From NCBI GenBank assembly GCA_045538875.1, contig JAZQEG010000003.1:19-64018 (forward strand): 64,000 nucleotides of DNA, read 5' to 3'. The DNA comes from Clostridia bacterium (GTDB lineage Bacteria > Bacillota > Clostridia > UMGS1810). The notes beneath the pieces were generated by a model, which ran no database searches, was not told the DNA's origin, and saw only the letters and a list, made by a program, of their open reading frames with translations. Position numbers and translations under genes: made by a program. How positions within the stretch are numbered: the first letter of the stretch is position 1; each line of letters begins with the position of its first letter. This document shows positions 1 through 64,000 of this stretch, piece after piece.

Positions 1-66
1 TCGGGTACGGAGCCCACGCCACGCTCCGCGTGCCGCTCGTTCAAGTCATCAAAATACTTGCAAAAC

Positions 67-98
67 AAAAAGAACCACTTTGTAGTGGTCCTTTTTTG
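67..98. terminator. Bidirectional rho-independent terminator hairpin, directly downstream of tRNA-Trp on the minus strand
   Basis: Stem-loop GAACCACT-TTGT-AGTGGTCC, flanked by an A-run at 67-71 and a T-run at 92-97. Confidence 0.6.
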
Positions 99-100
99 TT

Positions 101-176
101 TGGCAGGGGTAGTAAGACTTGAACTCACGGCACGCGGTTTTGGAGACCGCTGCTCTACCAACTGAGCTATACCCCT
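101..176 (-). tRNA. trnW: tRNA-Trp (anticodon CCA)
   Basis: The reverse complement folds as a cloverleaf: acceptor AGGGGTA/TACCCCT, D-arm GCTCAGTTGGTAGAGC, anticodon stem GCGGT/ACCGC with loop CT-CCA-AA, T-arm GTGAG-TTCAAGT-CTTAC, and an encoded CCA end. Confidence 0.93.
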
Positions 177-313
177 ATATATTAACAACAGATTTAATTA
201 TACATTAAAAATGATATGGTGTCAATACATTTTGGCTAAAATTTTACAATGCGCATTACTCATGTTTAGCGCACATCCAAAGCAAACTCAAATATAAATA
301 TTTTAAAAATGGT

Positions 314-859
314 CTATATTTCATCCTCTATAGCTTGACGCAAAAGCTTTAATAAATCATCGTTGTTTTTTGCGTCATTGCTTGTTATGGCAACTGTACC
401 AAGCACAAGGGAATTGATTTTAAAAACCTTTTTGTCCCTTTGGTGTTGCTCATACTCTTTAAAATAGCTTGATGCAAGGTCTGTAATGATTTGCGCCATA
501 TTGAGATTTGCTTTTTTGCTCCCAAGATTCATCATAAATATTGAACGAAAGTGCGTATTTCCAATACAAAAGCGTACAAATGCAATACAGATTTCTACAA
601 GTTGTCTTCTTTTGTCGTTTTCAAATATCAAAATTACCTGCTGTGACAATGAAATCCACTGGTTATCCACATAGCTTATAATTTGGCCTATAAAATCATC
701 CTTATCTTTAAAATGCTTGTAGGGGGCTGCACATGAAACATTGCAGCTTGATGCTACTCTGCGCAGCGAAAAATCTCTAAAACCATGAAGTTCAAGCTCT
801 GTAAGGCCTGCTATTATTAATTTTTCTTTTATGGTTTCGGTTGCTACAAATTCTTCCAT
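314..859 (-). CDS. TetR/AcrR family transcriptional regulator
   Basis: 181 aa. N-terminal HTH region (FSLRRVASSCNVSCAAPYKHFKDKDDF) is typical of TetR_N. The C-terminal half is helical and variable. Confidence 0.85.
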   Translation of the reverse strand: MEEFVATETIKEKLIIAGLTELELHGFRDFSLRRVASSCNVSCAAPYKHFKDKDDFIGQIISYVDNQWISLSQQVILIFENDKRRQLVEICIAFVRFCIGNTHFRSIFMMNLGSKKANLNMAQIITDLASSYFKEYEQHQRDKKVFKINSLVLGTVAITSNDAKNNDDLLKLLRQAIEDEI

Positions 860-1167
860 TTATTACTCCTTGACACATTTTATATATACAAGTATATCAT
901 TAAAAAATTTTTTTTGCAACACTCTCTTTCGGATGATTTTTTGCGTTTTAACTATTGATATTTATTGCAATTTATGGTATAAAAGTAGTATAATGTTTTT
1001 TATCTACATACAATTTTCATTTTAAATATCATTAAAGGAATAAAAAGATTTTATAAACATATGTGTTTTAATAGCTGTTACAACACTTTTTTGGCTACCA
1101 CATATATTATAATTACAGACGACGTTATGTTTTAGTTTTATACCAAATAAAGAAAAGAGGAAAAACA

Positions 1168-2280
1168 ATGGTTATAGGTACAACCAAAGAACTTAAAAAT
1201 CATGAATACAGAGTAGGTCTTACTCCTGACAATGCTGCTGTATTAGTTGCCGACGGGCATATTGTGTATGTTGAAACAAAGGCAGGCGACGGCGCGGGCT
1301 TTACCGACGAAATGTATAAACAAGCAGGCGCAATTGTGCTTGATACTCCAACCGAGGTTTTTGAAAAATGCGATATGATTATTAAGGTAAAAGAGCCAGA
1401 AGCCTGTGAGTATGGCTACCTTAAGGAAGGACAGATACTTTATACATATTTACACCTTGCTCCAAATCCTGAGCTTACAAAAGCACTTATGGAGCGCAAT
1501 GTTAAAGCAGTTGCTTACGAAACAATTACCGATGAGGCAGGCAACCTCCCATGCCTTAGGCCTATGAGCCAGATTGCGGGCAGACTGAGTATTCAGGAGG
1601 GAGCAAAATACTTAGAGCGCTCATTTGGCGGCAGAGGAATTCTGCTTGGCGGCGTTCCGGGAGTAGAACGCGGCAAAATAGTAATTATCGGCGGAGGTGT
1701 TGCAGGTACATATGCGGCAAAAGCGGCTGTCGGTATTGATGCACAGGTTACACTGCTTGATGTAAACCTTAACAGACTTTCGTATCTTGAAGATGTGTTT
1801 GGCGCATCTGTTACAACAATGTACAGCACCGAGGCAAATATAACAAAAGCTCTCAAAGAGGCCGACCTTGTGATTGGTTCGGTCCTTATCCCGGGAGGCA
1901 AGGCTCCAAAGCTTATACGCAAGGAGCACCTCAAGCTTATGAAAAAGGGTTCTGTTATTGTTGATATTGCCATCGATCAGGGTGGTTGCTGCGAAACATC
2001 ACAGGTTACCACTCACGACAACCCTGTGTTTATTGAAGACGGCGTTGTTCACTACTGTGTTGGCAATATGCCGGGAGCAGTTCCTTATACATCTACTGTT
2101 GCGCTTTCAAACACAACCTTTAAGTATGCACGCCTTATGGCAAACAAGGGTTTTGAAGAGGCTGTTAAGCTTGATGAAGGCATAAAAAACGGTGTTAACA
2201 TTTATGACGGCAGATGCACAAACAAAAATGTTGCGTCTAGTTTAAACCTGGAATATACAGATATCGAAACACTCATATAA
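1168..2280 (+). CDS. ald: L-alanine dehydrogenase
   Basis: 370 aa. N-terminus MVIGTTKELKNHEYRVGLTP and Rossmann motif IIGGGVAGTYAAKAA match the Ald family. RBS AAGAGGA lies upstream. Confidence 0.92.
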   Translation: MVIGTTKELKNHEYRVGLTPDNAAVLVADGHIVYVETKAGDGAGFTDEMYKQAGAIVLDTPTEVFEKCDMIIKVKEPEACEYGYLKEGQILYTYLHLAPNPELTKALMERNVKAVAYETITDEAGNLPCLRPMSQIAGRLSIQEGAKYLERSFGGRGILLGGVPGVERGKIVIIGGGVAGTYAAKAAVGIDAQVTLLDVNLNRLSYLEDVFGASVTTMYSTEANITKALKEADLVIGSVLIPGGKAPKLIRKEHLKLMKKGSVIVDIAIDQGGCCETSQVTTHDNPVFIEDGVVHYCVGNMPGAVPYTSTVALSNTTFKYARLMANKGFEEAVKLDEGIKNGVNIYDGRCTNKNVASSLNLEYTDIETLI

Positions 2281-2292
2281 TTATTACAACAA

Positions 2293-2326
2293 GAAATTGC
2301 ATCGTCGGTTGATGCAATTTTTCTTT
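2293..2326 (+). terminator. Rho-independent terminator after ald
   Basis: Stem GAAATTGCATC / GATGCAATTT followed by a T-run. Confidence 0.7.
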
Positions 2327-2390
2327 ACAAAAGCAAAATTTGATGATATAATGTACAAAGTAATTTTAACGAGATTGAGGAGAATATACA

Positions 2391-3464
2391 ATGAGCAATC
2401 AAATTGATTTACAGGAAATTTTAAATCACTTCTCATACGATTCAAAAATCAGCAAATACGGAAATGGACATATAAATTATACATATTTAACTGAAGAAAG
2501 TGACTATATTTTGCAGAGGATTAATACAAATGTATTTAAAAATCCCCAACAGGTAATGGATAATATCGAAAGAGTTACCACTCATCTTCGCAAAAAAATC
2601 CAAGCTTTCGGCGGCAACCCCGACAGAGAAACACTTACTGTTGTAAAAACTCTTGATGGGAAAAATATGTACAAGCACGACGACAACAATTTTTTTAGAA
2701 TGTATAAATTTGTTGATGATACCATAAGCGTTGAGGATAATGCCACCAAAGAGGAGCTTGAAAGCGCAGGCAGAGGCTTTGGCAAATTTCAAAAATTTCT
2801 GGACGATTTTGATGCCAGTTCACTGTATGAAACAATTGTCAATTTTCACAACACACCAAGCCGTGTTGATGATTTAAAAGCTGCAATCAAAAATGATGTT
2901 GCAGGACGGGCAGCATCCGTTAAGGATGAAATAGATTTTGCGCTTGAATGTGCTGCGTTTGCCGATGTTGTTGTAAAAGGCATTGAGGATGGTTCAATTC
3001 CTCTTAGGGTTGCCCACAACGACACCAAAATCAACAACATACTTTTTGACAAAAACACTAAAGAAGCAATATGTGTAATTGACCTTGACACAGTTATGCC
3101 TGGCAGTGCTTTGTATGACTTTGGCGACGCACTGCGCATTGGGGCATCAACCGCCGCAGAGGATGAAGCAGACCTTAACAAGGTAAGCTTTGATTGTGAC
3201 AAGTTTAAAGCATTTGCAAAAGGCTATTTGTCCCAAATGAAGGATTTTCTTACCGATGCTGAAAAAAGCTTGCTCGCATTTTCGGCAAAGCTTTTAACCT
3301 TTGAGTGCGGCACAAGATTTTTGACAGATTATCTTAATGGTGATACATACTTTAAAATTAACCGCGAGCATCACAATCTCGATAGAGCACGCAATCAGTT
3401 TAAGCTTGTTAAAGATATATCCGAAAAAGAACCACAGCTCAATGCAATTATAAAATCAATATAA
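2391..3464 (+). CDS. APH-fold sugar kinase, probable N-acetylhexosamine 1-kinase (NahK/LnpB-like)
   Basis: 357 aa. Catalytic loop GSIPLRVAHNDTKINNILFD and IDLDTVMPGSALYDFGDALRIGAS are colinear with my recollection of Bifidobacterium NahK. Confidence 0.7.
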   Translation: MSNQIDLQEILNHFSYDSKISKYGNGHINYTYLTEESDYILQRINTNVFKNPQQVMDNIERVTTHLRKKIQAFGGNPDRETLTVVKTLDGKNMYKHDDNNFFRMYKFVDDTISVEDNATKEELESAGRGFGKFQKFLDDFDASSLYETIVNFHNTPSRVDDLKAAIKNDVAGRAASVKDEIDFALECAAFADVVVKGIEDGSIPLRVAHNDTKINNILFDKNTKEAICVIDLDTVMPGSALYDFGDALRIGASTAAEDEADLNKVSFDCDKFKAFAKGYLSQMKDFLTDAEKSLLAFSAKLLTFECGTRFLTDYLNGDTYFKINREHHNLDRARNQFKLVKDISEKEPQLNAIIKSI

Positions 3465-3498
3465 AATGGTGTTACCCGCTGGGTAACACCATTTTTTT
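3464..3498 (+). terminator. Rho-independent terminator (14-bp stem)
   Basis: AAATGGTGTTACCC-GCT-GGGTAACACCATTT followed by TTTTT. Confidence 0.8.
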
Positions 3499-3517
3499 GG
3501 TGACAGTTTTTTGCTTT

Positions 3518-3937
3518 TTATTCAGCTGTTCCGAGGCAGCCTGAAATGCATTTTATGATACATGCAACAGATGTTACAATAAGTGTAAAAAACGCAGGGA
3601 GCAAGCCTGTAATTATTGCACCTATAACGCTTGTAGCCGCAAAGGTAATACCAAGCAAAACAACAGCGGTCAGTATAGTGCCCAAAATTCCCCATATAAG
3701 TGCCAAAACTGCGGGGCAGATGCACCTGCCGCTGCCTGCACTGCGAGCAAAGTACACAGTTAGCGGAGTTGCCAAAAGGTATACTACAGCCGTGCCGAGC
3801 AATGCCCATAAAAATGCGGGAGTTACGGTTATTACAGCAGTAAATTGAAGAATAAAAGTAATTATGCCGACAATTATGCTTGCCGCAACTGCAAGCAATG
3901 TGCAGTCTTTTTTGCAATCACAATATGAATTTGACAT
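3518..3937 (-). CDS. Small polytopic membrane protein with Cys-rich termini (unknown function)
   Basis: 139 aa counted from the ATG preceded by GGAGGTG. The ORF-track start 9 nt upstream lies inside that RBS. Four predicted hydrophobic helices. CDC..C at the N-terminus and C..C..C at the C-terminus. Confidence 0.6.
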   Translation of the reverse strand: MSNSYCDCKKDCTLLAVAASIIVGIITFILQFTAVITVTPAFLWALLGTAVVYLLATPLTVYFARSAGSGRCICPAVLALIWGILGTILTAVVLLGITFAATSVIGAIITGLLPAFFTLIVTSVACIIKCISGCLGTAE

Positions 3938-4154
3938 ACAATTCACCTCCGATATATTTTATGATTAAAAATATAATTTGGTGAATAGTACTCCAATGGC
4001 TATGCACGGCGCAAAAAGGATATTGCAACAATCAACATTGCAGTGCATTAAAATGACACGCTCCCATATATTGCATTTGAATTATGTAAACCTGATGTGC
4101 TATCATATATAGGTGTTGTTTTTAGCACGCAAGTAATATAAGGGGGAAATACAA

Positions 4155-4763
4155 ATGAAAAAATTAATAGCCGCAGCAATGGCAGCAGTTTGCATTTTTG
4201 CAATTGGCTCAGTAAATGCTGCGTATTATACCACTCATACAGTTGTATCGGGTGACAGCATGTGGAAAATTGCAGTAAAATATGAGGTTGGGCTTAACGA
4301 AATAAAAAAGGCTAACCCACACCTAAAAAATCCTGACCTTATATATCCTGGTCAGGTTATAAACATTCCAAAAACAGATGCATCTGTTACCAATTACGAG
4401 AGCGAGGTAATCCGCCTTGTAAACGAAATTAGGGTAAAAAACGGGCTTAATGCTCTTACAGCAGACTGGGAGCTTAGCCGTGTTGCAAGAATAAAATCAC
4501 AGGATATGAAAGATAACAATTATTTTTCGCATACAAGCCCTGTTTACGGCTCACCTTTTAATATGATAAAAAACTTTGGTATTTCATATAAGAGTGCTGC
4601 CGAAAATATTGCAAAAGGCCAGTCCACACCGCAAGCGGTTGTAAATGCGTGGATGAACTCGTCGGGGCACAGAGCAAATATTTTAAATAGCTCATACACA
4701 AAAATCGGCGTGGGCTATGTATCGGGAGGACATTATTGGACACAGATGTTTATACGTCAGTAA
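4155..4763 (+). CDS. Secreted LysM-domain plus CAP/SCP (YkwD-like) domain protein
   Basis: Signal peptide MKKLIAAAMAAVCIFAIGSVNA. LysM segment (HTVVSGDSMWKIAVKYEVGLNEIKKANP...PGQVINIP). CAP motifs (NAWMNSSGHRANIL, YWTQMF). Confidence 0.85.
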   Translation: MKKLIAAAMAAVCIFAIGSVNAAYYTTHTVVSGDSMWKIAVKYEVGLNEIKKANPHLKNPDLIYPGQVINIPKTDASVTNYESEVIRLVNEIRVKNGLNALTADWELSRVARIKSQDMKDNNYFSHTSPVYGSPFNMIKNFGISYKSAAENIAKGQSTPQAVVNAWMNSSGHRANILNSSYTKIGVGYVSGGHYWTQMFIRQ

Positions 4764-4766
4764 AAC

Positions 4767-4813
4767 AACAAGGTGTGTAAAAAACTGTTGATTTTTTACA
4801 CACCTTGTTAATT
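4767..4813. terminator. Bidirectional terminator between convergent genes
   Basis: 18-bp perfect stem AACAAGGTGTGTAAAAAA / TTTTTTACACACCTTGTT with a 7-nt loop. Confidence 0.8.
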
Positions 4814-5617
4814 TTATAGGTTTTGTTCAACAAATTTACCGTTTTTTATTACGCAAACAGTTTTAAAGCCCAGCTGTTTAAGTTTAGTTTGTGCCTCATC
4901 AAAGCAGTAGTCCAAAAGCTCTTTTTTGTGGCAGTCGGATGTAATAATTACCCTGCCGTTTTTTTGAGCAATTTGCTTTAAAACCGAGTCGCTCGGGTAC
5001 AGTTCGCCCTGATAAAATTTGCCCGAAGTATTGAGCTCAAAAATAACATCGGTTTTAATCAGCTCATTTACTGCATCCATTGATGCATTTACATACCTTG
5101 GGTTGTTATTGTCAAAAAGCTGTCCGTCTTTGTTGTATTTTTTTATAAGGTCAAAGTGGCCTATTATATCGCAGTTAGTTTTTTTCTTTAAATTGGCAAC
5201 AGTTTGGTAATATGCCTCACAGCAGGCATATATATCCCCGTTAAAAAATTCATCGGTGGCTTTTTTTACCTGCTCAATGCTTTCGTCAACGGGTAGCATA
5301 TTTGAGCCATTGGCAAAATAATGTACCGAGCCTATTATGTAATCGTATACTCGGTCATCTGTTGAAAAATAGTCTTTTTCAATGCCACAGTATATTTGTA
5401 TTTGATCATTATATTTTTGTTTAAGCTTGCCTATATTTGTAACATACAAATCTGTTTCGATATTGCTCATACAGTAACTCAAATCAAAATCGGTAAACGA
5501 ATGCCCCGAAAAGCCTATTGCATCAAAGCCTTTTTGTATTGCAGTTACAACTGTATCTTCTAGTCGGTCGCTTCCGTCGCAAAGTGTGCTGTGGGTATGC
5601 AGGTTGCATTTAATCAT
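4814..5617 (-). CDS. hisK: Histidinol-phosphatase, PHP family (HisK/HisJ type)
   Basis: 267 aa. PHP metal motif [12 protein letters not shown] at the N-terminus. Last gene of the his operon, with a 4-nt overlap with hisIE. Confidence 0.85.
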
Positions 5618-6264
5618 GATGTCATCTTCTCCTGCTTTACCTTGTGGTCTATTACATGTCGGGATGCAAGCTCTGCCTTTATTTGGTCAACCGAAATGCC
5701 CATTTCGCACATCATAACAAGTATGTGATATGCAAGGTCGGCAACCTCGTATATTGTTTCTTTTTTGTCATCTGCCTTTGCCGCAATAATTACCTCGGTG
5801 CATTCTTCGCCTACTTTTTTGAGAATTTTGTCAATGCCCTTTTCAAAAAGGTAGGTTGTGTATGAGCCATCTTTTTTGTTTAGCTTTCTGCCTTCTATGA
5901 GCTTTTCAAGCCCTTCCATCGAAAATGTACTGTATTCATCATTTTTGTAAACCTCGTTTGTAAAGCACGAGTCAGAGCCAAGGTGGCAGGCAGGCCCGTC
6001 TTTTACTACACTTACTGTAAGGGCATCCATATCGCAGTCGGCAGTAATAGATACAATGTGCTGATAGTTGCCGCTTGTTTCGCCCTTGAGCCACAGCTCA
6101 TTTCGTGAGCGGCTGTAAAAGCAGGTAAGTCCCTTTTGCATAGAAATTTCAAGGCTCTCTTTGTTCATATATGCAACAGTTAAAACTTTTTTTGTTATGG
6201 CATCAACAACAACTGCAGGTATAAGTCCTTTTTCGTCAAATTTCAATTTGTTTATATCAAACAT
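5614..6264 (-). CDS. hisIE: Bifunctional phosphoribosyl-AMP cyclohydrolase / phosphoribosyl-ATP pyrophosphatase
   Basis: 216 aa. The HisI half carries [18 protein letters not shown] and CD.DAL. The HisE half carries [11 protein letters not shown] and [11 protein letters not shown]. Confidence 0.93.
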
Positions 6265-6278
6265 ATTATTATCCTTTC

Positions 6279-7037
6279 TTATATACGCACGGTTACACCG
6301 TCGTTTTTTAAATACTCTTTAAGGTTAGGTATCGCAACCGAACCAAAATGGAATATAGATGCTGCAAGCCCTGCGTCAACATTAGGTACTGCTTTAAACA
6401 GCTTTGAAAAATCCTCCATACAGCCTGCTCCGCCCGAGGCTATAACAGGCACATTTACGGCACTGCATACCTGCTTAAGCAGCTCTATGTCAAAGCCTGC
6501 CTTTACTCCGTCGGTGTCGATAGAGTTTACCACAACCTCGCCTGCACCCATAGCAACACATTTTTTTATCCACTGTATTGCTTCCATTCCTGTAGACTCT
6601 CTGCCGCCTTTTGCATATACGGTAAACTGCCCGTTTTCTCTTTTTATATCAGCCGAAAGTACTACGCACTGGTCGCCGTATTTTTGAGCCGCTTGTTTAA
6701 TGAGCAACGGGTTTTTTATTGCTCCCGAATTTACGCTTACCTTGTCGGCACCGCATTTGAGCACTCTGTCAAAGTCATCAATTGTGTTAATGCCTCCGCC
6801 AACAGTTAATGGTATAAATATTTGGCTTGCTACCTCACGCAAAATGTCGGTAAATAATTTGCGGCCTTCAAAAGATGCTGTTATGTCGTAAAACACCAGC
6901 TCGTCTGCACCGCAATCGCTGTAGTATTTTGCAAGCTCAACAGGTGACGAAACATCACAAAGCCCCTCAAAATTAACTCCTTTTACCACTCTGCCATTTC
7001 TTACATCAAGGCAGGGGATAATTCTTTTGGTAATCAT
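6279..7037 (-). CDS. hisF: Imidazole glycerol phosphate synthase, cyclase subunit
   Basis: Start taken at [20 protein letters not shown], the canonical HisF N-terminus, which gives an ATGA overlap with the hisA stop. The 30 extra codons in the ORF track overlap hisA. Confidence 0.93.
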
Positions 7038-7756
7038 ATGCCATCGCCTCCCTCTAAAACAGCGTCGGCAATATCTATTGCTCCTGTGTAATATGCCTTG
7101 CCTATAATTGCGCCGTAAAGGTTGCATTTTGCGAGGTTTTTTATATCCTCAATTGAGGTTACTCCGCCAGATGCCGTAATTGAAATGTTGTATTTTTTGT
7201 TAAGAGCGTCATACATATTGTGGTCGATGCCTTTCATTGCACCATCTTTTGATACATCTGTGCATATAACATATTTAACGCCTAAGTTTTCCATTTTTGC
7301 AAAAAATTCATCGCCTGTGTATTTGGATTTTTCTATCCAGCCTTTTATTGCCACATAGCCGTCTTTAATGTCTATGCCCGCCGCAATTTTGTCACCGTAT
7401 TTTTGTATGCACTCGGTCAAAAATGCCTCATCTGTAACTGCCGCGGTACCGAGTATTACCCTGTCAACACCTATAGAGAGGTATTTTTCTACAGTTTGTA
7501 TGCTTCGTATGCCACCGCCAAGCTCAACAAAGCAATCGCAGTTGTCTATTATTTTTTTTATTGTTTGCATATTGGGAGTGCCGCCTGTTTTTGCACCCTC
7601 AAGGTCTACAAGGTGCAGGTATTTGGCACCGCCTTGCATAAATTTTTTAACAATATTTACGGGGTTGTTGTCGTACACTGTCATATTGTTGTAATCACCC
7701 TTAAACAGTCGTACTGCCTTGCCCTCATATATGTCTATTGCAGGAAAAATTTTCAT
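7034..7756 (-). CDS. hisA: ProFAR isomerase
   Basis: 240 aa. [17 protein letters not shown] and the (beta/alpha)8 phosphate-binding GG motifs. Confidence 0.93.
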
Positions 7757-7771
7757 ATGTTATCCTTTCTG

Positions 7772-8380
7772 TTAAAGCTCACAAAATGCCCTTAAAATAT
7801 TAAGCCCTACATTGCCGCTTTTTTCGGGGTGAAACTGACATCCGTACACATTGCCTTTTTGCACTGTTGCTGTAATATCAGCACCATATGGGGCAGTTGA
7901 GGTAATTGCTTCATCACAATCACACGCATAGTAGGAGTGCACAAAGTACACAAAGTCACCGTTGTTTATATATTTAAAAAGCTTGCTTTGCTTTTTAAAC
8001 TCCAGCTTGTTCCAGCCAATGTGAGGAATTTTAAGTTGTTTTGGAATTTTTTGCTCCATAGGTACAATGCTGCCGTGTATAAGCCCCAGCCCCTCGTGCT
8101 CGCCATACTCATAGCTTTTGTCAAAAAGCAGCTGCATACCAAGGCATATGCCCATAAGAGGCTTGCCGTTTTTGGCAAGTTCTGTAACAACCTTGTCAAG
8201 CCCTGTGCTTTTAAGCTTTGATGCGGCATCGCAAAACGCTCCTACACCAGGTAAAATTATTTTGTCTGCCTTTTGGAGCAACGCTTTGTCGCTTGTAACC
8301 ACAGTTTGTGCACCTATTGCTTTAAATGAGCTCTCGAGCGAAAACAAGTTGCCCACGCCGTAATCTATAATTGCAATCAT
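7772..8380 (-). CDS. hisH: Imidazole glycerol phosphate synthase, glutaminase subunit
   Basis: 202 aa. MIAIIDYGVGNLFS, nucleophile Cys in GICLGMQLL, and FHPEKS. Confidence 0.93.
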   Translation of the reverse strand: MIAIIDYGVGNLFSLESSFKAIGAQTVVTSDKALLQKADKIILPGVGAFCDAASKLKSTGLDKVVTELAKNGKPLMGICLGMQLLFDKSYEYGEHEGLGLIHGSIVPMEQKIPKQLKIPHIGWNKLEFKKQSKLFKYINNGDFVYFVHSYYACDCDEAITSTAPYGADITATVQKGNVYGCQFHPEKSGNVGLNILRAFCEL

Positions 8381-8384
8381 TATT

Positions 8385-8972
8385 TTATAATACTCCTTTG
8401 GTAGACGGAATATCGTCTTTGTATTTTGGGTCGATTTGGACAGCGTCTTTTAGCACTCTTGCAACCGCCTTAAAGCAAGCCTCGCCAATGTGATGAGAGT
8501 TGCCTCCGTATATTTTTTTGATGTGCAGCGTAATACCTGCATTTGATACAAACGCCTCAAAAAATTCTTTAAATAGCTCTGTGTCAAAATCGCCTATTTT
8601 GTATGTAGGAAATTCTGCATCAAACACAAGGTGGCTCCTGCCCGAAATATCAACAGCAGCAAGCACAAGTGATTCGTCCATAGGCAAGTGAATATCTGCA
8701 TATCTTAATATACCCTTCATATCGCCAACAGCAGTTTTAAATGCTTTGCCAAGGCATATGCCTATGTCCTCTGCACTGTGGTGAAAGTCTACCCACACAT
8801 CACCCTTGCAAGTTACATCAAGGTCAAAACGGCTGTGCTTTGCAAAAAGTGTAAGCATATGGTCTAAAAAGCCTATTCCTGTGTTAATGTTTGATTTGCC
8901 GCTGCCGTCAAGGTTTAGCTTTAAGCAAATATCGGTTTCGTTTGTTTTTCGGTTAATTTCAGCACATCTCAT
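8385..8972 (-). CDS. hisB: Imidazoleglycerol-phosphate dehydratase
   Basis: 195 aa. IGPD motifs [17 protein letters not shown] and [10 protein letters not shown]. Confidence 0.93.
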
Positions 8973-8973
8973 A

Positions 8974-10035
8974 TCAGTATACCTCTACAATTTTTTTGAT
9001 TATTTGTATAAACTTTTCCATTTGCTCCATCGAGCCAATGGTAATACGGTTAAATTCACAAATTCGGGGGTTGTCAAAGTGGCGTACCAGCACGCCATTT
9101 TGCTTTAATTTAACATACAATTCGCTTCCCCGTATTTTTTTAGTTGCAGCAAAAACAAAATTTGCCTGTGACTCAACTACATCAAAGCCAAGCTTTTCAA
9201 GCTGTTCGGTTACATACTGCCTTGTTTGTATTATTTTTTTGCAGTTGTCCATATAGTAATTGTTGTTTTCAATAACTGCAATTCCTGCAGCCATTGTCAT
9301 TCTGTTTACACTATACGGATTGGTAGAAAATTTAATTGTTGCAAGGTCATCAATTATTGCCTTTGATGCAATTGCAAAACCAAGGCGCGCACCTGCCATA
9401 CTGCGCGATTTGGAAAATGTTTGCACAACAAGCAGGTTGTCGTATTTGTTTATAAGAGAGCAGCAGCTTTTTGCACCAAAATCCACATATGCTTCGTCAA
9501 TAACTACCACATTGTCGGGGTTGTTTTTGAGTATGCTCTCTATTTTATCAATGCTCATTTCAATCCCTGTTGGTGCATTTGGGTTTGCAATAAACACAGG
9601 GCCGCTTGCATTGTAATAATGCCGTGGGTTAATTGTAAAGTCATCGCGCAGCGGTATTTGCCTGTAATTTACACCGTTAAGGTTTGCAAACACTTTGTAA
9701 AACCCATATGTTATATCGGGGAACAGAGCTGTTTTGCCTGTGTCACCAAATGCCGCAAATGCAAAATTGAGTATATCGTCAGAGCCGTTTGATACCAGCA
9801 CATTTTCTGCTTTTACATTGTAAATGTGCGCAATTTTTTCTCTCAAAATGCTGCATTCGGGGTCGGGGTAAAGCGCCAATTTGTCTACCTCGCCCAATAC
9901 AGCATCAAGCACATTTTGCGCGGGAGGATAGGGCGATTCGTTTGTGTTAAGCTTTATGTACTGCATATCCTTTGGTTGCTCGCCCGGTGTGTATGCAGTA
10001 AGTTTGTTGAGTTTTGAACTAAAAAATCTGCTCAT
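8974..10035 (-). CDS. hisC: Histidinol-phosphate aminotransferase
   Basis: 353 aa. Class-II aminotransferase with the PLP-lysine context [14 protein letters not shown]. Confidence 0.92.
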
Positions 10036-10065
10036 AGTAACAATCCTTTATAATGATATAGGGTA

Positions 10066-10171
10066 TCGTAGTTCAATGAAAAACAAAGCAATTATTAACA
10101 GTACTACGATGATAATTATTTGTTATTAGCGAACTATTTAGTGCCATATTAAATTCATTGAACGGTTATCG
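10066..10171. repeat. Copy 1 of a 106-bp AT-rich direct repeat inside the hisD-hisC intergenic region
   Basis: Identical to 10273-10378 except one C/T difference at position 10089 versus 10296. Internally self-complementary (GTTCAATGAA...TTCATTGAAC, CGTAGT...ACTACG, AACAAA..AATTAT/ATAATT.TTTGTT). Confidence 0.95.
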
Positions 10172-10272
10172 TAAGTGAGTACAAGAAGGATAAAAATTGA
10201 TGATAAACGGACGAACTGAACCCGCAGGGGTTACCCGAAGGCGTATGTGATACGCCGAGAGGTGAAGTTCGT
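10172..10272. other. GC-rich structured core between the two repeat copies
   Basis: Outer stem ACGAACT(10211-17)/AGTTCGT(10266-72) plus ACC/GGT. It encloses a small GGG-GTTA-CCC hairpin and a 7-bp GGCGTAT-GTG-ATACGCC hairpin. Local GC is far above the flanks. Confidence 0.6.
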
Positions 10273-10378
10273 TCGTAGTTCAATGAAAAACAAAGTAATT
10301 ATTAACAGTACTACGATGATAATTATTTGTTATTAGCGAACTATTTAGTGCCATATTAAATTCATTGAACGGTTATCG
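10273..10378. repeat. Copy 2 of the 106-bp direct repeat
   Basis: See copy 1. It ends 6 nt from the hisD stop codon. The repeat period is 207 bp. Confidence 0.95.
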
Positions 10379-10384
10379 CAATTT

Positions 10385-11659
10385 TTATTCTTCGAGAAAA
10401 CGAATTGTGGCGCTTTTTGCATGCGCCTCAAGCCCTTCGCTGCGCGCAAAATATGCAATTTTGTCTGCCACCTTGCAAAGCGCATCCTGCGAATAATATG
10501 TGTACTGCATTTTTTTAACAAAATCATCTACCGAAAGCGGACTTGCAAACCTTGCCGTGCCGCTTGTAGGCAGTGTGTGATTTGCACCCGAAAAATAATC
10601 TCCCAAAGCCTCAGGGCAGTTTTTGCCCATAAACACCGAGCCTGCATTGGTCACCATTCCAAGCAGCTCAAACGGATTGTCTACACACAGCTCAAGGTGC
10701 TCGGGGGCAATCTCATTTGAAATATCTATTGCCTGCTTTATGCTGTCTACTATAATAATTTTGCCGTAGTTGTCGATAGATGCTCTTGCAATTTCGCATC
10801 TTGGCAAAAGCGGAATTTGTATTTCGAGCTGCTCGCTTACCTTTTTGGCAAGCTCGTTGCTGTCGGTTACAAGCACTGCGCTTGCCATTTTGTCGTGTTC
10901 TGCCTGCGAAAGCATATCTGCTGCCACAAATGAAGGGTTGCTTGTGGCATCTGCCACAATAAGAATTTCGCTTGGGCCTGCAATCATATCTATTGCAACT
11001 GTGCCAAAAACCTGTCTTTTTGCCTCTGCAACATATGCGTTGCCCGGGCCTACTATTTTGTCTACCTTTGGTATGGATTGTGTCCCATAGGCAAGGGCTG
11101 CAACAGCTTGCGCACCGCCTGCTTTAAAAATTTTGTCAACGCCTGCAATTTTTGCAGCTACAAGTATTACAGGGTTAATGTGCCCGCCTGTTGCAGGGGT
11201 TGTCATATATATGTTTTTAACACCTGCAATTTTTGCAGGGATGCAGTTCATAAGCACGCTCGACGGATATGCCGCAGTGCCGCCAGGCACATAAAGCCCA
11301 ACCTTTTCGAGCGGCATAATTTTTTGCCCTGTTACTATGCCGCTTGAGTCGTTTTGAATAAAGCCTTGGCGCAGCTGATTGCGGTGGAATTTTTCGATAT
11401 TTTGTGCCGCCTCTTTTATTACTTCAACAAGTTTTTTGTTGGCACATTCAAATGCTTTGTCAATCTCTTGCTTTGTAACCTCAAGGCTTGTTATATCGGC
11501 ATTGTCAAATTTTTTGCCGTATTCTATGAGTGCCTCATCGCCGCGTGCGCGTACATCATCAATTATTGCAGTAACTGTATCTGAAACATTTACTGTATCG
11601 GCAACACGCAAAAATATTTCGTTAGCAGTTGTATCTAAATAATTAAGTATTTTAATCAT
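10385..11659 (-). CDS. hisD: Histidinol dehydrogenase
   Basis: 424 aa. HisD motifs GGAQAVAALAYGT, SQAEHD and GDY.SG.NH.LPT. Confidence 0.93.
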   Translation of the reverse strand: MIKILNYLDTTANEIFLRVADTVNVSDTVTAIIDDVRARGDEALIEYGKKFDNADITSLEVTKQEIDKAFECANKKLVEVIKEAAQNIEKFHRNQLRQGFIQNDSSGIVTGQKIMPLEKVGLYVPGGTAAYPSSVLMNCIPAKIAGVKNIYMTTPATGGHINPVILVAAKIAGVDKIFKAGGAQAVAALAYGTQSIPKVDKIVGPGNAYVAEAKRQVFGTVAIDMIAGPSEILIVADATSNPSFVAADMLSQAEHDKMASAVLVTDSNELAKKVSEQLEIQIPLLPRCEIARASIDNYGKIIIVDSIKQAIDISNEIAPEHLELCVDNPFELLGMVTNAGSVFMGKNCPEALGDYFSGANHTLPTSGTARFASPLSVDDFVKKMQYTYYSQDALCKVADKIAYFARSEGLEAHAKSATIRFLEE

Positions 11660-12291
11660 CGCAAGTTCCTTTCATCCAGTTGCTCTTTTATAGCATCACG
11701 AATTTTTTCTATTTGTGCATTTTTAAATTTAAAGCTTGATTTGTTTGCAATAAGGCGTGCGCTTATTTCCACAATTGTATCAAAAACCACAAGATCATTT
11801 TCCTTTAAGGTAGTGCCTGTTTCAACAATATCAACTATAACATCAGAAAGATTAAGTATGGGAGCAATTTCTATTGAGCCGTTAAGCTTAATTATATCAA
11901 TATCACGCCCTTTTGACGAATAGTGAGCTTTTGCAATGTTAGGAAATTTTGTGGCCACTTTAAGTGCTTTTTGTGTGTTGTCACGAAAATCCTTTTTTGC
12001 AGCAACTGCCATTTTGCACTTGCCTATGCCAAAATCAACAAGCTCATAAATGTCGGGGGAGTATTCGAGCAAAATATCCTTGCCTGCAACACCTATGTCT
12101 GCCGCGCCGCGCTCAACATAAATTGCAACATCGGAAGGCTTTACCCAAAAATATCTTATGCCAAGCTCTGCGTTTTCAAATATGAGCTTTCGGTTGTTTT
12201 GGTGTATAGAGGGGCAGGTGTAACCTGCATTTTCAAACATTTCGAGCACTTTGTTTCCAAGTCTGCCTTTTGGCAGTGCTATATTTATCAT
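11656..12291 (-). CDS. hisG: ATP phosphoribosyltransferase, short (HisZ-dependent) form
   Basis: 211 aa. MINIALPKGRL and DIVETGTTLKEN. Lacks the C-terminal regulatory domain, consistent with the adjacent hisZ. Confidence 0.92.
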   Translation of the reverse strand: MINIALPKGRLGNKVLEMFENAGYTCPSIHQNNRKLIFENAELGIRYFWVKPSDVAIYVERGAADIGVAGKDILLEYSPDIYELVDFGIGKCKMAVAAKKDFRDNTQKALKVATKFPNIAKAHYSSKGRDIDIIKLNGSIEIAPILNLSDVIVDIVETGTTLKENDLVVFDTIVEISARLIANKSSFKFKNAQIEKIRDAIKEQLDERNLR

Positions 12292-13364
12292 TGCTCTGCC
12301 TCCTTTATATGCAATTTGTATTTAAAGTCATCGGGTATTTGCTTGCACACCAGCACCTTCATGCCGCTGTTTGTAAGCTCTTTTGCTTTTGCTGCAAGAA
12401 AGGCAGGGTCGGTTGCATCGCTGTATGTAATAATTACATCTGCGTCGTATTTTTCGCCATTTGTGTTAAGCTGTTTTAATACATCGTGATACACCGCAAA
12501 GCCAATTGCTCTTGATTTTTTACCCATTTTGTTCATAAGCTTGTCGTACTGACCGCCTGAGAGTACTATGCTTGGCACTCCTGCAATATACCCTTGCAAA
12601 ACAATGCCGTTGTAATAGTTAAGGTCACTAGTAACCGAAAAATCAAGGTGTATTTTGTCAAAGCTTTCCAGCCCCGACAAAATGCTTTTTATTTGCTTTA
12701 ATTGCTCAATTACACTGTTTGTATCTTGGTTTACATTTATTTTTTCAAGTGCGGCAATAACAGTATCAAAATCCCCGTAGGCATTAATCATATCTGCAAG
12801 CAAGCTTGCTTTTTCGCCAAGGAGGTCATATATTTCGTGGGTATTTTTTTCGCCGATGCATTTTATAACCTTGTCTTTGTTGCTGCTGTCAACATTGAGG
12901 TAATCAAGCAGAGCCGCTACAAAACCCATATGCGAAATATCAAGCAAAAAGTCTTCACCTGTAAGCTTGAGGCTACCGAGCGCAAGCATTATTACCTCGC
13001 AAATGTTATATGTGTCTACATCGCCTATACACTCAAGCCCTGTTTGCATTATTTCCTTAAAATCGTTGCCCTCAGATGCTCTGTAAACATTTTCGTTGTA
13101 ATAAAGCTTTGTAATGCCATTTGGGTTGTCGGCAGTGTTTTTTATTATGGAAAATGTAACATCGGGCTTTAATGCCATAAGCTTGCCGCCCATACCAGTA
13201 AAGGTAATAATATTATCCGAAACCAAAAAGTCCTTGTTTTTTACATAAAGGTCGTATTCTTCAAATTTGCTCATACGGAATTGCCTGTAGCCATATTGCT
13301 CATAGAGAGAGCGCATATTGTAAACGCATTTTTCGTCGTTGCGTAAAGTGTTGTTAAAATCCAT
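12288..13364 (-). CDS. hisZ: ATP phosphoribosyltransferase regulatory subunit (HisRS paralog)
   Basis: 358 aa. Class-II aaRS-like core without an anticodon-binding domain. 4-nt overlap with hisG. Confidence 0.88.
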   Translation of the reverse strand: MDFNNTLRNDEKCVYNMRSLYEQYGYRQFRMSKFEEYDLYVKNKDFLVSDNIITFTGMGGKLMALKPDVTFSIIKNTADNPNGITKLYYNENVYRASEGNDFKEIMQTGLECIGDVDTYNICEVIMLALGSLKLTGEDFLLDISHMGFVAALLDYLNVDSSNKDKVIKCIGEKNTHEIYDLLGEKASLLADMINAYGDFDTVIAALEKINVNQDTNSVIEQLKQIKSILSGLESFDKIHLDFSVTSDLNYYNGIVLQGYIAGVPSIVLSGGQYDKLMNKMGKKSRAIGFAVYHDVLKQLNTNGEKYDADVIITYSDATDPAFLAAKAKELTNSGMKVLVCKQIPDDFKYKLHIKEAEQ

Positions 13365-13373
13365 AGCTTTTCC

Positions 13374-13670
13374 TCATTTCTTTTCTCGGTCTATTGCAAT
13401 TTTATAGCCGCCGCTGCCGTAATTGAGGCATCTGTTAACTCTGCTTATGGTAGCAGTTGATGCACCCGTTTTTGAGGCAATTTCGGTATACACCTTACCC
13501 TCAGACAGCATAACTGCAACTTCATATCGCTGCGAAATATCCATAAGCTCTTTTATAGTGCATATGTCGTCAAAAAACTTTTCGCATTCTGCCGTTGTTT
13601 TAAGTGAGAGCAGCGCCTCAAAAAATTTGGTTACTCTTTGTGTGTTTTCTGTTTTCATAATCTTCACCAT
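13374..13670 (-). CDS. yerC: YerC/YecD TrpR-like regulator, first gene of the his operon (predicted HisR)
   Basis: 98 aa. Motifs ECEKFFDDICT..EL, QR..V, GASTATISRVNRCLNYG and GGY are hallmarks of the YerC/YecD family. Confidence 0.85.
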   Translation of the reverse strand: MVKIMKTENTQRVTKFFEALLSLKTTAECEKFFDDICTIKELMDISQRYEVAVMLSEGKVYTEIASKTGASTATISRVNRCLNYGSGGYKIAIDREKK

Positions 13671-13742
13671 TCCGTTATTTCATATATTTATATGTTAATT
13701 TTTGTTTGCATAAATTTAAAGCAACATTGTCATTACTTTAAT

Positions 13743-13771
13743 ATATTAACACTTTATTGCGCTAAAGTCAA
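13743..13771 (-). promoter_or_regulatory. Sigma-A-type promoter of the his operon, with an embedded inverted repeat as candidate operator
   Basis: On the minus strand: TTGACT, 17-nt spacer, TAATAT. The spacer contains ACTTTA-N6-TAAAGT at plus-strand coordinates 13751-13768. Confidence 0.55.
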
Positions 13772-13896
13772 TAGCAAATACGCATTTTGTTAATTTGCTA
13801 CATATTATTAAAACAAATTGCATTAAAATTTGAGCACCAGTGAGTAAACCTTACAATAAAATTGTTAAAATTGTAACAAAAATTATAGGTTGGGTG

Positions 13897-13925
13897 TTGA
13901 CTAATGGGGGTTTTTGGAATATAAT
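13897..13925 (+). promoter_or_regulatory. Sigma-A-type promoter for serC-serA
   Basis: TTGACT, 17-nt spacer, TATAAT, located 42 nt upstream of the serC ATG. Confidence 0.65.
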
Positions 13926-13966
13926 AAAGTTAAATTTTTATATATTATTATATGGAGGAATAGATT

Positions 13967-15049
13967 ATGAAAAGAGTTTATAATTTTTCAGCAGGACCAT
14001 CAGTGCTCCCGCTCCCTGTACTTCAAAAGGCACAGGCTGAACTTGTATCATATGGCGATGCAGGTATGTCAGTTATGGAGATGAGCCACAGATCCTCCTC
14101 ATATCAGGCAATTATTGATGAATGTGAAGCACTTTTGCGTGAGCTTATGGGTATTGGCGACAATTACAAAGTTTTGTTTTTGCAGGGCGGTGCGTCAAGC
14201 CAGTTTGCAATGATTCCGCTCAACCTTTTTAACAAAAGCAAAAAGGCAGATTATATTCTTACAGGCCTTTGGGCCAAAAAAGCATCTAAGGAAGCTGCAA
14301 GATACGGTGATGTTAAAATTGTTGCTTCATCTGAAGATAAAGTATTTAACTATATACCAAAATTTGAAAAATCAGATTTTACTCCTGATGCAGATTATGT
14401 ACATATCACTCATAACAACACAATTTACGGCACAAGATTTGCAAGCATCCCCGACACAGGCGATGTCCCTCTTGTTGCAGATATGTCATCATCAATTTTA
14501 AGTCAGCAAATTGATGTTAACAAATTTGGCATCATTTATGCAGGCGCACAAAAAAATATGGGCCCTGCAGGTCTTACAGTTGTTATTATAAGAGAGGACC
14601 TCATCGGCAAGGCAGTAGATTTTTGCCCTACAATGTTTGATTATAAAACCCATTCCGAAAACGGCTCTATGTTTAACACACCTCCTACATATGCAATTTA
14701 CATTTGCAAGCTGGTGTGCGAATGGGTAAAACAAAACGGCGGTGTTGCTGCTATGCAAAAGATTAATGAAAAAAAGGCAGCCCTTTTATATGACTTCCTT
14801 GACAATTCAAAAATGTTTTCGGCAACGGTTACAAACAAAGAGGACCGCTCTCTTATGAACATTCCGTTTGTTACTGCAAGCGATGAGCTTAATGCAAAAT
14901 TTATTAAAGAGGCAACTGAGGCAGGTTTTGTCAACCTTAAAGGTCACCGCAGTGTTGGCGGTATGAGAGCAAGCATTTACAACGCTATGCCTGTTGAAGG
15001 TGTAGAAGCACTTGTTCAATTTATGAAAAAGTTTGAAGCACAAAATTAA
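13967..15049 (+). CDS. serC: Phosphoserine aminotransferase
   Basis: 360 aa. MKRVYNFSAGPSVLP and the PLP-lysine context YAGAQKNMGPAG. Confidence 0.93.
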   Translation: MKRVYNFSAGPSVLPLPVLQKAQAELVSYGDAGMSVMEMSHRSSSYQAIIDECEALLRELMGIGDNYKVLFLQGGASSQFAMIPLNLFNKSKKADYILTGLWAKKASKEAARYGDVKIVASSEDKVFNYIPKFEKSDFTPDADYVHITHNNTIYGTRFASIPDTGDVPLVADMSSSILSQQIDVNKFGIIYAGAQKNMGPAGLTVVIIREDLIGKAVDFCPTMFDYKTHSENGSMFNTPPTYAIYICKLVCEWVKQNGGVAAMQKINEKKAALLYDFLDNSKMFSATVTNKEDRSLMNIPFVTASDELNAKFIKEATEAGFVNLKGHRSVGGMRASIYNAMPVEGVEALVQFMKKFEAQN

Positions 15050-15063
15050 AGGAGTATTGTTAT

Positions 15064-16233
15064 ATGTTTGAAATTTTAACATTAAATAAAATAGCAAAAT
15101 GCGGTACCGACCGCCTTGACAACGATATGTTTCACGTTAGTGACGATTGCCCAAACCCCGACGGTATAATACTTCGCAGCTTTAATATGCACGATATGGA
15201 GCTGCCCGATTCGCTCCTTGCAGTTTCAAGAGCCGGCGCAGGTGTAAACAATATCCCAATTGATGCATGCAGCCAAAAGGGTATAGTTGTATTTAACACT
15301 CCTGGTGCAAATGCAAACGCAGTTGCAGAACTTGTTATGGCAGGGCTTCTTTTGTCATCACGTAAGGTTGTTGCAGGTATCGAATGGGCAAAAACCTTAA
15401 AGGGTGAAGGCGACGCAGTTGGCAAGCTTGTTGAAAAAGGCAAGGGAGCTTTTGTAGGCCCCGAAATCAAAGGCAAAAAGCTTGGTGTTATAGGCCTTGG
15501 CGCAATTGGTGCACTTGTGGCAAATCAGGCTGTTGCGCTTGGTATGGATGTAGAGGGCTACGATCCATTTATTTCGGTAGATGCAGCGTGGAAGCTTTCG
15601 CGCCACATCAAAAAGAGTTCAGACCTTAAAATGATGGTACCAAGGTGTGACTATATTACAATACATATGCCTCTTACCGATTCTACAAAGCATATTATCA
15701 ATGACGAAATATTTGATTGTATGAGTGAAGGCACACGTCTACTTAACTTTGCAAGAGGCGAGCTTGTAGATACAGATGCCCTTAAACGCGCTATTGACAG
15801 CGGTAAAATTGCATGCTATGTTACCGACTTCCCAAGTGAAGCAACTCTGGGTATGGATAATTGTATCAACATTCCTCACCTCGGTGCATCCACTCCCGAA
15901 TCGGAGGACAACTGTGCAGTGATGGCAGCTGATGAAATTAAAGATTTTATTTTGCACGGTAACATTAAAAACTCTGTTAACTTCCCTAATTGTGAGCTCC
16001 CTGTTGAAAGCAAATACAGAGTAACAATTGCACACAAAAATGTGCCTAATATGCTCAGTAACTTCTCAAGCCTTTTTGCCGAAGAAAATATAAACATTAT
16101 TAATATGATTAACAAAAGCAAAAAGGATTATGCTTACACACTTGTAGATGTAGATTCTGTTCCTTCAGATTTGGTTGAAAGACTTTATTCAATTGAGGGT
16201 GTTTGCAAGGTAAGAGTTATTGAAGAGTATTAA
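15064..16233 (+). CDS. serA: D-3-phosphoglycerate dehydrogenase (with C-terminal ACT-like domain)
   Basis: 389 aa. NAD motif GVIGLGAIGALVA, D-2-hydroxyacid dehydrogenase catalytic region (NFARGELVD...PHLGAST), and an ACT-like tail. Confidence 0.9.
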   Translation: MFEILTLNKIAKCGTDRLDNDMFHVSDDCPNPDGIILRSFNMHDMELPDSLLAVSRAGAGVNNIPIDACSQKGIVVFNTPGANANAVAELVMAGLLLSSRKVVAGIEWAKTLKGEGDAVGKLVEKGKGAFVGPEIKGKKLGVIGLGAIGALVANQAVALGMDVEGYDPFISVDAAWKLSRHIKKSSDLKMMVPRCDYITIHMPLTDSTKHIINDEIFDCMSEGTRLLNFARGELVDTDALKRAIDSGKIACYVTDFPSEATLGMDNCINIPHLGASTPESEDNCAVMAADEIKDFILHGNIKNSVNFPNCELPVESKYRVTIAHKNVPNMLSNFSSLFAEENINIINMINKSKKDYAYTLVDVDSVPSDLVERLYSIEGVCKVRVIEEY

Positions 16234-16267
16234 TAACATATAAATTGGCTACAAACCAAGTATTTTT

Positions 16268-16300
16268 AAAGCACCCGCCTTTTAGCGGGTGCTTTTGTTG
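16268..16300 (+). terminator. Rho-independent terminator after serA
   Basis: GCACCCGC-CTTTTA-GCGGGTGC followed by TTTTGTTG. Confidence 0.8.
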
Positions 16301-16350
16301 ACTTTTTATATATTATTAATTATAATTAATTTATACGGAGGTGCATACAT

Positions 16351-16929
16351 ATGACAAATAAAGAATTGATATATATTATTGCAATGGGTGCAATAGTCGT
16401 TTATGCAATGATTCTTACCATAATACTTGCTCATATGAGCAAAAAGGTTACAAAGTCGCACAATGTACTTGAGCAAAAAATTCAACAAAATTGCGAAAAT
16501 ATACAAAACACCGACAAAAAAATTGACAAAAGCATTGCCGATGTGGATGACAAGCTAAAGCAGGAGAGGGAAAATAATCAAAAGCAAATAAGTGAAATTT
16601 TTGACAATGCACTTACTGCAACAAGTATGCTTGTAGACGAAAAAACAAAAAATCTGTCTAGCAAAATGGAAGATATATCTCTTCGCCTCAATATAATGGA
16701 TTCTACTGTAAAAAATATAGAACGCGAAAAAGCTATGATTCATTCACTTTTAACAGATGGAGATGAACCTGTAGAGGTTCAGTACCATGATGTACCTCAA
16801 GACAGCTTTTTTAACAACGCCCGCAAAATAATGCAAAACGCTGCAAAAACAGGCAGTGATTTTGTAAACAACCTTAAAAATAATATACCCGATATTGCAA
16901 AAACAGCAATTAAAATAATTAAAAAGTAA
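16351..16929 (+). CDS. Membrane-anchored coiled-coil protein, unknown function
   Basis: 192 aa. One N-terminal TM helix (IYIIAMGAIVVYAMILTIILA), then K/E/Q-rich heptad-like sequence. RBS GGAGGTG upstream. Confidence 0.6.
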   Translation: MTNKELIYIIAMGAIVVYAMILTIILAHMSKKVTKSHNVLEQKIQQNCENIQNTDKKIDKSIADVDDKLKQERENNQKQISEIFDNALTATSMLVDEKTKNLSSKMEDISLRLNIMDSTVKNIEREKAMIHSLLTDGDEPVEVQYHDVPQDSFFNNARKIMQNAAKTGSDFVNNLKNNIPDIAKTAIKIIKK

Positions 16930-17001
16930 AAAACACAGGCAAATTTTTCAAACGCAAAATGCCCTCTTCAAAAGTTCGAGCCCCTTTTATTGTATGCAAA
17001 T

Positions 17002-17039
17002 AAAAAAAGCACCTGCCTATCGGCAAGTGCTTTTTTATT
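17002..17039. terminator. Bidirectional terminator between the 16351-16929 gene and tRNA-Asp
   Basis: An A-run, then stem GCACCTGCC / GGCAAGTGC, then a T-run. Confidence 0.75.
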
Positions 17040-17116
17040 TGGCGACCGAGAAGGGGCTCGAACCCTCGACCTCCAGCGTGACAGGCTGGCATTCTAACCA
17101 ACTGAACTACTCGGCC
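17040..17116 (-). tRNA. trnD: tRNA-Asp (anticodon GTC)
   Basis: Reverse complement is GGCCGAGTAGTTCAGTTGGTTAGAATGCCAGCCTGTCACGCTGGAGGTCGAGGGTTCGAGCCCCTTCTCGGTCGCCA. Acceptor GGCCGAG/CTCGGTC, anticodon loop CT-GTC-AC, T-loop TTCGAGC, encoded CCA. Confidence 0.95.
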
Positions 17117-17130
17117 AAACAACATAAACA

Positions 17131-17160
17131 ATTTTAGCATATATATTTGTTGTTTGTCAA
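17131..17160 (-). promoter_or_regulatory. Promoter for tRNA-Asp
   Basis: On the minus strand: TTGACA, 18-nt spacer, TAAAAT with an upstream TG (extended -10). The -10 element ends 15 nt before the tRNA 5' end. Confidence 0.6.
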
Positions 17161-17306
17161 TGTTTTTTAATAAAATAATTATATTTTGTGAATTTTGGAT
17201 ATAACAATATATGTATAATAATATGCGTACAAACATATTGATAAATTAAAAAAATTGTGATATTCTTTAGTTAACAAAAGCACTAAATTAAGAAAGGGTG
17301 TTTGAT

Positions 17307-18107
17307 ATGGGATTTTTAAAAGGTAAAACGGCAATTATTACAGGCGCAGGCAGAGCGGTGCTGAGTGACGGACGCTGTGGCTCTATAGGCTACGGTATTG
17401 CAACCGCATATGCAAAAGAGGGTGCAAACCTTGTAATCACAGGCCGAAATGTACAAAAGCTCCAAGATGCCAAGGCAGAGCTTGAAAAGCAGTACGGAAT
17501 TAAAGTACTTGCAGTACCTGCAGATGTATCGGCAGGTACAGACAACGAGGCCACTGTAAACAGTGTGGTGCAAAAAGCAATTGAAGAATTTGGCAGAATA
17601 GATGTTTTAATTAACAATGCACAAGCCTCTGCATCTGGTGTATCGCTTTTTGACCATACAACAGAACAGTTTGATTTGGCTTTGTATTCGGGGCTGTATG
17701 CAACATTTTATTATATGAAAGCTTGTTATCCGTACCTTAAAGAAACTCAGGGTTCGGTTATCAACTTTGCATCGGGAGCAGGGCTTTTTGGCAACTATGG
17801 TCAGTGCGCATATGCTGCTGCTAAGGAAGGCATACGCGGCCTTTCGCGTGTTGCAGCAACTGAGTGGGGCAAAGATAACATCAATGTAAACATTGTGTGC
17901 CCTATAGCGTGGACCGCACAGCTTGAAAACTTTAAAAATGCATACCCCGAAGCTTTTGAAAAAAATGTAAAAATGCCTCCAATGGGGCACTATGCCGACC
18001 CCGAAACAGAAATTGGCAGAGCTTGCGTTCAACTTGCAAACCCCGACTTTAAGTATATGTCGGGCGAAACTATTACCCTTGAGGGTGGTATGGGCTTAAG
18101 ACCGTAA
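17307..18107 (+). CDS. SDR-family oxidoreductase
   Basis: 266 aa from the ATG with RBS AAGAAAGGG. Contains TGAGRAV...GIG, NNAQ and catalytic YAAAKEG. Confidence 0.85.
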   Translation: MGFLKGKTAIITGAGRAVLSDGRCGSIGYGIATAYAKEGANLVITGRNVQKLQDAKAELEKQYGIKVLAVPADVSAGTDNEATVNSVVQKAIEEFGRIDVLINNAQASASGVSLFDHTTEQFDLALYSGLYATFYYMKACYPYLKETQGSVINFASGAGLFGNYGQCAYAAAKEGIRGLSRVAATEWGKDNINVNIVCPIAWTAQLENFKNAYPEAFEKNVKMPPMGHYADPETEIGRACVQLANPDFKYMSGETITLEGGMGLRP

Positions 18108-18115
18108 ATATACCC

Positions 18116-18146
18116 AAAAATGCCTGACATACGTCAGGCATTTTTT
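18116..18146. terminator. Bidirectional terminator; the stem includes the stop codon of the pseudouridine synthase gene
   Basis: AAAAA-TGCCTGAC-ATAC-GTCAGGCA-TTTTTT. Confidence 0.8.
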
Positions 18147-19030
18147 ATTGCTGTCATTATATCTTCGGGAATAGGCGCACAAATTTCCATAAGCTCTTTT
18201 GTGTGAGGATGATAAAAACATATTTTTTGACAGTGCAAAAGAGTGCTTTTATTTTTTATATCCGAGCCGTACATATCGTCACCATATATGGGGTGTCCAA
18301 TGTATGCCATATGTACTCGCAGCTGATGGGTGCGCCCTGTTTTGGGGCGTAAGCTTACCAGTGACAAATTATCGTATTCCTCTGTTACTTGGTAATCGGT
18401 TGTTGCCTGCTTGCCGCTATCCGATACCTCGCGTAGTATCCCCGAGCCTTGTACTCTTGATATTGGTGCATCTATTGTGCCTTGTTTGTTTTTAAAAATT
18501 CCGTGGCACACCGCCACATACTGCTTTTGTATTTTAAAGCTTTGCATCTGCTTGGACAATACCGATGCCGCAAGCTGATTTTTTGCAATGAGCACAACGC
18601 CCGATGTATCTCTGTCAAGGCGTGTAATTGGGCGAAATGTAAAGCTTGTGTCTTTGTACCTATGCATTATTCCGTTTGCAAGGGTATCGCTATGATGATT
18701 TTGCGACGGGTGGGTAGGCATATTGCGTGGTTTGTTTACTGCAATAATTTCGTCATCTTCATACAGTACATCAAGGCAAATATCAACTGGTTCAATGTTT
18801 TGCGATTTACTATCTCTTATGTTGAGCGTAAGCACATCGCCGCATTTTACCACCTTGTTTACATTTTGGTGAACACCGTCAAGCAGTATTCCGTCGGGGT
18901 ATTTTTTTAGCTTTGATATAATTGCGGCAGAAATGCCGAGGTGATTGCGTATAATTGTTTTGATTGTTTTGCCGCAAAGCGTATTATCTATGTTTATTGA
19001 TATTGTTTTTGATATATCCACAATGCTCAC
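18134..19030 (-). CDS. RluA-family 23S rRNA pseudouridine synthase (RluD-like, with N-terminal S4 domain)
   Basis: 298 aa. Motifs HRLDRDTSGVVL-type (TRLDRDTSGVVLIA) and GRTHQLRVH. Confidence 0.88.
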   Translation of the reverse strand: MSIVDISKTISINIDNTLCGKTIKTIIRNHLGISAAIISKLKKYPDGILLDGVHQNVNKVVKCGDVLTLNIRDSKSQNIEPVDICLDVLYEDDEIIAVNKPRNMPTHPSQNHHSDTLANGIMHRYKDTSFTFRPITRLDRDTSGVVLIAKNQLAASVLSKQMQSFKIQKQYVAVCHGIFKNKQGTIDAPISRVQGSGILREVSDSGKQATTDYQVTEEYDNLSLVSLRPKTGRTHQLRVHMAYIGHPIYGDDMYGSDIKNKSTLLHCQKICFYHPHTKELMEICAPIPEDIMTAIKNA

Positions 19031-19238
19031 CCCGCTTTAGTTAATTATAAATTAAACCGAACCAAAAATCAACTGTAGCCTTAATAACCAGCACTGAAGA
19101 TGCCTCAAACGGTGAATTTTCGGTATTTTTTGGCTTGTCGTCCTTAAAAGGCGGTAATATTTCCGAGTATTTTAACGACGAGCGAGGCAAAATTTATATT
19201 TTAAAACCGACTTTAGTGTTGATTATTGTGGCTAACTA

Positions 19239-19267
19239 TTGCAATTTAACCAAATATGTACTATAAT
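19239..19267 (+). promoter_or_regulatory. Sigma-A-type promoter for metY-metA(-sufCB)
   Basis: TTGCAA, 17-nt spacer, TATAAT. It leaves a roughly 100-nt AT-rich leader. Confidence 0.6.
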
Positions 19268-19375
19268 AATTGATATATACCATAAATAATGAATTTAAAT
19301 ATTTTGCATTTTGCTAAAGTAAATATTGCAGGCTTGTTGCAATAATTATTCATTAAAATAGTAGGAGGTTTTACT

Positions 19376-20650
19376 ATGTCAGATTATAAAATAGAAACAA
19401 AATGTATTCAGTCGGGCTACTCTCCCGAAAATGGCGAACCGAGAGTATTGCCAATATATCAGAGTACCACATGGAAATATGGTTCAACAGAGCAGATGGG
19501 CAAGCTTTTTGACCTCGAAGAGAGCGGATATTTTTATACCCGCCTTGCAAACCCCACAAATGATGCTGTTGCTGCAAAAATTGCCGATTTAGAGGGCGGT
19601 GTTGCCGCAATGCTTACCTCATCGGGTCAGGCAGCGTGCTTTTATTCTATATTTAACATATGCGAAGCAGGCGATCACTTTATTTGTTCAACAAGTGTGT
19701 ACGGGGGCACATTCAACCTTTTTGGCGTTACAATGAAAAAGCTCGGAATAGAAGTAACATTTGTAGACCCCGACTGTGATGAGGCTACACTTAATGCAGC
19801 ATTCCGTGACAACACAAAAGCAGTTTTTGGCGAAACAATTGCCAACCCTGCGCTTGTTGTGCTTGATATAGAAAAATGGGCAAAAGTAGCGCATAGTCAC
19901 AAAGTACCTCTCATTATAGACAACACATTTGCAACACCTGTTAACTGCCGTCCTTTTGAATGGGGTGCAGATATTGTTGTGCACTCAACAACAAAATATA
20001 TGGACGGCCACGCAACAAGCGTTGGCGGCTGCGTTGTAGACAGCGGCAACTTTGACTGGGAGGCAAGCGGAAAGTTCCCTGGCCTTACCACTCCAGATGA
20101 CTCATATCACGGCATCACATATACCAAAAAGTTTGGCAAGGCTGCATATATAACCAAGCTTACCGCTCAGGTTATGAGAGATTTGGGCTCAATACCATCT
20201 CCGCACAATGCATTTTTGCTTAATATAGGGCTCGAAACATTGCCTTTGCGTATGGAGCGTCATTGCTATAATGCTCAAAAGGTTGCCGAGTATCTTGCAT
20301 CAAACGATAAAATATCATGGGTTAAATATTGCGGATTACCAGGCGACAAATACTACGACCTTGGCAGGAAGTATCTGCCAAATGGCTCCTGCGGTGTTAT
20401 ATCCTTTGGTGTAAAAGGCGGTAGAGAGGCTGCAGTTAAATTTATGGACAGCTTAAAGCTTGCTGCAATTGTAACACATGTTGCCGATGCACGAACAAGC
20501 GTACTTCACCCTGCAAGCCATACACACCGTCAGCTTAGTGACGAGGAGCTTGTTGCTGCAGGCGTAACGCCCGACCTTATCAGGTTTTCGGTAGGTATCG
20601 AAAATGTTGACGATATAATTGCCGATATTGAGCAGGCACTTAATAATTAA
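19376..20650 (+). CDS. metY: O-acetylhomoserine sulfhydrylase / aminocarboxypropyltransferase
   Basis: 424 aa. Cys/Met-metabolism PLP enzyme with the PLP-lysine context HSTTKYMDGHATS. Confidence 0.9.
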   Translation: MSDYKIETKCIQSGYSPENGEPRVLPIYQSTTWKYGSTEQMGKLFDLEESGYFYTRLANPTNDAVAAKIADLEGGVAAMLTSSGQAACFYSIFNICEAGDHFICSTSVYGGTFNLFGVTMKKLGIEVTFVDPDCDEATLNAAFRDNTKAVFGETIANPALVVLDIEKWAKVAHSHKVPLIIDNTFATPVNCRPFEWGADIVVHSTTKYMDGHATSVGGCVVDSGNFDWEASGKFPGLTTPDDSYHGITYTKKFGKAAYITKLTAQVMRDLGSIPSPHNAFLLNIGLETLPLRMERHCYNAQKVAEYLASNDKISWVKYCGLPGDKYYDLGRKYLPNGSCGVISFGVKGGREAAVKFMDSLKLAAIVTHVADARTSVLHPASHTHRQLSDEELVAAGVTPDLIRFSVGIENVDDIIADIEQALNN

Positions 20651-20671
20651 TTGTTAAAGGGATTTTGAACT

Positions 20672-21589
20672 ATGCCAATTAAAATACCAAACGGGCTTCC
20701 TGCAACGGAAACCCTTTGCAACGAAAATATATTTGTAATTAATGAAACACGAGCAGTAACTCAGGACATACGTCCGCTCAAAATACTTTTACTCAACCTT
20801 ATGCCAACCAAAATTGCAACCGAAACACAGTTTGCAAGGCTGCTTGGCAACAGCCCGCTTCAAGTTGAAATGGAGCTTTTGCAAACGGCAACTCACAGCT
20901 CAACTCATACATCGGCAGAGCATATGCTAAGCTTTTATAAAACCTTTGACCAAATTAAGCATCAAAAGTTTGACGGCATGGTTATAACAGGCGCACCTGT
21001 TGAGCATATGCCATTTGAAGAGGTAAACTACTGGCAGGAGCTATGCGAAATAATGGAATGGAGCAAAACTCACGTAACAAGCACCCTGCACATATGCTGG
21101 GCTGCACAGGCGGGTATGTATTACCACTACGGCATTAACAAGGTACCAACAGATAAAAAGTTTTTTGGCATTTTTCCTCACACGGCAGACTACAAAAATT
21201 CTATGCTGCTACGAGGGTTTGACGATGTGTTTAATGTGCCGCAGTCAAGGCATACAACTGTTATGCGTGAGGACATTGAAAAGGTAGATGAGCTTAAAAT
21301 TATTGCTTCGTCGGAGGAAACAGGTGTGTTTATTGTTACCACCGACAAAGGCAAGCAGATATTTGTTACAGGCCATCTTGAGTACGATGCAACAACACTT
21401 CGTGACGAATATTTAAGAGACAAAAACAAAGGCATCAGCATTGACATGCCCAAAAATTATTTTCCTGATGACGATGATACAAAAATGCCTGTGGTTACAT
21501 GGCGCTCATGTGCAAACCTTATGTTTTCTAACTGGCTCAACTACTTTGTATATCAAACAACTCCATACGATATAAATTCTATTGAGTAA
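20672..21589 (+). CDS. metA: Homoserine O-acyltransferase (MetA/HTS family)
   Basis: 305 aa. [11 protein letters not shown], active-site Cys context [11 protein letters not shown], and SRHT. Confidence 0.92.
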
Positions 21590-21640
21590 AATATAAGTTT
21601 TCAGACAAACTATTGTGTGACAAAAAATTCGGAGGAATTT

Positions 21641-22366
21641 ATGCTTGAATTAAAAAATGTTTCTTTTTCCGCCGAGGGTGAAAATGGAACCAAGGATATT
21701 ATAAAAAATGTCAGCTTTACCGCAAGCGAGCGTTTTGTTGCAATTACAGGGCCAAACGGCGGCGGCAAATCCACACTGGCAAAATTAATAGCAGGCGTTA
21801 TAAAGCCAACATCAGGGCAAATTTTGTTTGACGGCAAGGATATTACCAATATGTCAATTACCCAAAGGGCAAACAGCGGCATATCCTTTGCACTTCAGCA
21901 GCCCGTGCGTTTTAAGGGCATTACCGTGCGCGACCTTATTATGCTTGCAGCAGGCAAGCAAATAAGCGTAAGCGAGGCGTGCAATTATCTTTCGCAGGTG
22001 GGGCTTTGCGCAAGGGATTACCTCAACCGTGAGGTAAATGCAAGCTTGTCGGGCGGTGAGCTTAAAAGGATCGAAATTGCAACTGTCCTTGCCCGCGGTA
22101 CAAAGCTCACTGTGTTTGACGAGCCCGAGGCAGGTATTGACCTGTGGAGCTTTAACAACCTGATAAATGTTTTTGAAAAAATGTACAATAGTATAAATGG
22201 TTCAATTATTATTATTTCGCATCAGGAGCGTATACTCAACATAGCAGACAAAATAATAGTGGTTGCAGACGGCATCATCGACAAAATCGGTACAAAGGAT
22301 GAAATACTCCCTGAGCTTTTGGGTGCGTCAACTGTTTGCAGTACACTTGCCGACAAATTATCTTAA
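21641..22366 (+). CDS. sufC: SufC-type Fe-S cluster assembly ABC ATPase
   Basis: Walker A GPNGGGKST, signature LSGGELKR, Walker B LTVFDEPEAGID. Start taken at the ATG after GGAGGA; the ORF-track GTG lies 24 nt upstream. Confidence 0.85.
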   Translation: MLELKNVSFSAEGENGTKDIIKNVSFTASERFVAITGPNGGGKSTLAKLIAGVIKPTSGQILFDGKDITNMSITQRANSGISFALQQPVRFKGITVRDLIMLAAGKQISVSEACNYLSQVGLCARDYLNREVNASLSGGELKRIEIATVLARGTKLTVFDEPEAGIDLWSFNNLINVFEKMYNSINGSIIIISHQERILNIADKIIVVADGIIDKIGTKDEILPELLGASTVCSTLADKLS

Positions 22367-22378
22367 GGAGGTAATGCA

Positions 22379-23296
22379 ATGGATGCAATTCAAAAACAAC
22401 TGCTTGCTGCCGTAGCAGACCTTCACGAAGTGCCCGAGGGAGCATACAACATCCGCTCCGACGGGCAGATGTACGGCAGAAACACAACAGCAAATATAGA
22501 TATAGTAACAAAAACAAATGTGCAGGGTATTGACATTATAATTAAGCCCGGCACAAAAAACGAAAGTGTGCACATTCCTGTACTTCTTGCAAAAGCAGGT
22601 ATGCGCGAAACTGTGTACAACGATTTTTTCATAGGTGACGACTGCGACATAACAATTGTTGCAGGCTGCGGCATTCACAACAGCGGCAGCGAGGCAAGCG
22701 AGCACAGCGGTATTCACTCCTTCCATATAGGCAAAAACGCAAAGGTTCGCTATGTGGAAAAGCACTATGGTTCGGGTGATGGCAATGGCGAAAGAATTAT
22801 GAACCCTACCACCATTATAGAAATTGACGAGGGCGGTTATCTTAAGATGGAAACCACCCAGATAAAAGGTGTGGATTCTACAATCCGCAAAACTGAGGCA
22901 AAGCTTAAAGATAACGCAACCCTTATTATCAACGAAAAGCTTATGACACATGGCAACCAGTTTGCAAAAACAGATTTTAAAGTAGACCTTGACGGCGAAA
23001 ACTGCAGTGCAAATGTGGTGTCGCGCTCTGTTGCAAAGGACAATTCAAAGCAGGAGTTTTATTCTGCAATAAATGGCAACAATGTGTGCACAGGCCATAC
23101 AGAATGTGATGCAATTATTATGGATAATGCAATTGTTACTGCAATCCCCGAAATTACTGCATCAAATATAGATGCTCAGCTTATTCACGAGGCGGCAATC
23201 GGCAAAATAGCGGGTGAGCAGCTTATTAAGCTTATGACTCTGGGCCTTACCGAGCAGGAGGCAGAGGAGCAGATAGTAAACGGATTTTTGAAATAA
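22379..23296 (+). CDS. Short SufB/SufD-family Fe-S assembly scaffold protein
   Basis: 305 aa. C-terminal SufBD signature HEAAIGKIAGEQLIKLMTLGLTEQEAEEQIVNGFL. It is much shorter than canonical SufB, which I recall as about 470 aa. Confidence 0.8.
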   Translation: MDAIQKQLLAAVADLHEVPEGAYNIRSDGQMYGRNTTANIDIVTKTNVQGIDIIIKPGTKNESVHIPVLLAKAGMRETVYNDFFIGDDCDITIVAGCGIHNSGSEASEHSGIHSFHIGKNAKVRYVEKHYGSGDGNGERIMNPTTIIEIDEGGYLKMETTQIKGVDSTIRKTEAKLKDNATLIINEKLMTHGNQFAKTDFKVDLDGENCSANVVSRSVAKDNSKQEFYSAINGNNVCTGHTECDAIIMDNAIVTAIPEITASNIDAQLIHEAAIGKIAGEQLIKLMTLGLTEQEAEEQIVNGFLK

Positions 23297-23371
23297 GGCT
23301 TCAACAATACTCTCATCCTTTGTCACAGCTCCTTGTGCCGTAACTTTGTACGTACTTAATAAAATTTAAGG

Positions 23372-23406
23372 TACCCGTTTGTTTATATAGCAAACGGGTA
23401 TTTTGC
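23372..23406 (+). terminator. Rho-independent terminator after the suf pair
   Basis: TACCCGTTTG-loop-CAAACGGGTA followed by TTTTG. Confidence 0.75.
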
Positions 23407-23551
23407 TGTACTTTTTATAGTGCACATAAAATGATATTCTGTATTTGACACAAGGATTAGCCGTTGGAGAGCTATCCGACGGCTGCTCTGATGAAAATTG
23501 GTGAATGGGTAAAAAACATAGTTTTTAAATGTCGAAATTGGTTAATTATAC

Positions 23552-23580
23552 TTGAATTTTTGATATGTAAATAGTATACT
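23552..23580 (+). promoter_or_regulatory. Sigma-A-type promoter of the orphan three-gene operon
   Basis: TTGAAT, 17-nt spacer, TATACT, located 31 nt upstream of the ATG. RBS GGAGGA. Confidence 0.6.
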
Positions 23581-23610
23581 GAAATTACAATCATACTTTG
23601 GAGGAATGTT

Positions 23611-24360
23611 ATGAGCACAAAAAATTTGTTTGCAAAATTATTTAAAAGAAGCAATTGTGCATTTGTTGCCGAAGTTGAACAAGATAATGGCCCAAAACCT
23701 ATTAAAAAGTATACGCTTATTGATTTGATGGACAGGGCAATAATTGCACCCGAAAACATTTATGTGCCAATGAGTATAAAAATGTTTGAGGATAAATGCT
23801 GTTTTGAATTTAATGTAGTGCAAAAAGATGAAAACGGCTTTATGAAAGGTGTGACGCATAGCTTTGAAACACAGTACTCACCGGGTCAGTCGAATATAGA
23901 TATTGTTATTGAAAATGTTAAATTTACCTGGGACGATGAAGATACATTTTTCCGCTGGATTCCCTACGGTGAGGCTGAAAGCTGCAGAAAATTTAATAAC
24001 TGGATAGAGTATTTTACAAACGGCGAGCTTCGTATACAAAAAGAATACGCCGACCACAATTTATCACCACAAGCTATTGAATATGCATTTTACACATGCG
24101 ATGAATATTATTCCTGGAACGTATGGGACGGCTCTTATGCCCCAATAATGTTTGAAATACCTGCGGTGTTTGACAAAATAGAGGGAAATGCTCTTTTTGA
24201 ATACTTTGCGGCAGATATGATAAAAGCTGTAAGAGATTTGTCGTATACCGACAGATATTACGAAAAAAAGCTCACGGGTATGTCTATTCCTATGATGTAT
24301 GAAGAGTATCAAAAAAACGAAAAACGTACTCTTTGGAAGCCTGATAATAATGTTAATTAA
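23611..24360 (+). CDS. Hypothetical protein A (no recognisable domain)
   Basis: 249-aa ORF with RBS TTGGAGGAA. Rich in aromatic residues (W/Y/F). No motif I can assign. Confidence 0.65.
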   Translation: MSTKNLFAKLFKRSNCAFVAEVEQDNGPKPIKKYTLIDLMDRAIIAPENIYVPMSIKMFEDKCCFEFNVVQKDENGFMKGVTHSFETQYSPGQSNIDIVIENVKFTWDDEDTFFRWIPYGEAESCRKFNNWIEYFTNGELRIQKEYADHNLSPQAIEYAFYTCDEYYSWNVWDGSYAPIMFEIPAVFDKIEGNALFEYFAADMIKAVRDLSYTDRYYEKKLTGMSIPMMYEEYQKNEKRTLWKPDNNVN

Positions 24361-24374
24361 CGGAGGAAAATAAA

Positions 24375-26081
24375 ATGTTCAGATACAGCTTAAATGAATT
24401 GTTAAATGACAAAGAATTATGCAAAAAGGTAATTACAAAAAAATTATATCTTTATGACGGTGGCGGAGTGTTTAAAGCTCTTGATTTTGAAAACAACAGT
24501 ATGCGCTACAATCACATAAAGGCATTTGAGCAATTGTATAAAATTGGCGGCAAAAAGCTGTTTGATGCAATTTTAAATGAGGGTAAAACCTGCCTTGCCG
24601 ATAACCCTAATGCAGCAAAGGTTGGTGTTGTGGCAATAGAGGGAGCAGACGGCTACTATCTCAAATCAAATGTAAGCGCAATAGTTGCATTTATGTCGAT
24701 ACTTAATGCGCTAAAGCATATCGGCGATGTAGAAGAGTTGTTTGATATGGACGATATTTATGTTGAATATGAGGATATAAAAGAAGAGATACTTGCAGAC
24801 GTATCGGAGGAGGATATGGAATATATGGAAAAGCTTGACCGAATTCATAGCGGAGAACAAGACGAACAATCTGAACAGACAGAGAGTTTTGAAACGTATG
24901 ACGAATCACTTGATGAACAGGAGGTTTATGAGCAGAAACTGGAAGTTTGCCAGAGTGATTCCGGATACTTTTTATGTGATGCCGAAACAGGAGAAAGAGT
25001 AAGTTTTGAATGCAATAATGGTATTCAGACAGAAACTATTTCTCTTATGTATAATTTACAGCATATCAGTTATAAAGAAAAAGTGGGTACAAGTTATAAT
25101 AATGGTATTGAAGAGGATGTCACCGAAGAAAGAACATGCGGATATCGTTATCAACTTGAAAAAGACGGAAAATGGGGCTTTATAAGTGAACATTTTGCAT
25201 ATTTTGTATACCCTATATACAGTGATATATGTGTAACTGAAAAAGGTGATATACTTGGATATTATTTTTCGGGTGATTCAGCCATAGATATATCTGTAGC
25301 GTACTCGGCGGAATATATAGACGAAAATAATTTTTCCGAATACGATAAAACACTTCACGATGCCCAATATAAATATGTGTGCAATGACAAATCAAAATCG
25401 TTGTATCTGTTCCGCAATCTGCCTACAGAATTTATTGTTGACAGCAAAATGGATGTGTCATATTGTCACGACGGATTTTTGGTAGAAGGGATTGCGATTA
25501 CCAAAAATGAGTTGTTTTCCAATCTATTAAACAAGGGCGTATACAGATGCGTAGATAAAAATGATTCCTTCTGTGGAGGAGTTGAACAATTTTTTACTCA
25601 ATGCAAAAATGGAATACTAACAATGGAATTGGCAAATTCGTTTATCGAAAAGAAAAAGCAGGCACCCGCTTCGGGGGTTTTTGCAAAACACTGTAAGATT
25701 GCTTACAACTGGGAGTCAAAAGACGGAATTGAGTATATAACCAGATTAGATGATGATATATATATTGCAAAAAAAGAGGGGTATTATGGTCTTGTGAGAT
25801 ATAATATCGACAAGTGTATGATACAGGAATTTGAAACACCCTTTGCTTTTACAAAAATATGTTCTGCAATAGCGGATCCTTGCTTTGAAATTGATTATTG
25901 CTATATTGAACGCTTTGGCAAAAAAGGTGTATACAACTACAAAAAACATTGCTACACAGTTCCGTGTGAATACGAAAAGATAGCAAGAAAAGAGGACGGA
26001 TTTTTGGTATGCAAATGCGGTTTTTGCGGGAAAATCGGTTTTGACAGCGAATGGATTGAGCATTTGCATCGGGAGGAATAA
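24375..26081 (+). CDS. Hypothetical protein B with C-terminal WG-type beta repeats
   Basis: 568 aa, 14 nt after gene A, RBS CGGAGGAAA. It has an acidic linker (EEILADVSEEDMEYMEKLD...DEQSEQTESFETYDESLDEQE). Repeats resemble the WG/KWG repeat family (DGKWGFISEHF, EGYYGLVRYN, GKKGVYNYKK, CGKIGFDSEW). Confidence 0.65.
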   Translation: MFRYSLNELLNDKELCKKVITKKLYLYDGGGVFKALDFENNSMRYNHIKAFEQLYKIGGKKLFDAILNEGKTCLADNPNAAKVGVVAIEGADGYYLKSNVSAIVAFMSILNALKHIGDVEELFDMDDIYVEYEDIKEEILADVSEEDMEYMEKLDRIHSGEQDEQSEQTESFETYDESLDEQEVYEQKLEVCQSDSGYFLCDAETGERVSFECNNGIQTETISLMYNLQHISYKEKVGTSYNNGIEEDVTEERTCGYRYQLEKDGKWGFISEHFAYFVYPIYSDICVTEKGDILGYYFSGDSAIDISVAYSAEYIDENNFSEYDKTLHDAQYKYVCNDKSKSLYLFRNLPTEFIVDSKMDVSYCHDGFLVEGIAITKNELFSNLLNKGVYRCVDKNDSFCGGVEQFFTQCKNGILTMELANSFIEKKKQAPASGVFAKHCKIAYNWESKDGIEYITRLDDDIYIAKKEGYYGLVRYNIDKCMIQEFETPFAFTKICSAIADPCFEIDYCYIERFGKKGVYNYKKHCYTVPCEYEKIARKEDGFLVCKCGFCGKIGFDSEWIEHLHREE

Positions 26082-26084
26082 TTT

Positions 26085-27917
26085 ATGACTCTTAACCAGG
26101 AAGTTGAAATAATCTATTTATATATTGTTGAAGGCCTTTCAATGGAAAATGTGGGCAAATCAACAGGCTGGGAAACCTCTGTAATTTCTGAAACGGTGCG
26201 TGACTATGGTTTTAATAATGATTCGCACCAGAGGTCAGGCTGGCAAAGCGGCAAAGACAGAGGCAGATACGCAAGAGGAAAAGCTGCCACAAGGGGCGTT
26301 AATGTTACAAGGCAGCTTATAAGGGATTTTTTGCAATGCGCCGACGAGTGGGAATGGGATTTTGAATGGTACATATCCGAAATTGCAAAGGATATTGCCG
26401 AGAAAAACCGCAGCTATCAGCAGCAACAACAGCAACGTGCGGCGCAGCAGCAGAGGGAAATGCAGCAGCGCTTGCAGGCAGAACAAAATGCCAGACAAGA
26501 GCGAGAACGCCGCGAAAGAGAAGCCCGTGAGCAACAGATACGTCAACAGGAATACGAAAGACAGCAAAAGGAACAACAAAAGAAGAATACAAATGAGTAT
26601 TATCGACTGGTAGATATAGGAAAAAAGGCACTTAAAGAAAATCGCCTTCAGCAGGCACTTAATAGTTTTTATGATGCCAGAAAACTGTTTGATGCAATAG
26701 AGCTTTATGCACTTATTGCCGAGGTGCTTGCAAACTCCGGGAACGCAGATACCCATTGTCAGAGTATTATACGTGAGCTTCGTGAATATGAAAATTGCAT
26801 AAAAAGAGATAACAAAGCATTGACCAAAGAGCAGCTTTTGTGGTATGCAAGGGCACTTGCCTGTGCAGGGCAATTGTCAAGTGCTGCCACAAGATATTCT
26901 ATGGCGGCGCATATTGAGTATGACAACAAAAATTATGTTGTGGCAGATGCCATATTTAAAGAAAGCTACAACAAAACAGGAATATTTACAAATTGGGGTA
27001 CGGATAAGTTTTTTAAACTTGCCTACGCAAGAAGCTGTATAGACAATATGACACCTGATGACCACCGCTTTTGTATAGATGCATATATTGAATCCGGCCG
27101 TGAAAAAGAAGGTCCCTTTTCTATAAGTATAGGCAATAAGGCATGGCATTATCTGCAGTTGGGAGAAAATCAAAAGGCGGCAAGTGAGGGTGAGAGTGCA
27201 ATTGTATTTGGCAACAACGAGCCTTATGTATATCATAATCTTGTTGAGGCATATATGAATCTGATGCAGTTTGACAAAGCATACAAAACTATCGAAAAAA
27301 TGGAAAAACTGAAAATCTTGTATCAGCCATGGATAAAAGCTGAATGTATATACCGTGGAAACCTTTTTGGTGATGAATCGTGGAGCAAAGCCGAGGCTTT
27401 GTACAAAAATCAGCTTGCTTTTTACGGATTTCACAGCGAGTCCTGTTACAAACTGATTTGCGGATGCAAATTGGATTACGATGCCTGCGAATACGGACAA
27501 CGTTTTATGACGGACGGACAAAAGGATACGCAAATGTACAAGCAGGCGGCAAGAGCTTTTCTTGAACGTGCCCGAAAATCGGGAAATCAACATTATATAA
27601 ATGTTGCTCTTGATTATAATCCTGAAGAAAAGGCATGGGTAGAAAAACAAAAGGCACAGGAAAAACAGCGTCTTGAACAACTCGAAAGACAACGACTTGA
27701 AAGAGAACGTCTTGAAAGGGAACAACAACACCGCCTTGACGAAGAAAAGAGGCGCCAAGAGGAAGAGCAGCGTCGCCTTGACGAAGAAAAGAGGCGCAAA
27801 GAGGAAGAGCAGCGTCGCCTTGACGAAGAAAAAAGGCAAAAAGAGCAAGAGGAGCTTCGCCTTAAGGAAATTGCAAAGCAAAAACAAGAGCAGGAAATGC
27901 TTATGCTTTTGTTTTAA
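26085..27917 (+). CDS. Hypothetical protein C: N-terminal HTH-like segment, Q/R/E coiled coils, TPR-like middle, charged C-terminal repeats
   Basis: 610 aa, 3 nt after gene B. N-terminus IVEGLSMENVGKSTGWETSVISETVR looks like an HTH. A poly-Q/ER-rich stretch follows (QQQQQQRAAQQQREMQQRLQAEQNARQERERREREAREQQ). The helical-repeat middle looks TPR-like. The C-terminus has three copies of RLDEEKRR.EEEQR. Confidence 0.65.
   Translation: MTLNQEVEIIYLYIVEGLSMENVGKSTGWETSVISETVRDYGFNNDSHQRSGWQSGKDRGRYARGKAATRGVNVTRQLIRDFLQCADEWEWDFEWYISEIAKDIAEKNRSYQQQQQQRAAQQQREMQQRLQAEQNARQERERREREAREQQIRQQEYERQQKEQQKKNTNEYYRLVDIGKKALKENRLQQALNSFYDARKLFDAIELYALIAEVLANSGNADTHCQSIIRELREYENCIKRDNKALTKEQLLWYARALACAGQLSSAATRYSMAAHIEYDNKNYVVADAIFKESYNKTGIFTNWGTDKFFKLAYARSCIDNMTPDDHRFCIDAYIESGREKEGPFSISIGNKAWHYLQLGENQKAASEGESAIVFGNNEPYVYHNLVEAYMNLMQFDKAYKTIEKMEKLKILYQPWIKAECIYRGNLFGDESWSKAEALYKNQLAFYGFHSESCYKLICGCKLDYDACEYGQRFMTDGQKDTQMYKQAARAFLERARKSGNQHYINVALDYNPEEKAWVEKQKAQEKQRLEQLERQRLERERLEREQQHRLDEEKRRQEEEQRRLDEEKRRKEEEQRRLDEEKRQKEQEELRLKEIAKQKQEQEMLMLLF
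27732..27857 (+). repeat. In-frame 42-bp tandem repeat, three copies, inside gene C
   Basis: CGCCTTGACGAAGAAAAGAGGCGC.AAGAGGAAGAGCAGCGT starts at 27732, 27774 and 27816. The third copy is more diverged. Confidence 0.9.
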
Positions 27918-27981
27918 TGTAGCTTACAATAATACCCGTTTGTATACCAAAGTGTACAGATGGGTATTATATTTATGCTTA

Positions 27982-28015
27982 AAAACATCCAAAAATCCGT
28001 ATTTTTGGATGTTTT
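27982..28015 (+). terminator. Hairpin terminator after gene C
   Basis: Perfect 15-bp stem AAAACATCCAAAAAT / ATTTTTGGATGTTTT with loop CCGT. A second hairpin at 27933-27966 precedes it. Confidence 0.6.
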
Positions 28016-28036
28016 AAAAAAAATTACCAAAAAAGC

Positions 28037-28065
28037 TTGACAAATTGCGGGGTATATGATAACAT
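28037..28065 (+). promoter_or_regulatory. Promoter for rpoB-rpoC
   Basis: TTGACA, 17-nt spacer, TAACAT with a TG extended -10 (TGATAACAT). Confidence 0.6.
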
Positions 28066-28221
28066 AGTAAATTGCAATTATAGCCGAATTTGGCAGAAAG
28101 TGATTGTGCAGTATCACAACAAAAGCAAATTTGGTTTACATACAATTTATGTAAAACAGAGATTTTTATGTTAAATTTTTGTTAACAATTGCGACTATTA
28201 ACAGATGAGGTGAGTGATTTT

Positions 28222-31200
28222 ATGGTACATCCTATAAGGCTTGGCAAAAACGAGCGTATGTGCTACTCAAACACAAAACAAATCGTTGAAATGCCAAACT
28301 TAATTGAGGTGCAAAAAAATTCATATCAATGGTTCATCGACAAGGGGCTCAAAGAGGTACTCAAAGACGTATCTCCAATTCGCGACTTTTCCGGTAACCT
28401 GGAACTTGAATTTTTGGATTATTACTTAGAGGAAGAACCTAAGTATTCAATCGAAGAGTGCAAAAGCAGAGATGCAACATACTCCAAACCGCTCAAAATT
28501 AAAGTAAGACTCCGCAATGTGGAAACTATGGAGGAAAAAGATCAGGAAATTTTTATGGGTGATTTTCCTCTTATGACAGATTCGGGTACCTTTATTATCA
28601 ACGGTGCAGAGCGTGTAATTGTTAGCCAGGTTGTCCGTTCACCGGGTATATACTATGATATGCAGCACGACAAAACAGGTAAGGAATTGCATTTTGCAAC
28701 AGTTATACCTAACCGTGGTGCATGGCTCGAATATGAAACAGATTCAAACGACGTATTTTCTGTTCGTATTGACCGTAACAGAAAAATACCTGTTACAGTT
28801 TTAATCAGAGCTCTTGGCCTTAACACCAATCCTGAAATACTCGAAATGTTTGGATATGATCCAAAAATCAATGTAACTCTTGAAAAGGATCTTACAACCA
28901 ACAGCGAAGAGGCTCTTATCGAAATATACAAAAAGCTCCGTCCGGGCGAACCCCCTACGGCAGAGAGCGCAACAACACTTATAAACAATTTGTTGTTTGA
29001 CTCAAAAAGATATGATATCTCAAAAGTTGGTCGTTTTAAATTTAACAAAAAGCTTATGCTGTCTGACCGAATTAAAAACCACATTTTAGCTAAAGATGTT
29101 GTAGACAGCCAGACAGGCGAAATTTTGGGCAAAGCAGGCGATATGGTTTCAAAAGATATGGCGCACGCAATGGAAGTTGCGGGTGTTAATTCCGTATGGC
29201 TTAAAATAGATGACAAAGAGGTAAAAGTATTTACCAACGATATGGTTGATATTAAAAACTTTATTGATTTTGATATATCCGACCTTGAAATTACAGAATT
29301 GGTTAAATACAGTGTGCTCCGTGAAATTCTTGATTCTACCGAGGACGAGGCAGAAATCAAAAAGCTCCTTAATGAAAAAATGGATGAGCTTGTTCCAAAG
29401 CATATTATTATAGAAGATATTTTTGCGTCAATCAACTATCACTGCAACCTTGAGTATGGTCTTGGCACTACCGATGATATTGACCATCTCGGCAACCGTA
29501 GACTTCGCTGTGTAGGTGAGCTTTTGCAAAATCAGTTCCGCATTGGTCTTGCAAGGCTTGAGCGAGTTGTAAGAGAGCGAATGACAACTCAGGATCCTGC
29601 AACTGTTACACCGCAGCTGCTTATAAACTCAAGACCTGTTGTTTCCGCAATTAAAGAATTTTTTGGTTCTTCACAGCTTTCGCAGTTTATGGATCAAAAC
29701 AATCCATTGGCAGAGCTTACACACAAACGCAGACTTTCAGCTCTTGGCCCTGGCGGTCTCTCCCGTGAGAGAGCAGGCTTTGAGGTTCGAGACGTTCACC
29801 ATTCGCACTACGGCAGAATGTGCCCTATCGAAACTCCTGAAGGTCCAAACATTGGTCTTATCAACTCGCTTGCAACATATGCAAGAGTTAACGAATATGG
29901 CTTTATTGAAGCTGCATACCGCAAGTTTGACAAGAAAAAATGCGTTGCAACCGATGAAATTGAATATATGACAGCTGACATTGAGGACAACTACAAGGTT
30001 GCCCCTGCCAGCGAAAAGCTTGACGAAAATGGCCGCTTTGTAAACGAAAAGGTTATTGTAAGATTCAGAGATGAATTTCTTGAGGTTAAACCCGAAGAGG
30101 TTGACTATGTGGATGTGTCGCCTCAGCAGATTGTGTCTGTAGCTACAGCGCTCATACCATTCCTCGAAAATGATGACGCCGTTAGAGCACTCATGGGCTC
30201 CAACATGCAGCGTCAGGCAGTGCCGCTCCTTAAAACAGAGGCTCCTGTTGTAGGTACAGGTATGGAATACAGAGCCGCAAAAGACTCAGGTGTATGTGTA
30301 CTTGCAAAAGAGGATGGTGTTGTTAAAAAAGCAGCAGCAGACCAGATTGTTATAGTTGAAGACGATGGAACAGAAAGAGTTTATAAACTTACAAAATTCC
30401 TCCGTTCAAATCAGAGTACATGCATTAATCAGACTCCTATCGTTTCAAACGGCGAAAGAGTTAAAAAAGGCGACATCATTGCAGACGGTCCTTCAACCTG
30501 CAACGGTGAGCTTGCTCTTGGTAAAAACATTCTCATTGGCTTTATGACATGGGAAGGTTACAACTACGAGGATGCTGTCCTCATTAATGAAAGACTTGTT
30601 AAAGAAGATGTATTTACTTCTATTCATATTGAAGAATACGAATGTGAAGCAAGAGATACAAAGCTTGGTGCCGAAGAAATCACAAGAGATATTTCAAACC
30701 TTGGTGAAGATGCACTTAAAGACATCGACGAAAGAGGTATTGTACGAATTGGTGCAGAGGTTCGCAGCGGTGACATACTTGTAGGTAAGGTTACACCTAA
30801 GGGCGAAACTGAGCTCAGCGCAGAAGAGAGACTCCTCCGTGCAATATTTGGCGAAAAAGCAAGAGATGTAAGAGATACATCGCTCAGAGTTCCTCATGGT
30901 GAAGCAGGTATTGTTGTAGATGTTAAAATATTTACAAGAGAAAACGGCGATGAGCTCCCACCGGGAGTAAATCAGCTTGTTCGCTGCTATATCGCTCAAA
31001 AGAGAAAAATCTCTGTTGGTGATAAAATGGCGGGTCGTCATGGTAACAAGGGTGTTATTTCACGAATTCTCCCTGAAGAAGATATGCCTTTCCTTGCAGA
31101 TGGTACTCCGCTTCAGATTGTGCTTAACCCACTCGGCGTACCTTCACGTATGAATATCGGTCAGGTGCTCGAGGTGCATCTCGGTTATGCTGCAAAAGCA

Positions 31201-32034
31201 TTGGGCTGGAAAATTGCAACACCTGTATTTGACGGTGCAAACGAAAAAGATATTACCGAGGCTCTTATCGAAGCAGGCTTTAGTGCAGACGGAAAAAGCA
31301 CGCTTTACGACGGCAGAACAGGTATTGCATTTGACTCACCTGTAACTGTTGGTTATATGTACTATCTCAAGCTCCATCACCTTGTTGATGATAAAATTCA
31401 CGCTCGTTCAACAGGTCCATACTCACTTGTTACTCAGCAGCCGCTTGGTGGTAAAGCACAGTTTGGCGGTCAGCGATTTGGTGAAATGGAGGTTTGGGCG
31501 CTTGAGGCATACGGCGCAGCTTACACACTTCAGGAAATACTTACTGTTAAGTCCGACGATGTTGTGGGCAGAGTAAAAACCTACGAAAGCATTGTAAAAG
31601 GCGAAAATGTACCTAAATCAGGTATACCTGAGTCATTTAAGGTTCTTATTAAAGAATTGCAGAGCTTGGGCCTTGATGTTAAGGTGCTTGATGATGACGA
31701 TAACGAAGTTATCATTAAAGAAGAATTTGACGATGATGATACAGATGTTAAAATGGTTAAATACGGCGACTATGAGGAAATGGACATTTCCGATGAGCCG
31801 GCAAACGACCATAAAGACGATGAGAAAGATGATTTACTTGATGAATTTTCATTCTCACCGCTTGATGATGAAGAGCCTGATGAAACAAATTTTGAGCTTC
31901 CGCTCACACTTGACGATATCCACGGAACAGATTTGCTCGATGCAGATGTTGAGTTTGTGGATCTCGACGAAGACCTTGACAGCTTAAGCAGCAATATAGA
32001 TTCATTTGACGACTTAATCGGCGACGATAATTAA
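28222..32034 (+). CDS. rpoB: DNA-directed RNA polymerase beta subunit, with a 114-aa acidic C-terminal tail
   Basis: Start at the ATG after GAGGTGA ([16 protein letters not shown]). Universal beta motifs are present ([29 protein letters not shown]). The tail occupies 31690-32031. Confidence 0.97.
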
Positions 32035-32048
32035 AGGAGGGGGATAAA

Positions 32049-35000
32049 ATGTCAGAATTTAATAGTTTTGCATCAATAAAAATTGGTTTGTCCTCTCCTG
32101 AAAAAATCAGAGAGTGGTCATACGGCGAAGTTAAAAAGCCGGAAACAATCAACTACCGCACACTCAAGCCCGAAAGAGACGGACTCTTTTGCGAAAAGAT
32201 TTTTGGACCTACAAAGGACTGGGAGTGCTACTGCGGTAAATACAAACGCAACAGATACAAAGGTATTGTGTGTGACCGATGCGGAGTAGAGGTTACTCGT
32301 GCAAAGGTTCGAAGAGAAAGAATGGGACACATTGAGCTTGCAGCTCCTGTATCACATATCTGGTACTTTAAAGGCATACCATCAAGGCTTGGTCTTATGC
32401 TTGATATGAGCCCAAGAATACTCGAAAAAATATTGTATTTTGCAGCATATGTTGTAACCGATCCGGGTTCATCAGGTCTTGCTTACAAAACCGTGCTTAC
32501 CGAAAAGGAGTACAGAGATAACATCGATAAATATGGTGCAGGTGCTTTTTCGGCTGGTATGGGTGCCGAATCAATTAAAAAACTGCTTACGGATATTGAC
32601 CTTGAGGAGCTTGCAGCAGAACTCAAAACAGAGCTTGATGAATCGCAGGGTCAAAAAAAGGTTCGTATTGCAAAAAGGCTTGAGGTTGTAGAGGCATTTA
32701 GAATGTCAGGCAACAAGCCCGAATGGATGATAATGGATGTAATCCCTGTTATCCCGCCCGAAATCAGACCTATGGTTCAGCTTGACGGCGGCAGATTTGC
32801 CACATCCGACCTTAACGACCTTTACAGAAGAGTTATTAACAGAAACAACCGTCTTAAAAGACTTTTAGAGCTTGAAGCACCCGACATCATTGTACGAAAC
32901 GAAAAAAGAATGCTTCAGGAAGCAGTAGACGCACTTATAGACAACGGTCGCAGAGGCAGAGCTGTTACAGGCCCCGGAAACCGTCCTCTTAAATCCCTTT
33001 CCGATATGCTCAAGGGTAAGCAGGGTCGATTCCGTCAAAACCTCCTTGGTAAGCGTGTTGACTATTCGGGACGTTCAGTTATTGTTGTAGGCCCTGACCT
33101 TAAAATTTATCAGTGCGGTTTGCCAAAAGAAATGGCGCTTGAGCTGTTTAAACCATTTGTAATGCACAAGCTGGTTGAGGATGGCATTTGCCACAATGTT
33201 AAGAGCGCAAAACGCATGGTAGAAAGAGTTAAAACAGAGGTTTGGGACGTACTTGAAGATGTTATCAAAGAGCATCCGGTATTCCTTAACCGTGCTCCTA
33301 CGCTTCATAGGCTTGGTATTCAGGCGTTTGAGCCAATACTTGTAGAGGGCAGAGCTATCAGACTCCACCCGCTTGTATGTACAGCGTTTAACGCCGACTT
33401 TGACGGTGACCAGATGGCTGTTCACGTGCCTCTTTCACCTGAGGCTCAGGCCGAAGCACGCTTCCTTATGCTTTCGGCAAACAACCTGTTAAAACCTCAG
33501 GATGGTAAAACTGTTACTGTTCCTACACAGGATATGGTACTGGGTTCGTACTATCTTACAATACTCAAACCAAAGGAAGTTAAAATTACACATCCTGGTG
33601 ACACAGGCTTTGAGGTTGGAGATGTTGTATGTTATCTTTCTAATCAGGAATTTAACAAAAACAGCAAAAAGGCAATAGCAAACGGACCGTCACTGCTCGA
33701 AATTAACAGACAGCTCGAAGCAGAAGGCAAAAAGCCTGCCAAATTTACCGAAGAGGGTTGCTTTGCAGGTGAAGCGGGCGAAGCAAAATATTTTACAAGC
33801 TTTGACGAGGCTCTTATGGCATACGACAGCGGAGCACTTGGCCTGCATGCACCAATCAAGGTACGCAACACAGTTGAGGTTAACGGTGAAAAGGTAACAG
33901 GCATTATAGACGCAACTGTTGGTAAAATTATATTTAACGAAGACATTCCGCAGGATATAGGACTTGTTGACCGTAGCAAAGACGGTCCGCTCGTTCTTGA
34001 AGTTGGTATGAACTTTGTTGCAGACAAAAAAGGTCTTGGCAAAATATTTGACACCTGTATAAAGGCGCATGGAACACACGGAACTGCAGATGTGCTTGAC
34101 AAAATCAAGGCGCTTGGTTACAAGTTTTCAACAAAAGGTGCTCTTACAATCAGCGTAAACGATATGATTATACCTGATGCAAAAGAGGGAATTCTTGAAA
34201 AAGCGCAGGCAGAAGTTGATAAAATCGGCAAACTTTATAAAAGAGGTCTTGTTACTGAAGAAGAAAGATACACCGAAGTTATCAAAGCATGGAACAAAGC
34301 GGTTGACGATATTTCGGATGCACTTATCGACGGACTTGACCAGTACAATCCTATATATATGATGGCTACATCAGGTGCCCGTGGTAGCAAAGACCAGATT
34401 AAACAGCTTGCAGGTATGCGTGGTCTTATGGCTGATACATCAGGTAAGGCTATCGAAATTCCTATCAAGGCTAACTTCCGTGAGGGTCTTAATGTACTTG
34501 AATACTTTATTTCAACACACGGTGCGCGTAAAGGTCTTCCCGATACAGCACTGCGTACAGCCGACACGGGTTTCTTTACACGTCGATTTGTTGATGTATC
34601 ACAGGATGTTATTATCCGCGAGGTTGATTGCGGAACTGAGGACTTTATTGTTGCAAAAGCAATTACCGATGGCAAGGAAGTTATCGAATCATTTAGAGAC
34701 AGACTTGTTGGCAGAACCTCAAGAGAAGATATCCTTCACCCCGAAACAGGTGAAGTTGTCATCTATGCAGGTCAGCTTATAAGCGAAGAAGATGCAAACA
34801 GAGTTGTTGCTGCAGGTGTAACATCTGCAAAAATACGCAGTATACTCACTTGTCAGGCACGAATTGGTGTTTGTGCAAAATGCTACGGCTCCAACCTTTC
34901 AACAGGCAAGCTTGTTGATGTTGGCGAGGCAGTTGGTATTATTGCTGCACAGTCCATAGGTGAGCCTGGTACACAGCTTACTATGAGAACATTCCATACA

Positions 35001-35786
35001 GGCGGTGTTGCGGGCGATGATATTACTCAGGGTCTCCCCAGAGTTGAAGAATTGTTTGAGGCTCGTAAGCCTAAGGGTGTTGCAATTATTGCCGAGCAGG
35101 CAGGTATTGCTAAAATAGAAGAAACCAAAAAGAAGAGAGAGGTTGTTATTACCGACGCCGACGGCGCAACACACAACTACCTCATTCCATATGGTTCACG
35201 CATTAAAATTGCAGACGGCACTGATGTTGAAAAAGGTCAGGAGCTTACAGAAGGTTCAATTTATCCTCAGGATCTTTTGCGTGTAATGGGCACAATGGAC
35301 GATACAGGCATTAAGGCTGTTATTGACTATCTCATTCAGGAAGTACAGAGAGTTTACAGACTGCAGGGTATCGACATCAATGATAAGCATATTGAGGTTA
35401 TTGTACGCCAGATGATACGCAAAGTTAAGGTTGAGGATCAGGGAAGTACAAATCTTATTGTTGGCTCGGTAATAGACAACGCAGAATTTTATGATGCTTA
35501 CAAAAAAGCCCAGGCAAACGGCAGCGAACTTCCAAAATGCAGCAGAGTTCTTCTTGGTATTACCAAAACTGCTCTTGCAACAGATTCGTTCCTTTCGGCT
35601 GCATCCTTCCAGGAAACAACAAGAGTTCTTACAGATGCTGCCATCAAAGGCAAAAAAGACCCGCTTGTTGGTCTTAAGGAAAATGTTATTATCGGTAAAC
35701 TTATACCTGCAGGTACAGGGCTTTCGACATATCACGATGTTGATGTTGTTACACCAATAATTTCAACTTCCGACAGCACAAACTAA
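32049..35786 (+). CDS. rpoC: DNA-directed RNA polymerase beta-prime subunit
   Basis: 1245 aa. Zn-binding CYCGKY...C.RCG, catalytic [12 protein letters not shown], and trigger-loop and bridge-helix regions. Confidence 0.97.
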
Positions 35787-35792
35787 ATTAAC

Positions 35793-35830
35793 TAAAGCAG
35801 CAAAGCCTAATTTGCTTTGCTGCTTTTTTT
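35793..35830 (+). terminator. Rho-independent terminator after rpoC
   Basis: 13-bp perfect stem AAAGCAGCAAAGC / GCTTTGCTGCTTT followed by a T-run. Confidence 0.85.
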
Positions 35831-35855
35831 AGTGGCTAAACCAAAACTATAATTT

Positions 35856-35910
35856 TCAGGTGACAGTGGGGGAAGTTCCTTTGCAAAAGGTGCGTCCCCG
35901 TCTGTCACCT
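35856..35910. repeat. GC-rich 55-nt hairpin element with CAGGTGACAG / CTGTCACCTG termini
   Basis: 10-bp terminal stem plus an inner GGGGA/TCCCC pairing. No T-run, so it does not look like a terminator. Confidence 0.6.
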
Positions 35911-36065
35911 GTAAAGTAGCTAAAATGCAGACGACAAATGAAAAAATTACAGTTTGTTAAGTTTTTTGAACGCAGTTTGAGGATTGTAGCATTTCGCTCG
36001 AAATTTATTAAATTTGCTCTTTACAAAATTTATCAAAAGAATATATAATTTGTTTATAAAAATGC

Positions 36066-36094
36066 TTGACAAATAGTAATATTTGTTATATAAT
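36066..36094 (+). promoter_or_regulatory. Consensus sigma-A promoter of the str operon
   Basis: TTGACA, 17-nt spacer, TATAAT: perfect hexamers and optimal spacing. Confidence 0.8.
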
Positions 36095-36192
36095 TTATAG
36101 GTATTATGTTCGGATGGTGGGATATTTGCGCCCTTTTTTGGCGTATTTGTCATTACATCAAAGTGCTTGAACAATACAAAGGAGGACTAAAA

Positions 36193-36441
36193 TTGCTTGA
36201 AGGAGTCACTTCAGACAGTTTGATTGTCGGACTGCGCACAAGTGTAAAAGCTATCGAAAAAGGCGAGGCGTTAAAGGCAATTATTGCAACGGACATTTCG
36301 CCCTCAATTTTTGATGATTTTACAATGCTGTGCATAACAAATGACATCCCATTTGAAACGGTGGAGTCAAAATCTGCTTTGGGTAAGGCATGCCGCATAG
36401 ATGTTGATGCATCGGTTGTGGTAGTTAAAAAGCAGAAGTAA
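36193..36441 (+). CDS. L7Ae/L30e-family RNA-binding protein (YbxF/RplGB-like)
   Basis: 82 aa from a TTG preceded by AAAGGAGGA. Its position between rpoC and rpsL matches Bacillus. Sequence GLRTSVKAIEKGEALKAIIATD...SKSALGKACRIDV fits the family. Confidence 0.8.
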   Translation: MLEGVTSDSLIVGLRTSVKAIEKGEALKAIIATDISPSIFDDFTMLCITNDIPFETVESKSALGKACRIDVDASVVVVKKQK

Positions 36442-36502
36442 TTCGGTTAAAATACTGCAAACAGCAGTTTTTTAATATATTATATGCAGGAGGTGAAATG
36501 AA

Positions 36503-36910
36503 TTGCCTACATTTAACCAGTTAGTCAGAAAAGGAAGACAGTCTTCTGACAAAAAGTCTACAGCACCTGCACTCCAGTTTGGTTTTAACTCTCTTCACAA
36601 GAGAACAACCGACCAGAGCTCACCTCAAAAAAGAGGCGTTTGCACAGCTGTTAAGACTATGACACCTAAAAAGCCTAACTCAGCGCTCAGAAAAATGGCC
36701 AGAGTAAGACTTACAAACGGAATTGAAGTTTCGGCTTATATTCCGGGTATCGGTCACAATCTTCAGGAGCATAGTGTTGTTCTTATCAGAGGAGGAAGAG
36801 TTAAAGACCTCCCTGGTGTAAGATATCACATTATTCGTGGAGCTTTGGACGCATCAGGTGTTGCTAACAGAAAGCAGTCAAGATCAAAATACGGTGCTAA
36901 ATCTAAATAA
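36503..36910 (+). CDS. rpsL: 30S ribosomal protein S12
   Basis: [12 protein letters not shown]...[13 protein letters not shown] start after AGGAGGTGA. Confidence 0.97.
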
Positions 36911-37079
36911 TATCGTAAACTGACTGTAAACAAAAAGTAAGCATATCCGGTTTTGTTGGATACTTACTGCAAAAGGTAAGTAGTGCGACAATACGGAATT
37001 AATATATATATTAAATTCTTGTATTTTGCACTGACAAGCACATTAATGCTTGAGTACCTATGAAATCATTATATTATGA

Positions 37080-37565
<486 letters not shown>

Positions 37566-37693
37566 GGGCAAAGGCGGCTGGTGTCGCCTGTGCATAGTTT
37601 TTTGTAAATTTACAAAAAATATCAGTTGCGTGCCTAGTGCCGCATAAATTTTAATAAACTTTTCATTACTACTGAAAGGAGGAAGTTAATTAA

Positions 37694-39793
37694 ATGGCTA
37701 GACAAATTTCTTTACAGAATACCAGAAATATCGGTATTATGGCTCATATCGACGCAGGTAAGACCACTACTACCGAAAGAATATTATATTATACCGGCCG
37801 TATTCATAAAATGGGTGAAACTCACGACGGCGCAGGTACAATGGACTGGATGGCTCAGGAACAGGAGCGCGGTATCACAATCACATCTGCTGCTACCACT
37901 TGTTTCTGGGAAGGTTCTACACCTAACAAATATCCAAAAACAAGAATCAACATCATCGACACACCGGGACACGTTGACTTTACAGTTGAGGTTCAGAGAT
38001 CTCTCAGAGTACTCGACGGCTCTGTAACAGTTATGTGTGCTAAAGGTGGTGTTGAACCGCAGTCAGAAACCGTTTGGAGACAGGCTGATGACTACAAAGT
38101 ACCAAGAATGATATACGTTAACAAAATGGATATCATGGGTGCAGACTTTTATAACGTTGTAAACATGGTACACGAACGTTTGCATGCAAACGGTGTGCCA
38201 ATTCAGCTTCCTATAGGCGCAGAGGATACATTCAGAGGTATCATCGACCTTATTGAAATGAAAGCCGAAGTTTACTATGATGAAATGGGTAAAGACTACA
38301 GACAGGAAGAAATTCCATCTGATATGCTTGACAAAGCTGAAGAGTACAGAGCAGCAATGATTGAAGCAATTGCTGAAACAGACGAGGAACTTATGGAAAA
38401 ATTCTTCAATGAAGAAGAAATTACTCCTCAAGAACTTCGAAAAGCTCTAAGAAAAGCTACAATCAACAACGAAATTGTTCCTATGCTCTGCGGTACATCA
38501 TATCGTAACAAGGGTGTTCAGCTTCTTCTTGATGCTATTGTTGAATATATGCCTGCTCCTACAGATGTAGAAAACATCAAAGGCGTTATCCCTGGCACAG
38601 AACAGGAAGATGAAAGACCTTCAACAGATGATGCTCCGTTTGCAGCTCTTGCATTTAAAATTGCTACAGACCCATTTGTTGGTAAAATTTGCTTTTTCAG
38701 AGTATATTCTGGTTCTATCGAAGCAGGTTCATACGTGCTTAATGCATGCAAAAACAACAAAGAAAGACTTGGCCGTATACTCCAGATGCACTCCAACCAC
38801 AGAGAAGATATTGATGTAGTTTACGCAGGTGATATTGCTGCTGCTGTTGGTCTTAAAAATACAACAACAGGTGATACTCTCTGTGACGAAAAGCATCCTA
38901 TTATTCTTGAATCAATGGAATTCCCAGAGCCTGTTATCCGTGTTGCTATTGAACCAAAAACAAAAGCAGGACAGGAAAAAATGGGTATTGCTCTTGCAAA
39001 ACTTGCAGAAGAAGATCCTACATTTAAAACATACACAGATGAGGAAACAGGCCAGACAATTATTGCAGGTATGGGTGAGCTCCACCTTGAAATTATCGTA
39101 GACAGACTTCTTCGTGAATTTAAGGTTGAGGCAGACGTTGGTGCTCCTCAGGTTTCATACCGTGAAGCAATCAGAAAGGCTGTTGATGTTGACCACAAAT
39201 ACGCACGTCAGTCGGGTGGTAAAGGTCAGTACGGTCATGTTAAAATCAAAATGGAACCGCTCGAGGAAGGCAAAGGTTACGAGTTTGTTAACGCTATTGT
39301 CGGCGGTGCAGTTCCAAAGGAATATATCCCTGCAGTAGACGCAGGTATTCAGGGTGCTATGCAAAATGGTATTTTGGCAGGCTACAATGTTGTTGACGTT
39401 AAAGTTACACTTTACGATGGTTCATACCACGAGGTTGACTCATCCGAAATGGCATTTAAAATTGCTGCTTCTATGGCATTTAAAGATGGTATGGCAAAAG
39501 CAGACCCTGTTATTAAAGAACCTATAATGCTTGTTAATGTAATTGTACCTGATGATTACCTTGGTTTTGTAATTGGTGACCTTTCTTCAAGACGAGGTCT
39601 TGTTAAAAATCAGGAGGTTAGATCAGGCGGCGTTACACAGGTAACTGCAGATGTTCCGCTTTCTGAAATGTTTGGTTACGCTACCGACCTTCGTTCCGGT
39701 ACACAGGGCCGTGGTCAGTACACAATGGAACCTTCACATTACAGCGAAGTTCCTAAAAACATTATGGACACAATTATCAGTTCAAAAAAATAA
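37694..39793 (+). CDS. fusA: Elongation factor G
   Basis: 699 aa. G-domain motifs [17 protein letters not shown] and NKMD. Confidence 0.97.
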
Positions 39794-39870
39794 TTAATAA
39801 TTATAGTTGATTTTTATTTAAATTTATAGTAAAATTTATTTAATAAGAATTTTTTTAGGAGGAAACAATA

Positions 39871-41073
39871 ATGGCAAAAGCTAAATTTGAAAGAACCAAG
39901 CCACACGTTAACATTGGTACTATCGGCCACGTTGACCATGGTAAAACTACTCTTACCGCTGCTATAACAAAAGTTTTGGCACTTGACGGTAAAGCACAGT
40001 TCGAAGCTTACGATCAGATCGACAAAGCTCCGGAAGAAAGAGAAAGAGGTATTACTATCTCTACAGCTCACGTTGAATACGAAACAGAAGCAAGACACTA
40101 CGCACACGTTGACTGCCCTGGACACGCTGACTATGTTAAAAACATGATCACAGGTGCTGCTCAGATGGATGGTGCTATCCTCGTTGTATCTTCTGCTGAC
40201 GGCCCAATGCCTCAGACAAAAGAACACATCCTTCTTGCTAGACAGGTTGGTGTTCCTTACATTGTAGTATTTATGAACAAAGTTGACCAGGTAGACGACG
40301 AAGAGCTCCTCGAACTCGTTGAAATGGAAATCAGAGATCTTCTCTCTGAATACGACTTCCCAGGTGATGATACACCTATCATTAAAGGTACAGCTCTTGG
40401 TGTACTCGATTGCACATCAACAGATTCTAGCGATCCTGCATACGCTTGTATCCACGAGCTTATGGATGCTGTTGACAGCTACATCCCATCTCCTGAAAGA
40501 GATGAATCACTCCCATTCCTTATGCCTGTAGAAGATGTATTCTCAATTACAGGCCGTGGTACTGTTGCAACAGGTAGAGTTGAAAGAGGTGTTGCACACG
40601 TTGGTGACGAAGTTAAAATTGGTGGTCTTACTGAAGAATCAAGAAAAGTTGTTATCACTGGTCTTGAAATGTTCAGAAAGCTCCTCGATTCTGCTGAAGC
40701 TGGTGACAATGTTGGTGCACTTCTCCGTGGTGTTCAGAGAAATGAAATCGAAAGAGGACAGGTTCTTGCAAAACCAGGTTCAATCAACCCACACACAGTA
40801 TTCAAAGGTCAGGTTTACGTTTTGAGCAAAGACGAAGGTGGCCGTCATACACCATTCTTTAACAACTACAGACCTCAGTTCTTCTTTAGAACAACTGACG
40901 TTACAGGTGTTATCAACCTCCCAGAAGGCGTTGAAATGTGTATGCCTGGCGATAACGTTGAAATGCAGGTTGAACTCATTTCGCCTATCGCTATTGACCA
41001 GGGTCTCAGATTTGCTATCCGTGAAGGCGGCAGAACTGTAGGTTCAGGCGTTGTATCTGAAATTATTAAATAA
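39871..41073 (+). CDS. tuf: Elongation factor Tu
   Basis: 400 aa. [18 protein letters not shown] and NKVD. Confidence 0.98.
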
Positions 41074-41101
41074 TTTTGTTTTAAACTAATTACAGTTTAA
41101 T

Positions 41102-41137
41102 TAAGCACTCCGTTTGTTTGCAAACGGAGTGCTTTTT
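41102..41137 (+). terminator. Rho-independent terminator after tuf
   Basis: AAGCACTCCGTTTG-TTTG-CAAACGGAGTGCTT followed by TTTT. Confidence 0.85.
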
Positions 41138-41270
41138 ATTGCTTAATTTTTTTTTGGCTGTAAAAAAGGTTTTGTATTGATTTTAACAGGCAGTTGTGTA
41201 TATAATATTAAAAGGAACACTAAAAATATTTACATAATGTTTGATTGACAAAGGGGACATATATTTTAGT

Positions 41271-41972
41271 ATGCAAAAATCCGTAAGATACACATTTATA
41301 GATGCACTTAGAGGCTTTGCTCTTATAAATATGATACTCTACCACGCCTTGTGGGATGTTAATTATATTTTTGGTGTTAAAATAGCCTGGTATACATCAA
41401 ATATTGGCTATGCGTGGCAGCAGATGATATGCTGCACATTTATTTTTGTTTCGGGGTTGTGCTTCCCGCTTGGAAAGCATAAGCTCAAAAGAGGCTTGAT
41501 TACCCTCATATGTTCTGCTATAATTAGTATAGTAACTGCAGTGTTTATGCCGCAAAACACTATTTTGTTTGGAGTGCTCTCGCTTATAGGAAGCAGCATA
41601 ATTATTACAATACCGCTAAAAAAGCTTTTTAACAAGGTCAATTGCTATATAGGCTTTGTAGCTTTTTTAGTGCTTTTTGTAATTTTAAAAAGTTTTAGGG
41701 AATATCCACGCTGGTTATATGCAAATTTGTTTACGGCATATTTGGGGTTTGCGCCATCAGATTTTACATCTGCGGATTATTTTCCTCTGATACCGTGGAT
41801 ATTTTTGTTTGTGGCAGGGTATTTTGCACACAGTATATTTAAAAAGCATAATCTGATGCCATTACTTACAAAAACAAAATGTAAGCCGCTTGAATGGTTT
41901 GGCCGACATTCACTTGTAGTTTATATGCTGCATCAGCCTGTAATTTATGTATTATTGAGCATTATTTTTTAA
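41271..41972 (+). CDS. DUF1624 / heparan-alpha-glucosaminide N-acetyltransferase-like membrane acyltransferase
   Basis: N-terminus RYTFIDALRGFALINMILYHALWD is typical of DUF1624, and there are multiple TM helices. The start is uncertain: either this ATG or a TTG at 41241. Confidence 0.6.
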   Translation: MQKSVRYTFIDALRGFALINMILYHALWDVNYIFGVKIAWYTSNIGYAWQQMICCTFIFVSGLCFPLGKHKLKRGLITLICSAIISIVTAVFMPQNTILFGVLSLIGSSIIITIPLKKLFNKVNCYIGFVAFLVLFVILKSFREYPRWLYANLFTAYLGFAPSDFTSADYFPLIPWIFLFVAGYFAHSIFKKHNLMPLLTKTKCKPLEWFGRHSLVVYMLHQPVIYVLLSIIF

Positions 41973-41986
41973 TATTTTAGATATTT

Positions 41987-42472
41987 ATGGAGAACTTTAT
42001 GCAAGACAAAACAAATGTTATGCGTCTTTTGGATGGCAAAAAATTAAAATACAACAGCTTTTTTTACGGTGACGGAAATGCAATAAGTGCAGTGGAGGTT
42101 GCAACTATTTTGGGCCAACCTCCCCAAAGAGTGTTCAAAACTCTTGTAACCGTTGGCAAAAGCGGAAAAAATTATGTTTTTGTTATCCCTGCATGCAACG
42201 AACTCGACTTAAAAAAAGCGGCAAAGGCAGTCGGCGAAAAATCAATTTCGATGATTTTGTCTAAGCAGTTGTTGCCACTTACAGGGTATATTCATGGCGG
42301 GTGCTCGCCAATTGGGATGAAAAAATTTTTTACAACCACAATTCATCACACCGCCAAAGATTTTGAAACAATATTTTTCAGCGGCGGCAAAATTGGAGTT
42401 CAGGTTGAAATGAGCATTGAGGAGTTGTCTAAAATAATTACATTTTGCTTACATGATATTGTAGTTAGTTAA
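41987..42472 (+). CDS. ybaK: Cys-tRNA(Pro)/Cys-tRNA(Cys) deacylase, YbaK/EbsC family
   Basis: 161 aa. KTLV...K, GY..GG.SP.G and GG motifs of the YbaK editing domain. Confidence 0.8.
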   Translation: MENFMQDKTNVMRLLDGKKLKYNSFFYGDGNAISAVEVATILGQPPQRVFKTLVTVGKSGKNYVFVIPACNELDLKKAAKAVGEKSISMILSKQLLPLTGYIHGGCSPIGMKKFFTTTIHHTAKDFETIFFSGGKIGVQVEMSIEELSKIITFCLHDIVVS

Positions 42473-42484
42473 AGGAGAATAGTA

Positions 42485-43369
42485 ATGGATTTTAAGCATC
42501 AATTACAAAACAAAATTGAAGATATCGAAAAAATACTTAACATCTATCTTCCAAAAGAGGAGGGCCCTCAAAAAACTGTTATTGAGGCAATGAATTACAG
42601 CGTAAGAGCAGGCGGCAAACGCTTGCGCCCTATGCTTATGTATGAAACATACAAGCTTTTTGGGGGAAAAAGCAAGGTTGTTGAGCCGTTTATGGCAGCA
42701 CTTGAAATGATACATACATACTCTCTTGTGCACGATGACCTTCCGGCTCTTGACAACGATGAATACCGTCGCGGCAAAAAAACTACTCACGCAGTATATG
42801 GCGAGGCTATGGCTATTTTAGCAGGTGACGGACTTTTAAATTATGCATTTGAGGTGGCGTCAACTGCATTTGACTTGCAATTTGAACCAAAGGTGGCAAA
42901 AGCATTAAAGGTGTTGGGGACAAAGGCAGGTATTTTTGGTATGATAGGCGGCCAGATTGCAGATATCGAAAGCGAGGGCAAAAGTGTTGGTATTGAAACG
43001 GTGGAGTTTATTCACAGGCTAAAATGCGGAGCCCTTATCGAAAGTGCAATGCTTATTGGTGCAATTCTTGCGGGTGCTTCCGAGGATGAGCAGGCAAAAA
43101 TAGAACAAATCGGTGCGGACATAGGCTATGCATTTCAAATTCAGGATGATATTCTTGATGTTACAAGCACAACAGAGGTTTTGGGCAAGCCTGCAGGCAG
43201 CGATGACAAAAACCAAAAATCAACATATGTTTCAATAAAGGGGCTGGAGCAAGCAAAAAAGGATGTTGAGCTTATGTCGGACAGAGCACTCCAAAATCTG
43301 TCATCCTTTAAAAACAAAAATGCATTTTTGGAAGAATTGATAAAAATGCTTATAAACCGAGTAAACTAA
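42485..43369 (+). CDS. ispA: Polyprenyl (farnesyl/geranylgeranyl) diphosphate synthase
   Basis: 294 aa. First DDxxD in LVHDDLPALDND and second in FQIQDDILD. Confidence 0.88.
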   Translation: MDFKHQLQNKIEDIEKILNIYLPKEEGPQKTVIEAMNYSVRAGGKRLRPMLMYETYKLFGGKSKVVEPFMAALEMIHTYSLVHDDLPALDNDEYRRGKKTTHAVYGEAMAILAGDGLLNYAFEVASTAFDLQFEPKVAKALKVLGTKAGIFGMIGGQIADIESEGKSVGIETVEFIHRLKCGALIESAMLIGAILAGASEDEQAKIEQIGADIGYAFQIQDDILDVTSTTEVLGKPAGSDDKNQKSTYVSIKGLEQAKKDVELMSDRALQNLSSFKNKNAFLEELIKMLINRVN

Positions 43370-43375
43370 ATAACA

Positions 43376-43407
43376 AAAAGAGGTTCAAAAAGTGAACCTC
43401 TTTTTTT
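43376..43407 (+). terminator. Rho-independent terminator after ispA
   Basis: GAGGTTCA-AAAAG-TGAACCTC followed by TTTTTTT. Confidence 0.85.
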
Positions 43408-43512
43408 AGTGTGACAGGCCCCGAACTCTCACTGCCTGACATATGAAATTTTTGTAATCTTTCACTTTGTCGGTTTTGACGGGCGTCAGCCCGCCTGCAA
43501 CATGTCACACTA
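43407..43512. repeat. 106-nt GC-rich element bounded by 10-bp inverted repeats TAGTGTGACA / TGTCACACTA
   Basis: The inverted repeats are at 43407-43416 and 43503-43512. The interior has local GC-rich stems (CGGGC-TGAC-GCCCG on the minus strand). It shares the GTGACAG-type termini of the 35856-35910 hairpin. Confidence 0.5.
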
Positions 43513-43530
43513 AGGGACAATAAAAAAATG

Positions 43531-44352
43531 TTATATCAGCTCATTAATAAATTTTTCTATGCATATTCCTTCTTCCCAGGTAAGGCCTTGTTTTTGGGAA
43601 TACTTTGTTACTTTATGTATATAGTTTGTGGCAAATTTGACACTTTCAAAAATGCTTTTTCCCTTTGTAACATCCGATGCAACAATAGACGAAAATACAT
43701 CTCCCGTACCCGAAAAATATGTAGGCATAAGCGGAGAGGAGTATTTTTTAAAACTACTGCCGTCAAAAACATAGTTTGAAATTGTATCGTTATTTTTTAC
43801 GCCTGTTAGCACAACACTTTTTGCGCCTAAAGCATAAATTTTAGTGCAGATATCAATTGCTTCATCTTCGCTTATATATTCACTCGTGTATGGCACATCA
43901 GCAAGCACTGAGCCTTCCGTAATGTTGGGCGTTACAACATCTGCCTGTGCGGCAAGCTTTTTCATTTTAACACACATACTGTGGGTGTAGGTTGTGTATA
44001 TTTTGCCGTCGTCACCCATTACAGGGTCTACAATAAGCTTTGTTTGAGGAGTATAAAACTTTTTTATAAAATCACTGACTACCTCTATTTGATGCTCCGA
44101 GCCTAAAAAGCCTGTGTATATGCCGTCAAATGTAAGCTGTTGCTTTTGCCAGTTTGATGTAAAATTTGTCATTTTGTCGGTGTAATCATCAAAAAAGTAA
44201 TGCTTGTACCCTGTGTGATTTGAGAGTATTGCTGTGGGCATTACGCAGCACTGGAGTCCTCTTGCGGCAATAATGGGCATTGCCACAGTAAGAGAGCATC
44301 TGCTTGAGCCCGAAAGGTCGTTTATAACAGCTATTTTTTTGTGTTTGTTCAT
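43531..44352 (-). CDS. pdxK: Pyridoxal/pyridoxamine kinase (ribokinase-fold)
   Basis: 273 aa. KIAVINDLSG.SRCSL....PI, GVKNN and SGTGDVFSS anion-hole motifs. Confidence 0.75.
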   Translation of the reverse strand: MNKHKKIAVINDLSGSSRCSLTVAMPIIAARGLQCCVMPTAILSNHTGYKHYFFDDYTDKMTNFTSNWQKQQLTFDGIYTGFLGSEHQIEVVSDFIKKFYTPQTKLIVDPVMGDDGKIYTTYTHSMCVKMKKLAAQADVVTPNITEGSVLADVPYTSEYISEDEAIDICTKIYALGAKSVVLTGVKNNDTISNYVFDGSSFKKYSSPLMPTYFSGTGDVFSSIVASDVTKGKSIFESVKFATNYIHKVTKYSQKQGLTWEEGICIEKFINELI

Positions 44353-44385
44353 CTAAGCAAATCATTCCTTTCAATGATATCTAAA

Positions 44386-47091
<2,706 letters not shown>

Positions 47092-47108
<17 letters not shown>

Positions 47109-48930
47109 CGCCTTTAAAACAATTTGCTCCGCACGCCGAGCATTTTTGACGGCAGTTTGGTGTTACAATTGCCTGCTTTGCCTTTTTTGCCTCGGAAATA
47201 AGAAATTCTTTTTTTACTCCAACATCTATCATATCCCATGGGAATATTTCGTCAAAGGAGCGCTCTCTTGTGTAAAAAAACGGGTCTATGCCACATTCGC
47301 GGAAAGCCTCCATCCATTTTTCCATACTAAAAAACTGACTCCAGCCGTCAAAGCGTATTCCTTTTTTGTGTGCTGCAATAAGCACATTACTAAGGCGTCT
47401 GTCGCCACGGGCAAACACACCCTCGAGCACGCTAACAGGTGCTTCGTGGTAGTTGTGCTTGATGCGCTTGTCGGTCATACACTCTTTAAGTGCCGCTTGT
47501 TTTTCCCTGAGTTCTTCCATTGTGTTTTGCCTAGCCCACTGAAATGGTGTAAAAGCCTTTGGCACAAAAGATGATACCGATGTACTCACTCTAAGCCCCG
47601 GTGAGCGTTTTTCCTTTGGGATGGAAAAATATTGTGCCACAACCTTTTTTGAAAGGTCGGCAATTCCGCACACATCCTCAATAGTTTCGTAAGGCAGGCC
47701 AATCATAAAGTACAATTTAATGCTTGAATATCCACCTTCAAAAGCCATTTTTGAGCTGTTCATTAAATCCTCTTCGGTAATACCTTTGTTTATAACATCC
47801 CTCATACGCTGTGTACCTGCCTCGGGAGCAAAGGTAAGTGAGCTTTTGCGCACCTTGTTTACCTTGTTCATCAGCTCCATCGAAAATGAGTCCAGTCGCA
47901 GTGACGGCAACGACAGGCTAACCTTTTTGCTTTCGGTCATTTCAAGCAGTTTTTGCGAAAATTCGGCCAGCTTGGTGTAGTCGCTTGTAGAAAGTGACGA
48001 AAGGCTTATTTCGTTGTAGCCAGTATTGTCAATAAGCTTTTGCGCACAATCGAGCAGTGTTTGGCTGCTTTTTTCTCTAACAGGGCGGTAAATCATACCT
48101 GCCTGACAAAAACGGCATCCGCGTATACAACCTCTAAACACTTCAAGCATAATGCGGTCGTGCACAACCTCTATAAACGGGACAATAATTTTGTCGGGGT
48201 AATACGCAGTGTCAAGGTTTTCAACAACTCTTTTTTTGATGGTTTTGGGCACATCGTCGCTAATTGGATTTATTGCCTTAACAGTACCGTCATCGTTGTA
48301 TTCAATGTTATAAAATGATGGAACATAAATACCTGGGATTTTGGACACCATTTTTAAAAATTCTGCTCTTGGCAAGTTTTTTTGCTTCCACTCGTTGTAT
48401 AGGTCCATTACTTCCATCATCATTTCTTCGCCTTCGCCAAGCTCAACAAAATCGGCAAAAGGGGCAATTGCCTCGCCGCTGTACGCACAAGGCCCGCCAA
48501 ATACTACAAAAGGGTCGCCCTCGCCTCTGTCTTTTGCAAGCAGTGGCACATTTGCAAGGTCAAGCATATTGAGTATGTTTGAATAGCTCATTTCGTACTG
48601 AAGTGTAAAGCCTATAAAGTCAAAATTGGTAATTGCTTCCATAGATTCAAGTGCAAAAAGAGGTATGTTGTTTTTGCGCATTTGGTCTTCCATATCAACC
48701 CAGGGTGCAAAAACTCTCTCACACCACACATCCTCACGCTCGTTGAGCATATGGTACAAAATTTTTATACCCAAATGCGACATACCTATTTCATATGTGT
48801 CGGGAAAGCAAAACGCAAATCGTATTTTAACCTCATCGGCATTTTTACGCACGCTGTTAAATTCACCGCCTGTGTATCTTGCAGGTTTTTCAACAAACGG
48901 CAATATATTTTCTATCTGTTTTCTAAGCAT
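47092..48930 (-). CDS. B12-binding-domain radical SAM protein (TIGR03960 family)
   Basis: 612 aa. CxxxCxxC in RGCIRGCRFCQAG, preceded by an N-terminal B12-binding-like domain. Confidence 0.85.
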
Positions 48931-48957
48931 GGTACAGTACCTTTCGTAATTGTTATA

Positions 48958-49842
48958 TCATACAATTTTATTATACAACAAATCTGTTTTAATTTCAACA
49001 CATTCGCCAAAGGTTTGATGAATTTTTAATCCGTCAAGTATTTGCGACTGAGTTAAAAAGCCCAAGTACCTTTGCCCGTCATAAACTGCAACAATAAGTG
49101 TATAGCAAAAACTTATGTGTTTTATAGCGGTGCTTAAGTGGTCGGATTTATGCATTGTTATAAGCTTTAATTTTTTGCCTGATTTTACGCACCCTGTAAG
49201 AATTTTACCTGTGATATATATAACAGTGTTTTTTGTTTTAATAATACTAGTAATAATAATCATTGCAACAATAATAAGCGTTATGTTGCCGCTGCTGTAA
49301 GCGCACAAAATGCATCCACCCAGCAAAAATACAGTTTCAAAAAAATACGAAATGTAAGTAATAATTTTGTACGAATACACAATTCCCTGTCTGCAGCTTA
49401 TAAATGACCTTAGTATTTCGCCGCCGTCAAGGGGGGTGCAGGGCAGCATATTAAACAATAACAAAGTAAGGTTTGTATTTGTAAAAAATATAACAAACGC
49501 ATTGTCAAAAAGCATACTTGTAAATTTGCCTGCCGCAAACAGTATAAAAGAGCAAAAAGGCCCTGCCAAAGATATAAGCATTTGCTTTTTGGGGCATATG
49601 GGCGTTTGAGTTTTAAGCTCTGCTCCGTAAGGGAAAATGGAAATCCCGTGTGTTTTTACTTTTAATTTGCAGCACATTGCCAGGTGAGCACACTCGTGTG
49701 CCAGTACCGATGCATATACAATAAGCACATAAGGTGTAAGCCCCGACACAACCGAAACAAAAATGAGCAGATGACAAAATCTGCTCACTTTAATATACTG
49801 GTGTTTTAGCTTTTTGGAAGGTACTCTTCGGGGTCTACGCAT
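48958..49842 (-). CDS. spoIVFB: Site-2 (M50) intramembrane metalloprotease with C-terminal CBS domain, SpoIVFB-like
   Basis: HExxH (AHECAHLAM), NxxPxxxLDG (FNMLPCTPLDGGEI), multiple TM helices and a CBS-like tail. The start is uncertain: the ATG at 49842 overlaps the upstream gene by 37 nt. Confidence 0.75.
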   Translation of the reverse strand: MRRPRRVPSKKLKHQYIKVSRFCHLLIFVSVVSGLTPYVLIVYASVLAHECAHLAMCCKLKVKTHGISIFPYGAELKTQTPICPKKQMLISLAGPFCSFILFAAGKFTSMLFDNAFVIFFTNTNLTLLLFNMLPCTPLDGGEILRSFISCRQGIVYSYKIITYISYFFETVFLLGGCILCAYSSGNITLIIVAMIIITSIIKTKNTVIYITGKILTGCVKSGKKLKLITMHKSDHLSTAIKHISFCYTLIVAVYDGQRYLGFLTQSQILDGLKIHQTFGECVEIKTDLLYNKIV

Positions 49843-50582
49843 TTTCCGTCAATCCTCACTTCAAGATGCACATGCGGGCCTGTGGCGGCACCGGTTGCGC
49901 CCACAGAGCCTATGCGTGTATTAGAGTCTACCACTTCGTCTTTTTTTACCATTATTTCGCTCATATGTCCGTACACCGTTTCCATACTCTGGCTGTGGCG
50001 CACTTTTACATAGTTGCCAAGGTTTGAGTCAAATCCTGTGTCGGTAACGGTGCCTGGGAGTGATGCTATTATGCAATCACCATAATTTGCAGCAATGTCA
50101 ACACCATAATGGGTGGAGCTATCTCCGCTAAGAGGGTGCTCCCTGCTGCCAAATTTTGATGTAATATTGCCAACTGCAGGCATACGAAATTGGGGCTGTT
50201 GCTCCTGCTCTTCCTCCTCATTGGGCTTATGCTCGGCAATTTGTTTTTGCGGATATATTGCAGGCTCACTCAGCTTTGTGGCCGAAACGGGTATGCCCAT
50301 TTTAGTTTTGTCTAGCCCTCCGTCAAAAAATGCAGTCATAACATCAAAGTATTTCCCCCCTGCACTTATAATGTTAAAATACACATTTTTTGATTTACCA
50401 AACATATTTTTTAAATCACTTTTGTTCCATGTTATATTAACTGTTTTATGTAAAAATTCCTTGTGATTGGGAAAATAATTAACATTTGAAATAATTACAC
50501 AATAAATGAGCAGCACTATCGACACAATGCCCTGAATAGCCACCTTTTTTTCAAAGCTTATTTTTTTGCGTTTTTTTGTCAT
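49806..50582 (-). CDS. Membrane-anchored M23 (LytM) metallopeptidase in the SpoIVFA position
   Basis: N-terminal TM helix. Intact M23 motifs HYGVDIAA and GPHVHLEV. Start placed at the ATG (MTKKRKK) downstream of the terminator at 50604-50646. The ORF-track TTG at 50627 lies inside that terminator. Confidence 0.75.
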   Translation of the reverse strand: MTKKRKKISFEKKVAIQGIVSIVLLIYCVIISNVNYFPNHKEFLHKTVNITWNKSDLKNMFGKSKNVYFNIISAGGKYFDVMTAFFDGGLDKTKMGIPVSATKLSEPAIYPQKQIAEHKPNEEEEQEQQPQFRMPAVGNITSKFGSREHPLSGDSSTHYGVDIAANYGDCIIASLPGTVTDTGFDSNLGNYVKVRHSQSMETVYGHMSEIMVKKDEVVDSNTRIGSVGATGAATGPHVHLEVRIDGKCVDPEEYLPKS

Positions 50583-50603
50583 TTGTAAGGGCTGGTATTT
50601 TTT

Positions 50604-50646
50604 TCTCAAAAAACTCACCTCACACAATATAATTGTATGAGGTGAG
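50604..50646 (-). terminator. Rho-independent terminator ending phage-like block B
   Basis: Minus strand: CTCACCTCA-loop-TGAGGTGAG followed by TTTTTTT. It lies 15 nt after the stop of the 309-aa gene. Confidence 0.75.
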
Positions 50647-50660
50647 ACACAAAATTATGA

Positions 50661-51590
50661 TTATATACCCAGCTTGTTCAAAAGCTCATCCAGGTCTATA
50701 TTGCCGTATGATTCTTTGTATATGGTTTCTGCAAGCTTTGCAAGAGCGTCGTACTTGTCGGCGTTTGCCTGATAATTCCATTTTGCATTGTTGGAGTTAA
50801 GCTTTGCAAAGTTGTACGAAAGATTGTTTTGGTCTTTTTGCTTTTTGTAATTTAATTCCTCCCGCCATCTGATGTCATCTTCTCTGTCACGCTCGGCCTC
50901 ATAATTTAACTTGGCAATTTCTGAAATTTTGTTTAAGGCAGTTGTAAGCTCGTTGCTGAATCTGTCGTACTCAAAGTCGCGCTCATCTTTGTACTGGTCA
51001 ACACTGTCAAGATATCTTGTATAATCATTTTTGTCTGCTTTTTCAAGCATATCGAGTATGTCATACTCTCTGTTTATGCCGTCAACATATCTTTTGTAGG
51101 CGGCATTATACAGCTCTGTTGCTTTGTCTGCAAGGGCAGAGTTGTAAAAATTTTGAGCCTGAGTGGCGCTTGCAGCAGCATTTGTATTTACAATTCCGCC
51201 TGTTTTTATAGAGCTTTGGGCTATGGCACGGTCATAAGCATCGTTGCCCATTTGTGTGTAAACCTTTTTGTAAAGCTGATACATCGGGTCGCTGTTGGGA
51301 TTGTAGCTAAAGTCTTTAATGTCAATAATCCTTTTTTGAGCATTTCTTATCATTTTGTCATATTGTGAGCTAAATTGAGGTTTTTGCAAAACGGGGTAGT
51401 AGCCGCTGCCGTCATTACCGCCGGTATATCCGCCGTATATGCGGCGTATGCTGTTTGCATAGGCATTTGCCTCAGCCATACCAGTCTCATCGCCGTTTGC
51501 CTGAGCTTTTGCATAGTTTTGTTTTGCACTTTTTATACCCTCTTTTGCAGCAGTTGTCAATTTTTCATCATATTGTGATAATTTGGTCAT
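50661..51590 (-). CDS. Hypothetical alpha-helical protein (possible phage virion or internal protein)
   Basis: 309 aa. The ATG immediately follows the upstream stop (TAAATG). The sequence is Y/N/D/K-rich and helical. No motif assigned. Confidence 0.6.
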   Translation of the reverse strand: MTKLSQYDEKLTTAAKEGIKSAKQNYAKAQANGDETGMAEANAYANSIRRIYGGYTGGNDGSGYYPVLQKPQFSSQYDKMIRNAQKRIIDIKDFSYNPNSDPMYQLYKKVYTQMGNDAYDRAIAQSSIKTGGIVNTNAAASATQAQNFYNSALADKATELYNAAYKRYVDGINREYDILDMLEKADKNDYTRYLDSVDQYKDERDFEYDRFSNELTTALNKISEIAKLNYEAERDREDDIRWREELNYKKQKDQNNLSYNFAKLNSNNAKWNYQANADKYDALAKLAETIYKESYGNIDLDELLNKLGI

Positions 51591-53342
51591 TTAGTTTCCT
51601 CCTTCTTTTAATAAAAAATATTCTCTTGTTAAATTTTTTAATGTAAAGTTGCCTTTGCCTTCAAATTTTACACAAATTTTTTTACACTTTATTCTTGGCA
51701 GCACAATAATGGTGTATCCGTTGTCGCTGTGCTCATAATCACCGTTTATATAAGCAAGCGGTATGTTGTTGTCGCAGGTTGTTTTAACGGTAAAATATCC
51801 GTTTTTGCCAAGCGTGTATTTTAAAAGCAGCCTTGTATAGCATTTGCTGTTAAAGGCACCCTCGTCAAACTCCATTTCAAAGCTCCACTCTGTATCATCT
51901 GCACTTTTTGAATTTAGCAGTGATATTTTGTTTTTGCCGCAGGCATACACTGATGCGCCGTTGTTTATAAGCAAAAATTCGTCGTCTGCAGCTATTTGGT
52001 GCCAAACCCTTTCGGCAACATAATATACAAGTATTATGCGTTTGCCCTTTTGCTCTGCAACAACATAATAGTTGCTGCCGTCTGTTGCGGCGGCAATAGC
52101 TGTTATGTCACCTTGCAGCTTTTGAGAAATGCACACAGGCACACCGCCGCTGTATGCATAAAAACCGTCAACGCCCTTGTAGTACAAAATTCCGTTAATG
52201 CACACAAGGGTTTTGTGAGCGTTTTTTTGTACACCGCTTAAGGATTGGGTGTAAAGAGTGTAATCCTCAGGCTGACTGCCGTAAATTTTGTGTACGCAGT
52301 TTTCTTTAAATGCAAAAATGTTTCCGTTGTACACGCATATTGCGGTAAACTCACCGCCTGTATCCACCTCCAGAGAGTAGCATGACGATGGCAGCGTTCC
52401 ATATGTATCTGACGAAAAGTCGTACCAAACGGACGCATCTCCAAGCAGTGAGCATCTTATGGAATTGCCCTCAACACCCCATACCCTGTTGCCGTGGGTA
52501 CACATATGCTTAAGGTCGGGTATTCTTTTTTCAATTGTAATACGTGTTGCATAAATTGTGTCATAGCCGTTTGTGTCAATTGCATTGTCATTAAACACAA
52601 GCATATAGTTAACCTCTTCGGAGCCGTAGAGGTTTTTGTTGGTAACAGTGCTTATTCTTGTTATTTCAAACGTAAAGCCCTCTTTCCATTTTTCCTTGTA
52701 CTTGTTATATTCGGTATAATCCGACACATCGTCAACATATATATCTGCACTTATGTGTACAAATTCCCCAACCTTTACATCCTTTGGGCGCATACACAGC
52801 CATGAAAACGCACTGTATGATATAGATGTTGATTGAACATTGTTTGAGCTTATTACGGCTACACCGTCGGGTATCGAATAAGCACCACCAATTTTTTCTT
52901 TTGCTTGCTTTATGGCAGAGCTTAAATTAAAATGCTGACTGACCGCTAAGTTTTTTGCTGTGTTTGTTGATGGTGTGTAAAGCACCTTGTCGGGCATAAT
53001 AAGTACCTGGTCCGACATACTTGCAAAATATCTTTCGCTTGTTGCGTCACTGTCAGATATCTGCGCCTTGTTGTCACCGTAATTAATTGTGCATTTGCTG
53101 GCACCAACAGGTGATGAAGTGTAAAACAGATTGTTGTAAAAAGATGCACCGTTTATGCATTGGTCTGTTGTTATTAAAGAGTTTGCACCCTTTGCACTTG
53201 ACAGGCAGGGGTAATCCTTTGCGCTCATATTAAATGATGACACAAGCTCGTTGTCCTGCTTTGACTTAGAATAATTAATTCCTGCAAAGCTTGTAATTTG
53301 GGTAGCCTTTTTTGTTATTTTTTCGGACATATATGGCAGCAT
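51591..53342 (-). CDS. Hypothetical 583-aa protein with beta-propeller-like repeats (possible phage tail or neck protein)
   Basis: RBS GGAGGTG-5nt-ATG. Recurrent blade-like segments (HGNRVWGVEGNSIRCS, YNGNIFAFKENCVHKIYG, INGILYYKGVDGFYAYSGG, DGSNYYVVAEQ, NNGASVYACGKN). Confidence 0.6.
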   Translation of the reverse strand: MLPYMSEKITKKATQITSFAGINYSKSKQDNELVSSFNMSAKDYPCLSSAKGANSLITTDQCINGASFYNNLFYTSSPVGASKCTINYGDNKAQISDSDATSERYFASMSDQVLIMPDKVLYTPSTNTAKNLAVSQHFNLSSAIKQAKEKIGGAYSIPDGVAVISSNNVQSTSISYSAFSWLCMRPKDVKVGEFVHISADIYVDDVSDYTEYNKYKEKWKEGFTFEITRISTVTNKNLYGSEEVNYMLVFNDNAIDTNGYDTIYATRITIEKRIPDLKHMCTHGNRVWGVEGNSIRCSLLGDASVWYDFSSDTYGTLPSSCYSLEVDTGGEFTAICVYNGNIFAFKENCVHKIYGSQPEDYTLYTQSLSGVQKNAHKTLVCINGILYYKGVDGFYAYSGGVPVCISQKLQGDITAIAAATDGSNYYVVAEQKGKRIILVYYVAERVWHQIAADDEFLLINNGASVYACGKNKISLLNSKSADDTEWSFEMEFDEGAFNSKCYTRLLLKYTLGKNGYFTVKTTCDNNIPLAYINGDYEHSDNGYTIIVLPRIKCKKICVKFEGKGNFTLKNLTREYFLLKEGGN

Positions 53343-53353
53343 AATTTCACCTC

Positions 53354-53716
53354 CTATTGCGTTATAACTGTGTTTTTTGGGGGTATGTTTTGCCTGCGGT
53401 ATTTTTTTTGCCAGTCTGTCATTAGCGAATTAAACATTGCGCTGTGATTGTTGTACATGGCAACATCCGAGTTTGCCATATCCATCATTGACAAAAGGTA
53501 ATACACATAGATATCGCTTCCCTCGCTCCCCAAAACAAGCTCGGCGTTTGTGTCATTTTCAAAGCTGTCATCGTAGTGCGTTTCGCCGTACATAGACATA
53601 AAATATCTTATTTTTGCCTCCAGTGTGTATACCCAATTTCGTTTTTGTGTCTGCAAAAATCCATTTGGCGAAATAGCATCTGCAGCTGTTACTGCATCAA
53701 GAAATGTAAATTTCAA
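53354..53716 (-). CDS. Hypothetical 120-aa protein (possible head-tail connector-type protein)
   Basis: The TTG start overlaps the upstream stop (TTGA). Size and position resemble phage head-completion proteins. The assignment is weak. Confidence 0.5.
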   Translation of the reverse strand: MKFTFLDAVTAADAISPNGFLQTQKRNWVYTLEAKIRYFMSMYGETHYDDSFENDTNAELVLGSEGSDIYVYYLLSMMDMANSDVAMYNNHSAMFNSLMTDWQKKYRRQNIPPKNTVITQ

Positions 53717-53877
53717 CTTTCGCTTCCTCCTTTCTGTAATTGTTTAATAATTTCAAGTTGTTTTTCAATGTGTTTGAGCCTTGCCTCTGTTTCATACCTT
53801 ATCTGTTCAACATACAAATACACCTTGTAGCTGTCCGACTCAGCAGATTTAAGGTCAGGTGCAAACTGGTTTTGCAT
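53713..53877 (-). CDS. Small 54-aa coiled-coil ORF (absent from the ORF track, below its size cutoff)
   Basis: ATG at 53877 preceded by AAAGGAGGGAGGAA. Translation is MQNQFAPDLKSAESDSYKVYLYVEQIRYETEARLKHIEKQLEIIKQLQKGGSES. Its stop overlaps the next start. Confidence 0.55.
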   Translation of the reverse strand: MQNQFAPDLKSAESDSYKVYLYVEQIRYETEARLKHIEKQLEIIKQLQKGGSES

Positions 53878-54031
53878 AATTCCTCCCTCCTTTGTGCCGA
53901 AGTGTAATTTTCGGCTGATATATCAAAGACACATTTTTATTATAAATGGTAATTAATTGACATTTCGCCTACTAACCTATTGATTTTTAAATAAAATTGA
54001 TGTAAAATTGTTTTGTAGGTGATATATGTTG

Positions 54032-54472
54032 ATGATATATGTTGATGCAGATGCCTGCCCTGTTAAAAAAATTATTGAGGCAGTTGCAAAAAGGTATAAA
54101 ATTCCCGTTACTATGATTGTAGATGTAAATCATATACTTACCTCTGATTACAGCGAGATAATCACTGTTTCGCAAGGTGAAAACAGTGTAGACCTTGAAC
54201 TTATAAACAGAGTGCAAAAGGGCGACATTGTTGTAAGTCAGGATTATGGCGTTGCGGCACTTAGCTTAGGCAAGGGTGCTTATGCAATAGGCAACAGCGG
54301 GCTTTTGTATACTAAAGATAATATTGACAGGCTCCTTTTTGAAAGGTTTGTGCACGGCAAGGCAAGGCGTGCAGGCAAGGCAGGCAGGGGCGCAAGTATT
54401 AAAAAACGCACATCTGGCGATGATGACAATTTTTTGTATCAGTTTGACAAACTGTGTGCATCGGTTATATAA
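54032..54472 (+). CDS. yaiI: YaiI/YqxD family protein (UPF0178/DUF188)
   Basis: MIYVDADACPV is the canonical family N-terminus. AGGTGA lies 9 nt upstream of this ATG. The ORF-track ATG at 54026 is part of a 13-bp tandem duplication. Confidence 0.8.
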   Translation: MIYVDADACPVKKIIEAVAKRYKIPVTMIVDVNHILTSDYSEIITVSQGENSVDLELINRVQKGDIVVSQDYGVAALSLGKGAYAIGNSGLLYTKDNIDRLLFERFVHGKARRAGKAGRGASIKKRTSGDDDNFLYQFDKLCASVI

Positions 54473-54491
54473 ATTTTTAGGAGGATGTAAA

Positions 54492-55409
54492 ATGAAAACA
54501 GCACTTGTTATTATGGCAGCGGGCATTGGTTCAAGGTTTGGAGGAGGCATAAAGCAGCTTGCTCCCGTAGGCCCAAACGGCGAAATTATTATGGATTACT
54601 CTATCCATGACGCACTCGAAGCAGGCTTTGATAAGGTGGTATTTATTATTCGCCCCGACATTGAAAAGGATTTTAAGCAAATTATCGGCAACAGAATTGA
54701 AAAAATCTGCGAGGTTGAATATGCATATCAGCAGCTTAGCGATATACCCGAGGGGTTTAAAGTGCCCGAAGGCAGAAACAAGCCATGGGGTACAGGTCAG
54801 GCAATTCTTTGCTGCAGGGATGTTGTGTCAGAGCCTTTTGTAATTATTAATGCAGATGACTACTATGGCAAAGAGGCGTTTGTTAAGGTTCACGATTACC
54901 TTGTAAATGCAAAAAATACAGATGTACTCAACTGGTGTATGGCAGGCTTTATTCTCAAAAACACCCTTTCCGAAAACGGCGGTGTATCACGAGGAGTTTG
55001 TGTGGCAGATGCAAATGGAAACCTTACAAACATTAACGAAACACACAACATTGTAATTAAAGACGGTGCCGCTATAGACAACGGCGACGGTACATATACC
55101 AAAATTGACGAAAATAGCCATGTATCGATGAATATGTGGGGCGTAACTCCCGATATTTTTGATATTCTCGAAAAAGGCTTTAAAGAGTTTTTGGCAGGTT
55201 TAACAGAGGCAGATGTCAAAAAAGAATATCTCCTGCCCGACATTTGCGACACGCTTATCAAAACAGGCAAAGCAAAAATCAAGCTGCTCGAAACTGCAGA
55301 CAAATGGTTTGGCGTTACATATGCTGAAGATAAGCAGTATGTTATGGATTCGTTTAAAAAGCTTATTGCAGATGGCGTTTACAAGCAAAAATTGTTTTTA
55401 GATGTATAA
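54492..55409 (+). CDS. Sugar-1-phosphate nucleotidyltransferase (GT-A fold, UTP-sugar-1-P uridylyltransferase-like)
   Basis: Start at MKTALVIMAAGIGSRFGGGIKQL (nucleotide-binding G-x-G-x-R loop) after TAGGAGGA. Also INADDYYG. The upstream 56 codons in the ORF track overlap yaiI. Confidence 0.65.
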   Translation: MKTALVIMAAGIGSRFGGGIKQLAPVGPNGEIIMDYSIHDALEAGFDKVVFIIRPDIEKDFKQIIGNRIEKICEVEYAYQQLSDIPEGFKVPEGRNKPWGTGQAILCCRDVVSEPFVIINADDYYGKEAFVKVHDYLVNAKNTDVLNWCMAGFILKNTLSENGGVSRGVCVADANGNLTNINETHNIVIKDGAAIDNGDGTYTKIDENSHVSMNMWGVTPDIFDILEKGFKEFLAGLTEADVKKEYLLPDICDTLIKTGKAKIKLLETADKWFGVTYAEDKQYVMDSFKKLIADGVYKQKLFLDV

Positions 55410-55451
55410 TACAAAAGCAATACAATAAATTGAAAGGTTAGGAAAACTCAT

Positions 55452-56489
55452 ATGAAAATGACATTTCGATGGTACGGCGAGGGTGATTCTATAACACTTG
55501 ACCATATCAGGCAAATCCCATGTATGACAGGTGTGGTTACAGCTGTATACAGCGTACCTGTAGGCGAGGTTTGGCCACAGGAGGAAATTGACAAATTAAA
55601 GCAAAAAGTAAACTCAAAAGGGCTTGAGATGGAAGTAATAGAGTCGGTGCCTGTGCATGAGGATATTAAGCTTGGTCAGGGTAATTACGAGCAGTATATA
55701 GAAAACTACAAGGAAAATATACGCAGGCTTGCAAAAGCAGGAGTAAAATGCATTTGCTACAACTTTATGCCGGTGTTTGACTGGACACGCTCACGCTTAG
55801 ACCAACCGCTTGATGATGGCTCAAATGCACTTGTTTATTACAAGCAGGATGTAGACAAAATGGACCCCACAAAAATGACTCTTCCAGGTTGGGATGCATC
55901 ATATACACCTGACGAAATGGCAGGCCTTATTGAAAAATACAAGCTTATTGGTGAAGAGGGTCTTTGGGCAAATCTTGAACACTTTATTAAAGAGATAATC
56001 CCTGTAGCTATAGAGTGCGATGTTAACATGGCAATACATCCGGATGATCCGCCATGGCCAATTTTTGGCATACCAAGAATTATTACAAATGAAAAAAACA
56101 TTGACAGATTTTTATCCCTTTATGATGATGTACATCACGGACTTACTCTTTGCAGCGGCTCGCTTGGTTGTGCAAGCTTTAACGACTATACCCAAATGGT
56201 AAAAAAATATGGTGCAATGGGAAGAATTCACTTTGCACATGTACGAAACATCAAAATACTGCCCGACGGCTCTTTTGAAGAAAGCGGTCATTTAAGCAAA
56301 TGCGGCTCTCTTGATGTTGTACAAATTCTTAAAGCATACCACGATTGCGGCTTTAAGGGGTATTTGCGCCCCGACCACGGCAGAATGATTTGGGGCGAAA
56401 CGGGCAAGCCCGGCTACGGCCTTTATGACAGAGCTCTTGGAGCTATGTATATGGCAGGTATTTGGGAAACACTGGAAAAAAGCAAGTAA
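55452..56489 (+). CDS. uxuA: Mannonate dehydratase
   Basis: 345 aa. MTFRWYGEGD, VESVPVHEDIK, CYNFMPVFDWTRS, HPDDPPWPIFG and RPDHG match UxuA. Confidence 0.9.
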   Translation: MKMTFRWYGEGDSITLDHIRQIPCMTGVVTAVYSVPVGEVWPQEEIDKLKQKVNSKGLEMEVIESVPVHEDIKLGQGNYEQYIENYKENIRRLAKAGVKCICYNFMPVFDWTRSRLDQPLDDGSNALVYYKQDVDKMDPTKMTLPGWDASYTPDEMAGLIEKYKLIGEEGLWANLEHFIKEIIPVAIECDVNMAIHPDDPPWPIFGIPRIITNEKNIDRFLSLYDDVHHGLTLCSGSLGCASFNDYTQMVKKYGAMGRIHFAHVRNIKILPDGSFEESGHLSKCGSLDVVQILKAYHDCGFKGYLRPDHGRMIWGETGKPGYGLYDRALGAMYMAGIWETLEKSK

Positions 56490-56512
56490 TGTTTTTGAAA
56501 GGATAATAACTT

Positions 56513-57364
56513 ATGAATTTACCATTAAATATAGACTTAAGCGGCAAGGTTGCCGTAGTAACAGGAGGAGGCGGAGTGCTTTGCTCATCCTTTGCAAAAG
56601 CAATTGCGGCATCTAATGCAAAGGTTGCAGTGCTCGACCTTAACGAACAAGCTGCAAAAACAATTGCAGACCAAATCAACAATGACGGCGGTTGTGCCAT
56701 AGGCATTTCTGCAAATGTTTTAGATAAAAATAGCCTTGAAAACGCAAAAAAAATAATCAACGATACCTTTGGTAAGGTAGATATTTTAATCAATGGTGCA
56801 GGCGGCAATAATCCAAAAGGCTCCACCACAAAAGATTATTTCAACCCTGCAGACCTTGACGACCCCGATGTAAAAACCTTTTTTGACCTTGACCCTGATG
56901 GTGTTGGCTTTGTGTTTAACCTTAACTTCTTAGGCACACTGCTTCCAACACAGGTTTTTGCAATGGACCTGAAAGACCAAAAGGATGCTGTAATTATAAA
57001 TATATCTTCAATGAATGCATTTACACCTTTAACCCGAATACCCGCATACAGCGGTGCAAAGGCTGCAATTTCAAACTTTACACAGTGGCTGGCTGTACAT
57101 TTTTCAAAGGTTGGTATCAGAGTAAATGCAATTGCACCAGGCTTTTTTGCAACAGAGCAAAACAGAGCACTGCTTTTTGATAAAAACGGCAATTACAGTG
57201 AACGGTCCAAAAAGATACTTTCGCAGACTCCAATGGACCGCTTTGGCGAGCCAGACGAGCTGCTCGGTACACTTTTGTGGCTGCTTGAGCCAAAAGCATC
57301 AGGCTTTGTAAATGGTGTTGTAGTGCCAGTTGACGGAGGCTTTTCTGCATACAGCGGTGTTTGA
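56513..57364 (+). CDS. SDR-family oxidoreductase, probable D-mannonate oxidoreductase (Gram-positive UxuB type)
   Basis: 283 aa. TGGGGVLCS and catalytic YSGAKAA. It sits immediately downstream of uxuA. Confidence 0.65.
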   Translation: MNLPLNIDLSGKVAVVTGGGGVLCSSFAKAIAASNAKVAVLDLNEQAAKTIADQINNDGGCAIGISANVLDKNSLENAKKIINDTFGKVDILINGAGGNNPKGSTTKDYFNPADLDDPDVKTFFDLDPDGVGFVFNLNFLGTLLPTQVFAMDLKDQKDAVIINISSMNAFTPLTRIPAYSGAKAAISNFTQWLAVHFSKVGIRVNAIAPGFFATEQNRALLFDKNGNYSERSKKILSQTPMDRFGEPDELLGTLLWLLEPKASGFVNGVVVPVDGGFSAYSGV

Positions 57365-57388
57365 TTTTGTAAAATCACAGTAAATTTA

Positions 57389-57430
57389 ACAACCCCACAT
57401 TCTTAAGTTTAAGAGTGTGGGGTTGCGTTT
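57389..57430. terminator. Long hairpin terminator between convergent uxuB-like and lipoprotein genes
   Basis: AACCCCACA(TTCTTA)-AGTT-(TAAGAG)TGTGGGGTT. The T-run is modest. Confidence 0.6.
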
Positions 57431-57454
57431 ATAAAAAACTAATATTTATGATGT

Positions 57455-57519
57455 ATAAATTAAATATACCGCTTAGCGTGGGAGATAAAGCAGATGTTAA
57501 CACGCTAAATATGCGGTAT
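57455..57519 (-). terminator. Candidate terminator hairpin after the lipoprotein gene
   Basis: Minus strand: ATACCGCATATTTAGCGTG...CACGCTAAGCGGTAT followed by ATTTAATTTA. Confidence 0.4.
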
Positions 57520-57526
57520 TGCCGCT

Positions 57527-57856
57527 TTATTGGTTTGCTTGTGCCTGCTCAAATATAGCCTCAAGCTTAAGCCTTGCCTCTTCCTTTTGTTGCTCCGAAG
57601 CGGTTTCGCTGTTAAATGTTTCAATCAATTTGTTAAGGTCGTTGCCTGTAACCTCCAAAACATCTGTTTCATTAACTTCGTCTTTATTGTCTTTGTCGTT
57701 TTGAGCATCGTTATCTTGCTGTTCTTGTTTTTTTTGTTGCTGTTGCTGCTCCTGCTGCTGTGTCTGCATATCGCCGGTGTCAGTATTGTCATTTTTGCCA
57801 CATCCTGCAACAAATATAAGCGATACAGCAAGTATAGCAATAAGTAATTTTTTCAT
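57527..57856 (-). CDS. Small lipoprotein with a Q/E/D-rich low-complexity region
   Basis: MKKLLIAILAVSLIFVAGC has a lipobox (VAGC). RBS GAGAGGTG. It lies 63 nt downstream of the terminase gene. Confidence 0.75.
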   Translation of the reverse strand: MKKLLIAILAVSLIFVAGCGKNDNTDTGDMQTQQQEQQQQQKKQEQQDNDAQNDKDNKDEVNETDVLEVTGNDLNKLIETFNSETASEQQKEEARLKLEAIFEQAQANQ

Positions 57857-57919
57857 CAAAATGCACCTCTCATTAGTAAAATACGTACTAATTATATAAT
57901 TATTAATCAATTTTGTCAA

Positions 57920-59377
57920 TCACATTGAATAAAAGTTATATCTAGGCAATTTTTGTGGTGCATCCGAAAGAGGGTTTTCGGCTATATCCTTTGCAAGAAC
58001 ATTTTTTCGCGGAGTAATGGGGTTTTCCATCAGTACATATCGCACACAGTCATAAATGTGATCTTCCGATTGTGTGTCAATATCCTCCACATTTGTACTG
58101 TCGTATACAAGGGCAGGGATGGTGCGTATAAAATGCTTGCAGGTGTTAAACACATACATCATTGGTATGCCTCTGCTATCAAAAGCAAAACGGTAGTGAT
58201 ACTGCATTTTGCCGGGCAGTCTTTCGTGGTCGCCCATATTAAAAAACACACCTTCCCTTGCCATCATATCTTCAATTGATTGTCCCGTTTCGGCTTTGGC
58301 AATTGCAGGGTCGGCAATTCCGTATATTTTTTTGCCTTTAAGGTTTGGATGCTCATTTTCCATTTGTTTTATTTTGCCTGCAATTTCCTGAGGGGTGTAA
58401 CGCACGCCCTCGTCTGCATTTTGTGTGCAGCCGTAAAGCTCTGCAATAACATAAACTCTGCCGTCGTGGTCTACGGCAATCCATTCTACTGCAAAGGGCT
58501 TTGAGTATCCAAAGTCAAAGCCGCGGTATATTTTCCATTCTTTTGGTATTGCAAAAGGCTCTATAACATGAGTAAACTGCCTGTCCATATAGTGATTAGG
58601 GTCGTTTTTCCATTCCGAAAACACCTGTCCGCAAAAGCTGTCCCAGTCGCCGTAAAGCAGAGCATTTCGCTCTTTTTCGGGCAGCATGGAGAGGTTTGCA
58701 AGGTAGTTTGGGTCGTTGCGAAGCAATTCCTTGTTGTCAAAAACGGTAGACGGAACAAAAATACGGTTTCGTGTGACAGAAAGCACATTGCCGTCGGGAC
58801 CTGCAATATTCATTTTGGTTGTGATGGGGGTAAGGGGCGGAGCGGCTGTTATAAACCGCTCCTTTACCCACGCATGGCCTATGCCGCCGGGGTTTGTTGT
58901 GGCACGGATATACACCCTTGTACCGCTGCCCGAGGGGCGATTACGCGAAAACATATACGAATACTCGTCCCAGGTAAAATGAGTAAGCTCGTCAAACGCA
59001 ATAAAATCGTATCGCTTTCCCTGATAGTTTATGCGGTCTTTTGTGTGCTGCATTGCACCAAAATATATTTTTGCTCCGCTTGGGAAAAGCCAAAAATGCT
59101 TGCTGTCGTTGTATTTTGCTTTTGGGTAAGCACGGGAATATAAATCACGGCTTCTGTCTATAAGCTCCGATAGCTGCGGATATGTTTTTCTAAGTATAAG
59201 GCCGCGGTAGTGGGGGATGTGCACCTGTCGGAGTGCCTCGGTGAGCAGTGCGTCTGACTTGCCGCCTCCTGCTGCTCCGCCGTATAGTGCCTCATATTCC
59301 CCCCGCGACTGAAATATTGCCTGCTTATGCTGAGGTGTCCATATCGTTTTCGTACCCGTCTTGTGTGTTGTCCTCAT
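57920..59377 (-). CDS. terL: Phage terminase large subunit
   Basis: Start at the ATG (MRTTHKTG) with GGAGGG 5 nt upstream. Walker A YGGAAGGGKSDAL, Walker B YDFIAFDELTHF, and nuclease-domain acidic motifs (GFDFGYSKPFAVEW, EDHIYDCVRYVL). Confidence 0.88.
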   Translation of the reverse strand: MRTTHKTGTKTIWTPQHKQAIFQSRGEYEALYGGAAGGGKSDALLTEALRQVHIPHYRGLILRKTYPQLSELIDRSRDLYSRAYPKAKYNDSKHFWLFPSGAKIYFGAMQHTKDRINYQGKRYDFIAFDELTHFTWDEYSYMFSRNRPSGSGTRVYIRATTNPGGIGHAWVKERFITAAPPLTPITTKMNIAGPDGNVLSVTRNRIFVPSTVFDNKELLRNDPNYLANLSMLPEKERNALLYGDWDSFCGQVFSEWKNDPNHYMDRQFTHVIEPFAIPKEWKIYRGFDFGYSKPFAVEWIAVDHDGRVYVIAELYGCTQNADEGVRYTPQEIAGKIKQMENEHPNLKGKKIYGIADPAIAKAETGQSIEDMMAREGVFFNMGDHERLPGKMQYHYRFAFDSRGIPMMYVFNTCKHFIRTIPALVYDSTNVEDIDTQSEDHIYDCVRYVLMENPITPRKNVLAKDIAENPLSDAPQKLPRYNFYSM

Positions 59378-59741
59378 TAGTGCCCTCCAATGTATCCTCA
59401 TCAATGTCACCTATAACAATAATGCCGCACTCGTCGTCATCATTTTCGGTGTCGCTGCCCGTAAAGCTCATATGTATGTCTTTAATGTCCTTAAGGGTGG
59501 ACACAAGCTGTTTGAGCCCCATTTTGTCAATCATACCGTCAATTATTTCGATGTTTTCTTTTTCTTCAATACATTCGCTGACGGGTTTTTTCAGATCAAA
59601 GTCGTATTCTACATTTTTGGTACGTTCTTTTGTTTTAATAACGCACCTGTCAATTTCTTCAATAGATTTTTCTATTTTTTCGAGTAACCTGTCGCTTATT
59701 TGTAAAATACGCTCCTCTCTGGATTCTGGTATGTTATTCAT
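59325..59741 (-). CDS. Acidic 138-aa protein immediately upstream of TerL (small terminase subunit by position only)
   Basis: The ATG at 59741 overlaps the upstream stop by 8 nt (ATGAATAA). The 3' end overlaps terL by 53 nt. The C-terminal third is D/E-rich. Confidence 0.5.
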   Translation of the reverse strand: MNNIPESREERILQISDRLLEKIEKSIEEIDRCVIKTKERTKNVEYDFDLKKPVSECIEEKENIEIIDGMIDKMGLKQLVSTLKDIKDIHMSFTGSDTENDDDECGIIVIGDIDEDTLEGTNEDNTQDGYENDMDTSA

Positions 59742-60015
59742 TAAGCTCCGCGGCACCCGATTTAGCAGACAATTCCATCTGATACTGAGCACTTTCGCCA
59801 TCCTGAATTTGTGAGTTGTCAAGTGCAATTGCATATTTGCGCGGTATTTTTACCTCTTTGCCTCGAGGTACAATCATCCCAACTCCGTTTACACCAACAA
59901 ACACATCATCTTTATACCTGTCGTTGTCTTTAAAAAGCTTTACTGTAACAAGCTCGTTGTAGTATGCGTTTTCCTGCGCAATAGTTTCAAATTTTTTTGT
60001 TTTAGCCTTAGCCAT
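59734..60015 (-). CDS. Hypothetical 93-aa phage-block protein
   Basis: RBS AGGAGGAA upstream. It follows the capsid gene. No motif assigned. Confidence 0.55.
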   Translation of the reverse strand: MAKAKTKKFETIAQENAYYNELVTVKLFKDNDRYKDDVFVGVNGVGMIVPRGKEVKIPRKYAIALDNSQIQDGESAQYQMELSAKSGAAELNE

Positions 60016-60044
60016 AATTTAATTCCTCCTGATAATAAATTTAA

Positions 60045-60995
60045 TTAAGCACCAAAAGTGGATGCACTTTCAATTCTGATCATATAGTTTTCAACAAGTC
60101 TCTCTGCGCATTTTACAGCTTTCCAGCCTGCAGTTGCTCTCTGGTTGAGCGGGTCTGCAGTTCCGCCTGAGCCAAGCTGCTTAACTATTGTTTTAAGTCC
60201 ACCGCCTGTAACCTCTGTTACACCATAGGCATTTGCACCAAGCACGAGTGTTGAATATACAGGTGTGTCGCCCTCAAATATTTTTGCTTCGGTAGTTTCT
60301 ACAAATCTCACGCCGCCGATTTTGCCGATTTCGCCTTCAAAAAGCTCGGTTGTTGCAGCGTATTTGTGAGCTTCAATCCACTCCTCGTCTCTCATAAGGT
60401 CATATGCAACATCGGGGTGGATAATTGCAACATATGAGCCGTCAATTTTTGGTGCATTTTGAGTTTTGAGGAACCTTGCAGCCTTGTAAATATCGTCAAC
60501 TGTAAGCTTGCAGTCTGCAGTAACAGAGCTTCTGGCACTTACACCGCCCGAGTACATTACATTTGTACCGCCGTTTAAAACTTCTCTTGTAATTGTGTCA
60601 AGAGTGCTGCCCGCCTGGTTACCCAAAAGCTTTGTAGTTTCTACAAGAGTATTGTCAACGCTTGTGAGCATAAGCAAGTCCGAAAGAGTTACATAGTAAC
60701 CATACTCGGCAACTGATGATGTAAGGCTTGTAACAGAGAGTGTGCCGCCGCTTGGTGTAACACCTTCGGTAAGAGCAGTTGTTGCTTTGTCAAATGGCAC
60801 AAATCTGCGGAAGTTAATTGTTTTGCCTCCGTTTTTTGGAATGTTGTGCTTCTGACCAAACTGGTCGTGCACAAGGTTCGGCTTTGCGTTGTCAATAAGG
60901 TAATCGCTGTAATAGGTTTTCATTTCTGCCGAAAGAGTTGTGGTTGTGTTTGGATTTGCATCAAACAATGTAAGGTTAAGTTCAAAATTTTTCAT
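60045..60995 (-). CDS. Major capsid protein, N4-gp56 family (HK97 fold)
   Basis: 316 aa. The segments VHDQFGQKHNIPKNGGKTINFRRF, LTEGVTPSG, GNQAGSTLDTITREVLNGGTNV and HPDVAYDL are, as I recall, characteristic of the N4-gp56 MCP family. Confidence 0.8.
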   Translation of the reverse strand: MKNFELNLTLFDANPNTTTTLSAEMKTYYSDYLIDNAKPNLVHDQFGQKHNIPKNGGKTINFRRFVPFDKATTALTEGVTPSGGTLSVTSLTSSVAEYGYYVTLSDLLMLTSVDNTLVETTKLLGNQAGSTLDTITREVLNGGTNVMYSGGVSARSSVTADCKLTVDDIYKAARFLKTQNAPKIDGSYVAIIHPDVAYDLMRDEEWIEAHKYAATTELFEGEIGKIGGVRFVETTEAKIFEGDTPVYSTLVLGANAYGVTEVTGGGLKTIVKQLGSGGTADPLNQRATAGWKAVKCAERLVENYMIRIESASTFGA

Positions 60996-61013
60996 ATAAT
61001 ATCTCCTTTTTAA

Positions 61014-61811
61014 TTAAAATGTAATTGTTTCGCCCATTGCTACGCGCTTTGCAATTTGTGCACGCTGCTCGGGAGTGAGCTTAGACACATCTGTTTTAAC
61101 AAGGGCAGAGCTTTGTGCCGAAAGGCCGTTTTCTACAGGGCGGTTTGCTACAGAGAGCATACGCTCGGCAGTTTGCTTTTCGGCATCCATAGCACTTTTA
61201 TTTTTTATTGCTTCAATAATGTCTGCATGGTGTACAACTTCATATGCGGTTTTCATATCAACACCATTTCGGAGCAGTTCAATAAATTTTGCATTTGCAA
61301 TTTCTGCACTGATGTCAAAATCGGGGTATTCTTTTGCTATTTGTTCCGATTCGGCATACCATTTTTTAACCTGCTGGTCAATTTTGTCATTTTGAGCTTT
61401 TTGCTGCTCAAGTGCTTTGTAATACTCATTTTCTTTTTCAAGGTTTTTAATGTATCTGTAATTGTGTACATCCATACCCTTTTCTTTGGCGTTGTCAATA
61501 ATAAGTGCATCATCATCGGCAACCTTTTTGGTAAGTGCTTCAAGGTCGTTTTTATCTACCTTGTATCTGTCAGCCAATACTTCAACAATTTGTTCAAGTT
61601 TAGCGAGCTTGCCTTTAAGCACTTCATTTCCCTTTAATCTTTTAGAAATAATTTCCTTAACTTTTGCTGTGTACAAGTCTTTATACTCGCCTTTGATAAG
61701 TGCATCAAACTCAGCTTTTTTGTCTGTCTTTTGTTTTTCGACAGTGTTGTTTTCGGGATTTGCGACTTTTTCTTTTTCGTCAAACAAATCGAGTTTAAAA
61801 TTGTTTTTCAT
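61014..61811 (-). CDS. Phage scaffolding-like protein
   Basis: Start at MKNNFKLDLFDEKEK after AAGGAG. 265 aa, K/E-rich coiled coil, directly upstream of the MCP gene. The ORF-track N-terminal extension runs into the GC-rich leader. Confidence 0.65.
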   Translation of the reverse strand: MKNNFKLDLFDEKEKVANPENNTVEKQKTDKKAEFDALIKGEYKDLYTAKVKEIISKRLKGNEVLKGKLAKLEQIVEVLADRYKVDKNDLEALTKKVADDDALIIDNAKEKGMDVHNYRYIKNLEKENEYYKALEQQKAQNDKIDQQVKKWYAESEQIAKEYPDFDISAEIANAKFIELLRNGVDMKTAYEVVHHADIIEAIKNKSAMDAEKQTAERMLSVANRPVENGLSAQSSALVKTDVSKLTPEQRAQIAKRVAMGETITF

Positions 61812-61852
61812 TTTTGTTTTTCTCCTTTTTTGATTTTCAAAAATTATTAAAT

Positions 61853-61930
61853 CGGGTGTGCATACGCACTCCCCTGCCGGCGTCAAGCGGTCTTTCCCGC
61901 GGGTCAGGTGCGATGAGCTCTTGTCGCGAC
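61853..61930 (-). other. GC-rich structured 5' leader upstream of the scaffold gene (candidate cis-regulatory RNA)
   Basis: About 78 nt of much higher GC than the AT-rich surroundings. On the minus strand it begins just after a TATAAT box. It contains the palindrome GTCGCGAC and the hairpin GGG.GTGC-GTAT-GCAC.CCC followed by a U-rich tract. Confidence 0.4.
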
Positions 61931-62048
61931 CTAATATCATTATAAATAATTGGTGGCACCTATTTCGCCAACTGAAATTGCAAAAAATGAAAATTTTTTA
62001 AAATTATTTAAAAATTGTTACCATTGTGTAAAAAAACTTCCATATTAA

Positions 62049-62077
62049 TTGAATTTGATTTTGATTTCTGATATAAT
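62049..62077 (+). promoter_or_regulatory. Sigma-A-type promoter for the glycosidase gene
   Basis: TTGAAT, 17-nt spacer, TATAAT. Confidence 0.6.
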
Positions 62078-62122
62078 TATCAAGTTGATAAATATAAATA
62101 AATTATGGATGGTTATAATAAA

Positions 62123-64000
62123 ATGAAATTTAAAAGGATAACGACAATAGCATTAATAATATGTATGATAACAACAACTGCACTTGCTTCGGTTTTGGGC
62201 AGCGAAACATATTCGGCACTAAAGGTGGAGGTTGCAAAGGGTACAACATATGTGAGCAATGTGTTTGTAAGCGACCAGAGCAGTGTGGGCAGGCAGAGCG
62301 AAAACTACTATATATATGAGCCAAATAGCGGCATTGTGCCCGTAATTGCCAATGACACATATATATATGGTAAAACAAAGGTTTCGCAAATGGCGCAAAA
62401 GCTGCAACAACAGGGTTTGTATCCCATAATGGTTATGAACAGCGATTATTTTTCGCTGCAAACGGGAGTGCAAATGGGCAATCAGGTGGTAGACGGTGTT
62501 GTTGTAACCAAAGACCCAAGCGGTCAGGATGCTGTGGGCATCAGGGAGGATGGTAGCGCATTTATTTCGTGGCTGCAGATTAACACAAAGCTCACTGCTA
62601 ATGGCAAAACCTTTGCAATTGAAAATGTCAACAAGTACCCACAGCCATACTCTATATATCTGCTTACCGATGAGTTTGCCCCCACCACCAAAAGCCAAAA
62701 ACCCTCGTACAATGTTGTAATAGGTGAGCTTTCGGGCAGTATGGCTTTAAACGCTGATGTAACGGGCGTAGTGGAAGAGGTAATTGAATCGGATGGCGAA
62801 ATACCAATCCCAAAAGGCAAAATTGTTTTGTGCGTGGACAAGGAAATTGCTGATGAAAAAATGGAAAATATAAAGCTTCTTAATGTAGGCGATGAGGTAA
62901 CCATAAATAATAGTGCCGAGGGAGATGCACGCTGGGGCGAGTGTAAATATATTCAGGGCTCAATAGGTGGCAGACTTATTAAAAACGGTCAAATTCAGGA
63001 TGTTGACCAGGCGGCGGCACCGCGCAGTGCGGTGGGCATTACACAGGACGGCAAAATTATTTTTTACACAATAGACGGCAGACAAATAGGACACAGCTTT
63101 GGCATAAGGCTCAAAACCTTGTCAAAAAGGCTGCTTGAGCTTGGGTGTGTGGATGCAATCAATTTTGATGGAGGCGGCTCTACTGCAATAGTCGGCACCT
63201 ACCCTGGTTATGACAACATCGAATTGCTCAACAAGCCGTCCGAAGGCACCGAGAGAGCAGTTGCCACTTTTATTGCACTTATGAACACCCGTGAGGCAAC
63301 AGGTATTCCAAGCAAACTCCATCTGTCGCCCTACGGAGGCAATTATCTTTCGGGCACAACCCAAAAGTTCACTGTTTCCGCAACCGACCAAAATGACCAC
63401 CCTGCAAAGCTTGACGGTGAGGTAACATATTCATCAGGCGGGAGCAGCTACACCTCTACCGACGGAACTGCAGTGCTTACAGGCAATGGCAATGTAACTG
63501 TTACTGCAACAAGCGGTGACCTTAAGGGCAGCACAACCGTAACAGTTTTTGCAACTCCCGACAACATAGGCTTTTATAACAAAAGCACAAACAAGGCAAT
63601 AACCTCGCTCAATATTTCGGGCGGTCAGAGTGTGGCACTCGGTGCAAATGCAACAGTGGGCAGCAAAACTCTTGTTGCAGATGACAGCTGCTTTAGCTGG
63701 AGTGCCGATGAGGCAATCGGCACCATAACACAAGATGGTGTGTTTACTGCGTCACAGGTTTCATCAAGCGGCAGTATAACCGTTACGGCAGGCAACAAAA
63801 CCAGTAAGCTGCCTGTTGTTGTAACAGGGGACAAATATGCTGCATATACAAATGCTGAGTTTGCAAGTGACAGCGATAATATATATGTAACACTCGTTTC
63901 CCAAAACGGCATAGATGTACAAAAAGAAAATATAAGCATAACAGTTGACGGCGAGCAGGCAGAGTTTGAGTACAAAGACAATTTGGTTACCGTAAGCCGA
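62123..64000 (+). CDS. Secreted phosphodiester glycosidase (NAGPA/DUF2233) family protein with Ig-like repeats; 3' end truncated by the window
   Basis: Open frame from the ATG at 62123 to the window end (626 codons, no stop); it is absent from the ORF track for that reason. Signal peptide MKFKRITTIALIICMITTTALA. Motifs AAPRSAVGITQDGKIIFYTIDGRQ and INFDGGGST. Downstream repeats look like Big_2 domains. Confidence 0.8.
   Translation, partial: MKFKRITTIALIICMITTTALASVLGSETYSALKVEVAKGTTYVSNVFVSDQSSVGRQSENYYIYEPNSGIVPVIANDTYIYGKTKVSQMAQKLQQQGLYPIMVMNSDYFSLQTGVQMGNQVVDGVVVTKDPSGQDAVGIREDGSAFISWLQINTKLTANGKTFAIENVNKYPQPYSIYLLTDEFAPTTKSQKPSYNVVIGELSGSMALNADVTGVVEEVIESDGEIPIPKGKIVLCVDKEIADEKMENIKLLNVGDEVTINNSAEGDARWGECKYIQGSIGGRLIKNGQIQDVDQAAAPRSAVGITQDGKIIFYTIDGRQIGHSFGIRLKTLSKRLLELGCVDAINFDGGGSTAIVGTYPGYDNIELLNKPSEGTERAVATFIALMNTREATGIPSKLHLSPYGGNYLSGTTQKFTVSATDQNDHPAKLDGEVTYSSGGSSYTSTDGTAVLTGNGNVTVTATSGDLKGSTTVTVFATPDNIGFYNKSTNKAITSLNISGGQSVALGANATVGSKTLVADDSCFSWSADEAIGTITQDGVFTASQVSSSGSITVTAGNKTSKLPVVVTGDKYAAYTNAEFASDSDNIYVTLVSQNGIDVQKENISITVDGEQAEFEYKDNLVTVSR

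Follow-up and report, generated by a model that had tools for sequence, protein, structure and literature searches.

Among characterised systems, FpGTA of Faecalibacterium prausnitzii has the gene families closest to those of the locus described here. It is an experimentally shown particle with a large terminase (TerL), portal, Prp-like protein and major capsid protein (MCP) of the N4-gp56 family, encoded in two separate operons (Nat Commun 2026, PMC12946183). Operon I (10.5 kb) is an uninterrupted series of TerS-TerL-portal-Prp-capsid with some of the tail genes, the second operon contains structural and lysis genes, and the particle packages random host DNA of ~8.5 kb (PMC12946183). According to recent reports, many gut Clostridia package host DNA in a GTA-like manner, with FpGTA as the sole gene set tied to particles so far (PMC12946183; bioRxiv 10.64898/2026.07.08.737213), and a later study found candidate GTA clusters in some genera and none in the suspected producer Pelethomonas (bioRxiv 10.64898/2026.07.08.737213). 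Like FpGTA, the 64-kb window, i.e., the whole stretch of 64,000 nucleotides analysed here, has podovirus-type particle genes at more than one locus of a gut Clostridia chromosome, among them TerL, an N4-gp56-family MCP and a small terminase (TerS) without DNA-binding domain, and no replication or integration genes. The match between FpGTA and the clade of the window is one of NCBI and Pfam family names. The two differ in arrangement: portal and Prp, adjacent in FpGTA, are out of the head locus and were found in relatives only, at other loci; TerS-TerL now follows the capsid genes; the nozzle genes form an operon of their own; and the host clade is a different, uncultured one.

Other systems also resemble the locus in part. 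RcGTA and other alphaproteobacterial GTAs are likewise domesticated, vertically inherited, under purifying selection and equipped with a TerS without DNA-binding domain, although their protein families are unrelated to those of the window. They are siphovirus-like; a single cluster of ~15 kb contains their head genes, portal included, and accessory genes lie at separate loci under common regulation. Pagevirus-like podophages of Bacillota with N4-gp56 capsids (Bacillus phage Page/Pascal) and the gut virome contigs MT836150, MT836159, and MT836324 have homologous MCP (41–57% identity) and TerL (up to 65%) and share homologs of scaffold, p93, C7, C6, and C10, but these are complete phage genomes or fragments in canonical order with the portal between TerL and scaffold. 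Capsid-forming PICIs are also small elements with their own capsid and terminase; they have integrase, replication genes and own portal and excise, none of which applies to the window locus.

We consider it likely that the locus is one operon, for head and packaging, of a dispersed, FpGTA-like gene transfer agent that derives from a podovirus and is fixed in the chromosome. In an ancestor of this clade of uncultured Clostridia from the gut, a phage-type cluster was broken up, and its pieces have been kept at host loci under purifying selection.

Two operons with a common promoter motif

The window contains two such pieces, scaffold, MCP, p93, HTH-less TerS and TerL on one hand and p54, C7, C6 and C10 on the other, behind the same promoter motif (Table 1). 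All families detected in the two blocks are structural or packaging ones.

Table 1. Features of the head and tail operons; coordinates are those of the window.
Feature	Coordinates	Strand	Details
Promoter-like motif P1	61939..61972	-	GTTGGCGAAA, 18 nt, TATAAT; upstream of scaffold gene
5' leader of head operon	61812..61935	-	conserved hairpin TGACCC-GCGG-GAAAGA-CCGC, core 61888-61898
Scaffolding-like head protein	61014..61811	-	265 aa; ORF open to 61940; phrog_13908 E 7.6e-66
Major capsid protein (MCP), N4-gp56 family	60045..60995	-	316 aa; PF25209, PF13252, phrog_1357 E 1.7e-92
p93, putative small conserved head-associated protein	59734..60015	-	phrog_15239 E 4e-22
Small-terminase-like protein (TerS-like)	59325..59741	-	138 aa; no N-terminal HTH domain
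Large terminase (TerL), ATPase and nuclease	57920..59377	-	485 aa; Terminase_6N, phrog_979
Lipoprotein	57527..57856	-	109 aa; own promoter 57891-57919
Promoter-like motif P2	53939..53972	-	GTAGGCGAAA, 18 nt, TATAAT; upstream of tail operon
p54, small ORF opening tail operon	53713..53877	-	54 aa; found by translation
C7, adaptor-like	53354..53716	-	120 aa; phrog_12105 E 2.5e-19
C6, podovirus tail nozzle protein	51591..53342	-	583 aa; phrog_511; AF2 and Foldseek
C10, coiled-coil virion protein	50661..51590	-	309 aa; cluster HMM E 2.4e-77
Intrinsic-terminator-like hairpin	50614..50646	-	15-bp stem and T run; ends tail operon before spoIVFA

The five co-oriented minus-strand ORFs of the head block had been recognised by an earlier sequence-only reading and are present and intact, including the 8-nt overlap between p93 (stop 59734) and the TerS-like gene (start 59741) and the 53-nt overlap between the latter (end 59325) and TerL (start 59377). 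That reading was also right in calling the capsid protein N4-gp56-type (the NCBI name; the Pfam match is Phage_capsid_4) and in finding Walker A/B and nuclease motifs of TerL intact. The C-motif is intact too, and 18 TerLs from portal-less loci agree in the core residues of Walker A, Walker B, the C-motif and three nuclease motifs. The scaffold-like ORF is real, but it most likely starts at 61811, a start picked from the ortholog in the relative L005 and the RBS, and not at 61940 as proposed. In all relatives and in phages the scaffold gene lies directly 5' of MCP, and p93 directly follows MCP in every case, both in phages and in chromosomal loci; the single-sequence AF2 model of p93 (pLDDT 54) is not usable. 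The lipoprotein gene and hairpin said to follow the block are there (as hairpins), with the lipoprotein start at 57856 and a perfect sigma-70 consensus (TTGACA-17-TATAAT), placed directly after the TerL stop, that serves this gene. Lipoprotein genes are found after TerL or before scaffold in L005–L007, L012, L014, L052, and L085 and the dN/dS of this one (window vs. L005) is 0.48; it is probably a neighbour gene and not a particle component. Plus-strand host genes flank the head block on both sides (an SDR and a NAGPA/Big_2 surface protein).

The TerS-like protein covers only positions 56–170 of a 172-position TerS-cluster HMM (E 7.9e-54). In the alignment the HTH is kept in most clade members, where packaging may therefore be sequence-directed, and lost in the window and L005, in L012 and L014, and in L070. 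This loss parallels GTA small terminases (PMC12946183), and it is the sole indirect hint at random packaging of host DNA.

The sequence-only reading missed the tail genes. A second phage-derived operon is located on the minus strand at 50661–53877, 4 kb from the head block; host genes separate the two blocks and bound both of them. C6 is a tail nozzle as judged from its AF2 model (pLDDT 90.2, pTM 0.85), for which the top 29 Foldseek matches in the PDB are podovirus nozzle or tail-hub chains (E 4.5e-16 to 1e-8), including Pa223, PhiM1, T7 gp12, and P22 gp10. The position of C7 beside the nozzle suggests a head-to-tail adaptor-like protein, and the gene order in related phages is MCP-p93-C7-C6. 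C10 comes after C6 in the phages as in every chromosomal tail block and by this position resembles an internal or ejection protein. No family match was obtained for p54 in searches, and an ORF of 54–62 aa is found at the same place before C7 in L165, L168, and L170–L178.

The motif GGCGAAW-N15-22-TAWAAT occurs twice in 64 kb (P1 and P2) where 0.17 matches are expected, and none of 100 shuffles gave two or more. P1-type motifs are found at the same place before the head block in L005, L007, L016, and L054–L070, and P2-type motifs before the p55-C7-C6-C10 blocks of L005, L168, and L170 as well as before the lone portal of L179. A motif common to both operons, and also present before head, tail and portal genes of relatives, points to co-regulation of head and tail operons. 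The leader of the head operon contains an element of the form TGACAC-[4-bp stem]-GAAAGA-[stem'], present in one or two copies in ~30 clade loci. Its stems covary (100% of cells pair, with changes on both sides in three of four pairs) and it matches no Rfam family.

Conservation of the locus and selection

The portal-less block is found, with intact ORFs, among host genes in ~36 species-level Clostridia MAGs, and in >120 protein clusters at ≥71% identity. No portal was found in the span examined around the 36 portal-less loci, 16 of which have ~10 kb on both sides. Portal-less loci form one clade in the MCP tree and one in the TerL tree, and the main groupings of the two agree. Their flanks are host genes; many have the same divergent surface-protein gene while others lie between hisS-aspS and clpC-mcsB-ctsR. 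Arrangement and neighbours are kept down to 42–48% identity of the adjacent surface protein, and TerL is 81–90% identical across genomes in which the flanking kinase is 80–92% identical. The gene order, which the sequence-only reading found atypical, is conserved among relatives and is a derived rearrangement of the ancestral phage order TerS-TerL-portal-Prp-scaffold-MCP-p93-C7-C6-C10. The most widely kept core is scaffold-MCP-p93, and class C loci hold just these three genes locally.

Between the window and L005, dN/dS is 0.05 for MCP, 0.03 for p93, 0.075 for TerL, 0.10 for scaffold, and 0.11 for the TerS-like gene, at a dS (0.42–0.62) equal to that of the flanking host genes; for the tail genes it is 0.09 (C7), 0.21 (C6), and 0.23 (C10). 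Eight further genome pairs gave similar values (overall range 0.03–0.27). All of these ratios are far below 1, the opposite of the relaxation named beforehand as a sign of decay.

As expected for a GTA, the phage-derived genes in the chromosome are structural and packaging ones, unaccompanied by genes for replication, integration or lysogeny control, and synteny, the MCP and TerL trees, dN/dS and identities that track host enzymes all speak for vertical inheritance in the host clade under purifying selection. The window has no integrase, as noted before, and no replication gene, att structure or homolog of the recombinases that occur near some relatives. A tyrosine recombinase adjoins the tail/portal blocks L171 and L177 and an IS110 transposase adjoins L165, which may hint at occasional mobility. 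Exchange with phages also occurs, as the MCP of a phage-like contig (L015) is nested inside the clade and 78% identical.

Portal, lysis and fibre genes

A search of the 64-kb window with HMMs of 31 related portals and of their Prp-like neighbour gave no match, in agreement with the sequence-only reading as regards the portal, and neither fibre nor lysis genes, the latter also reported absent before, were found in the window. Relatives have these genes at other, host-flanked loci. In a lineage without TerL next to the capsid genes, a single contig of 44,320 bp (L172 and L017) has a portal-bearing block ~13 kb from scaffold-MCP-p93, in the order portal-Prp-fibre-x-x-holin-like-x-amidase-p58-C7-C6-C10, and this 12-gene block from portal to C10 is found again in further host contexts. 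The portal of L179 is accompanied by a CHAP lysin and by membrane proteins beside infC-rpmI-rplT, and MAG binning assigns it to one MAG with a window-type locus (L059). By analogy with these relatives, the portal gene of this genome would be found outside the window, at a third locus that also has lysis and probably fibre genes, which implies at least three loci for particle genes. Procapsids would assemble on the portal encoded at this third locus, TerS and TerL would load them with host DNA irrespective of its sequence, adaptor and nozzle would then close the particle, and lysis would release it.

Another situation, which we regard as quite unlikely, is that the lineage of the window wholly lacks a portal gene. 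The conserved capsid-terminase-nozzle set would then need the portal of an infecting podophage and could be a helper-dependent device for gene transfer or else a chromosomally fixed anti-phage defence that hijacks assembly. The tail block of the window lineage is already down to p54-C7-C6-C10.

Alternative explanations and implications

The same dispersed particle system might serve its host in another way, as a PBSX-like killer particle, an altruistic-lysis device or an anti-phage diversion of podovirus assembly parts. The sequence evidence is for selection of a working particle and not of DNA delivery, PBSX is a precedent, a particle of defective-phage type in which host DNA is packaged, and a lysis cassette lies beside the portal in relatives. 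On the other hand FpGTA, the nearest characterised system, packages random host DNA, and TerS and TerL have been kept, with their catalytic motifs conserved, which indicates that filled heads matter; a different function is in our judgement unlikely. The protein shell of scaffold and capsid protein, i.e., an encapsulin-like nanocompartment without portal, is the least probable explanation of all. It would account for the wide retention of scaffold-MCP-p93, the sole local genes in class C loci, but an encapsulin combines an HK97-fold shell with cargo and has neither portal nor terminase. Here, no cargo gene was recognised beside the core in the mapped loci, TerS and TerL are adjacent and strongly constrained, and class C genomes have a portal, tail and lysis block nearby.

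Two further explanations were raised by the sequence-only reading. A satellite with own capsid and terminase could take portal and tail from an infecting phage, as the missing portal, the presence of true phages with a compatible portal in the same habitats and the phage-like contig with its closely related MCP might suggest. This is very unlikely, since the integrase, replication module and att-flanked island of PICIs and cf-PICIs, and any excision features, are lacking, the locus is fixed among conserved host flanks across species and co-diverges with the host, and the system has its own adaptor-like and nozzle genes while relatives have chromosomal portal, fibre and lysis loci of their own. 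A recently decayed prophage, a plain remnant produced by deletions and heading to loss, would explain the absence of portal, Prp, fibre and lysis genes, the N-terminal truncation of TerS and the host genes between the two blocks. We find it highly improbable, as dN/dS is 0.03–0.11 for head genes and 0.03–0.23 overall with dS as in the host flanks, ORFs, arrangement and neighbours are preserved in ~36 species and both operons have the same promoter motif; neither relaxed selection, pseudogenes nor patchy distribution was seen. The third proposal, a domesticated capsid and packaging system, was essentially right, except that the locus is no portal-less oddity but one locus of a multi-locus particle system.

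Read as part of a dispersed gene transfer agent, the locus shows how GTA-like systems can hide, with particle genes in pieces of 3–10 kb among housekeeping genes. Each piece resembles an incomplete prophage scrap, so that prophage finders could reject it. Within the clade, the break-up can be followed through a natural series of states, with the genes contiguous, at two loci, or at three or more. The common promoter motif could serve to find the whole regulon, and the conserved leader hairpin may provide a regulatory handle. If particles are confirmed, the range of podovirus-type GTAs would grow by a broad group of uncultured bacteria found in the guts of ruminants and humans.

Head and tail operons in the window

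An ORF scan gave five co-oriented minus-strand ORFs followed by a lipoprotein gene, and its coordinates confirmed the 8-nt and 53-nt overlaps between ORFs claimed by the sequence-only reading. Family searches identified the 316-aa protein as an HK97-type major capsid protein (MCP; Pfam Phage_capsid_4 and _3; phrog_1357, E 1.7e-92) and the 485/496-aa protein as a large terminase (TerL; Terminase_6N, phrog_979); the 93-aa ORF (p93) matches phrog_15239, and the 308-aa ORF, which matches phrog_13908, is called scaffold-like because it always lies upstream of the capsid gene. The acidic 138-aa protein is a small terminase (TerS) homolog, with the family profile matched at positions 56–170 only. The N-terminal helix-turn-helix is kept by most clade members and lost in the window and L005 (JAZQZC01, a close relative; related loci from other assemblies and metagenomes carry L numbers here), in L012/L014 and in L070. 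Loss of the TerS DNA-binding domain has been reported for gene transfer agents (GTAs), including that of Faecalibacterium prausnitzii, FpGTA (PMC12946183). A phmmer search of TerL against PDB sequences gave no match, and a single-sequence AF2 model of p93 was unusable (pLDDT 54).

The block is bordered by plus-strand host genes, a short-chain dehydrogenase gene on one side and on the other an NAGPA/Big_2 surface-protein gene that runs past the window end. ORFs of 1281 and 1245 aa at 28–36 kb fit rpoB and rpoC by size only, which is consistent with the window being core chromosome. The lipoprotein gene is a doubtful member of the module: it is served by a separate promoter, evolves fast (dN/dS 0.48 between the window and L005) and is the sole gene that looks relaxed. 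A lipoprotein gene was noted for L052 too.

HMMs of the portal and its Prp-like neighbour had no match in the 64-kb window. The first description holds for the genes, their overlaps and the lack of a portal in the window, and fails for tail genes. When all ORFs of 84 related loci were clustered and HMMs were built from the clusters, a second phage-derived operon was revealed, 4 kb from the head block and directly upstream of spoIVFA/spoIVFB-like genes, a position conserved in L005 and L170. The earlier claim is wrong because an AlphaFold model of its C6 protein, built from 47 homologs (pLDDT 90.2), had podovirus tail nozzle/hub proteins as all of its best 29 Foldseek PDB matches (including Pa223, PhiM1, T7 gp12 and P22 gp10; E down to 4.5e-16). 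A C6 profile gave no meaningful match to PDB sequences, and only the fold search succeeded. As modelled, the C6 fold is that of a nozzle. C6 was also considered as a hidden portal and rejected on this predicted fold and since related phages carry C6 plus a portal. The M23 and M50 peptidase genes 3' of C10 were likewise weighed as a phage lysis pair and rejected, since they correspond to the spoIVFA/spoIVFB-like genes of the host; in L170, as in the window, the pair is accompanied by radical-SAM, DUF2344 and ligA genes.

Features of the head and tail operons (all on the minus strand)
Feature	Position	Size	Remarks
Terminator closing tail operon	50614–50646		strong
Tail operon (54-aa ORF p54, C7, C6, C10)	50661–53877 (to 53972 with promoter motif)		cluster HMMs
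C7		120 aa	phrog_12105
C6		583 aa	phrog_511
C10	within 50661–53877	309 aa	
Promoter-like motif before p54	53939–53972		18-nt spacing
Lipoprotein gene and promoter	57527–57919		perfect TTGACA-17-TATAAT
Scaffold start	ATG 61811	265 aa	L005 ortholog and RBS; long ORF from ATG 61940 reads through leader
Leader hairpin	~61881–61902		conserved in ~30 loci (e.g., L056–L070, L009–L022)
Promoter-like motif before scaffold gene	61939–61972		18-nt spacing

The 64 kb contain exactly two copies of the motif GGCGAAW-N15-22-TAWAAT, against 0.17 expected, and none of 100 shuffles gave two. In relatives the consensus is GTAGGCGAAA-N18-TATAAT, found upstream of the scaffold gene (L005, L007, L016, L054–L070), the tail block (L005, L168, L170) and a lone portal (L179). 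The shared motif has the look of a single-regulon signature. Its -35-like element differs from the sigma-70 consensus, and the motif may be recognised by a sigma factor or activator specific to these operons. A hairpin, TGACAC-(4-bp stem)-GAAAGA-(stem'), is present in the scaffold leader in one or, usually, two copies, the proximal one lying right against the scaffold RBS. The stem covaries perfectly (100% of cells pair, with both-side changes at 3/4 pairs; 0/500 shuffles match), and the MFE z-score of the leader is only -1.9. Rfam searches of the whole window and, permissively, of the scaffold leader gave only two tRNAs and one chance match, leaving the hairpin without a family.

Arrangement in relatives and location of the portal

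For these gene families, the canonical order TerS-TerL-portal-Prp-scaffold-MCP-p93-C7-C6-(x)-C10 is the one found in records of phages and viromes and on many chromosomal contigs of Oscillospiraceae and Acutalibacteraceae. A capsid protein scan with one genome per species gave 80 loci, and the portal was absent from the fetched span in 36 of them (16 of the 36 have ~10 kb on both sides). In the MCP tree these 36 group with the window as a single clade; the TerL tree places the TerLs of portal-less loci in a single tight clade, and the two trees share their main groupings. Three local arrangements occur among portal-less loci. The window type, scaffold-MCP-p93-TerS-TerL, usually lies beside the same divergent surface-protein gene, which is kept even where it is only 42–48% identical to that of the window. 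The second, TerS-TerL-lipoprotein-scaffold-MCP-p93 (L012, L014), can be reached from the window's order by cyclic permutation, with the lipoprotein gene between TerL and scaffold, the exact spot of the portal in phages. The third has scaffold-MCP-p93 only (class C), adjoins clpC-mcsB-ctsR and lies downstream of hisS-aspS in several genomes. All these loci are flanked by housekeeping or ordinary host genes, and the MAGs of the uncultured host clade come from ruminant, Tibetan-livestock, Hadza and other human guts.

Homologs of the nozzle protein were followed into other assemblies, and a search with a portal found there was then made and the contexts read. In several genomes p55-C7-C6-C10 (p55 being the small ORF before C7) stands alone among host genes, in L170 at the very place that it occupies in the window, upstream of spoIVFA/B, with a C6 that is only 44% identical. 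L171, L173 and L174 have portal-Prp-holin-like-amidase-p62-C7-C6-C10, and a 12-gene block, portal-Prp-tail fibre-x-x-holin-like-x-Amidase_2-p58-C7-C6-C10, recurs in different host contexts (L172, L175–L178). L172 and L017 are one 44,320-bp contig (JAZQDA010000102.1), with the portal-to-C10 block at ~19.7–29.1 kb and scaffold-MCP-p93 at ~41.8–43.5 kb. In one MAG, L179 (JAZQBI010000164.1) has a lone portal directly after infC-rpmI-rplT, with genes for small membrane proteins and a CHAP lysin behind it, and L059 (JAZQBI010000004.1; GC 0.41 vs 0.42) is of the window type and adjoins the surface-protein gene. Because these pairs share a contig and a MAG, respectively, relatives' genomes with a portal-less head locus do encode a portal at another locus. 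When a portal on a window-type contig was sought among the portal, MCP and C6 match lists, only the 44,320-bp class C contig matched.

Recombinase or transposase genes adjoin some portal or tail blocks, namely a tyrosine recombinase in L171 (13069–13908) and L177 (7284–9539, beside Bro-N) and an IS110 transposase in L165 (12973–14031), and may be related to relocation of the blocks. Genes for a portal and a 2748-aa protein lie on L015 (JAZRUG010000036.1), a phage-like contig of 42 kb. The L015 MCP, 78% identical to that of the window, groups within the chromosomal clade; in the TerL tree the L015 enzyme (62% identity) branches outside that clade, and the scaffold proteins of L015 and the window share only 31% identity. 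This pattern suggests that phages and the domesticated module have exchanged capsid genes. One sub-clade of MCPs (L043, L052, L054–L070), highly conserved elsewhere, has a hypervariable ~100-aa insertion after TEAKIF, at residue ~243 of the window MCP; L058 and L061 are 98% identical in TerL and 83% in MCP.

Decay, satellite or domestication

The sequence-only reading had offered a decayed prophage, a satellite borrowing a portal and tail from a helper phage, or a domesticated capsid and packaging system. It is borne out in part, since only the last is right. Between the window and L005 (97% MCP identity; Nei-Gojobori method) dN/dS was 0.05 for MCP, 0.03 for p93, 0.075 for TerL, 0.10 for scaffold, 0.11 for TerS, 0.09 for C7, 0.21 for C6 and 0.23 for C10, with 0.07–0.17 for adjacent host genes, and dS of the phage-derived genes (0.42–0.68) was indistinguishable from that of host genes (0.62–0.67). 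Eight further genome pairs across the clade gave 0.01–0.27, with host values of 0.04 (clpC), 0.03 (hisS) and 0.07 (sugar kinase). Across ten genomes of one sub-clade TerL is 81–90% identical, the level of the best-conserved flanking enzymes, and the closest genome pairs agree for module and flanks. Among 18 TerLs of portal-less loci there is no variation in the core residues of Walker A, Walker B, the C-motif and the three nuclease motifs. Because of the low dN/dS, the host-like dS, the tracking identities and the invariant TerL motifs, we take these comparisons to exclude simple decay of the module and to show long vertical inheritance of a presumably working terminase and capsid. The missing portal is best explained by gene dispersal rather than by a portal-less mechanism.

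Likeness to known gene transfer agents

FpGTA operon I (10.5 kb) encodes a TerS without DNA-binding domain, TerL, portal, scaffold, capsid and short-tail proteins, operon II, 125 kb away, holds tail and lysis genes, and the ~40 nm particles each carry ~8.5 kb of random host DNA (PMC12946183). The family names match those of the window's clade, where portal and Prp come from relatives, and homology is taken from these names alone. The window system differs in its implied dispersal over at least three loci, its rearranged head operon and its different, uncultured host clade. We rate it as a probable GTA-like element of the FpGTA type. By homology, particles would assemble, fill by non-specific headful packaging, be released by lysis and transfer DNA.

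Compact TerS-TerL-portal-Prp-scaffold-MCP-p93-C7-C6-C10 operons (L096–L106, L128–L140) were seen in human gut metagenomes, near-identical across many samples, on large chromosomal contigs of up to 423 kb for which the cluster names suggest Acutalibacteraceae. In another group the order is rearranged, to TerL-C6-...-portal. Both groups may represent additional FpGTA-like elements. Cluster-member names of the metagenome loci included Acutalibacteraceae and Caudoviricetes, and a Faecalibacterium accession was not found among them. A preprint of 2026 that applied prophage-finder criteria reported candidate GTA clusters for Coprocola and QXXE01 and none for Pelethomonas, a suspected GTA producer (bioRxiv 10.64898/2026.07.08.737213). 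It is conceivable that such criteria might miss scattered 3–10-kb loci like these.
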